A stretch of 64,000 bases of DNA, from positions 6,014,001-6,078,000 of the forward strand of contig OZ176052.1 in assembly GCA_964247055.1 (NCBI GenBank), written 5' to 3'. A program made the position numbers and the translations under genes. The stretch is from Paragordius varius (taxonomy: Eukaryota > Animalia > Nematomorpha). Below are positions 1 to 64,000 of the stretch, piece after piece. Each line of letters starts with the position of its first letter. Within the stretch, counting starts at the first letter, position 1. The notes under the pieces were generated by a model, which saw only the letters and a program-made list of their open reading frames with translations, was not told where the DNA came from and did not search any database.

Positions 1-1121
1 ACATCATTTCCGTATCAATGATTCTTTTGAGAGAGAAAAAATTGAAGGTATATATATTTTTTTTAAAGTTTAATTCAAAATATTATACGATAACAAAAAT
101 CGATATTCAAGTGAAATATAGAATAATTTTTACGATGGTCAATACACTCTTATCTTATAACTTTGTGAAGAATCACTATTGGAAAGATAGATATAATTTA
201 TCATTTAAAAGTTTTTAAATTTATACACATATCTCTTATGCAACATTTCATTATATTTGAAACACAATTTATCAAATACAAAGATGATATTAGGCTGTTT
301 GCCATATCAGAGGTCATTTCTAAAGTTGTTGAACCGTAACAGATTTAATACCAAGCCCAAGGTGTAAGCACCACAAGATATATTTTCAGTAAATGCGTAT
401 TTAAGAATAGTTATTTAAGCACTTTTATTAAATTTCGTTGGAACTGGTGTCAATGGTTAAATATTTTTTGGTTTCATTTTTGATAAAAATCTAAAAAACA
501 TATCATAGTAGTTTTGAATTATCTCGGGTTCTTTAATGTATTGTGCCATGTGAAATGGGTATCGTACATCCACATATCGGTTATAATCGCTATTTAATCC
601 TAAAATATGCAATCGATAAAAGTCAAAAAAATGGGAACGGATTTTTTACTCATTACTCGCAAAATTGAATATTTTATGAGTTTAAAATTATTTCATGTGC
701 TGAACCATTATATCTGATGGCTAAATTATACCATAGTTAAGGGGACATAGAATTCGAAATTAAGTATTATCAATCTTCGAAATCCATATACCTTTAAACT
801 TAAATTGTAAAATTAAAGTGAATATCAGAAAATAATTAATTAATTTTACAGATACTAATAGATTATCCACTTTTTCTGTTTTCATATTTTTGTTAAATTT
901 GGATACAAAGTGTTTGTCATGTTGGAAAATTTATAGGATTCAAAATTTTGCGACCTCCAGGTTATCCACCAATTGATACAACTGGTATTATTTTATAATT
1001 AAAATAATAATTTTTAACTTTTGTGGGATCTTACTTTTTTTAATGATTGTATTAAAAGATAGTTAGTTCCAAACTCGGCTCTTCATGACGAGTACCATGT
1101 CTGTTTAATGTTTTTCTACAG

Positions 1122-1395
1122 CAGAGGTGTCCAAATATCACATGCGAAAAATTTGCCACAAATTATCAAAATATGCTCATGAAATCATAATAAAATTTGA
1201 TATTTACAATTTTTTTAAATAAGTCTATCCGATTGGCAAGAACTAGAAAAATTTGCAATATTGTGATAGCATTTTACATTTTTATGCTTGAAATCTAATT
1301 AATTCCTTATGAATGCGCATATATATTTTGAATGCGGCCCTTCAGTTTTTTGTCAAAAATGCACCCCGCGAAGCCATTTGTATTGGACAGCCGTG
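1122..1395. mobile_element. hAT (Charlie/Buster-like) MITE
   Basis: Termini CAGAGGTGTCCAA...TTGGACAGCCGTG; interior similar to the copies at 32638-32932 and 55400-55640. Confidence 0.65.
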
Positions 1396-1559
1396 TTCAA
1401 AACGATTTAGATTTCTGTCATGATCAATATATTGTATTATAAATTTTGTGTCCTGTGATTGAAAAAATCGATTTATAAATCAATTTTGTGATTTGCGATT
1501 TAAATTATTAACTTACATAATATGAGAAAAAAATATATCAGAGAACTGCAGAAGACAAA

Positions 1560-2151
1560 TCTATATATTTATAAAAATGGAAAATGCTGGCTTTGTGATC
1601 TGGTACCGGAAAACCGGTAGACCCATTCAAATCCAAACATCGAAAATATATAATCATTAATGAATGCCCCGACAATAGCTTCGCCCTTTTTTTGAAATAG
1701 GCCCCCAGTTCGGGCCCACCCCGTGTGAAAAACGGGTTTTTGTTGAAAACACAAGTCCACAAAAATTGTGTCTTTGAGACAATTTTCCGGAGAACGTGTT
1801 GGACCATTCAATTTCAAATATAATTTTTGTTTACTTATTTTCGATTGCGCCGAACATAGTCGTCTCGCATTTTTTGATTTAGACCCTCTTTTTACCCGCT
1901 CTCCCCGTAAAATTCCATTTTTTTCATAAAAAATCCACAAAAATAATTTTTTAAATCTATTTTTCCCCCAAGTAAACAATATATTAGTTTGAATGCACCG
2001 TTTTAAAGCTCCTATAAAATCATATTTAAATAATGTGTCGAAATAATCCACATATGTGGATCATTTTATTGTCCCTTATTTCAAATAGCCCCCCCCCCCA
2101 GAAGTCCGAAGGACTTCCTCGGGCTGCGTAGCAGCACGAGATTTACGCTAG
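1560..2151 (+). mobile_element. Non-autonomous Helitron-like element (short form)
   Basis: Starts A|TCTATATATTTATAAAA; ends with GC-rich hairpin CTCGGGCTGC-GTA-GCAGCACGAG then CTAG|T; both ends match the inverted copy at 23348-25695. Confidence 0.8.
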
Positions 2152-2269
2152 TTAGTAATAAAAGGAATTAAGCATGCGCAAATGAATTTTTCCTTATCAG
2201 CTTGATCGGCCCGCCGATAACCCATTAAATATTTACAAACCGCTGGGCTTAAAAATTATCGTTTGCGGG

Positions 2270-3213
2270 CAAAAACACTTGTGAACATTCTCAATTGATT
2301 CACATATGTGGAACATGGTTCAAGTATTAAAAGTGGTGATATCAAGTGAAAGAGTGTGTGCGCTCTAATAAACTGCACAACGGCGAAGACTCTAAAGTGC
2401 AAGAGTATTCAATGATTAATCAATTCAAACTTACGGTTGGGAGAGGTATTACATGTATCAAATAAATAACCAATGAATGTCTAGCAGCAATGGGAAAGAA
2501 CAAAAAACTCAGTAATGGGCCTAATTTAAATTAACAATAAATCGAAAATCGCAAACTTGCGAAATTTTAACGTCACGAAAAAAATCATTTTTGAATCAAA
2601 TTGAGACGGTTGATGAGAAATAACTTTAATTTGTAAATCCAAGCAGAAAAAAGGTGGGTTTCATCTTGTCAAGCCCTTCATCTACAATATGCCCAAATCG
2701 CTTCGGCAATAACCATGCTCTGTATCTTGTATGACCATAGTCATGTTAAGTATTATAAACTTTTGAGGTCCCGATATTGTTAATGCAAAACACTATAATA
2801 TAACTAATTAAAACCATGCATTAATTAAAAATCAAGCGGAATGAACTAAACATGGCAAAGCGATTTTGATACATGACAATGCTTCATCTCTTACACCAAA
2901 ACTTGTGAAATACATCTTAAAATTGCTTCAATGGGAATTTTAATCCGCTTTACTCTCTTGTGCTGATGCCGTCTGACTAATGCAACTTCGTTAATGGGAC
3001 ACATCCTATGAGCAAAACTTCAAGAAGTTTGAATGGCTTAGAGAATGGTTTGCCGCAAAAGTCAATGAATTTTTCTGGTCCGGCATATATATATGAGCAG
3101 AGGAAATTGCGTAGAAGCCGATGTCCAATATTAGAAATATATAAATAATTGATTTGCTTTCAAAATTACATGTGTTTTTACCAAAAAGCTAACTTATGAA
3201 TACCCCTGGTATG
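2270..3213 (+). mobile_element. Decayed mariner (Mos1-like) transposase remnant
   Basis: Frameshifted translation gives PNRFG..TMLC, ILIHDNAS, LREWFAAK and KCVEAD, collinear with mariner DD34D transposases; many stops. Confidence 0.8.
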
Positions 3214-5454
3214 CGTCTTTATCATCAACTATATTCAAAAAAATCAACATCCCAAATATGAAAGGTACTCTTAAATTTGACACAATAATATATATTATAT
3301 AATACAGCCACTGAACCAATATTTGTGAAGAAAAATATATCAGTATTCTCATCGTATGTTTTGGGGCTTATGATTCTTATAAGAAAGTTTTTCCTGTTTA
3401 TGATGATTGTTCCATTTCGGAATTAAAAAAATTGCTAAATTATGCTGCAATAATATTTTCGGTTGAAGCCAAAGGTTTCGAGCCAAAATACACTAACGAG
3501 CACTATTTATCCATATCTATTTAAATAGTAAGATTTTGTCAGTTGTGTATGAGATTTTTCATTCAATTTGTTACATATTTGACACCTAATAACCTTTTGG
3601 GGTAGTTTCATAATCCATGGCCATTTAAAATTTAATTTTAACATTAAGCTAAATTCAAAAGTATGTTTTCTCTTTGGTCTTTTAGGCGCATGATACAAAA
3701 AATATTTTTTTAAAAAATGTAAAATTGTAAAAAAATCCTCATCTCCAACTTTTTCGCCTCTATGTTTTATTATTTTTTTAATCGCTAATGCTATGGTTAA
3801 AAATATAATTAAATAATTTTGAATTCAGATTATTACCGCGAATTTTTTGATATATTAATTTAATACAGTTGCTAGCTTCTTCCACGTTTTTAATCTATCC
3901 GAATTCGGGGCTATGGGAGTTAAAAGACTTTAAAAATGATAAGTTTATCTAATAGATAAAAAAACAACTTTCAAAACGTAGTTTTGGGCACTGCCTAAAA
4001 CGCCATCGCTTACCAAAAAATAAAAATGTAATGAAGTGTTGATTGAACATTATTTAGTTTTTAAAAATGTATCCTGACGAGATATATATATTCTTATAGA
4101 ATGTATCTCTCTTTGAGCTTTTAGTTTTGGCCCTTAATAGTGTTTAAAATAATTTTTTACGATTGCTAAGTGTTACATATCAGAAAATGGCAAAATTTAG
4201 CATTTAAAATTTTTTTCATTGAATCTTGGCATGCATTTATTTAAAGAGAGCTAGCCTAGATAGGGCGAAAAACTTGGGGCGTTCGAAGCCCACATCTAAA
4301 AATTAAGATTTTTTAATAATATTGTTTTGTTTTTAAATGCAGTTTATGATATATTTTTTGGCATGTAGCATTTAGCTTTCATCAAAATGAATTTATGTAA
4401 CAAAGTGCGCAAATTATGCCATTTTATGATATGGTGAACTTACCACAAAATTGTAAATAATTTTATCACTCCACCATGAAAATCTTAATTCATTTTCCTA
4501 TCAAATATTTTTGATCAGGACACTGTGTATATAATCATTTTGCAGTGTGCTAGAAATGGTATCAAAATAATGTTTCTTTTTAATATAATGAGTGAATAAA
4601 TGAATTAACCTTTTTGATTACAAATTCGTTTGCCCTTATATTTAATGTATCAAATACAATTAATACTTAATTTTAATAAGGGAGGCAAAGATCATTTAGG
4701 GGATATTTATAGAAAAGCGCTATCAATTATGTAACAAATTGATATTTAAGCCTGTTTCAGTCTTACTTAAGATCCTAAAACGTTTAATACGTTTATACCC
4801 AAAATTTTCGGAATGATACCCGTTTATTCCTAAAAAATAATCTACACAATGTTAATTTTTACATTTAGGGAAATGTTTAATTTGTATAAATTATTAATGA
4901 TTTTATTATATTTAGGATTTAGCACATTTTTGCGAAATTTCATGTTTCCAAACGAAAGAGTGCCAATTTATACTTTTTATGTAAATGATAATCAGCAAAA
5001 TATAGCAGCATCGTTTTAAATATTGTTAAGTTAAGTTTGTTGCTTTTAGTCATGCATCTATTATATAATAAAAATAATTAGATTTATGAACTGACAATAA
5101 TAATAAGAAAACATTTAACAAGTTTGCGTTACCTTTTGCAATTTTTTGGTACATGAATTGTATTATATAGATAATTTTTGGCCTCTTTGTCTTTCTGTAA
5201 GAAATACATTTTTATGTTAAAATAACCATATTTGTATAATAACTCTTTTGTGTATATACAATTAATCCAAACATTCACCTGTATTTTTTGTAGCGTTTTG
5301 TGTAGAGAGTTCATGTATTAAAACTTTAAATTAAAAAATTTACAAACAAAAATAGGATTTCATAAATAGTGGATTAAATCTAACATACATATTTAATTCC
5401 TATTGTTATCCATACTATAATATCTTTTGCAAATCTTTTTCATGCATTTTTAGA

Positions 5455-8420
5455 GATATTACAGAGACAAAGTTTTATGTTACAATCGAATAGTCTATTC
5501 CATAATAACGCGATGTTTTCAAATTGCACCCCATTTACATTTGATAATAAACGACAATCATCACTTAAGCAATAGCAGCGATACAGATAATATTGAAAAC
5601 TTTTATTCACCTGCAGAAAATATCATCAATGATATGTCCAAACAATATGAACTTCCTCTTGCCTCTTGTGATACATCTTCATACATTTCAAATCATGTTA
5701 AAGCAATAAAATTTAATGTTGATGATGATAACAATAATATTTTTGTTAAAAGTGACGATGCCTTAGTTTCTACTCTTCTCCTCACTTCAAAAGAAAATGA
5801 TACCAAAAAGGCGTTTTTATTGAAAAATGCATTAAATCATGATGATATATATGAAAATCACATCACCGAAATCGATAATAAATGTGATAATAATATTGAT
5901 ATTAAAGAGTCAATAGCATTGCCTAATTCAATCAAGTGTGACGACACAAATACTCCTTATCCACTTTGCGCAAATGAAATTTTATTACCTCGTAGTGATT
6001 TTGTTGATAAAGAAGTTGATATAAATGTCAATAACCAACTAGACTTAACTTATCGTCAAGATATAAATCCTGAGACAAGTGATATAGCTGAATCCATTAT
6101 TGATATATCGAATAATTCCGAAACTCAAACCGCATCCCCTAACTTAAAAACAACAAATGAAATTAGCCCTTCAAAAACTTTAACAGCAGCAAATGATAGC
6201 GGCAATTACGAAAACTCAGCTCCAACAATCAATGTGTTATCTCAGGCCATAGATATTGATCTACGTTGGCAACAAATTTGTGAATTCTATCTTGGCATCA
6301 AAGAATTGTGTGGGGTAAATATTTGTTATTTATTTCATTATTTTCTGATATATAATCATATGAATAAAAATTAGGATTTTTATAACGGAAGTAATAACAA
6401 CATCTAATATATTTTCTAACCCCTTTTTGGTAAAATAGTAGTGGCTTTGTATATAATTTTTCTTATCTTTTTTATTGTCTTGTTTTAGAGTTTTTAACAT
6501 TTTTGTCTGTCTATGTCAATTACATAACATGCCCTTATTTAGAAAATTACCTTTATTATTTTATGACTGGTAGCTGTGTATGAAAACTATTCTCTTTAAT
6601 ATATTTTTTATTTGTATTTCATTTTTGGATACTTCTTTTTTCTACCAACTATAATGGTAAAATTAAATAAAGTTAAATACAGCTTTTTGACCTAAATTGA
6701 CTTTGCTTATACCTATTAAAGTATATATTTTTCATTAGGGTTTGGCTTTATTAATACTATTACACTAATGGCATATTTACCTGTAATAAATAGAATAATT
6801 TATTTCATGGATAGTACTTTATTTTGGTATGACACAAATGTAATATAATAACATATAATTTTTTGTATTGATTTTTTATCCCTCTCTACTTATAAATTTG
6901 TTTTATTTGGATATTTATATAATTATTAGCCATTGTATATATACTATCTTTGTTTTTTGTAAAATTATTCATAAATAAATATACATTTGCAAGTTTAGAA
7001 ATTAAATTTAATTCTTAAATTCTTATTTATATTTCCTGCATACTAATTACAACCTTAAAATTGTTTCTCGGCGCCGCCATATTCTATCTTTTGGTATGTA
7101 CTTTTATTTATCTATTAGATAAAAAAGTTTGGTAGCTAGCCAAAGAAAAATAAATTGATTTTTATATTTGATCGGATTAATTGAAAATTTATAAATATGC
7201 ATATTTATTCACACTTTTTTCATTTAATTAATATCATTATAATTTATATGAAGGAATGCGAATGTGTTGACATTAATAAGCTTAAATTTTTTATAAAAAA
7301 GCTTTCGATAAGAAAAAATTGAATTAATTAATATATTATTGTTTGTTTTTCCATTTTTTTCATAGGTAGTTGTACCTTTTTCCAAATTATATTTGTATAT
7401 AACATGCGATCAGTATTGAAATAAAAAATCGTTCATTTGATGAATATGTTAACATATAGTATTTTATTCAAAATAACCACATCTTTAATTTTATACTCTT
7501 TTTTTTCACATGTATGCAGCTATCTATTTTTTATTGGCATTAAATAATTCATCAGGCATTACAAGTTAGTTAAAATTTTATATTTTATTGTATTTGAATT
7601 TTAAATTAACCCACTTATAAAGAGGTTTTCTTATCATTTTTATAAATTTAATTATACACTGATAGGATCTCTGCCAACATAACTTTCTATCAATATATAA
7701 TCGGCAATTTTTTTGATTTTTTTAATTTTAAATTATTACATTGTTTGAGTAAAAAAAATTTGCTGTAAGATTGGCGGGCATTAACCTTTTAATGACAAAT
7801 TCATGATGCCTCATTTAAATTTGAATTTTATGGTTATTGTCTTCAAAAAAATGCTTTTTTGTTTAAATTAACATTTATTCTTTTTAAATCACATTTCTTG
7901 TCACGATATATCTCTTTCTTCTCCCCTGTCAAATTTATATTTGACAATTTATACTACCTATTCCGTTTTACAATTTTCTACTTAAGAACAAATAAAAATT
8001 ATTCAAATACATGCACGCGCCTTATTAAAAAGTATTTTTTTATATAAATCATCAATATTTTATGTTAAGGCATGACATCAAATATGAAAAATTGATTATA
8101 AATACAGGTAACTGGTTAATATCATTCTATTTTTTCTCGAAAACATCATTTAACTCATATTCATTGTTATGGCTTTTCATAATTGTATTTCGCATTTCTT
8201 TTGCACAATAAAAATAATTAAATGTTTTTCTGAATATTACATTCGCAATTTTTATATAAAAAGTTATTTTGAAAATAAAAAGCAATCATTAAATATTTGA
8301 ATAAACGGTAATCAAATTTGTTATGCAAAATGAACCTTTATGTGTTAAAAATTTGTTTACAGAGTATTTTTGATATTGCTATATAATATTCTAAGCATAT
8401 AATACATGCATTATTAATCC
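5455..8420 (+). CDS. Probable multi-exon gene: long Asn/Asp-rich exon followed by small hydrophobic (multi-pass membrane) exons; product unidentified
   Basis: Open exon ~5455-6315 ending at GT (ORF 5541-6374); downstream AG/GT-bounded hydrophobic segments (e.g. LKLFLGAAIFYLL, GNWLISFYFFSK); splice phases not fully reconcilable and boundaries uncertain. Confidence 0.45.
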
Positions 8421-9109
8421 GAACAAAAATTATTTTAAATTCCTATTTTGCCAATCATAAAATAAAGGTATAGTAATTGAAACTTTGTGATTTTTCTATA
8501 TTCTTATTAACAAACCGTTTGTACATTTTTATTCTATTCATATAAAAAATAATTTAACCGAGGAATAATTTAATTTTGAATTGATTACATCTAATGCTTA
8601 AATAATAATAATTATAATAATAATGTAGGCAAAAAAAGAAAAGTATCAAATGTCAACATAAATTCGTTTGTTCCGCTTTTTAAGTTATATAATAGTTTTT
8701 TACCTCATTATCATTCAATCAAAATTGTGAGTGAAGAAATTTTATAATACTATATGCTTGTAGCAAAATTTAAGTTTATAACTGAAACTTTGGTATATAT
8801 TTTTGTGTAAAGGAAAAATCTACCAATGTTAAAAAATATAATAGTTAAATTATTGTATATTGAACTAGACAAAAAAGCATCTTTTAAGTTAATTTTAACC
8901 GCATTTTTTTGTTATCTCTTTGAATATTTCTCATATATAAAAGATAAAAACATTTTCCGTAATCCAATTTATTTATTTTTAAGTGCTTGTGCATTCTTAA
9001 AACAATTTATTTTTTTTCCATGGATTATGAAATCAAACTAATTTAATTCTATTGTCTTTATACATAACTTCAAATATAACCCACTTAAGACTTCTTATAT
9101 ATTTAGGCA

Positions 9110-12100
9110 CCGCGTCTGGCTTTGAAGATTATATTATGTCATGTAAAATTTTACAAAACGTCGATCTATCACATATTTTTACACGCTAACCAAATTACTA
9201 ACACTTAATTAATGTCCTTGATATTCATATTTTTATTTTTGCAAATAAATTATACAAATTATTGTTTAAACCTATAGTTATTGTTGGTGTCGGATATTGA
9301 TTATTTTTTGTGTGTTGATTACAAAATAATTTATAATTTTCCTCAAATTTATTGATTTTCTCACCTAGACAGTTCAAGGTTAGATAATTTACTAAAAATC
9401 TAAGTTCAAGTTTTATCCAACTGTTATAATTTATGATAATAATATGCCAATTTTATTAATCCAAATGTTTTTCTAGTTTACCAAACACCAATTATATCAT
9501 AATGATCCTGATGGTCTTGTAAAACAATCCAAACCGCTTTATTTTGAATACAATAATTCTGAGATTAGTGATGAAGATATAATTCCGTTCCGCGCTTTTG
9601 AATATAAAAAAATTGAAGAAATTGACTCTTCTCCTGCATACCACAGTAAAAGTTGTAGCCATTTGGAACGTTTGAAATTTGTTGCTTATGTCTCTCAACA
9701 ACAACGAAATAATTTGGCTAGTAACAATTCATTCCCTACCATAGATGATATCATCACTCATCATACTACAACATCTCACAATCAAAAAAATCAATCAACA
9801 AACTCTATAACAGATTGTACCAAAGCAACCATTCATCGTCGTAATAAATCTTTACCTTGCATAATTTTGCCAACCATGTCAGATATTTCATCAACTGAAC
9901 AAGAATATAATTTAAAAGCCCGTGTCTCCTCACCTCACAGACCCCAAACCATTGCTGGTGGTAATAAATGTGATAGCAATGAATGTTTATCAGATATAGT
10001 AACAACCACAAGTACAACTATCACACGTCACATTTATAAGACGTACACGACTAATTCAAAGCCATCTCCTCCTCTAAACAAAAATCATCAGTTTACAGAT
10101 AATTATTATTTGGTACAACAACCGTTTAGGTATTACCCTTCGTCATCTTACACATCACCGCTGGTGCCATTGGAAAATTATGAATATTATAAGCGACAAA
10201 AATATAGTAGCACACCATACGATGCACGCTTAAATAATGAATTTAGGCGAGCGTTTGATTCCTCTAACACCCCTAAAAGGGATTATATGCGTAATATTTC
10301 GCTAGGTGTGTCAGACAAACATCCAAATTATACGATGGAAATTTTGCCCCTTCACATCCCATCTTACAATTCTTTGACATATAGAACGGGCCGAAATTAT
10401 ATAACTGAGCCACAATTTCTTGAACACAGTTCTATGACACGCATTGAAGAACACATTACCGAAGAAGCCCTTTCCACGTGTCAAAAGCCAAAGATGGGCG
10501 GAAAAAATGGTAAATTTTTTTCCACATATGCTTTTTTATGCAAATATTTTTCTAAAAATATAGTTATATAATACTTAATCCTTTGGTATAGATGTAAAGA
10601 ATACAGCCCATGTAAATGTTAACGAACCTTATCAACAAAACACAAACTTTCATGACAAAAGTTCTTTTAAACGGCACTTGTCACGTTCCGATGATTGTTT
10701 GCATTTATCTCAGCCTCACAAAATTGGTCAACACATACATCAACCCTATGGCCAGGTTTGCAGACCAACATTAGCTGCGTCAAAAGTCAGTTCTCCACCC
10801 AAAAAAATATTAAAACACAATAATGATAAATTTAATCTTGATACATATTACTGCCCTGCCGGTCCGATTCGTGCCAATACTGCTGACATTATAACTCCCA
10901 GGTCTGGGAAAAAGTCGGATATTTTCAACGTTTCTAACAACAACAACACCAAAAATTCCAATAGAATGATGGGATTAAATCAATCCCATCACATTGCTCC
11001 CCACAATCGGGGTGATTATGGTAAAACATCATTGGTGTCGCAATCTACCTCACATTTCATAACGAACCATAATGATAAATGGTATGATCCAAGCCTCCTT
11101 ACCACCATAAATGGACATCATAAAAGTAAATCGGCAGCTCAAATGAAACACCCCTTCTTATCTGCCACTCATATACAGCCACAAAATCAATCTAATTTGA
11201 ATCGTAAACCATTGCAAACGCTATCTAATTTTGGGTTAGCGACCAATATGATAACTCCCAAATCTAATAAAGTAAATAATAACAGCCTTAAAAGTGTCAG
11301 AAATAATGCACACTCAGTAACACATAAGCATAGTGGTTCGCTTGATAATGACTCATTTGATGTGGTAGATAGCCATGATTATGACAATTCATTGGGTATT
11401 TTTTATGTTCTGAGATAGCGATATTTTTTAATCATAAAAATTATTATTCGATTATTTTTAAACGCTTTCATTTAAATTTGGCCCCTAAACCCTAAAAAAT
11501 CATTAAATTTTTTAGGTAACTCAATTTCTTTGTCATCATCTCTTGAAGAAAATGACTTGGGTAATAAAATTACCAAATATAAGAAACCTGTTGACACTTG
11601 TTTTAAAAACATGCAAAAATCTCTGGACCTTAATGAGAGTCATGAAACGTTGGAGCTAGACGATAAAATCAATTTATTAACGCGCGAAGATTCTGGTCGT
11701 TTGTCACAAGCTACATCATTTTGGGACCCATACTTAGTATATATTATATTTCATCACACACAACATTTTTTTTATTTTTTTGGATTTAAATCAAAAATTT
11801 ATAAAAAACAAAGTTGAAGAAATTTATAATTTATAGCTTCATATACTATCAGGGATAGAATTGGGACTTTTATTTTATTGTTAAAAAGATGAATTGGTAA
11901 CAAGAAAACATATATATTGCTTAAACTACACAGTTTATATTTTGATGGAAATGTTTTATATTCTAGTTAAATTATTTATTTTCTAATTTAATTGTTTAAT
12001 CATATATTTACAAATAGTTCCCTGAGTACACCAACGAAGAAGATTGGAATGAATTAATGAACCAAAGACATAATTATTATCCTACTACTGCATCGAATCG

Positions 12101-15100
12101 CCATGATTTTCAATTCAGAGATGAACCTGCTGATGAGTTAGAGTTGAATGAATGCCTTGAACGTTGCTTGGAAAGTAGTCTTTCCAACAAGCTATCCAAA
12201 AAACATCAAGGTATGTTTGATAACAGTCAAGAAGATATAACCTATTTTGGTCAGGAACCGCTTTTGCCCTCAAACGATGGCAGGATACAGTTTACGAGTG
12301 CTAGGGATCGCCTCGTCAAAAATTTTATCTACGCTTTTTGCGATCGCATAAAGGTCAGTCAGTGATGGTTAATAATTTCGGAATAATATTATTAAATAAT
12401 TTTAAATTCATGCACTATATTTCGCTTTAAAATGTCTTATTAGAACAAAACACACAGTCAAAAATCTTCATCCAATGAAACAGACTCTGGTCTTATTTCC
12501 GGAGACTGGGACACAGATATTGAGGAATTGAAATCTCTGCTCATTATATCCAAAACTGATTATAAGCGGGCTTGGCAAGCGTTCGGTAAACTTTCCAGTA
12601 ATACCATACCTGTTTACACTAAACTTGATGACAGTTTTGTATCATTCGGGGATGAAGAGGAATATTTAAATCCTATGACTGGAGAAAGTGATGGTAAAGA
12701 TGAAAAAGAAGTTAATGGTCATATCTCTCGCAAAAAGGGTACATATGTTAACAAAGCCAGAAAACAAGATATGGTAAAAATTTATTTGCGTTTAAGAAAA
12801 TATTGTATGTAAATTAAATTTTTTGACCATTTTGGTAATTAGTGTAACTTATTTTTTTATAGGTGTTTATTCATGGATGATATTTTTGAAATCTTTACTC
12901 ATAGACATTTATATTTTATTCATTTATACCATTTTTTAATATGAAAATCATTACATATAATTTAATCACTTAGGAGTTATTAGCCTCCATATGCCATACA
13001 TACATATATTTCCTGGAAACGGTAAAAAACAATATACTTACCAATCAATCTGGCGACGATGAATATGGTAATGAAGAAAATAATGCGCAACTTAAAAAAC
13101 ACCAAATAACCCTTGATAATAATGAAAACTATATTAATACGGAAACGATTGCGGGACAAAAAAGTACAGTACCTCAGCCCCTGATATCAAAGTTGAGTCG
13201 GGTTGACAAAAATTTAACGTACCTTTTGTTGGATAAATGGAAACAGTTACAGTATAAATTAACGCTCTTGTTTGAATCCTTGAACATACCGTTCCCTGAA
13301 CCAGAGAGCTATGATGTAATCGCCAATTTTAACATTGGATCCGGGAGTCGTATTACTTTTAATCAAAACATTTTAACAAATTCTTTGTTGTTACAAAACA
13401 ATCAATCTAAAAGGGGAGATGATAGGGTTCAAAAGATATTAAACCGTACCAAAGCAAATTTTAATAAAGGCGACGAATTTGATGTTATGGTAATTATTTT
13501 ATTATTAATATGCTTTCTTTTAGGCGCATTATACGCAACAATTTTTAACGATGTAAATTGTAAAAAAATCCTCATCTCAAATTTGCCGTCATTTTTTTGT
13601 ATATACCATTTGCACTTCAAGTGTATCCTTGAACACTTCAAGTTGGTCCCTGAACATTTTCTTAAACAATTCAAGTTGGTCCTTGTGATCCTTAAAATGT
13701 TTAAAATTTGATCCAACCATAATTTTTAAATTTTTTTATTTTATTATTTTTTAATCTAATTTCCTTTATTTATTATATTTTTATTCATTTAAAAATAATA
13801 ATTTTTATTCAAAAACCAATTTTTTGTTTCAAAATAATTTTTTTCCAATTTAACAAAATTGTTAACTTTTATATGTTTTCACTGAAAATTTGTAAATATA
13901 ACCCAGTTTTGATTACATGTTAAAACCTTAGAAATATCCAAAATAATTTTAAGTTATTAATAAAGATATACGGTTTTAGAATGATTAAAAGTTAATATTG
14001 ATATAAAATTTATGATAAATAATAGAAAATAGGTTTAAAACGATAAAATAGATGGATATACGATTTGATTAATAAAATTTATAAACAAAACAAAAAAAGA
14101 ACCAACTCTAAGTGTTTAAGGACCAACTTGAACTGTTCAAGGACCAACTTGAACTGTTCAAGGACCAACTTGAAATGTTCAAGGACCATCTTGAAGTATT
14201 CAAGGACATTCTTGAAGTGCAAATGATATTTAAATTTTTTACAATTACTAATGCAGCAAGCAAATGTGTATTGTGGTTAAAAAATGTAATTAATTAACTT
14301 TAAAATGATTTTAGGCTATATCTTAAAAACAAAAACTCTATATATTTTGATTTTTCGAATGTTCGTTTCAATCGTGTCATTAAGCTGTACCAATTTCAAT
14401 CCCTAGAAGTTACAAAAATGTAAGTTTTTTTATCTGGTACATGCGATCAATGTTTGATAATAATTTAATAAAAACTTTCCAAACTGTAGTTTATTTATAA
14501 AATTAAGCGCTGGGATTTTAAATTACCCCAAAAGGTGAGAAGGTAATGAAGTGTTAAACATGTTTTTATATATATGATATTTAATTATGGGATAATAAAA
14601 AGTATTTGCAACATATGAAAGCACCAATTTATTTTATTGTTTTCTAATTTCTTTATTATTGGTGATTAGGTTTGGAGACAAAATTTGATAAAAGAGTTAC
14701 GTTCTAGATTAACCAACCACCATCTCAATTCTTCCAGCAAGGACATGATAGAAAATAGGTACAAATTTGGTTTTACATTTGTTTGATAGTATACCAAGAT
14801 ATATATATATATATATGTATATATGTTGTAAATATTAATCAGTATACCAAGTATCATGTCAAAACAACATAATCGGGCCACAATATCTTTAAAACGGTAT
14901 TTACATATAATTCAAAGAAGTTTTAAAATGCTAAATTTACTTTTTGGTTTTACATGTTATTTTATGCCGGGTGCCTATAAAACTATATTTCTATTGATAT
15001 ACATTTCCAGGGTCGACCAATTCACCAATCTTTGGACGCCACAAAATTTTAGAAGATACTTTTTGTTATCGCTTATCACCCTTGGTTTTCTTTGGTTACT

Positions 15101-15203
15101 TATTTTTTATCTCAATCAACCATCTTGTTGTGATCGTAAAAACAATTTTCTTAAATCTTTCCATGTAATACTCGGTTATCCGTACGGACCTCCTCCCGTA
15201 TAA
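9110..15203 (+). CDS. KASH-domain nuclear envelope protein (Klarsicht/nesprin-like), multi-exon; 5' start uncertain
   Basis: Low-complexity exons from ~9479 to ~13490, then exons near 14670-14758, 14843-14897 and 15011-15203; C-terminus is TM + QPSCCDRKNNFLKSFHVILGYPYGPPPV*, the KASH PPPx signature. Confidence 0.8.
13606..14226. mobile_element. Foldback MITE with TA target site and 21-nt tandem subterminal repeats (intron of KASH gene)
   Basis: TA|CCATTTGCACTTCAAG...CTTGAAGTGCAAATGA|TA; GTTCAAGGACCAACTTGAACT-type repeats in both arms, in inverted orientation. Confidence 0.8.
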
Positions 15204-15713
15204 ATTGAACCAAAATATAGAATATATCCATAAAAGTTTTAATATTTATACATACCTAATAATATGTATCTAATTGATAACAAAATGTTTTGTCCGTATA
15301 AATATATATATATATATATATATATTAATATTCAATATATGCAATATTTCATAATATCACAATATTTTATTAGATTTCAACCTAATATATTCAAAAATAC
15401 AATATTTTTTAAATAATGTTTTAAATTTGTTTCTTTGGTATATAATTAGTGTATATCTATTTTAATTAAAAAATTACTTGAATCATATGTAAGGAACAGC
15501 ATTTTATGATACTCATTTTTATGTCCATCAAATAAATCAATTACTATAAATATGTGGTTAAAATTGTAAAATAGTTGATATTTAATTTGTAATTAAATGC
15601 TTTTATTTTTAATTGTATTCCAAAAAAATCACAATTCATTATGTCAAACAATATGTGTGTTTATTAAAACAATATATAAATATCTTCTAGAATATATTTG
15701 TTATCTATACATA

Positions 15714-16800
15714 CTAACTGTGACCTGCCTGCTTCGCTGTGACGTATAGTTGAAATTCAAATTAAAAATAAAATGAAGATAAAAAATTAGGGCAAATTAA
15801 GAGATAACAAGTTTTAAATAAATGAATAATAAAATGTTATTTACATTTTTTATTCACATATTAATTTAATCCTATCAAACAAATAAGCTCTCGGACAAAT
15901 ATTCATCATAAATTTAATATTATCCGCACACTAAGATTGGGTTCAAAGAATTCGACCACCCTTTGCGCATTTATTAATGAAATTTTATAAAAAATGGACC
16001 TACACTTTTTCATGAAAATTGCATGTGCTTTAATATATGGATGACTGTGGTCATGAAACATTTTACAAAAAATGTATATCGAGAAGGACGATATTTAACA
16101 TGTTGGAAATTTTTGCCTTTTGGGACTGACTATGGATAGAGATTTGTCTCTTAAGCGGTGATCCTATATGGGTAGGACTTAACAGAGGCGTCACTCAACA
16201 GTGTCTCGACCCTAATCAACTAATAAAATAAATATGAGGCCATTATTGAATTACATGTTGCTAAATTTTTCCGGTTTATTTAAAAACTGCGTTGGGCAAA
16301 AAAATTTTCCTTTATACGGAGAATATATAAAACCAATTTTAATTCCATATATAACCTTATAACTTTAGCTAAAAAAATCTTTAATCACTTATTTCACATA
16401 GCGGCGCATTGTACAGAAGGTATAGTTTAGCCCAAAGGCTATTCAAAAAAGCATGGGACAAAAATTTTTTCATACTGAAAACTAAAACTTATTGATTTCA
16501 TATAGTATCATAAGGTTTCCGTTAATTTGCTTTAAAACTTTTATATGGTAGAACATTTTACAGAGTTTGGACTCGTTAAAAGGGAAAGATATGGTTAATC
16601 CGATGGCTGCGGTCTACTGATCGACGCGTAGCATTTGGTTACCAACAATTATTTTCGTTATGTCATAAACTATATAATGAAATTTTTTAAACATAAAATT
16701 GAGTGTGTGAAAGAATTTCACTTCATTTTCGAACCCAAAACGACGAGAGCACATAAAAAAGGATTATAATATTTGGTTGATTTAAATTTTTTTATGTAGA
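15714..16800 (-). mobile_element. Degenerate Helitron-like element
   Basis: Minus strand ends in a GC-richer hairpin-like tract then TTAG|T at 15714; interior shares motifs (AAATTTTTGCCTTT, AAAAAAGCATGGG) with the array in 23348-25695; 5' end uncertain. Confidence 0.4.
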
Positions 16801-17070
16801 ATTTCAATTTTGACTGTATATTATATAACATTATTTTAATATTTGTTTATATTGTACCAAAGTGTCTTTTAAAAAGACATTTAAAGATATACTTCATGAA
16901 AATAAATGCAACTACAAGTTATATTTGTATATTTGACGGAATCAAACGGTGTAGGTTGGAAACAATTTTACAAAAAACCTGAAGGTCCTATCATATAAAA
17001 GTGGAAATTTATTCATTTAGAAATGTGGCGAGGGTGACAAAGCCATTTTTTAATTAAGCCCCTTAGTATA

Positions 17071-18054
17071 CCGTTTCCCAGTCAAAAATAACCTTTTCCT
17101 AGTCAATCGCAACATTTAGCCAATCAATAAAAACGTTTTCCCAGTCAACGAAAACGGTTTTATATGATAAATTTTAGATATAACAATAACTAAGAATATT
17201 ATTTTTATATAAACACAATTATTGTAATTTTTTTATTAAAGCTTTTATTTTAACTATTGAGAACTATAATTTGTATTAATATTCGGATCTAACCTAAAAA
17301 TATTTCTAGTTTCGGATGAAATAAAAAAATTCAAAAAAATACACCATTTTCATCTCTGGTTCATTTAACACTTAAACATTTAAAACTTGCGTACCATAAT
17401 TTATATAATGTAATTAAATTTTGATTAAATATCTTTTTTACTAAATTTTCATTTAACATTTTTCATTTAAAACTTTTTTTGTTTGGATTTTTTCCGACAG
17501 TATTTTTATCGTGAAACTTGAATTTTAACCAATTTGAGAAAACGTCCAACTTGAGATGAAAATGGTATATTTTTTAAAATTTATAATTTCATCTAAAACT
17601 ATAGATATTTATAGGTTAGCCCCAAATATTGATGCGAACCATCGATAAAATAAAAAAAAATAAAAAATCTTAAAAATATTTTTTATAAAAAATTTTAAAA
17701 ACATAAAATACTCATCCTTTACAAATAAAATAAAGTGTCATTAATGATTGTGTATTGGCCGATAGAAAAAATTATCCAATAATTGTAAATATATAAAAAA
17801 TAATATCCTTATTAGTGTGCTCTTAATGATTAAATATTTTTTTGTTTTTAATATTTATCATCAAAAATAAAATTGTTTTTATTGACTGGGAAAACGTTTT
17901 ATTTGGGAAAATGTTTCAATTGACTGGGAAAACGTTTTCATTGACTTGAAAAACGTTTCGATTGACTAGGAAAACGTTTCAATTGATTAAACGTTTTGTT
18001 AACTGAAAAAACGTTTCGATTGTCTGGAAAAACGTTTTTTTGACTGGGAAATGA
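17071..18054. mobile_element. Foldback MITE with TA target site and ~20-nt tandem subterminal repeats
   Basis: TA|CCGTTTCCCAGTCAAAAA...TTTTTGACTGGGAAATGA|TA; TTGACTGGGAAAACGTTT repeats; additional internal inverted arms at ~17280-17360 and ~17550-17625. Confidence 0.8.
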
Positions 18055-18163
18055 TATCACCATCCCATTGAAAATGTGGTTTTAAGCAAATATTTTGAAG
18101 TTATTTTCCGTATACTTGTAGGGCTTAAATTTAATAATTTAGCCCCTTTAGTCGCTCCGTTAA

Positions 18164-18716
18164 TACTTCGATTCAAATTGGAGTATCTAAATAGCCTATA
18201 CTATATTTAAGTTGTTATTTTCAGAAAACTTCAGAAAGAAACGGTTTCCATTTTAATTTATGCTTCTATCCCAATAAAAAATTAAATAAATAAACCGAAA
18301 TATCCAAATAAAATTTAGTTTTGAAAAAAAGTTGCATAACTTCGGCGCCAATTTTATTTTACAATATTTTTACAAAATATCGTGTTTATAAAATTTTAAA
18401 GCTAATTAAAGCTATTTTTTTATTTAAATCACATCCATTAATATAAAAAGAAAACGTGGATATTGTACTGTTTTTTATTTTAGCTAAGGCACACATGTCA
18501 GTTGATTAAAGTTTTACCTTGAGATTTACCTTAAAATAAGTAATTTTTGAATGAACTTTTTTTTATAATTTGGTTTATTAATGTTATATGAGTGCAAATT
18601 TTTGCCATGGTTTCAATTCATTCCATATTTTTTGAATTATTTAATTTTAAACAGGCCTGGGGTATTTAACTACCCCATTTAAATCCTGGGACTGAAATGA
18701 ATATGTTGTATCAGTG
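18164..18716. mobile_element. piggyBac-like MITE
   Basis: Similar along its length to 51785-52338; starts after TTAA; subterminal inverted repeat TTCGATTCAAATTGG / TACCCCATTTAAATC. Confidence 0.65.
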
Positions 18717-19219
18717 TTTTCCATTTTTTATATAAACTGAAACTATTCTTAATTATTTTAAGGTATATTTTATAAAGGGAAATAGATTCATTAATGGCTA
18801 CACTTCTTTGTGTTAAGTATGGGTAGGGCTCCACTCTTATTAAAATACACTTCGAAATAAAAATAATTTAAAATGCTTTTTTATGGCCCTTAATTATTTT
18901 TATATTTTGAGATATCTTGGAAATAAAGGTACAAGTAAATATTTGCCATTTAGTCAAGTGTAGTGGTTGCAATGATGTGTGTATTGGTCAGAAATGAAGT
19001 TGTATTAATCTCACAGACACAAAATTGATTGAAATACCGTTAATTAGACAAAGAAGAAAACAATTTTAAAAGAAAGGTATGAAGCAAAAATAGAAGAAAT
19101 TTTAATGCAACGAAAAAATAAATAAAGTTAATCCAAGGGCAATTTGTACTTATTTGTTATGCTTCCTTATTATTATAATATATTATAATTATAAAATTAA
19201 TTGTAAGACTTCCGTTTAT

Positions 19220-19480
19220 TTTAAGAGGCCTAGGCTATCTAGAAGAGTAAAAAACTTCGGAGCATAAATATAAAAATGAAATTTTTTTGAAAATATTGTT
19301 TTGCTCTTTATATGTAGTTAATGATATATTTTAAATATATTTTTTGGGATGAAGTCTCTAATTTTCACCAAAAATTAAAAAAATGTACGCAAAATTTTCC
19401 CTTTCCTGGTATGTGGCGCTTACCACAAAAGTGTAAATAACCTTCTTAGAATACTCGTAATGGTCAAAACCGAATGCCTG
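19220..19480. repeat. Dispersed repeat family, unclassified; related copies near 4240-4480, 25940-26190, 49270-49520, 53280-53470 and inverted near 48600-48730
   Basis: Shared motifs such as TAGAAGAGTA..AAA, GAGCCCACATCTAA and CTTACCACAAAAGTGTAAATAA recur at these positions. Confidence 0.5.
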
Positions 19481-19916
19481 ATAATCCTGAAACATTTTAC
19501 TATCAGATATATATTTTATCAGGTTAATATTTTAGTCCCCAAATTTCAGATGCGGTGCAATACATGAGAAAAAGTTTGTAATTATGAAATAACTTTTACT
19601 ATAATTTATTTTATATATTTAACTCTGGGATATAAAACTACCCCAAAGGTAACTAGAACAAAAAGTGAAAAGGTAAGGAAGTTTTAAAAATAATTTATGC
19701 GCCTAAAGAGCTAAGGAAAACATATTTATAAATTTAGCCAAACACTTTAATAATTTTTTATTCAAATTGTTCTGGGATATAAAACTTACTATAAATTGGG
19801 ATATTAAAAATATTTTCTTTCTGAACTTTTATATCTTAAAAAATTAAAAATTTTTTTAGATTATAAATATACAGGCCTTATTAACCTTTTTCAATTAGTT
19901 TACCGCATTATTGAAC

Positions 19917-20291
19917 ATGGCTTTACGAACTCAGCAAAAGGTGCAAAAAGTTTTAGTTCAGCCAATAGTAATCTATTTTTAATATTTTAGAATTTAATTT
20001 TTAGATATTTGCAACAAGTATTATTAATTATAATTATAGCGTTCGAGAATTCAAGTTTGGATATACGAAAATGTAAATTTACGATTGGAAGGCGAAATTA
20101 TTGTTAGTTTATGGCTAATTTTTAGGGATTTGATGAATATATGAATTTAGTTCTTGACAATGCTGAAGAAATTAACGTTAAAACAAATGTTAGAAAAAAC
20201 ATTGGTAAATTTTTTTTAATATTTAGGTCGCATTCTATTGAAAGGAGATAATATTACATTGATACAGAATACTCAATTGCAGCCAAATTAA
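19917..20291 (+). CDS. SNRPE: Small nuclear ribonucleoprotein E (SmE), 5 exons
   Basis: Spliced product [62 protein letters not shown]...[14 protein letters not shown]; four GT-AG introns of 22-23 nt. Confidence 0.97.
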
Positions 20292-20790
20292 TTTAATATG
20301 CAAGATATACATAAATTTATTTGTAAATATTTAATTATAGGCATTATTTGACTTTTAGGCCTTGCAGTTTACGAAAATATTAATTAAATTTAAATTATTA
20401 TAAATAAGCAATCAAAACATTAAAATAGCATCTAATGAAAAGCACTCAAATCTTTTATTGCATTGCTTAAAGTCTATTAACCTTAGGGGTAGGTTAAATC
20501 TGTTCCTATACATCTGATTCTGATAACTTCTATTAATTTTGATGATCAAAGAACAAAAATTTAGTTTTTTTGGAACTTTGGCAATGTTACCTCTAGAACG
20601 AATAACACAGCCAACCAGGTCTAAAAATTGAAACATGAATTAGGCCAAGAAATATTTATCGAGAATCATGTCTTAAAAATTAATATATTTTATACAAGAA
20701 CTTTTGTTTCGATAAAATTTTCATTTTCAAAAATATTATTTTAACAAAAAATTGTAATAAATAAACCTGAAAAATTATATGTGTTTCATT

Positions 20791-21838
20791 TAGGGTTGTG
20801 ATTTTGACCCCCTTTTTTTGAAAAAGGGGGTCCGACCTAGGTCATACCATATGTTATTGCCAATAATAAATAACTACATACATAAATACTTGATTAAATC
20901 ACATAGAAAAGGTTTTTACATAAAGTATATATTTTAAAATTATACTTCCAATCCTGATAATTTAAATTTCTACAATTGACGATCTTTGGAATCATACATA
21001 AAGACTTATAAAAAGTTTCAAATCACAGAAAGCTAAGACTAACAAGAAAATATGGATTTATTGAAACCTATTTATGCTCTAATTATTTAGATTGTGTAAA
21101 AACGAGTCTTGTCCATGAACTTAAAGTTAACAAAAAAAAATTTATACTTGGAAATTTCTTATACGATTTATTAGAATATATAATCGTTCTCACTACATTT
21201 AAAATTACAGTAATCTTATTAAGTTTAATATATACTTTGATCAAATTATTTAAAATATGATATTGGCATTTATATTTAGGATATTCTTTATTAGTCAAAT
21301 TAGCAGCCTTCATGTTCGCTGCGGTCACAATGACATTAATTTTTTAACGAATATCTTTTATTGGTTTCATTATGTTATAGATACATTCGGCAGTCTTACT
21401 ATGATAAGATGTGTCAATAGTCAATAAAAAATGATTTTGGGATCCTTGGCCAATAAATAATATTAATTTGCTTCCTACGAATATTGGTAAAGGGATCGAC
21501 GATTAATGAAATATTATTTTTACATATTCCAATAACTTCTATTTTTATATCTTCATAACACAAATCTAGTAATTAATTGATATGTTTTTTATTTGGAATA
21601 GCATAATTAGGTTTAAACTATGAATGAAACTTCGTAAATGTTTATTTTCAACTATGTTAAGAGTTGAGGATGTAAAAATAAATTTTGCTAAATGTTTCTG
21701 GCTAATTTCTCTTAAAAACAGAAATTTTTAATACTAAACTTAAGAAATTGAATAATTAGCTTGCTTTCGACCATCACCCTCTGCCATATAATTTATTTCA
21801 TGAACTTCTTTTAGATGTTTCCTCATTCGGTTTTTATT

Positions 21839-21873
<35 letters not shown>

Positions 21874-22148
21874 TAATTGCATTTCTTGCATGTAACTTGA
21901 TTTTTTTCCTCGAAAAATTTCCACAAGGCTGATTTCATTATGATTTAGGAAGTAAAGAAAAGATGTGTATCATATGATGAACAAAATAATACATATATAG
22001 ATAATATAAGTTTTTTTTGCTAAAAATTGTAAAATTAAAAAAATAAAAAATTAAAAAAAATTGACCTAGGTCATTTTTTTTCGTAGTCATGACCATGGTC
22101 ATGACCTAGGTCATGACCCTAGGTCATTGACTAATGGGCACAACCCTA
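20791..22148 (-). mobile_element. Decayed hAT transposon (BED zinc finger and DUF659-like remnants)
   Basis: TIR TAGGGTTGTG/CACAACCCTA with perfect 8-bp TSD GTTTCATT; minus strand gives LWKFF..CKKC..RKHLKEVH and VT(A)ANMKAA; (AT)n run at 21842-21870 interrupts the BED finger. Confidence 0.85.
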
Positions 22149-23347
22149 GTTTCATTTAGTATATTTTAAGATTTTAATGAAGATATACGATTTTTGAATG
22201 ATAAATATAAATATTGGTAATAAAAAAATCAATCATACTTAATTTGATTTGTAAAATTTAGAAACGCAATATAAATGTCCTAAAACCACTAGTAAATGTT
22301 AAAAGACAACTTGAAATATTCAAGGTCATTTTAACTTAAACTGCTAAAAAGATTAATAAAGCGCTTAACACAAAAACCTGGATAGTCTCAACCAAATTTT
22401 AATACATATATTAAGATTTTTATTTAATATGGTGTCACAACATTTTTTTTAAATCTCTTATTGAGAAAAACATGGGAAAAAAACTTTTTTAAGTTTAAAG
22501 ATGCGAATATGCAACCACGGCGGTTCTCGTTATTGAAACCGGAACTCGTTTGAGAAAATGATACCATGAATAGGCCCCAGCTTAGGAATCGATGACTCGC
22601 AAGCACCAAACTAAAAGTATCTGTTAAATTGATATAAATTATTAGGATATTTTCGTGGCTATATATACAACATTTTTGTATTCACTAAAAATTAAAACGA
22701 TCAAAATATTATAAATGTAATTATAAAGCAATTACCTCATTGTATTGGTCATAAGTATATAAATTCACACATTCTTTATTTTTTGCAGCATTTGGTTTAT
22801 TTATAATTAATTTATTAAGTCACCATATAACAGTGGCCACAAAAAATCTGATGAAAAATATATATTATCATACGGAAATGTATCTGTATCGATTCTGACC
22901 CTTACGTGATATAAGAAAGTTATTTAACTTTTGTAGAAACTGCTCCATATCAATAAATGGCAAAAATGGACATTTTTAAAAAAAATTTGGTGAAAGCTTA
23001 ATGTTTCATTTCAAAAAATATCACTAAATTATATCATATGAGTACATTTAAAAAGAATACATTATATTTAAACAATCCTAATTTTTAAAAGTTCCAAATA
23101 TTTTGCTTTTTTAATGAACTAATTCGCTCAAAATCAACGCAAATTCTTTTTCTTTTATGCCAAAATTTTGATAACAACCAAAAATTAAAAAAATATTTTT
23201 TCAAAATTAGCAAAATTTTGTTGAATATTACTTTATGCTGTTTAAAGGCATAGTGTAAACGGTATAACGGGCCAAACTGAAAAAAAAACATTTGTCTATA
23301 TAATTATATAATAAATGATTTTATCGCTTCAGACTTTTATGAAAATA

Positions 23348-25695
23348 ATAGCGTAAACCTCGGGCTGCATAGCAGCTCGAGCAAGTTCTTTGGCTCAGGA
23401 AGGGGGGGTGCGATATTTTAAAACAGGGCTCAACGAAATTGCGATCCATATATGTGGATTATTTTGGAACATTATTTAATAGTTGTGATCTCATAGGATT
23501 TTCAAAACTGTGCATTCATACTGATATATTGTTTACTGGTGTGAAAGCCCCAATCGACGGCCAACGGAACAAACCGCTATACTATAATTTTTCCTTTTTA
23601 TGGGTATTATTAAAGCCTTGAACTTGTAAGGCTTCCTAAATATTTTGAAAATTAGCCTATAATTACGCCATCTTTGTATTGCATCTCTGTTTTAAACGGA
23701 AAGACCTCTACCCATAGATATGGAAAAAGCGCTGAGTTAAATTCTTTGCCTTTATAGGGCAAATATTTGGAATCATCTTTGATACCATCATCTCATGGGT
23801 TATTTGAAAAAATACCTCACCACTAAATAATCGTTATATGATGGCGTATCTTTAAGGCATAAAGGCCCCAAATTAACTGCTAATAAAAAAGGCCGACCTT
23901 AATTTTAGTTACGGTTAATATTTCAAGCTTTTAAGCTCATATGGCTTCATAAGTTTTTTGTAAATTAGCTCCAAAACAAGGCAATTTCTATGCAGTGGCG
24001 CAGTTTTTGGCGGATAGCTCCTTACCCATGGGCAGGTATAAAAAAGCATGGGGCAAAATTTTTGCCTTTTATGGGGAATGGAATTATCATGGATTCCATC
24101 TATAAGTTCTTTGGAATATTGCTTCAAAACCAAAAAAATATTCTATGGCGGCGCATTTTTCAGGGCGTAAAACTTTACTTAGCGACTAAACCCCCTATAC
24201 TAAAAAATTTGTTTTTTAAGGGGTAATAAATATTTTAGGCCCTTATTGAACTCGCATTGTTTCATAGGTTTTATGAAATTTGGCTCCAAAGTCATGCTGT
24301 ATCATGGTGAACGCAGTTTTATGCGGGTAGCCCCTTAATCAGGTGCCTTAAATCGGGTAATACCTGGAATCATGGTTGATTCCATATGCTCTCATGAGAT
24401 TTTCGAAAAATTGCCTCAAAACCAAAAATTTAATCTATGGCGGCGCATTTTCAGGACAAGGACCTAATTAAGGGATAATTTAATAAAACCGCCCTACTTA
24501 AATTTTTGCCTTTTTACGGGTAATATTTCAAATCCTTATTGAACCCATATGGTCTGATAAGTTTTCTAAAATTTTACTCCAAAGTCACGCTGTATTCATA
24601 TGGTGGTGCAGTTGTAGGCGGGTAGGCCCCTACCCAGAGGCCAATTTAAAAAAGACGTTTCATAAAATTTTTGTCATTATAGGTACCTGGAATCCATCAT
24701 TCATTCGATATGTTCTTAATATTTTTTTATAGAATGGCTTCCAAACTAAATAATATTTGAATGATAGCGCATTTTTAAAGGCGTAAAGGGCCTAATTAAC
24801 AGCTTTTTTAAAAAACCGCTCGACTTAAATTTTTGCCTCTTTACGGGTGATATTTCATGCCCTATATTATACTGAAAATTAACTCCTAAACAAGGGTATT
24901 TCGATATGACGGAGTTTTAGACGCTTGGCTATTACACAGAGGGTTATTCAAAAAAGCGCTTGATTAAAATTTTTGCCTTTTTACGGAGAATACCTGTAAT
25001 CATGATTGATTTCATATGCTCTCTTGGGAAAATTGGCTTATAACTAAAAAATTATTCTATGATGGCGCATTTTTTAGGGCGTGAAGGGCCTAATTAATGG
25101 CTAATTTAAAAAAAAGAGACCTAAATTTTTGCCTTTTTATGGTTAATATTTTAAGCACCTATTGAACTCATATGGCCTGATAGGTTTTCTGAAATTTAGC
25201 CCCAAAGGCACGCTATTTCGATATGGCAGAAAAGCCCTTCTAAATTTTTGCCTTTTAACAGGGAACACCTGGAATCCTTATTAAATTTTTCTGTCTCATA
25301 TGGGCAAAAATAGATTCAAAAAATAATTTTTTTGGGACTTAATTTATTTTGAAAAAAATGGCAATTTACGGGGGTAAAGAGTAAAAAGAGGGACTAAATT
25401 ATAAAAGCGAGCCGACTATGTTCAGCATCGATAATAAGTAAAAAATAACATATTTGAAATTAAATGGTCCAACACGTTCCCCGGAAAAGACGATTTTTGT
25501 GGATTTCTGTTTTCAAAAAAAAAACATTTTTCACACGGGGTGGGCCAGAATCGGGGGCCTAATTCAAAAAAGGGCGAAGCTATTGGGGCATTTATTAATG
25601 ATTATATTTTTTCGACATTAGGATTTGAATGGACCTACCGATTTTCCGAAAACAGATCACAAAGCCAGCATTTTCCATTTTTATAAATATATAGA
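23348..25695 (-). mobile_element. Non-autonomous Helitron-like element (long form with internal tandem array)
   Basis: Minus strand starts A|TCTATATATTTATAAAA and ends hairpin + CTAT|T; both ends are reverse complements of 1560-2151. Confidence 0.8.
23570..25330. repeat. Diverged tandem array, ~300-bp unit made of two ~150-bp subunits
   Basis: GGCGCATTTT-like motif recurs near 23845, 24150, 24440, 24770 and 25065; AAATTTTTGCCTTT motif recurs about twice per unit. Confidence 0.7.
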
Positions 25696-26466
25696 TGATT
25701 TATTTCTCTTCAAATTAATGTTCATAAATTGTGTTTTTACAGGCACCATAATTTTAAAGCAAACGCCTAATATTTTATCGGAATAATAGACAAGTGCTTA
25801 ATATTTCAAAGCATTTTTATACCCTTTCCACGATGCCCAAATATAGTATGAAGTATGTTTCAACAAAATGCTATAATTAATTTTTGAAAAAGTATATATT
25901 TTTTTTAAAATATTGAAATTTAGCATATATGTAAAGGTTCTCGAAATCTCACCCATATTATAAGATCGAAAAAAATTTGGGACTTTTGGAGTCCACATCT
26001 AAGTTTTTTACAAATATTGTTTTGCTTTTTTATGTACTGCAACAAGCATTTATCTTTCCCAAAAAAAATTATCTAAAAATGTGTGCATAATTTCGCCATT
26101 TTCTAAGAGCAGTTACTTCAAGAGTATAAAAACTTTCTTATATTACTTGTATGGGTCAAAACGAAAAGCACCATTATAATACTGATTTTACTGTAGTAGT
26201 TCGAAAACTCTAATTTAATATCTGTTTGCCCAATTTTTTATAGTTTTTTTGGCATATATCTTTTACCCCGAAATTTTTAACTTATGGTACTAAAATCAGC
26301 ACAAAATTTATTTTAAATTATAACCGAGTATTTTAATATTTTATTAAAAACAATTTTGGAAAACATTTTTTATTATGTGTTGCATGCACCATAAAAAAAT
26401 TATAAAAATGATAACATAAATAATAATCACAAACTTATTTTTTATTCTTGTTATCTGTTTTTAAAG

Positions 26467-31021
<4,555 letters not shown>

Positions 31022-31161
31022 CCTGGGTCACTTGTAATATGCATTTAAATTCAGGTCTCAATCCACAAACATTTGCAAACAACAACTATGCATTTATTTT
31101 TTATATTTTAAATATAAAAATTGTGAAATAATAAATTATTTATATATATATATTTCTTTGA

Positions 31162-34100
31162 TCAACGACTTTTCCCATTATATCGGCCAGCGTGTTCGAG
31201 TGAGCATTCATAAATGTTTATACTGCGATCATCGGAAACCGAAACAGCGCGATTACCCAATCTGTTAAATTTGGCAGCCCATACCTTAAAAATTTAAGTG
31301 TAAAATATAAAACAGACTATTTTTGTTTTTGAGGATTAAAAATTATATAATAAAATAATGATAGGTAGCAAAGCTATATTACAATAAAATTAAACAAAGA
31401 CAAAAACGTAAAAACTAAAAGACAAATATTTTTTTATAAGGATAAATCCTTAATTTTAAACCCTAATTTTTGATTGCTTGAGTTGCAAAATAGGGAATAT
31501 ACATGTAAATTAGTGGCACTCTGAATTATATATTATAATATTGCTTTTTAGCTACCAAGTGTGAAAAAGTATGGCTCCCTTACAAAATACGTTTAGTTAT
31601 TAATCTTTAGAGTTTTAATTTTTACTGTAATAATTTTTGAAATATATTATGAAATTTATAATATCATCTATTTAATTGCCATATACATGGATCAAAAAAT
31701 AAAATTTTATTAACACAAATATAAACTTGATCACTATGTTCACACACTGAATATACGCAACGCCGATTCGGTAGATCCCAAAATTTTATTGTTTTGTCTG
31801 ATGAACTATAGATATAAACAAATTATTTTTTATTAAAGTTTATATATACAAATGTATTTATTGATTATTTGATTCTTAAAAACCTTGATAAAAAGGATTG
31901 ATTGTCTGGAGCAAATGTTAGAGAAAGCACCCAAGAACTATGTCCTGATAGTCTCTCACTCAAATGAGCATTTGGCCTATATTAAGATAATTATATTTTT
32001 TAAGGTTAATATGACATTAATAAAAAATAATTGTGTTGTTTAATGGCTTATAAGGACGACACAAATGAAATTATATTTGTTGTTTTATGATATAACAATT
32101 GAATACGAAAATACTGTTAAATAAATTAGGTGTATTTACAATTTAAAGTTTTTAAGGCTTTAATGGGTAAATGATACTTTTATTACAAATCGCCAATTTC
32201 AATTTATAACTTTTACTTTGGTAAATGAAAGAAGTATGTTATAGATTGAATAATTCGCATTTACAGTAATAGAATTGTTTTTTACGGCCCACAAATTATT
32301 CGCAATAACATTTTAATATTATTTAAAAAGTAAGATTACATTTCAAATATCTTAATATTTCCATCATCGGATCCACTAATCAAGAGTTGAGAATCGGGCG
32401 AAAAACACAAAGTCCTTATAGGTTTTGCATGACCTAGTTGGAATAAATTTTATCTAATTTAATGTTTTACAAAACAAATTAAGCAATAATTTAAAATACA
32501 AACCTTCAATTGTGTGAAATAGTTTTCCCGTGTTCATATCGAAAAAATTGATTATACCATCATTTGAGCCTGTAACCAAATAATGGCCATCTGGACTCTA
32601 GTTGATTACAAACAATTAACAATATTATACACTAGAGCAGGGGGGTCCAACACACGGCCCTCTAAAACTCTATGTAGTCCGCGCAAAATTTGGTAATCCA
32701 TAATTTACCCAAATATATGCTCATAAAACCATAGCAAAATTAATATTTTTTAAACAAATTTTCTAAATAAGTTTATATATTTGGCAACGAACTAGACAAA
32801 AATGTTCTTACAGTCTTATGTTTGAATCTAATAAAATATTTATTAATGCTCATATATATATTCCAAATTCGGCCCGTCGAATAATTTAAGCGAAAATGCG
32901 CTCCGCAAAGCCATTTATGTTGAAGAGCCTTGCATTAGAGTATGGCATAAAACAACTATTCGGTATAATGATGTTTTTCCCCTATACTTAAACAAGGATT
33001 GTAAACAAAATAAATAGGCCATACGCTAGCGTATTTCGTTCTTTATATAATACATTGTTAAAATATTTTATCAAATTATATTAAAATATATAAGATCTAG
33101 AATTTAGGTGATAAAAAATGGCCAATAAAATAAAAATAATAGTAAACGGCATAAGAAACATATTGTTAAATAAAATTCATTTGAAAGGAATTTTTTTAAA
33201 AAAATACTAAAAATGAGTGTTGTGTTTTTATTGGTAAACATTATATGTAATACTCTAAAATAGTTTGAAATAATTCAATATATTAACTATACATTCAGTA
33301 ATTAGTATTTAAATTAATTTAACAAATATATTAAAAATGTTCGTTAATCAAGGTTTACCATTTATTTAATAGTTTTGCGCATCTTTTGATTTTTAATAAA
33401 AAAATATATTTCAATGTTTTTTATTATATGAACCAACAACTTTAGTGGTCTGTAGGAGGAACAAAAGAGTATGTCTCCTTTGTTTTTATAAATGGGTATG
33501 ATGGTGCTTTTTGACCAATCATTAGGGATGCGATTCGTTGACAAGATTAGATTAAATATATGTTAAATGTGGAATGCATTGGGGTAAAGCTTTAATCATG
33601 TCGGAGCTGAGTTCAGATGGACTAATTGCTTTGTTATTTTACATCTTGGCCAAGGCATCTCTTACATCATCTGTTTATCAATGGTCGAGGACCAATTGCT
33701 GGTGGTTGGTTTATTGTTTCAAAATCATGTTTTTGTGCGAATTGTTCTTGGTAATACGTACTCCAGACATTGCTTATGTCTCTCCAATTAGTTGCTAGAT
33801 GTTGGTGTTTATCTTCAATATAGGAAATTTGTTTAATGTCCTTTTTATTATTGTTAACTGAATTTTAACTAATATATTTAATCTAATCTTGTCAACGAAT
33901 CGCATTCCTAATGATTGGTCAAAAAGCACCATCATACTCATTTATAAAAACAAAGGAAACATACTCGTTTGTTCCTCCTACAGACCACTAAAGTTGTTGG
34001 AACACCAGTTAAAATTTTTTTGAATCCATTATTGAATCAAAACTAATATCAATCATTAGTATACAGGAATCACAATATGCCTATAAACCAAACAGTAGCA

Positions 34101-36832
34101 CAATTGATGCAATCTTCATTTTGAGAAGATTGCAAGAGAATTATTTAGCAAAAAATAAAAAACTTTATCGTGTTTTTATTGATTTACAAAGAGCCTTTGA
34201 TTGTATCCCCAGGAAGTTAACATTCACACTACGAGCCAAAAACGTAGATGATTGGATAATTAAATCAATAGAAATGATGTACTACAAAACAACAAACTGC
34301 GTCAGGTTAACACTAGGCAACACAGCTTTTGTTCCAAACGAATCTGGTCTTCATCAAGGGTCCATCCTAAGCCCTCTACTCTTCATTTTAATAATGGATT
34401 ACCTAACAAAAGATATAAAACAAGGCCCACCATGGGAACTTATCTATGCGGACGACATTGTCCTCACCGCAACATCAATGGAAGAATTAAATTAAAAGTA
34501 CAACACATGGAAATCACACTTAGAAAAGGGTGGAATGAAGATAAATATAAGCAAAACAAAGGTGCTAATAACGGGTGAAACTGTATATGAACGACCTAAG
34601 TTTCCATGTGAAGTAAGTGATTTAGATGTTAAACTCAATTCAATATGTACATCATGCAATAAGCGGGTACACAAAAAGTGCTCGCTTATAAAAGGGATAT
34701 TAATCAACAATGATAAATTTATATGTGAATCATGAAAAAATAAAACAATAAATCACTCATTCACTTCAATAAAATACTTTTATATGGCAGACGCCAAAAT
34801 CGAATTGGTAAATAATAGTTGGGCGATGTCATACATTACCTAGGTGGAATAAACCAATCAGTTAAATATAGATCCCAACAGGCTTGGGTAAAATATCATC
34901 AACTTAAATTTGTGCTCAAAAATAAACATATATCTCCAAAAAACAAAGGTTTGATTTACAAAGCCGGCATACGTCCCATACTCCTGTATGGAAGCGAGAC
35001 TTGGCCGATGACAGATTCAATTGAGAAAAAACTAATGAACATAGAAAAACGGATGCTAAATTTATTCCACCCCAATAAGTCAAATTCAAATTAACATCAA
35101 CTGTACCAAATCGAACCTTTAATTATGCTCAGAAAAAATAGGCTTAGATATTTCGGACACATCAAACGTGCTCCAGAACAATGGACATAAAATTTTATCC
35201 CTACATCCCGAAGGTAACAATCACAGGGGCAGACCAACATTTAACTTGCCAAAATTGATGATAACGCCTGGCAGGATCGCAAATATTACAGACAGCTTCT
35301 ATACGGATACAATGGCTAGCCATTACACAAAGACGATAAGATTTATATCAACCATTTTTCATTCAAAAACAACATTTTTCCAAGCAAACGCAATATTTTT
35401 ACGGAACATTTTTTCGGTTGTCTTTGCTTGAAAACATTGTCTTTTATTGAAAAAATGTTGGTTTTGACTAAAAAATTGAATACCATTATTTTTATTATTT
35501 GAAATATTAGAAGAAAAAGTTTACTATAAAGCAATATATAACTGGTTAAAAAAACGGTTCATATTTATATTTTAGTCAACGTAGAAAACTCTTCTATAAT
35601 AATCATTCTATATTTATCAATTAAAAAATGTAATGAATCAATCAGTATTAATATAATGTTATAATTAATAAGGGATACTCACATAAGCCAAACTCAAAAT
35701 AAATTTTCCTTTGGTATCAAAACTCGTGGTTTCAGATCCATCTTTAACATTGTAAACGTGTATTATGCCATTATAACTGCCCACTGCTATACTTTGTCCA
35801 TCAGGTGATAGGCGAACGCACCAACTTTCCACTAATGTACAGGAAAAATTGAAATTATACGGACAAAACGTAAAAATATAATAACAATTTTAAAAAAAAC
35901 AACCATACTTTATTAAGCCCTAATTATCCTATATAAATTATACAGATACAAGCGTACAATACAAAATGGGTTGGGTTATCAATTTACATCTATATTATAT
36001 CTTTTTTAGCTTAAAACAATCAATTATTTTAAAAATAATCAAGATTTAAAAAGTATGGTAGTCTTTTGTAAAAAAATATTTGTCTTTATAAAAATACGTT
36101 TTGTCCGTATAATTTCAATTTTTACTATGTTATAAATTTACTTTTTTATAAAATTATTATTTAAAAATATACAGTGGAACGCCCCTATAATGACGCCAAT
36201 TGTGAGAAAATAGTTAGGGACCATTATACAAATTCTTTTTTATAAAAAATATATAAAATTAACACTTTGATACTAATTTATCCAAAAAAGTAAATACATA
36301 AAAAAATGTTAAAGGATAATTTTTATTAATTAAAAATATTGATGCAAAAAGAGATTTATTAAAAAATCGATAAAGCCATTATATACTTGGACCTGGCTCA
36401 ATTTTTCGAATTTCAGAACCTGACTCTACATCCCATAATTCTATCACACCATCTAATGCGCTAGATGCCAAAACTAAAATTTTGTAAGATTAAGTTATAG
36501 AACCATTATTTTTCATATCAAGGTCCAAAGAATGCACGGCTAGAAAATGACCTTTTAAGATATGTGCAAGCGATAATTCTTCATCATCCCTGTTTTTTTA
36601 TATAATAATCCAAGATAATACCAAATCCAAATTTTAACAGTTTCATCCAAAGATGCGGTTGCAATATAATCAGTATTAGTGTTATCATTATGGCCCCAAA
36701 CTACATCCCATATTCCATTTTCATGGGCTGAAAAATAATGTTAAATATAAATATTTTATCCAAATTTTAATAAGAAACCATTAAATATTTTCAAAATATA
36801 CCGTGTTCCTTTTTGTAAATGAGATTAACCAT
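31162..36832 (-). CDS. WDR61: WD repeat protein 61 (Ski8), multi-exon
   Basis: Exons give [122 protein letters not shown]; stop TGA at 31162. Confidence 0.95.
32638..32932. mobile_element. hAT (Charlie/Buster-like) MITE in WDR61 intron
   Basis: TIR CAGGGGGGTCCAAC/GTTGAAGAGCCTTG; near-perfect 8-bp TSD CACTAGAG/CATTAGAG. Confidence 0.75.
33433..35335 (+). mobile_element. Decayed RTE-type non-LTR retrotransposon with inverted 5' part (WDR61 intron)
   Basis: RT motifs [12 protein letters not shown] and YADDIV, frameshifted, on + from ~33872; upstream RT-region sequence on minus strand at 33433-33845. Confidence 0.9.
35844..36123. mobile_element. Inverted-repeat MITE in WDR61 intron; relatives near 29170-29400, 41460-41670 and 62560-62765
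   Basis: Arms AAAAATTGAAATTATACGGACAAAACGTA / TACGTTTTGTCCGTATAATTTCAATTTTT. Confidence 0.6.
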
Positions 36833-36860
36833 GCCTTTAATTCATGTAATCGTTCAACAC
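36833..36860. promoter_or_regulatory. 28-nt gap between divergent WDR61 and MED17 start codons
   Basis: CAT at 36830-36832 (WDR61, minus) and ATG at 36861 (MED17, plus); promoter function is inferred. Confidence 0.45.
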
Positions 36861-39800
36861 ATGATGGATTTAAATTTAAGCACTACTTTTATTGGAGTTG
36901 AACCCATTCCCGAATATAAAGTCGATGAGATTAAATATGATGGAACAGAAATAATTAAACAGTTTTTAGTTATGTTAATATTTATATAGCCCATTGTCAT
37001 TTGATGATTACATAAAGAAATTATCTAATCAAACCTCAGTCGAAGACAATAAAGTTAAAGATGTTACCAAATCCCCCTTAAATCCAGATCAAGAGGCAAT
37101 AATTGAAAAACTTAGGTATGATAATATTTTTATCGCAGAAATGCTCTTACAGAAATTAATGTTTTAGTTGACGTCCTTAAAATTACCAAACAGCAACAAT
37201 ATTTAGCCCTTGATTATATTGCAAATGAAAGTAGTGATCTAAAAACTACCAATATACTTAATAAGAAAAAGGTGTAATAATTATATTTTTATATTAATAA
37301 TTATTTGCTTATTTATATTTTTAATCTATAAGAATCTTTTACAAGCATCTGCTATACTGGCAAACGGATTTGACAGATTAAAATCGGATCTTACTACCAG
37401 TGAATACAAAAACGATACAGAAGAACTTTTTGCGCTTAGAAGTTTTTGGAAAATTAAAAAAGTCAAAGAAAAAATATATGGAGACCTCAGCCTTAAGTCA
37501 AGTACAACATTTTTGAGTTATTGATCGACAAAGTTTTATTATTGTTTAAAGGATAGTTGAATACTTATTTTTTATATTTATCTTGCAAAATATGTTATGT
37601 AATGGTTCTGAAGGGTTTCTGCTTTGATTTAAAAATTTCATCTTTACTGCCAAATATTTTTTCTTGTTTTTTGCTAAAAAGTTTGCAAAAATTAGATCAA
37701 ATAAAATTAATTAATTTTATATGTATTTGATTACAATGTGGCAAATTTTAAATATGATTACTATGAACTCAAGACGTTGAACAGGTAATGCCTCTTTATT
37801 TTAATATAAACATATTCATTAATAATTATTTCTTTCTTAATAATATTTTCAAACATTTTATAGTCAAATTTGCGTAAAACACTTCAAATTTTTTTAACAA
37901 ATTTGATATGAATGAGCTGTTGATAATTTTTTAGTTAATAAAAAAAATACTATTTTGTGTTTAGTTGGTTCCACATATTTCGCAAATGGGACATTTGAAG
38001 TTAAAAAAGATACGTCCGCAAAAAGCAACAACCAATTTAAAATATATTTTCCCAAAAATATTGATACAACACCTCTTCACTTACATATCAACATAAAAAA
38101 TTTTGGTAAAAAATTTTGGATTACTAAATCGTTTTTTTAATTTTTAGTTTAACTATTTCATTTATAAAAAGGTATTTAGTATTGATTTTGATTAAATTTT
38201 ATTATAGATAGTAAAATTTTATCCGAAAACTTTATTTCTATGATAATTTTGATAGTATCATCAAGAGTATATAGCCATATAAGTATCTAATAATTTATTC
38301 ATGAGTATCAGAATAATATTTACGTTAAAATTTGATTCCCTTGTGTACAACTAATGATTTTACAGATCATTAGGAAACTGGCCTTTGCCGTTAGCGCATT
38401 TTCATGCCCCGGCCAACACCACGGGGAGGTGGCAATAGGACTTTGTTGGCCCAATAGTGTGGAACACACACTGAAAATATTCGAAAATATTTTAGAAAAC
38501 AGGCTGAGAAAATTTATAAACTTAGATTCGAATCAGTTTGCATTCCGTCCAAACAGTAGCACAATTGATCCCTTGTTCATCCTAAGACGCTTACAAGAAA
38601 AATATCTAGAAAAGAAACAAAAGCTATACCATGTCTTTGTAGATCTGGAACGTGCGTTTGACCAAATACCACGCTCTACAATTCAATGGGCACTACGTAA
38701 AAAGGGAATAGAAGAACATACTATACAAATTTTATTACTACTCTATAAAAATACAACAACCAACGTTAAAACCAATATTGGCAATACAAACGATTTCCCA
38801 ACAAACGCTGGACTACACCAGGGTTCAGTCCTAAGTCCACTCCTTTTTATTACTATAATGGATGCGGCAATGCAAGACATAAGAAGTGAATGCCCTTGGG
38901 AAATGTTATTCGCCGACGACCTCGTGATAACGACACGATCATGGGATCAACTGGTAAATACATATTCCAAGTGGAAGAAATGCCTTGAACAATATGGAAT
39001 GATCATAAACGCCACAAAAACAAAAATAATGATAACGGGTGAAAGTGAAACACCCAGATACCCCTGTTCCATTTGCAGTAAGGAAGTACGTTCAAATTCC
39101 ATTAAATGCATATCTTGTCAATTGTGGGTACACAAAAAGTGCTCTAAAATAAAAGACAAGTTAACAAATGTAATAAATTTTAAATGCTTAAATTGCTTAG
39201 ACCCAAGCAATAAAAATTTTAATCGACCAAAGCTACTTAACATTGATGGACATGACATCGAATTGGTTGACTCTTTCGTATACCTAGGAGATGTCATATC
39301 ATCTCAGGGAAGCCCACAAAAGGCTATCAAAAGAAGAATACAACAAGGTTGGATAAAATATAATCAATTAAAATATGTTTTCCAAAACAAAAATGTTAAC
39401 AATCGTAATAAATGGTATCTTTACAAGGCAGGAATAAGACCTGCTCTTACCTATGGTTCTGAAACCTGGGCATTAAACAAAACAAATCAAACAAAACTCC
39501 TAACCAGTGAGAATCGAATACTCCAAAGCTGCTTTCGTACGCCAGAAATACCAATTTTCATTAAAGAAAACGATAAAATCGATTATATAATTCAAACAAA
39601 CAGATTGCGTCTCTACGGTCATACTCAGAGAAGAGACGCCACCCATCCTTTAAAAACTGTTGATAACATTAATGTTGATGGCAATAGAAGAAAGGGACGA
39701 CCACTCTTTTCTTATAATGATAATATAAAAATGGACTTGAATCAACGTAGCCTTTCCACAGAACAATGTAAAGATCGTAATATATGGAGGAAACTACTTC

Positions 39801-42800
39801 GTGGATACAAAACTCCGAATATGGAGTCCTAAAATTATCCATCCAAAATTTGATTCAAGGTTCACATTTTTATTTCCAAATTATTTAATTAAATTAATTT
39901 AAGTTTTGCTCAATTTGCACAATTATTCTTTTCTATCATATATATAGAAAGTGGTGAAATAATTAGCACAAATATAAATTTGGCCTCAAATGATTCGGTA
40001 ATTAAATTAGTTGGAACCAATATACAGTCAACAAGTACTTCAACTAATCAAACTTTAATAAACAAAACACTGGAATCCATACAAAATAATATTTTTTATC
40101 AAGAAATTTTATATTCGGTATAAATTTGTTTTATCAAATTTTTAACATTGATGTGAAATTAACTATTTTAAGGCATTTTGTACTGTATTTAGGTTGGTAG
40201 GGAAGCCCTTGAAAACAACAATGTTTTTGAATACAATCCAATCATAAAACCAAACTTTTTTTCATGTCCGGTATTTATATAATTTCATATAAAACTTTAC
40301 CCTTAAATCAAAATTTTATTTGATAATTAATAAATATGTAATAATGTAAATTTGAATTTTATTTGACTATAGCTTTTTGGTAAATATTGGGTGGAAATTT
40401 TTACAGAAAAATGCCAGGATATTGATTTAAGACACCAACCTATCTCTAATGAAGTATATCATTTTTTAAATAGTTATTGTGTTAAATATTTATATTTCTA
40501 AAATAAAAAACTGTGTACCTATATTTAACATCCACATTTTGATTATTTTATGCATAAATTAGTTTATACAAAAATATATTTGAGTGATTATACTTTGTAC
40601 TTTTATAAAATTCTAACCATAAAATTTAATCGACTATATGGTATAATCTAATAAAGTGTCATATTTTTCAATATACAAAAATAATTTTACGTTCTATATA
40701 ACCCTAAAATCATGAAAACTTTATTTATGATATAAGCCCAAAGATATAAAATCATCAGCATTATCTTCACTAAAAATGGCAGTTCAATCAAAGTTGCTTC
40801 AACAATTTCAAACTTTGTTCAAGGTAGCTAAACCCGTTCCAAGTTGTGCAAATATTTCACAAACTAATCGCCGACGTTTAGCGGGTCCACATTGCCTGAG
40901 ATACGATGACACCAGATGTTATGGTTATATTTTTTATAATCTAAAATTAATGGTTTTTTCAAGTTTTCTTGGTATCATGTATTTTTCATAATCGTTTAAT
41001 TTTTCATGGAAAGGAAAGAAGGAATTATGGAAAGATGTATAAAAGAATAATATTCACGCTTTAATTTAAATGACTTGCATGAAACGATTGCATGTAAACC
41101 ACGAACTAATACACTGACTAAAATTACTGTATCTCATATTTATAAATTAATTGGATGTGATTAAAATTTTTTGCTCGATACAACATAATTAGAATATTTT
41201 TGTTATTACATAAATATTAGCTTGTTGATAAAAATCAAAATCCATTTCAATTTTTTAACTTTCATATACTAGGTACAGTAATTTACAATATTTTATTTAA
41301 CCCTTTACTTTATTAACAATATCAATATATTATCCATATATCGTATAAATTATTGAGATTAAAGTCAAAATTTTGATACTTGCTAGTATCTATGATTAGC
41401 TAATAAATATTATGAGAAATAAAGTATTAAAATAAAATTTATTTACATTAATAATAGATAGACGAAACGTAAAAACTAAAAGCCTAATATTTTTTAAAAG
41501 GATAACCGTATTTTTTAAAACCTTGATTCATTGTATAATTATTATAGATTGTATGATTTAGTATAATATTACCAGTTTACATCTCTAATCCCAATTTTAC
41601 CACCCAAAACGATGAGTTAACTATGGTTGTCTTTTATAAAAATATGATTGTCTTTTAGCATTTACGTTATATCAGTGTATATAATCAATTTTTGCTGTAA
41701 TTTCACTTTTCTTTTTAGGTAATCCAACTAATGTCCCCAAGCATCCGCGCCCACTCTACGAGTTACAGACGGATTTGGAAGACGAACTCCTTCTATTAGC
41801 CAATACTAACAATAATGATAATAATGAAGGAAATTTTGATTTAAGTTTTGAAGATTTTTCTTTGCTGGACGGAGGTAGGAGATCAATCCATTCTGGAATT
41901 TCCACTCCATTACAAATTTTAAACAACGATCATTATGACGAGCCTAAAATTGAAGGTATATTAGCAATATTACTGTGATATAAAATTCCCTAAATGTGGG
42001 GAAAACGCATGGCTTAATATCAGCACCATGACTTTTAGAGAAAAATATTAAAATTTAATTGCATAATTCAATTATTAACATTACCAAACTAGTAAGGTTG
42101 TGGGAAGGTATACCCAACTTTAAACCATTAATTAAAAAGTAGGATTTTATTTAAAAATCAGAAAAGTGCATGATGATCACCATTAGCTAATTGGTTGCCA
42201 TGAACTTTTATAAATCTTCTTAAATATTGATTTTGAAAATGTAAAAATTATTATTAAGGCGTTACCTGTAAACTTTTTGTCAGTTTTTTATACTATCGTT
42301 AGCTCAAGAAACAAATTCTCTTTACTTAACATTAGATCCAGTTATACAATTAAACCTTTGACCTTGGACACACATAAAAAGAAGCGATTAAGCAACTATT
42401 TTTATGGTGTAATTTTTTTAAGCTCTGCATATTTATATTTTGCGACCCTTTCGGGGTTAGATGATGGGAAAAATAGCGAAAAATGTGATGAAAATCAATT
42501 ACCAAAAACCAATAATATTTCAAAAAGGGTATACTATTTTATAAATCGTGTATTACATATAATTAAACTTTAATACTGTATTTGTTCTAATCATATTAAT
42601 TTTATATAACAGAATATTTGATATTTATGGAATAATTTTAAAATGATAAAGAGCTAAATAACTATTTGAAGAAGACCGTATAAACACATATTTTACAAAC
42701 GTTTATAATATTATATCAATGAGTTTCATTAATTTTTTAATTGAATATTATGAATATAAATTAATTATGATTGAGGCAATAATTGAATTAGGTCATTACG

Positions 42801-45019
42801 CTTTCGGATTTAGTTTCGGAGACAAAAGAACGCATAGATGCCTGGAATAAATTGGAACCATTGTATGTTGAAGAAATGAAACCACTTAAACTTGAACGTT
42901 CCCGCACGCTTAAACGTTATTATAGTACAAAAGTGCTTAAACCTCTTGTAGATATGTGTAAACATTTTTTTCTGCTCAAACAGTATGTATACATTACATT
43001 TATCAATTTTTGACAAATAAAATATTTAGAGAACACCCCAATAAACATAATTAAATATATGTAGTTGAAAAAGTATATAGTTATTTCTCTCATTAAGCAT
43101 CACCCTTATTTTGATATAAAGGAAAATTAAGCTTTTTTGTTTTTACAATTTGAATTTCATTTTTATAAATAACTAACATCTTATATTATTTTCTAGTTGA
43201 ATTAGAAATAATATATATTTATTTTGCGATTAAATCATTATATCTTTTAAGGGTTGTATCTTGTATAATATTGCCTGAAATCGGATAATTTCTTGATAAT
43301 ATGCATGAGTTAATTAATTAATTAATTAATGGGCGCTGTTTATTTGAAAAGTTTGTGAGATGTTACTTTAATTATAAATATGCATGCACATTATATAATA
43401 TTATTTATAATTAAATTATAGAACTCAAGATACTATTCATAAATTTATTATTGCCAATCCGGATCCCCTTATGGTTGTTCATACGGCATCAACCAATGAT
43501 ATAACTCATTCCTCTATAAACATAAACATCGTTTCTCAAAAATTTGAAGCGATTTGTAGGTATAAAAAATGTTGTATGTGATAATTTAAATATTATAATT
43601 TTTTTGCCTTAGAACATCTTTGTATATTCAAATAAATATTGAATCATTGAAAGTTGTGATGAGAGATGGACGAGTTATATGGCTAAACACTAATCCTGAT
43701 TCATTATATCAAATGTTGGCTATTCAAGTAACATTATAATAATATTAAAAAAATATTTAAGTATTAAAACTATATAAATCATTTTTAGAACAAAACAATT
43801 GGATTGACACATTTTACCATTTTAACTGTTAATTATGTAAAAAAATTAAATTATCTTTATTTTTCTGTGAAGAAACTGTTTTTGTTTGGATATATCGGTT
43901 AATATAATTCATTCATATTTTTCTTTCTAATTTCCGGTTGCCCCAAGCCTAATTGTATAAAATATTTTAATATGTAATGTATTAAAGCCTAAAAATGTGT
44001 CCTTATAATAACATTGCACTAAAAATTAAAAAATATTTTTAAGGTTTAACCTGATTATTTTTATATGCGTGCATGAGATAATCATACTTTATATAAAAAC
44101 AATACGCTATGGAAAATGATAAAACGAAATTTTGCTAAGAAACTAGAAAAGCCGTGGATATAGTTTGCCTTTTTAATAATAAATTTTACCATGTATAATA
44201 TTAAATTAAGCTAGAAACTGACAACATATAAAATTGATTTGATACGATATTTGTTTATAGTTCCCGGGGTTAATTATTTCGTATTAAAGATTTAATGAAT
44301 TTTTTCTCTATATACATATTTAGATATCACAACATCAAATAAATGGGGCACAATCGCTCGCTAAATTTATGGGCTGGCAAACTATTGCAAACGATGCCTT
44401 CTCAGGCGCCACAACGGAAGAACCATTTGGGAATAAATCTACCCTTACACTACGATCACCTAATGATGATTGGTAATATTTTATTGTGATTGCTGATTCT
44501 ATTTCTATATGTAAAAATTTGGAAGTCAAACATTTTTAAAAGACCGCAACACTTATCTATGAGTGGTGATCTTATGCTTTTATTTGTTTTTGTTAAAAAT
44601 TTGGATGATTGGGAACGTATAATATATTTTATGACGATTTTAATTATTCACGAAATTAAATATGATTCATTTTTAAAATTTATTTTAACATAGATAGACG
44701 TAAGAGATAATCTCATTTAAGCTGCTATTTACTTACTTTTTATGTTTGGAAAATTTGTAATAGAATTTCCTATTATAATGTAATATTATCCTATCTTTTT
44801 ATTTATAGCACAATGCATTTGGAGTATGGTCCTGTAAGTGGGCCGAAAATAACGATTTATATTGATGAAGCTGTGGAAAATTCTATGAAACCAGCAATTA
44901 ATGAATCGAATTATCGTTTGCAAAATAAAAAAACTACCATTCGTATCATAAACCCTGATAACATTCCGTCCAAAATATTTATTGAAAAAATTGAATATCT
45001 TATGGCATTATTTAGATAA
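36861..45019 (+). CDS. MED17: Mediator subunit 17, multi-exon
   Basis: Exons match MED17 blocks: VEPIPEYKVDEIKYDGTE, NALTEINVLVDVL, KKKNLLQASAIL, ELFALRSFWKIKKVKEKIYGDLS, GTFEVKK, RRRLAGP, SQHQINGAQSLAKFMGWQ, GPVSGPKI..KIEYLMALFR*. Confidence 0.92.
38339..39844 (+). mobile_element. RTE-type non-LTR retrotransposon, 5'-inverted and internally deleted, with open RT frame (MED17 intron)
   Basis: 12-bp TSD AAAATTTGATTC at 38327-38338 and 39845-39856; RT motifs LHQGSVLSPLLF and LFADD; open to stop at 39832; no endonuclease domain. Confidence 0.93.
38382..38451 (-). ncRNA. HDV-like (CPEB3-type) self-cleaving ribozyme
   Basis: Full nested double pseudoknot: P1 GGCCAAC/GUUGGCC, P3 ACC/GGU, L3 UCCCCGU, P1.1 CC/GG, P4 GCAU-GAAA-AUGC, J4/2 GCUAAC, P2 UUGCC/GGCAA. 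Confidence 0.88.
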
Positions 45020-46280
45020 TTTTTTTATGAAATAAATTTTTTGAAACTATCTATTTAAATATACTTTATAATCTTAAAAAATTGTATATTTTTAAGATGG
45101 TTTTTTGCGTAGGTTTCATTCTTTCCATATGATATTTTTGTGGTTTTTAACTTTCGGTTTTAATTGAAACATCATTTAACTGTTAGTAAATCGAAAAAAA
45201 CTCGGATTTTGGTTAAAAAAAAAATTTTACAGTATATTACTGTAAACATATTTGTCAAATTGAATATAATGACAAATATGCTTTCAGTTCAGCGACTATA
45301 CAAAAATGCATGGATTTTTTCAATTTATACCTCAATTTACGAAGTTATTGTAAAATTATGAATTTTAAAAGCGAAAGATTAGATTGCTGTAAAATTTAAG
45401 TTTACACCATTTTTTAAAATATTTGGCGTTTCGATTAACAATATTTTGATTCATTCAACTTCTTTACATATATATAATAAAAGAGGCATTTTATGGTTTA
45501 AACCATCGGCTTTCACTTAAGTTATATTTATTTTGTGGTTTTAGTTATTTTTTGAGTTATGAGTGTTTTTCGGTAAATTCCTGAAATAAATAAGCTAATT
45601 ATACCTAGTGGATATTCTTTATTTTCAAATTTAACTCATTGGATGCGGTAATCGATTGCGAAAATTTGTGAAAATCGAATAAATAAAATTATTTATTTTA
45701 CGAGTGAATTTCAATAGGGTTTTAAGGATAATGTTAGATTAAACTCAGACCACAAAAAGGAATATGAAGATGATTAAAATGTTGTCTCATAAAAAAAATC
45801 ATATATTTTTGTCAAATAAACATTTGAGGGTACAGTTGAATACGGAAACCGTTCGATATTTGGAGACTAAGTATTATTTATAGTAACGTGATCAGGTGAA
45901 TACACGGCAATTAACTTTTCATATACAGTGTACCCATACTATATCACAGTTAACAGAATCGCTTTTATGTGCCTAAAATCAAACTCAAACTTTGAATGCG
46001 TCTCCTCGCTCTGAAGTTTCAATTTTAAGGATGGGTTTGGAATACCTTTACTGGCAGGTTGTCGAGGTACGATTGGCGCTCACTTTCTTTAATAGATACT
46101 CTCCAACTCTTATTCTTTATGTTCTATGACTAAGAATATAAGTTATATATTGCAACATTTTTTTAAATAATTGATATAATATATTAAATAAATTGAATAT
46201 TTATTTATTTATTGTAGGCAATTAAGATAATTTATATAACATTAAAATTCGATATAAAATCCGAAATCATGTATTTATAA

Positions 46281-48127
46281 CAGTGTTCCTCACCAAAAAA
46301 AATTGACGGGCCAAATAAAATATATTATTTTTTCGAGGGCCATGAACCTTATAATGGCAAATATTCCATCGCTATTTGACACATATGCACATATTTATAC
46401 TCTAAATCAGCACAATGAATTTTTTGCGGATCGCATGTAAATCCAGCTAGAAACTCGTTTTGCACCATTTAGTTAAAAAAAAATGTTTTGATAACAACAT
46501 TTATTTTGATATTAACCAATAATTTTTGACAAGTCTCGCCTCATGACAGGCCAATCTAAATACGTCGTTCATATGATCATCGGTTAAGCGATTTCTGTAT
46601 GTATTCTTGGCATACTTCATTTTCGAATATGCCGCCTCACACGTGTAAGTTGAAGGAAAAGTATTTGGCACATCTTGCCAAAACTGTACATATCTTTCTT
46701 CCCCACGATTCTCCTAATATAGCCTCCTGAAATCATTTTTACAAATTCTTCAATGATATGCGCGTGTCAAAACCGAGCTCGAGTGGCTTAATATTGGATA
46801 TATCCATATGCCATGGATTTTCAACGAGATTTAAGAAATTAAATATTTCTTAATTCTGAATTTCATCTAATTAGATAAAAATGTTAAATGATAACCTCCG
46901 CGGTAATGTCGCAAAGGTAGGCTAATAAAACCCACTGTTTGTCACTATTATTTTCCTCGTCAAACCTTCTGTTATTATTTATAAATAATAGAATTTTATG
47001 CATTAAAACAAAAAATCTATTTAATACTTTGGTAAGGCTAAGTCATCGCACAGCGGTGGACAAATATGGTCAAATTCACTGTGGATATCTTTCAGAAGGT
47101 TTTTGAATTTACGGCCGTTGAATTCTTTGCCATGGATGTGGTTAACTATATCCACAAACGTTTTTATTACTGAATTGAGTGATTCATCTTTTATACGCGA
47201 AACCAAGTTGCTGATGAATAAAGCAGTAAAAGGATAAAATATTTTGCAAATTATATTTGTTATTCAAAAGGGAAATAAATCCTTTGTTTATTCCAATGAT
47301 AGAGGGAGAGCCATCTGTGCACAAAACCAATTTTTTCATAGATATGCCATTATTTTCGAAAAAATGCTAATTATTTCTAGTATATTACTTCTTTTCGTGG
47401 TATTATTCATTGGTAAAAATAAATGCTCGTTGATTATGTTGTCGTTGCAAAATCTCATGAAGAGCACACATTAAGATGTCTTTTCATATTGTATTTTTTA
47501 TAATTATGTGGTCCATACATATAAGGCAGGTAACAACATTTTTTAAAAAACGACAAAAAATTTTTCTTCCTATTCTTTTTTAAAGGAGCGATTTTCATCG
47601 GATAATTTACGTTTTTTAGCATTAGATGTCATCCTTTTAATTTATGTTTAAATATTATGTAAATTTTTTCAAAAAATAGGAATATAATTTGAATATGCTA
47701 TAAAAAAACAGGACGAAATTTAATGATGTTGATTTGATAAATATTTTATGGAAATGAGTATCAGAAAATGCTGTAAAATAGCAATGAAAAGAATATGCAA
47801 GTTTGGGTGAAAGGCTTGCTTTACAAAAAAGGATTGCAATAAAAATTTTAAAATAGAAAAGAAAATAAAATAAAATACACTAACAGAAACAACGTGCCAA
47901 ATAATCATTTTAATGTGGAAAATTTTCTATATTTCAAATTGTGTAAAAAATAAAAACTACCAAAATTAACTTTAAAGAAAATAAATTAATATTAAAATAC
48001 GCGAAAATTCGCTTATGTGTATTTTAAAAATTCAAAAAAATAATTTATGTATCAATTTGGTCATAGGGCAATTTTAAAGCACTCTTAGGGCCGCATGCGG
48101 CACGCGGGCCGCGGTTTGAGTATCACT
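46281..48127 (-). mobile_element. Decayed hAT (Charlie/GTF2IRD2-like) transposon
   Basis: Minus strand gives VDIVNHIHGKEFNGRKFKNLL and the dimerisation-domain motif FPSTYTCEAAYSKMKYAKNTYRNRLTDDHM; ends CAGTGTTCCTCA and GGGCCGCGGTTTGAGTATCACT. Confidence 0.85.
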
Positions 48128-50010
48128 TATAATGTTCCGGAAGTTATATTTTGTTATAAATTTTTTATGTCCTGGTGCATTCTCTTACCGATTTGATCGG
48201 TGATGGACTTAAGCGGAAATTATATATTTTCCACAACACGTGAAAAATTTATTTGGATCGTTTATGGATTTTTGTTCTAAAATTATAAAGAATATACTGG
48301 AATCTGACTTGTTTTATCGACTTTATCGTTTGAATATTTGAACATATGTAACTAGGAATAATTGTTTTTTTAAATAAATAAACAATCAAATTATTAAAAA
48401 ATCCTATTAAAGCCTTCATTTTTTTGACTTTCCATAGCATTAGTTAACTAAATTGTCAAAAATGGGGTGGTACCTTGTTGTCTAGTTTTATAAACATTGT
48501 TCTCATGTACACTCCCAAATTAGGAGGTATAACAAATAACTTGATAAAATATAATATATATATATTATATATATATTCTGATAGGAAAATGTATCAGGAT
48601 TATCATCGGCTTTTGGTTTTGAGCGAGTGATATAGGAAAGTTATTTACACTTTTGTGGTAAGTGCTCCATATCAATTGGTAATATTTGCGCACATTTTAT
48701 TATTTATTTTTTGGGTGGAAGCCTAATACTTTATACCAAAAAATATTACTAAAATAAATCATTTTAAATTTTAATTTTTAGATAAGGGCTGCGAAAGTCC
48801 TAAATTTTTTGCGCTTAATGGGCTAGTTTTATTTTTAAACGCAAAATGACGGGCTTGCACGATTTTACATATATGCTTACATTCTTTTTACAAAAATTTA
48901 ATTTTTAACAAAATTTTTACGTTCTTCATCTTATTTTTGGGCATGTTATAAACGATATATGAAGGCTTTTAGATTATATAAAAACAATTTATTTCAAAAT
49001 TGTGTTTTATATAAAAAATTCACCTAATTTGAAGGTAAGCGAAGTTTAAATTAAAATTTTGAAGCGATAGAAATGTTCAACATCATCAGATTATATAAAT
49101 AAAATGTTTTTATGTCTAAGAGCGCTTTTATACCGTTTCCATCATGCCTATATATAAAAGGAAATGCACCTCAACAAAATTTTGCTAAGAATTGAATTAT
49201 TCTGAAAGTATGCATTTTGAATAAATAATCTAAATATAATATACTACTTGCAAAATTTCGGCATTGCGTTTATTTTACAAGAACTATCCCGTTTTAGAAG
49301 AGTAGAAAAATTTGGAACTTTCAGAGCCCACATTTAAAAATTAAAATATCATAAAAATATTGTTGCTTTTATAAGTAGTTTATCATATATTTTGATATTT
49401 TTTGGAATGAAGCATTTAACTAAAAATAATATTATAAAAAATACGGTTAAATTTTGTCGCACAAAAGTGTAAATAACTTTCTTATATTAATCATAAGGGC
49501 CAAAACCAAAAGCACCATTACATTTTTCTATCAGAATGTGTTGATTTCATCAAGATTTTTCACGAGTGCCTATTTTGTACACCGTATTTTATTACAGTTC
49601 TGTGAATTCTAGAATCTATAATTTGGACAGCTCCAAAACACCAATGAAACGAACAGCTGATATTATATCAAAATATATAACGTTTTTGATGTTAAGTAGC
49701 CGGAAAGCTTTTTAAAGTTACCATTTACATTTTATAACTATAATATACACTTAATTGCCTGTTGCATTAGCGATTTTAAAAAATTTATAAAAAAATGCAA
49801 AATTTGAGATAAGGTTTTTTTTAAATATTTTTTGTATTGCGATCGGGGAGTATGAAAAAATAACCTGAAAAATTGTATACATTTGGGTAGGAAAATTTAT
49901 CAGGATTATCATGGTGCTTTTAAGTTACGAGTGATAAAAAGGTTATTTTTTGTGGTAGGTGCTCCATAATTAGGATATGGCGAAATTTGCGCCCATTTTT
50001 TTGAAACTTC

Positions 50011-51035
50011 GGGTCGGGTGATAAAAAATTTTTTTTGACTTGACTTGCAAGTTTTTCAAGTCATCGCTTGCTTTCATGTGATAAAAAAATTTAACATTAC
50101 ACGACTTAAGTCAAGCAAGAAAACTTGATAAGGAGGTGATAAAAAATCATATGATCAAGTAAAACTTAAAGATTTTGCAAGTTTGGTGTAGGGCACACTT
50201 GACAGATTTAAAAATATGGATAAAATTATTTTGGAAACTATTTATGTATAAAATTTAGGTTTTATATGTAATTCAAACCTTTGTTAATGCTATAAGTTGT
50301 TACTTTTATAAACTTTGGCTAATTAATTTATTCATTGGGTGGATATAAATGAGGATAAATTTATAGAAAAACTCTGCTAATATTTAATAACATGGCATAT
50401 AAAAATATGCTAAATATATCAATTCCGTGACCGCAAAAAAAATTGGATTCTCGAAAATTTCTTAAAATTAATAATTAAATATTAATCTTGTAAAATTTCA
50501 AATCTTCGTTTATAAGCAAAACTTCACTATTAACCAATGTATAGAATTTATTTCATCATAAATTTATTTGGAATGTAATGTTTATAATCAATTAAAAATA
50601 ATTATGTATTGTATCAACATCTTCCCATTATATTTGCAACTGGAATCCAAACAAAAATATGGTAAAATAGAAAGTGTTTTAAGGGCGAATGGTTTCATCA
50701 ATCTAAAAATTATTACCAAACACACAAATTAGAAAACTCTATATATTAAATAAGATACGTGCCAGTGAGTTTGAAAAACTTCAATAAATGCATATTGTTT
50801 TTATTGTTTATCTTTTTGTGCCTTATTTCATAAATTTTAGCTGAAAATGATCAAAAAAGTTTCCATAAAATTCGAATTGGGTGGCAAAAAACTGTTACAT
50901 TCATAAGCAAAAGACTTGACTTAAGTGTTTTTTTTATCACCGATCTTCAAGTGTACACTTGCTGGCTTAAGTAATCTTGCTCAACTTGCCACACTTGGCT
51001 TACAAGTCAAGTGCGACTTTTTTATCACCCGACCC
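50011..51035. mobile_element. Non-autonomous DNA transposon with GGGTCGGGTGATAAAAA TIRs and 3-bp TSD (PIF/Harbinger-like, tentative)
   Basis: Perfect 17-bp TIR; TTC on both flanks; second copy at 51694-53154. Confidence 0.75.
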
Positions 51036-51038
51036 TTC

Positions 51039-51610
51039 GATTCAAATTGGGGTATCTAAATATCCCAGACTAAATTTAAGTTAGGATTTTTAAAAAACTA
51101 CTGAAGGAAACGGTCCCAATTTGAATTTATGCTCCTATTATAATTAAAATTATATAAATATGCCAAAATATCTTAATAAAATTTTGTTTTGAAAAAAAAG
51201 TTTCATGTCAAACTACTTCGACGCCATTTTTATTTTGTAAAATTTTTGCAAAATATTGTCTACATTTAATTTTAAGGGTAAAATTAAAGCTAATTTTTTG
51301 TTTAAATTACATCTTACATTGATAGAAAAAAAAAGCTGTTTATTTTGTATTATTTTTCAATTTTAACATTGCACGCATGTCACGTTGACTAAATTTTTAC
51401 CTTTCGGTTTTAGCTTAAAATAAGTAATATAAAGTATTTTTGAATTAAATTTTTTATATATTTCGGTTTATTAATGTTATATAAGTGCAACATTTTGCCA
51501 TGGTATCAATTCCTTCCATATTTTAAAGAATTTAATTTTAAACAGGTCTGGGGTATTTAACTACCCCAATTTGAATCGAAGGACTAAAATGAATGTGTTG
51601 TATCCAAGTG
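51039..51610. mobile_element. piggyBac-like MITE; left tip split by the 50011-51035 insertion
   Basis: Similar to 51785-52338 and 18164-18716; right end ...GTATCCAAGTG. Confidence 0.7.
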
Positions 51611-51693
51611 TTTATCAAAATTTTTTTGGTTTTAGCTAAATGCTCCATTAATATCACTAAAATATTTTATGAACTATTAATAAAAATTAAAAC

Positions 51694-53154
51694 AGGTTAA
51701 GTGATAAAAAATTTTTTGACTTTGCTTGCAAGTTTTAATCATGGCTTTATTTCATGTGATAAAAAAATTTATTATAGGACTTAACACTTCGATTCAAATT
51801 GTGGTATCCAAATACCGCAAGCTAAATATAAATCAATATTTTAAAAAAACTACTGAATTAAACGGTCCTATTTATGCTTTCATCCTGATAAAAATTATAT
51901 AAATAAGCCAAAATATCTAAATAAAATTTAATTTTGAAAAAAAGTTTCATGTCAAACTACTTCGACGCCATTTTTATTTTACAAAATTTTTGCAAATATC
52001 GTCTTCATTCAATTTTTAAGGTAAATTAAAGCTATTTTAAATTACAGCTAACATTGACAGAAATAGAAGAAGTGGTTTATTTTGTATTTAGCCAATCCAC
52101 ATATGTTACGTTGACTAAAATTTTTCCTTTGAGTTTCACATCAAAATAAGTAATATCAAGTATGTTTGAACAAATTTTTTTATATATTTCGGTTTATTAG
52201 TGTTATATAAGTGCAAAATTTTGCCATGGTTCTGATTCCTTCCATATTATTTAAATTATTTTATTTTAAACAGGCCTGGGGTATCCAACTACCCCAATTT
52301 AAATCGAAGGACTGAAATAAATGTGGTGTATCCAGGTGTTAAGTCAAGCAAGAAAACTTGATTCGGAGGTGATAAAATTATATGATCAACTAAAACTTAA
52401 AGATTTTCAAGAGTGGTGTAGGGCACACTTGACAGATTTATAATGGATAATATTGTTTTGCTAAGCATTTATATATATAATTTATATTTTATCTAATTGA
52501 AACCTTTGATAATGTAATAAACTTTTTATTTGAAAATTTTTGACTAATTATTTTTTTATTGGGTAGATACAAAGGAGGATAAATTTTTAGAACATATTTG
52601 CTAATATTTAAGAGAAATGCATATAAAAATATGCTAATTATTATCGATTCCGTGAACCCGAAAAAATTGGATTCTCGAAAATATTTTAAATTAATAATTA
52701 AATGTTTAAATTTTAAAATCTTCGCTTTACATTAAATAATAAACAAAACAGGATACTTTATCATTAAAACATGTAAAGAGTCTATTACATCATAATTATT
52801 TAAAATGATGTGGATAATCAATTAAAAATAATATGTTATATTGTGTAAATATCTTCTATATTTGCAAATGGCTAATAAAATGAGTAGTGTGGTAAAATAA
52901 TAGAGAGTGTTTTAAGAGAGAGTGGTTTCATCAATTTAAAAATTTTAGTTACCGGGGTCAATATTTAGAAAAATCTATATTATATAAGCGTGACATCGAG
53001 TTTGAAAAACTCAAAACAATGTTAGATTCATAAACAAAAGACTGAAATTAAGTTTTTTTTATATTACCGATCTTCAAGTGTACAGCCTTAAAAACTTGAA
53101 AAACTTGCCACGTTTGTCTCACTAGGCAAGTGCAACTTTTTTATCACCCCACCC
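51694..53154. mobile_element. Second copy of the GGG-TIR element, interrupted by a piggyBac-like MITE
   Basis: Collinear with 50011-51035 once 51785-52342 is removed; right TIR TTTTTATCACCCCACCC. Confidence 0.75.
51785..52338. mobile_element. piggyBac-like MITE
   Basis: TTAA|CAC...GTG|TTAA; the empty site has a single TTAA in the sister copy (GACTTAAGTC near 50105); asymmetric subterminal inverted repeats. Confidence 0.8.
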
Positions 53155-54027
53155 AGTATGAAGTACGTTTGCTAAAAAACAAATTTTTTATAAAAGTTTG
53201 CATTTTTTTAAAAATAAGGTAATGTCATAATTTAGGATATACAATTTTTATAGTCCAACGGGATTTTTGCGTTTATTTTAAGAGAACTAGCCCATTTTAG
53301 AAGAACAAAAAGATTTGTGACTTTCGGAGCCCGCATCTAAGAATATTGTAGAAACAATTTTTAGAATGAAGTAAGCTTTCATATGGAGCACTTACCACAA
53401 AATATAAATAACTTTCTTAAAACACTGATAAAAGCCAAACCAAAAGTACCATGAAAATCCTGTTACATTTTCCTTATATATTTCCTCAGGTTTTTTTAAG
53501 GACGCTATGGAATGCACCTAAAAGGCTAAAGAAAGCATATTTTTATTTTCGGCTTAAATACCTTAAATACTAATTTTTCAGATATTCTAATTTCAAACTC
53601 TGCGATATGAAACTACCCCAAAAGGTAATGGAGTATTAAATTTGGTACATCATGGCTTTAAGATATTTACAGTGGTAAAACCAAAAAATGAAGTCACATT
53701 AAGTGCCAAAAGTTAATAATTTTTAAATTATGAATCGCTCCGGGGATAAATACCACTTAAAATTTGATAACAAATTTTTCCTATGATTTCGCCAATACCA
53801 CTATGCGTAGCCTTATTATTATTAAGACACCATTTCATTGTAATTTACAAATTTAAGATTTTTAGATAGACTCATTATATATAATAAAAGGCTATTTCTA
53901 CCTATTGTAAATTTGTTTGGTAACATACCATAAAAAAGCCAACTAATGTGCTAATATCATCTATCATGTAAAATCGATGATAATAAATCATGTGAGAACA
54001 TTTTTGTGTTATATAAAATAATCAATA

Positions 54028-54252
54028 ATGTCTAACGCGAATACGCAAAGAAAAGTTGTGGAGCAATTAAGAAGAGAAGCAAATATAAAACGGAGTCCTG
54101 TATCTTCCACACTACAAGATTTAATCAGATATTGCGAGGTAACTTTTTTTTATTAAATTTAGGACAACCGAGCCATTGATTACCTTTTGATTGGATTTGC
54201 AAATGAAAAATCTAATCCATTTAAAGACAAGAGCAGTTGCCAAATTATTTAA
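54028..54252 (+). CDS. GNG: Heterotrimeric G-protein gamma subunit, 2 exons
   Basis: MSNANTQRKVVEQLRREANIKRSPVSSTLQDLIRYCE-DNRAIDYLLIGFANEKSNPFKDKSSCQII*; NPF motif and CAAX box; 24-nt intron 54139-54162. Confidence 0.93.
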
Positions 54253-54757
54253 CATCCAACTTTATATCGCACATTATTTATTATATTTCTTTTTCTACCC
54301 ATAAATATATGAAATTTGCCGATGTTGAAAGTATATGATTTTGCTTTGGATGACATGATAGAGACGATACTACACTTTTTGATGCATTATTTATACCATC
54401 ACCATTTAGATTTTTAGTTTCATGTGGCAATTTTGCTTTCAGTGTCGTCTATAATATATGTTAAAATTTATATACATTAGATTATAGAAATAAATGTTAG
54501 TTTTTATTAAACTTTACACTTTTTTAATTTTAACAATTCAATTGTATATGGTCGATTTAGTTTATATATCAATTATAAAAAGAATGATATAGTAAAAGTT
54601 GTATATAAAGGATTGTTTTACACAATTATAAGCGATTCAAATATATAATTCTAAAACAAACTGTTTTGCATATATTTTTGTAGAATTATAAAGGGTGACA
54701 ATTTTTTTGGGTGAATTGAAGTGGAAAATAAAATAATATTTTTAATACCAGCCACAC

Positions 54758-57700
54758 CTATTCTGAATCATTTAATATTGTTTTACTCCTAATTATTGGC
54801 TCCCCTTGAATCTCATCCTTATTATATTCTAAACATTATCCTCAAGATTTAATATTCCTAAATAATCAATTTATTTATGTTAAAAAATCAGTCAATTTAT
54901 AAGAAAAATCCAAAATTTCTATAAAATTTTTATTTGTATATACGCTATATTACAAGATGTTTTGATTGAAATTAAATTTATGACATTAACACTACCAATT
55001 CATTTATAAAAGGATATATGGGTTGCATCATTTGTATGGTCAAAATTCCTAATTGTTCCAGTAAATAAACAAATATATATTTTTGGTGAAAACATCTAAA
55101 TTAACCTCTAAAACGTCCCAACAATATATATAACCATTTTCACTTCCATTGTATGCATATTGGTCATCATGGCTCAATGCATTATCGATTTGAAATCCAC
55201 TGTTTGTTAGAACATTTTGTAAATTATTAGGCATGATCAAAGCTTTAGAAGAAGAATCATTTGGTACTGTGTATTCCGCTAACATTTGGCCATTTCCTTA
55301 TATAAAAAAATATAGATATATAAGGCCAACAAAGTCCTATTGCCACATTCCCGCGGTTTGGTTGGGGCATGAAAATGCGCTAACGGCAAAGGTGAGTTAA
55401 TGATTTTGATCATCCATAATTAGCAAAAAATGCTCACAAAGATAATTTTTAAACAAGTTTTCAAAAAGTCTATACAATTGGCAAAAACTAGAAAAAAATG
55501 TTATATTATATTTGTATTTTACAGTTATCAGTTCGAAATATAATAAATTATTTTTAATGCCGGTATATATTTCGATTTTGGCCCGTCAAGTTCTTTGAGT
55601 CAAAAATGCAGACCGCGAAGCCACTTGTTTGGACACCCCGTAATCCACATTTTTCAAGTATTGTTACAAAAAGGCAACCTATCTGTAATTGGATGTTTTT
55701 GGGGGTTACTCGATATATTTACGATTAAAGAAATACTGCTAAAAAGGTATCAAATTAGCTGAAATTTTTTAAATTCAAATAAACATTAACATAGGTGAAA
55801 AATTTCACATCAATAATTCAGAATTTTTTCAAAGCTTTTAACCACACTGATTCCATCATTTGAGCCAAAATAAACGGCGTAAATCTTTTTAGCACATACT
55901 GATATGATGGACTTTTCAAATTTTAAACCTAGTTTTAAATAATTCATAATGGTAGCATTGGTATCGCCAAATAATTTTAAAGGGCCGAAAAAGATATTTT
56001 TCTTGTCTCTAAGGCCATAATACTGATAAAACCAAAAAAAAGCATTTTTCGGGCAGCGATTTGAGTACCGCTAGTTTAGAGATTAGTGTTTTTTACCGAG
56101 TTTAACCCTATGTATAATTAAAACAATAAAAAAATTAAACATTTTTTTTCAAAATTTTAGAATAAAATTAAACGTTATATATTATTAAAAAACTGAATAT
56201 TATAGGAAATTCACTTATATACATTAATTACACTTGACAACAAATCTTAACTTTTTTTAACTGCCATTCTTGTAAATTTAAAATTTATTTCATTAAAGTA
56301 CATAATTAGTATATCTGAAAAGAAAATTGGTCTAGCATGCAAGGATTTTTTTATATTAGAGTTTATCGATAATTTTTGGCCCCGATTTAACATTAAACTT
56401 GAAATTTCGAAAATTAAAAGTTTTAGATATAAAGCCATGTATTTTATATCATTCGAAAGAGCGCAAAAAACTGCATCTTTTAAATGATAGTAAGTCATTT
56501 AAATCAATCGGATGTAAAAGTTATTTGGATTTAAATGGTCGAAATTTTCAATCCTTAAATAAGTCAAGACTTTTCACAGACAAACTAATTTGAAAATCAT
56601 ATAAATTATTTTAATATAATTATTAGGGTTGTATTAGTATTTAATTTGCAAAAAATGTTTGAAAAAGCTTTTGGTTTGCTTTTTTAATAAAAATTATTAT
56701 TATCATAAATATTTTACCTAGTGGATACTAAAATGCATAGTTATAGCTATAAATTTATTACATAATGGCTATAAAAGATCAAAAATACCTTAAATTTTGT
56801 TTTTATCTTTAAAATTTCGAAATTATCAGCCTCGTAAAGAAAATAAATTAATATTGATGATATGGTAATTTTTAAAAAACAAAAAAACTGAAAAATGGCT
56901 GTTTTGAGTGACATAAAAGCAATAAAAAAATGTTTAAATTAAAAAAACTTTCTTGTGTTATCTTTTTTGGACATTCATCACCATCTAAACAAAGTTTGGG
57001 CTATTTTCATCCATTAGTTTTAAAAATATAATAATTTAAAAAAAATGCTCTCGCTTCGCGCGTTTGTCGCTCTTTGTGTCCAATATTAACTGTCGATGTA
57101 ATACATATTAGTATGCATTTTATAGATTTTTTAATACTCTTTCGAATGATATATTACAAATGGGCATTACTTGTATATTTTCAAAGAAAAACATTTTTTA
57201 GTAAAATTTTGATAAAGAGGGCGCATAATCAAAAAAATCAAATTATGCAAAATTCTTCCAACGAGTTATAAATTTTATTTCAGATTTACTGTTAAAAAGA
57301 TACTAAATATCAGAAAATGCAAAAAACTCGAGTGGCAGAAAAATTTGTTGTCCAGTGTTATTGAGCCATAAATTTTTTCGCATCAGGGTCATTATGGGGT
57401 AGGGGTTACACTGTATTTAAAACCCAAAATAGTAATACAGTCATGTATCCTTTACCTTATCAAAAATTTATTTTTTTCCGTTAAATGGGTATAAATATTT
57501 GGTAAAGAATAGAAAAAACAAGAGCTCTATGGTAATTATTATGCTTTTTTGATGGATATTGTTAATACCATAGAGCTCTTGTTTTTTCCATTCTTTACCA
57601 AATATTTATTATACTCAATTAACAAAAGAAAATAAATTTTTGATAAAATAAAGGATACATGACTGTAAAAAACTGCTAATTAGTTAAAAAATACTAAAAA

Positions 57701-59326
57701 TTTTTAATTCAAAAAAACCTGTATCAATGAGGAAATGTTGTCCATCCAAAGTAGAAACGAAAACACACTTATAATTTTCACCCTTTTTATCGGCCTTGTT
57801 AGTTATGGAGATAGAAGAAAGACCCTTGGTGCTTAATTTATCGCATTCAGCGCGTCCATTGCGTAAATCATAGCGTCTGACACAACCATCAGCACTTGCT
57901 GTAAATATTTCATATTGACTCACACAAATCTTTATTATGCTATCCGTCGCATCTTTTATAATCTATCAGAGAAAAGCACGAACATTTTTTAATATTATCT
58001 CTCAAAAATCATGATTAATTATAATCATATAAAAGGGATTTGCTACTTTATGTTTTGAGTAAAATATTGAGGTTTTATTAAAAAATCTATGTCCCCCTCA
58101 TAATGAGTTTAAAAAATAAGCATCCTTTCCCACAAACTTACCAGTTTATGGGCATATCGAAGCCTTCATTTACCCATAAAAAAGTTAATCATTTTCTAAA
58201 TTTTTAAATATTTTGTAAGATAACCCGACTATTATTAAAGTTAAAATTATACTTATATTAACATATTATACATCGATAAATACGAAGAGTAAATTTAATT
58301 GTGTTAACATGTAATTAGCAGAAATTGATTGATAGAAGATTTTTATGATTGTATAATATTTTTTTTTATAAATATAGATGATTATAAATATATATCATTA
58401 GGCTAAAATATTCAATATGTCATCCTGAATTTAGCGAAACCTAATATTTGTTAAGATATAATACTTGAATCTCAGAATTGGTATTACTTTTCATATCCCA
58501 AATACGGACGGTGCTATCAATTGATCCAGAAAAGAGAACCGTGGAATCCTCATTAAATGTAACACAATTAATTCTCCCTAATGTGATGAATTTTTTTAAA
58601 AAACTGTTTAATTATCAGTTATTAGGATCTCTGGGGCTTATTCATTTATATTGTATTTATGTAATTGGAAAATATCATAAACATATACTAAAATTTCTCA
58701 GCATAACATCATTTTGATGCAGAAATTATTAAAAACCTATTTTTTAAAAAATGTAAAAGAATGCAAACGCAACACAATATGATATATTCAAATTCAGCTA
58801 ATAATATTTTAAAGAACGCCATAAATTAAGGACGGATATCTATCAGAACTGATACATTTTGTATATAAAACATGAAGAAAATCTCATATATTTGGTTTAA
58901 ATATAAGCAGTATCGGTTGCTTATTAATAAACTTAGCGATTTATATTTTATGCTAACTAATTTTTTATTATAATTTCTATGCCATATAAGAATATGTACC
59001 TACATGGCCTTTGAATCTTCGCAAAACTCGACCCGAAGACACGTCAATTAATTTGCAAGTTTTATCCATCCCCCCACAAATAAATTTACAATTGTCTTGG
59101 GTAGCGCAAACATCCAAACATTCTGTACACTGACTCTCATATGTTTTAATTTTCAAATCTTTATAAGGATTCCACAGAGTTATAGTTTTATTGCTACCTG
59201 ACGATAAACAATAACATCCGTCAGCTATTAAATATAATTAATTCTTTAACCATTATATCTTATAGCTCTAATCGAACCTTGATCAGTTTCAATCGTAGTT
59301 CGAAGCTGGGTCGGTAGCGAGGGCAT
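54758..59326 (-). CDS. WDR83: WD repeat protein 83 (MORG1), multi-exon; last exon and stop uncertain
   Basis: Exons give QGSIRAIRYN-DGCYCLSSGSNKTITLWNP, GRVLRRFKGH, FNEDSTVLFSGSIDSTVRIWD, SADGCVRRYDLRNG and GSENGYIYCWDVLE. Confidence 0.9.
55324..55392 (+). ncRNA. Degenerate solo copy of the HDV-like ribozyme (WDR83 intron, antisense)
   Basis: Aligns to the reverse complement of 38382-38451; P2, P4 and J4/2 intact; P3 has an A-G mismatch and the P1 3' strand lacks one nt. Confidence 0.65.
55400..55640. mobile_element. hAT MITE lacking its left terminus
   Basis: Interior and right end TTTGGACACCCCG match 1122-1395 and 32638-32932. Confidence 0.65.
57438..57665. mobile_element. Tc1/mariner-type hairpin MITE in WDR83 intron
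   Basis: TA|CAGTCATGTATCCTTT...AAAGGATACATGACTG|TA; arms of ~100 nt are largely complementary. Confidence 0.8.
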
Positions 59327-59380
59327 ACAAATAAATTTAAAATTGTGTCTGCATGTTATTATGAATGTATCGAAACATAA
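59327..59380. promoter_or_regulatory. 54-nt gap between divergent WDR83 and INSIG start codons
   Basis: CAT at 59324-59326 and ATG at 59381; promoter function is inferred. Confidence 0.45.
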
Positions 59381-60554
59381 ATGTTATTGCTAAAAAGATT
59401 TTCATGTTTAACACGGGCCAGTATATTATTTACCCTGGGAGTTTTAACATCTCTTATTTTAAATTTATTGCAAGTGCAAAGAAATATAACCATTTTTCCA
59501 AATAACTCCAATTCCTTACTTTATACTGTTTGGTGGGTTCCCCCTTCTTGTGGTTTTGTTGCAGGTTTATTTAAATATTTTTATTTTACAAGTTATAATT
59601 GGTCTACTTTATCCGTTTCTCGATTTTTATTTTGGAGAGTTTGCTGTTTATGACCGAGAATGGTCAAGTATAATGCGTTGCGTAGCCGTCTTTTTTGGAA
59701 TCAATCATGCAAGCGTGGTATTAATATAAATAACTAATTTTTATTCATTAATATGGTATTAAACTCGTATTTATATTTATAAGAAAATAGATTTCGCAAA
59801 TAATATGCAATTTTCGTTGACCCTTGCAGCCCTGTCAGTCGGATTATGGTGGCTATTTGATAGATCACGCATTGGATTTATTGTTGGACTTATAACTGCA
59901 TTTATCACCACACTCATTTGCCAACTTCTTGTTTACAATGAAATTTTCGAGTAACATAATAAAAGATTTTTTTGGCATATAAATATATTAGTTTTTTGGA
60001 ATTATTATTTTTTTCCGCATATTATAAGAATATATTATTTGGATAGATAAGGCGTAAAATCTATATAATGTCCAAGTAATTTATTAAGTCGCATTTGAAT
60101 TATGAAATGGTCATTTAAAGTTTATATATGGGGGGGGGGGTAACATATGGTGTTGGAAACTTTTTATCTCTTATATACCCTATCAATCATATTGATTCTT
60201 TATGAATAAATGAATTAAAAATATTGTTGGCTTTTTAAAAAGTTGAAGACATTTTTATTTGCATCCCTTATTAAAATTTAACTTTTACTTAACATTTATT
60301 TAGGCTTTTTTTGTAAATATTTTTGTATTTTTACAGATATACAGAACCAGATTTTATATATGTGAGATCGTGGCTCCCATGTATTTTCTTTTCTGGTGCT
60401 GTAACAATCGGCAATATTGGAAGACAATTAATTAAAGTAGTTTATTTATTTTGGAAATTAAAATGTTTTATTTGACAATATATAATTTATTATAATTATT
60501 TTGATTTTCAATTAAATTTAGTACGAAATGGAAGATTATGATAAAGACGATTAG
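59381..60554 (+). CDS. INSIG: Insulin-induced gene protein, 5 exons; one apparent -1 frameshift in exon 2
   Basis: [94 protein letters not shown]; stop TAG 60552-60554. Confidence 0.93.
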
Positions 60555-60728
60555 AAAACAAAATATAGCTGTAATACAAATCCCAAATATATATATATTA
60601 TTTATATGTATTTATTATTTATTATAATTTTGTTAGATACGAAAATAAATAAAAACAATATATAGTTTGTATTTTTACATGAAATTTCCGATAAATTGTA
60701 ATAAAAGTCATATATGAAAACAAATATA

Positions 60729-61320
60729 CCATTTGCACTTTAATAGTGTCTTTGAACATTTTAAGGTGATCCTTAAACACTTGAAGTTAGTCCTTGAACA
60801 TTTCAAGATAGTCCTTGAACATTTCAAGTTAACCCTTGAACATTTCGATTTGGTTAAACACTTCAAGTTGGTCCTTAATATTTTTAAGATTTAATTTACC
60901 CATAATTTTTGCATTTATTTTTTTATTTTATTATAAACCTGATTTTCTATTATTATATATTTATTAATCTAAAAATAAATTTTTTCATTGAAAAACCAAT
61001 ATTTTTATTTCAAGCTAATTTTTTTCCTTGTCAACAAAATTATTTAAATGTTTTCAACGAAAAATTGTAGGTATTAAACCAGAAAACTTAATTTTTAATT
61101 TAATTAAAATCTTACAAAAATAATTCAAAAAATAAATAAAAATATACAGTTTCTGAATGATTAAAAGTTGATGTTGTTAAGTTTATGTTAAATAACAGAA
61201 AATAGTTCAAAAACGATAAATTAGATGAATGATATACGATTTTGATAAAACTTAAAAGCGAAACAAATAAAGTCAAAGGACCAACTTGAAGTGTTTAAGG
61301 ACACTCTTGAAGTGCAAATA
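60729..61320. mobile_element. Foldback MITE, same family as 13606-14226
   Basis: TA|CCATTTGCACTT...GAAGTGCAAAT with 21-nt repeats and similar interior. Confidence 0.75.
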
Positions 61321-62828
61321 TATTTGACCCTGAAAATTGTTTTAATATAAAAGATTTTGTTGGATAGTTATCAATATCTAAACGCTTTATCTATTTAAAT
61401 GTTTGGTTCTTATATTTTTTATAAAAGTTTGACGGTCAAATATTAAGCTAAATCTAAAAGTGAAGGCCGAAAACTTTACATAAATAAATGATTTTGTTAC
61501 TGAACTTTTTATTAATTTATATTATTAATTTTAGGTTATTAATTCTATATATTATAACCAAACTTACAAAAAATTTAAGACTCGCAGGGGGCTTGCTTGA
61601 TAAGAGTGATAGTTTATGTAAATATATTTTTTTGTTAAAGGAATATTTACTTTGACTGGGATTGGTTGTTTTACTTTTATAAATAGGTTTAATATTTAGT
61701 ATTAGGTATAAAAATACAACTGTAATATTAATATTAATCAGATTTAATTCATATAATATAATTAATTACTAATTCAATCAATATTATACGATTATAGCAT
61801 AATTTGTATGTATGCTGACAAACATATTCAAATAGATTTGATAAAATGAATCTTAACGCAATCTATATTAATTGCTTAAATAAGCTAAATTGTATAAATT
61901 TAGGAGATTAGATCCAAAAAACTTTATTTGTTTTTACAAATTCAATTGTACACCTTTCGATTTAATTTAATTCGATTTGGTTATTTATGTAAGCAAAACT
62001 CAAGAGTTTATGTAACAAGCCGTCAAAATTCAAATCATTTAGGAATTATATAATTTAGCTCGAAATTCTAATTAAACACATTGCCAGTCCTTATGGTTAT
62101 GTAAATAGTAACTCATCCGATAATAGATGTATTTTTATAGAATTTAATTTAACCCATCCAATTAAATACAATGAACGATATAAAAGAATTTTTTTCAGGC
62201 AAAGTAGGCTAGTTAAAAATACTAATGATTTAACCAAAATAAATAAGATATATGAATTTCGTTACGAAATTTATTATTAATAATAGATTTTAAATATTCA
62301 TTTACGATTTACACGTGTACGTAAAAATATACTAAAAACCTGAAACGAGTATCAAAAAGAATTTATATAATTTTAGCATTTGATTTGACATTTGTGGTGT
62401 TGTAAAAAACTAGAATATATATTGCATTGTCCTGTTATCGATACATAAAAATGAAATGTCAGAGATGTGATACAAAATTATTTGTTTGATTGAAGAGATC
62501 GGCGTAGATAATGAACATTCACTTTCATGCAGTAAATATTAAAATTATAAGGGCAAAACGGACTAATATTTTATAAAGACAATATTTTTATATTATTTTT
62601 TTTTTCTATTCAACTAAAATGATAGTGAGAAATATATAATAGTGCAATTCCAATTTACACCTTTATTTATCCATTTTGCGACCCAAAACAATTTGTTATA
62701 TTAAAAACAAAAGTATGGCTGTTTTAATTTTAAAATATTTGTCTTTTTACGTTTTGCCTTTATACTTTCGCTTACATTATACTTTCTAATAAAATTTCAT
62801 AAAAAGAGTAAATGCCATTTTTTATGAT

Positions 62829-64000
62829 TTAGACTGGAGTATGATTTCTTTTAACATATTCGGAATCAATAATCATTGGACTGACTGATGTGGTCACATG
62901 ATAACGATCATTCAAAGGAGCGGGTTGAGATGAACCATAACTAGTAGTCTGCCCAAATTGACTTTTTTCATAACCTTCTTTTTTACGGTACCACTCTAAT
63001 AAAGTGATATATGGACTTCATAATTTAAACATTTGAAATATGCATAAAAATTTGTAATTTTTATAGATTATATATATTTTAAAGGAATGATTGTTAGCGT
63101 GGTTAAACCAAATATATTTACGTATGATGTGATAATCGCTTTTTTGACCACTTTTATTTTTATAAAAGTGAGTTTTAAGGCTTTCATGAGTTCAATAATA
63201 AAATAATTGGGTCCTTGCTTTTAACACAAAAAAAGGTGACTATAACCTATGTTGAGAGAATTACGCATTCTATATTATGATTAAGCTGAAATGCGTATCT
63301 TATAAAAATATAAATTTTAATTTTCAACCTTTTTTTTATTTTTTTTCTATAAAGACTTTACAATAAAAGTCGAAAATTAAAATTTATATTTTTATAAAAT
63401 ACGCATTTTAGTTTAATTTTTAATAAATTTTATAAACTATGTATTTTTCAATTTTTTTATAATTACAACGCCTGTTAATTTATAAATCCAATAACCTTTT
63501 ATATTTGAATTGAATCCTGCATCACACCATATATCACGTAATGGATTAAAATTACGAATCGCTGCACTAGCCTATATATAAAAATTATATTCAAATGAAT
63601 ACTTATAAATTAAAAATTTTAATTATTAAACTTCAAATTAATTTAAATATTTTTGTAAAAAAAATATTTTTTGATCCATCACATAATAATAATGAATAAG
63701 ATTTTAAAATATATAATGCAATGTACTACCACTAAACATCCATACTTTTATTCTTAAACCAAAACAATGTACACTAACAAACCAGGTTGTATTTATCAAA
63801 AAAATAAGTCTTTTAGATTTTACATACTGTCTTTACAATATTTATTTGATGCTCACAAATAAAATTCCAAACACAGCTCCTAAAGCGAATCCTGCTAGTA
63901 CATCAGACCAATGGTGTTTGAAATCTGATACACGAGTTATTCCAATCCATAACGATAATGTTATAAGGGCTATCAAATAAATTAAAAAGACATAATGTAA
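62829..64000 (-). CDS. PAP2-family lipid phosphate phosphatase, 3' part (runs off window end); final exon tentative
   Basis: Exon 63857-64000 gives WIGITRVSDFKHHWSDVLAGFALG (PAP2 C3 motif) ending at a GTGAG donor; candidate last exon ends RNHTPV* at 62829. Confidence 0.8.

Follow-up and report, generated by a model that had tools for sequence, protein, structure and literature searches.

Two pieces of one retrotransposon family lie head to head in the window (the whole 64,000-nucleotide stretch of Paragordius varius DNA analysed here): an inverted 5′ tip on the minus strand and a direct 3′ segment on the plus strand, separated by a short filler and flanked by a target-site duplication (TSD). 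Their coordinates are given in Table 1. The 12-mer of the TSD was confirmed, and a 12-bp repeat pair of this kind is expected by chance in the window at a rate near 2e-6 per position pair; the TSD encloses both parts and no TSD surrounds either part alone, which bears out the original prediction of a single insertion. Both insertion flanks are unique in the genome, and a search of the genome for a paralogous empty site returned none.

The inverted piece had been taken for the family's 5′ 113 nt copied to the exact 5′ end, and so it is: it matches nt 1–113 of full-length copies at 97–98% identity with G1 first, and those copies run on past nt 113. No other copy in the genome ends at nt 113. The direct segment is 97.8% identical to the intact copy L036 over 1383 nt and contains a Pfam RVT_1 match (6.5e-30). 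It carries the open reading frame (ORF) from about codon 543 without stop codons (reverse transcriptase (RT) domain, PHD/C1-like zinc finger, and C-terminal region); the ORF stop lies at 39830–39832, followed by a 12-nt 3′ UTR ending ATCCATCC. Nucleotides 114–1956 are absent; the loss takes in what remains of the 5′ UTR, the endonuclease domain, whose skipping was foreseen, and the linker that precedes the RT domain. The original prediction placed G1 within 1–2 nt of the RT segment; family homology in fact starts at 38460–38462, so 8–10 nt of filler intervene, and its first 6 nt reverse-complement tip nt 14–19. An in-frame ORF that starts at an ATG at 38354 and crosses the inverted tip is attributed to chance.

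Table 1. Features of the composite insertion and its ribozyme. Ribozyme elements were read straight off the minus strand and are numbered in nt from 38451.
Feature	Position	Strand	Size	Description
TSD, upstream copy	38327–38338		12 bp	Identical 12-mer at 39845–39856; 3′ end 38338 is the presumed primer of the inverted cDNA
Inverted 5′ tip	38339–38451	−		Element nt 1–113: ribozyme plus 43 nt of 5′ UTR including a hairpin
HDV-like ribozyme (candidate)	38382–38451	−	70 nt	G1 = 38451; candidate catalytic C58 = 38394; RF01787, R1 and covariation
P1	nt 1–7 with 35–41	−	7 bp	
P2	nt 13–21 with 63–70	−	8 bp	Single bulged A
P3	nt 22–24 with 32–34	−	3 bp	
L3		−		UCCCCGU
P1.1	C26–G43 and C27–G42	−		
P4		−	4 bp	GAAA cap
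J4/2		−		G-C-U-A-A, with C58 at window 38394
Junction filler	38452–38459	+	8–10 nt	May reach 38461; no family homology
Direct 3′ segment	38460–39844	+		Element nt 1957–3339
TSD, downstream copy	39845–39856		12 bp	Starts right after the family 3′ terminus

The element is about 3.34 kb long, with full-length copies of 3311–3346 bp, and its copies are 96–99% identical. Its single ORF encodes an AP-type endonuclease (Exo_endo_phos), a reverse transcriptase (RVT_1), and a PHD-like finger; the intact ORF has 998 aa, and two of eight full-length copies keep an intact ORF (998–1027 codons). With two intact ORFs and such copy identity, the family looks recently active. The 3′ UTR measures 12 nt and ends in (ATCC)2–4 without poly(A); microsatellite tails are known from RTEs (PMC6007223). 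TSDs are 10–16 bp long in 12 copies of the family, and those of RTE elements peak at 10–12 bp (PMC4245944). Size, single ORF, 3′ end, and TSD length thus fit the RTE clade, a placement by architecture rather than by phylogeny with references, and the family is called RTE-like here. Its nearest database proteins are 32–35% identical, on contigs of about 3.2–3.9 kb, and a protein atlas and homologue search for a clade name returned only unnamed clusters.

Full-length copies bearing the tip sequence, proposed as a check by the original prediction, start at exactly the window's G1 and have the same RT and 3′ end; tip and RT segment therefore belong to one RTE-like family. The 3′ terminus is the same in the window copy and eight full-length copies, and in L008 and L011, two copies with internal deletions, the tip is linked to this tail as well. 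G1 is the genomic 5′ end of the family: the TSD abuts it in 8/8 full-length copies examined, and 36 of 70 tip-bearing loci begin exactly at nt 1, the remainder lacking at most the first 21 nt.

The first 70 nt of the tip form a well-supported candidate HDV-like ribozyme, with putative self-cleavage 5′ of G1. They match Rfam drz-Agam-1 (RF01787) at 39.1 bits (E 1.3e-5 in a 3-kb search), above the curated gathering score of 37 bits; the HDV-F-prausnitzii and HDV_ribozyme models match weakly at the same place, and our own model R1 scores the ribozyme at 100.6 bits. The claim that every HDV/CPEB3 element can be folded on the minus strand from 38451 agrees with this, each listed element being present. 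Minimum-free-energy folding of the 113 nt recovers only P1, P3, and P4, with a z-score of −1.9 that falls short of significance, as expected for a pseudoknot.

The genome carries at least 124 ribozyme model matches, and other copies score up to 50.6 bits (RF01787). Comparison of three or four ribozyme families of this genome shows covariation that backs P1, P2, and P4. In the nested double pseudoknot 92.1% of cells are paired, against 31–48% with the partners slid, and double-sided changes occur at 10 pairs (three in P1, five in P2, and two in P4); P1 was left out of the aligning model, yet three of its pairs show such changes. The P4 hairpin of family C is wholly different, J4/2 reads CUAA in family A, CGAA in B, and CCAA in C, and L3 across families is UCCNCGY.

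A G1–C pair in place of the usual U had been noted at the cleavage site. This is true of the window copy, but it is a minority variant: about five copies of the RTE-like family have it, the window included, and the family's common form is G1–U. Among the aligned ribozymes this pair is GU in 14, GC in 11, and AU in 3, and G1–C is standard in two other ribozyme families (B and C), whose spread suggests that it is tolerated. The window copy nonetheless departs from the G1–U wobble of the HDV fold, and this is counted against the explanation preferred below.

HDV-like ribozymes head RTE and other non-LTR elements, including the drz-Agam family, R2, Baggins, and L1Tc (Ruminski et al. 2011, as relayed in PMC6765202 and PMC4908430; for R2, PMC3774820). 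The present candidate resembles them in its nested double pseudoknot, its drz-Agam-1 match, and a predicted cleavage site at the first element base; release from a longer host transcript, described for the known ones, is assumed here. It differs in its compact 70-nt form, in its very AT-rich host genome, and in the presence there of the two families with G1–C as standard. In contigs of the nearest foreign relatives (proteins 33–35% identical) neither Rfam nor our own model found a ribozyme in the 48–141 nt upstream of the gene, a search that is uninformative because this sequence is short and the contigs may be cut.

The same inverted topology occurs in seven independent copies (the window, L010, L015, L020, L021/L025, L027, and L029). 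An inverted tip accompanies six of the 40 best 3′ ends in a census made from coordinates, in which 19 copies have no tip close by and may be either 5′-truncated or inverted further inside. In L010, L020, and L027, too, a TSD surrounds the whole composite, and in these three and the window the inverted piece directly follows the upstream TSD, attached to its 3′ end. Internal priming took place at nt 113–192 in six of the seven events, and the RNA is predicted to be unstructured from about nt 103 on. Microhomology at the priming site is minimal: the window has a terminal C that can pair with G114, and three of its last four nt match; other copies have 0–2 nt.

The window breakpoints, at nt 113 and 1957, leave a 1843-nt gap instead of the adjacent breakpoints expected of twin priming, and breakpoints are 1.6–2.7 kb apart in 6/7 events. 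Only L015 has adjacent breakpoints, at 416 and 422, the classical twin-priming signature. The junction lies exactly at G1 in four of the seven copies, and the fillers at all four (the window and three others) copy tip nt 7–28; other junctions are at tip nt 6 or 13. Amplification of a composite by itself was rejected: a junction is common only to L021 and L025, whose flanks match too, which indicates segmental duplication.

The geometry of the insertion is that of twin priming. It is highly probable that window 38339–39844 is the 5′-inverted, internally deleted product of a single retrotransposition by a young RTE-like non-LTR element, formed through twin priming on a ribozyme-cut RNA. For the cleavage, the order of steps, and the joining we infer the following course. 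The HDV-like ribozyme of the first 70 nt would cut the element RNA from a longer transcript, leaving an RNA that begins at G1. A bottom-strand nick would prime the usual cDNA from the 3′ tail, reaching only nt 1957. A top-strand nick 12 bp away would provide a 3′ end (38338) that anneals to the unstructured 5′ UTR at nt 113/114, downstream of the ribozyme, and a second cDNA primed there would run off the RNA 5′ end at G1. Joining of the two cDNA ends via a short filler copied from the tip would yield inverted nt 1–113, filler, and direct nt 1957–3339 within one 12-bp duplication. Long overhangs are thought necessary for twin priming (PMC4245944). Counted against this course are the minimal microhomology at the priming site, the gap of nt 114–1956, far larger than the minor losses or duplications usually left by twin priming in L1, and the templated filler, which goes beyond simple end joining.

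The gap and the filler bear on a rival account that mainly concerns how the cDNA ends were joined and can coexist with twin priming. The first cDNA would leave the RNA at nt 1957 and the reverse transcriptase or a repair polymerase would jump to the 3′ end of a separate minus-strand tip cDNA, or polymerase-theta-type end joining would act with templated insertions; the tip cDNA could have had a primer other than the top-strand nick. Templated fillers at every G1 junction speak for such a template switch, as do the large gap in 6/7 events and the junctions at tip nt 6 or 13, which look as if the invading end had annealed just inside the tip cDNA. In four copies, however, the inverted piece is joined directly to the upstream TSD at its 3′ end, as predicted by top-strand priming, and a free-floating cDNA fails to explain it; we regard this account as quite improbable. 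Still less credible is a normal full-length insertion with later inversion of its first 113 nt and deletion of nt 114–1956. Recombination or replication errors can invert segments, but nothing specific points to them here: several breaks would be needed, of which one would have to hit G1 precisely and another the edge of the TSD, the TSD is intact, and the topology is shared by seven independent copies, in four of which the junction coincides with G1. Later rearrangement of the window copy was rejected on these grounds. Two independent head-to-head insertions, a solo 5′ fragment and a 5′-truncated copy, are also rejected as extremely improbable: solo tip fragments do exist (e.g. window 55324–55392), but one TSD encloses both parts, a 113-nt 5′ fragment would lack the 3′ tail required for target-primed reverse transcription, and the pattern recurs at other loci with enclosing TSDs.

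Twin priming was described for human L1, where it inverts the 5′ part of the insert (Ostertag and Kazazian 2001, as summarised in PMC4245944), and in human cells 5′ inversions were found almost only with L1 (PMC4245944). Shared with L1 are one TSD (10–16 bp here) round inverted 5′ and direct 3′ segments, the joining of the inverted segment to the upstream TSD, and, in L015, adjacent breakpoints. Unlike L1, the element here is RTE-like, its priming point is confined to nt 113–192, its breakpoints are mostly (6/7 events) 1.6–2.7 kb apart, its fillers are templated from the tip, and its second cDNA reaches the true RNA 5′ end set by the putative ribozyme. Short, internally deleted R2 SIDEs keep the 5′ ribozyme and 3′ end (PMC3414825). 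They are resembled by the direct internal-deletion copies L008, L011, and L017 and by an abundant family of about 240 nt, which combines tip nt 1–173 with a tail of RTE type and has TSDs that abut G1; the short copies here come from dispersed RTE-like elements and are not rDNA-specific. Since the tail of the 240-nt family terminates in TGA repeats, the family may depend on another RTE family as its autonomous partner. Ribozyme-headed RTE elements and 5′ inversion of this kind were already known; the recurrence of the flip, the priming point at nt 113–192, and the fillers copied from tip nt 7–28 are new.

Instead of a chance result of random annealing within the RNA, the flip might be the footprint of an integration design in which an element protein holds an RNA 5′ module (ribozyme, hairpin, about 100 nt; nt 1 to about 170) at the second-strand nick, a tentative reading that we consider rather doubtful. 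Holding of the 5′ RNA at the second-strand nick has been proposed for R2 and serves as its model. With the module held there, the top-strand 3′ end would prime repeatedly at nt 113–192. Direct internal-deletion boundaries lie at nt 154 and 171, a third (L017) at nt 248, and that of the 240-nt family at nt 173. If true, the reading would explain why priming points cluster so tightly, why the boundaries of internal deletions and of the 240-nt family match them, and why so many insertions have an inverted tip.

The locus contributes one more well-supported candidate HDV-like ribozyme setting an RTE-type 5′ end, and several families within a single genome supply good covariation for it. Of greater use is what it says about mechanism: an invertebrate RTE-like family often shows 5′ inversions, which have been documented chiefly for human L1. 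Because the RNA 5′ end to which the second cDNA runs is known to the base, each junction would record the reverse transcriptase at the template end, as templated fillers or as joins at nt 1, 6, or 13. The clustered priming zone is a hint of a 5′ RNA module at the second-strand nick.

The window copy carries an inverted RTE-like tip and a direct segment between identical 12-mers (38327-38338 and 39845-39856), which lie immediately outside both ends of the composite. The rate of such pairs in the window is about 2e-6 per position pair, and neither flank recurs elsewhere in the genome; a single 12-bp TSD encloses both parts, as originally noted. No sequence intervenes between the inverted tip and the 3' end of the upstream TSD copy, the point at which top-strand nicking, 12 bp away from the nick in the bottom strand, would expose a primer; this geometry is that of twin priming. 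The distance between G1 (the inferred cleavage site, 38451) and the RT segment had been put at 1-2 nt, which is slightly off: 8-10 nt intervene, and they are non-family sequence at that position. Skipping of the endonuclease region is borne out: the missing nt 114-1956 take in that domain together with the remaining 5' UTR before it and the linker after it, to about codon 543. The direct segment, which has no stop codons, starts at this codon, close to the Pfam RT domain start. An older RTE-like element with broken RT reading frames lies 3 kb upstream of the insertion (34121-35431, plus strand).

Features of the window copy (window coordinates), its ribozyme (element nt) and rearranged family members (element nt)
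Feature	Position	Strand	Detail
Inverted tip	38339-38451	-	nt 1-113 (to 116 with microhomology), BLAST against intact copy
Direct segment	38460-38462 to 39844	+	nt 1957-3339, 97.8% identity, BLAST against intact copy
P1	nt 1-7 with 35-41	-	sequence read directly
P2	nt 13-21 with 63-70	-	one bulged A; sequence read directly
P3	nt 22-24 with 32-34	-	sequence read directly
L3		-	UCCCCGU; sequence read directly
P1.1	C26/C27 with G43/G42	-	sequence read directly
P4		-	4 bp, GAAA cap; sequence read directly
J4/2	C58 = window 38394	-	G-C-U-A-A; sequence read directly
Flip, window copy (L001)	inverted nt 1-113, direct from nt 1957		filler copied from tip nt 14-19
Flip, L010	inverted nt 1-192, direct from nt 2399		filler copied from tip nt 7-17
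Flip, L015	inverted nt 1-416, direct from nt 422		filler copied from tip nt 9-28
Flip, L020	inverted nt 13-162, direct from nt 2665
Flip, L021/L025	inverted nt 13-192, direct from nt 1812-1816
Flip, L027	inverted nt 1-171, direct from nt 2915		filler copied from tip nt 14-17
Flip, L029	inverted nt 6-150, direct from nt 2673
Direct internal deletion, L008	nt 1-154 + 3289-3339		young family
Direct internal deletion, L011	nt 1-171 + 2987-3339		young family
Direct internal deletion, L017	nt 7-248 + 3260-3337		young family

Every element of the HDV fold listed originally can be read on the minus strand at 38382-38451. In a 3-kb Rfam search, RF01787 (drz-Agam-1) matches this interval with 39.1 bits (gathering score 37, E 1.3e-5), and two further HDV families give weak matches there. 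Folding by energy alone yields just P1, P3 and P4, without significance, as a pseudoknot would lead one to expect. In a 31-copy alignment, the specified double pseudoknot has 92.1% of cells paired, versus 31-48% with the partners slid. Ten of its pairs have changes on both sides, three of them in P1 (G2-C to A-U, C3-G to A-U, A6-U to U-A), a helix outside the covariance model used for aligning. Self-cleavage 5' of G1 is inferred. The unusual G1-C pair is true of the window copy but is a minority variant, found in about five copies of its family (window included), most of which have G1-U. G1-C is the norm in two other ribozyme families of the genome, so it appears to be tolerated.

At least 124 ribozyme copies are counted in the genome with our own model. 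The genome has at least three clearly distinct ribozyme families as well as a fourth, divergent form, each heading repeats that differ in their upstream sequences; in family C the P4 hairpin is entirely different and longer. A second copy of the window's family (55324-55392, plus strand, 81 bits with R1, a covariance model built here) matches only nt 1-75 at 89% identity, and is therefore a decayed solo 5' fragment, the element body being absent nearby.

The genome (110.6 Mb, 44 contigs) contains many copies of the 113-nt piece (38451 down to 38339), with 89-100% identity among the 40 scored of 173 first-look candidates. Oriented copies share their sequence from G1 on, differ completely upstream and run on past nt 113. 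Full-length RTE-like copies with this 5' sequence were found at eight extended loci, all starting at G1; they measure 3311-3346 bp, end in ATCC repeats and have 10-16 bp TSDs that lie flush with G1 at one end (8/8) and with the ATCC tail at the opposite end. Two further loci contain extra inserted DNA. Exact nt-1 starts were seen at 36 of 70 tip-bearing loci (the others lack at most the first 21 nt); these starts and the TSDs touching G1 show G1 to be the apparent start of the transposing RNA. The window's inverted junction is a second, independent footprint of that start.

The single ORF is intact in two copies; its 998-residue product contains Exo_endo_phos, RVT_1 and a weak PHD/C1-like zinc finger, and shows 32-35% identity to the closest database proteins, which are unnamed. 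The Cys/His-rich finger, just past the RT domain (residues 744-787 in the intact copy, L036:1794-4787, minus strand; window about 39065-39200), is common to the nearest unnamed relatives. Size, single ORF, 12-nt 3' UTR, microsatellite tail and TSD length all appear to fit the RTE clade, in which TSD lengths peak at 10-12 bp (PMC4245944) and microsatellite tails have been described (PMC6007223).

The flip is recurrent. An inverted tip abuts a direct 3' segment at 8 of the 30 best tip-bearing loci, which count as seven independent events because L021 and L025 have common flanks. These two loci (G000:C2:1404026 and G000:C2:1372162, about 32 kb apart), identical in composite and flanks, represent a segmental duplication rather than two events. 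The whole composite lies inside a 10-12 bp TSD in the window, L010, L020 and L027, and L015 has the adjacent breakpoints of the classical twin-priming signature. Of the 40 best 3' ends, matched to tips by coordinate, 14 were full-length or lacked at most the first 16 nt (start nt 1-17), six were inverted-tip composites (five independent events) and one was a direct internal deletion; the remaining 19 had no tip nearby by coordinates and may be 5'-truncated or inverted further inside. In human cells, 5' inversions are described almost only for L1 and are linked to long TSD overhangs (PMC4245944); the 10-16 bp TSDs of the present family fit this idea.

Two other arrangements were observed. At L046, a 77-nt form of family C (G000:C4:1567493-1567969), RT-like coding sequence lies directly upstream in opposite orientation within the 200-nt flank, so head-to-head topology may exist in other families too. 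L052 (G000:C6:3678768-3679260) is tail-to-head: nt 3146-3338 of one copy are followed by 22 nt and then the first 67 nt of another on the same strand.

Fillers are tip-derived at all four junctions that reach G1; the other junctions, at tip nt 6 or 13, have fillers of 0-4 nt. Together these features point to joining by invasion and template switch: the first cDNA's end would invade the tip cDNA within its last ~30 nt, where reverse transcriptase or a repair polymerase would switch template. The tetranucleotide GCCA, common to tip nt 2-5 and 19-22, may guide the switch.

Internal priming is confined to nt 113-192 in six of seven events, within an allowed range extending to 1.8-2.9 kb (about 2e-9 under a uniform model, calculated post hoc). 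AT content peaks at nt 201-400 of the element, outside this zone, and the RNA is predicted to be unstructured from about nt 103 on. The left breakpoints of two direct internal deletions (L008, L011) fall in the same zone and that of L017 lies beyond it. A similar boundary is seen in an abundant, older non-autonomous family about 240 nt long (L075-L114, e.g. L087 and L102; L022-L024; L028), in which nt 1-173 (ribozyme plus 5' UTR) are followed by an RTE-type tail that ends in TGA repeats. Its TSDs abut G1, it resembles the R2 SIDEs (PMC3414825), and it may have another RTE family as autonomous partner. That the priming-zone and filler regularities reflect a 5' module is considered unlikely.

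HDV-like ribozymes at RTE 5' ends have been described since 2011 (Ruminski et al., as cited in PMC6765202 and PMC4908430) and twin priming since 2001 (as cited in PMC4245944). The window insertion is a real and unusually clean example of these known phenomena; what is added is how often the flip occurs in an RTE-like family, together with its confined priming zone and its templated fillers.
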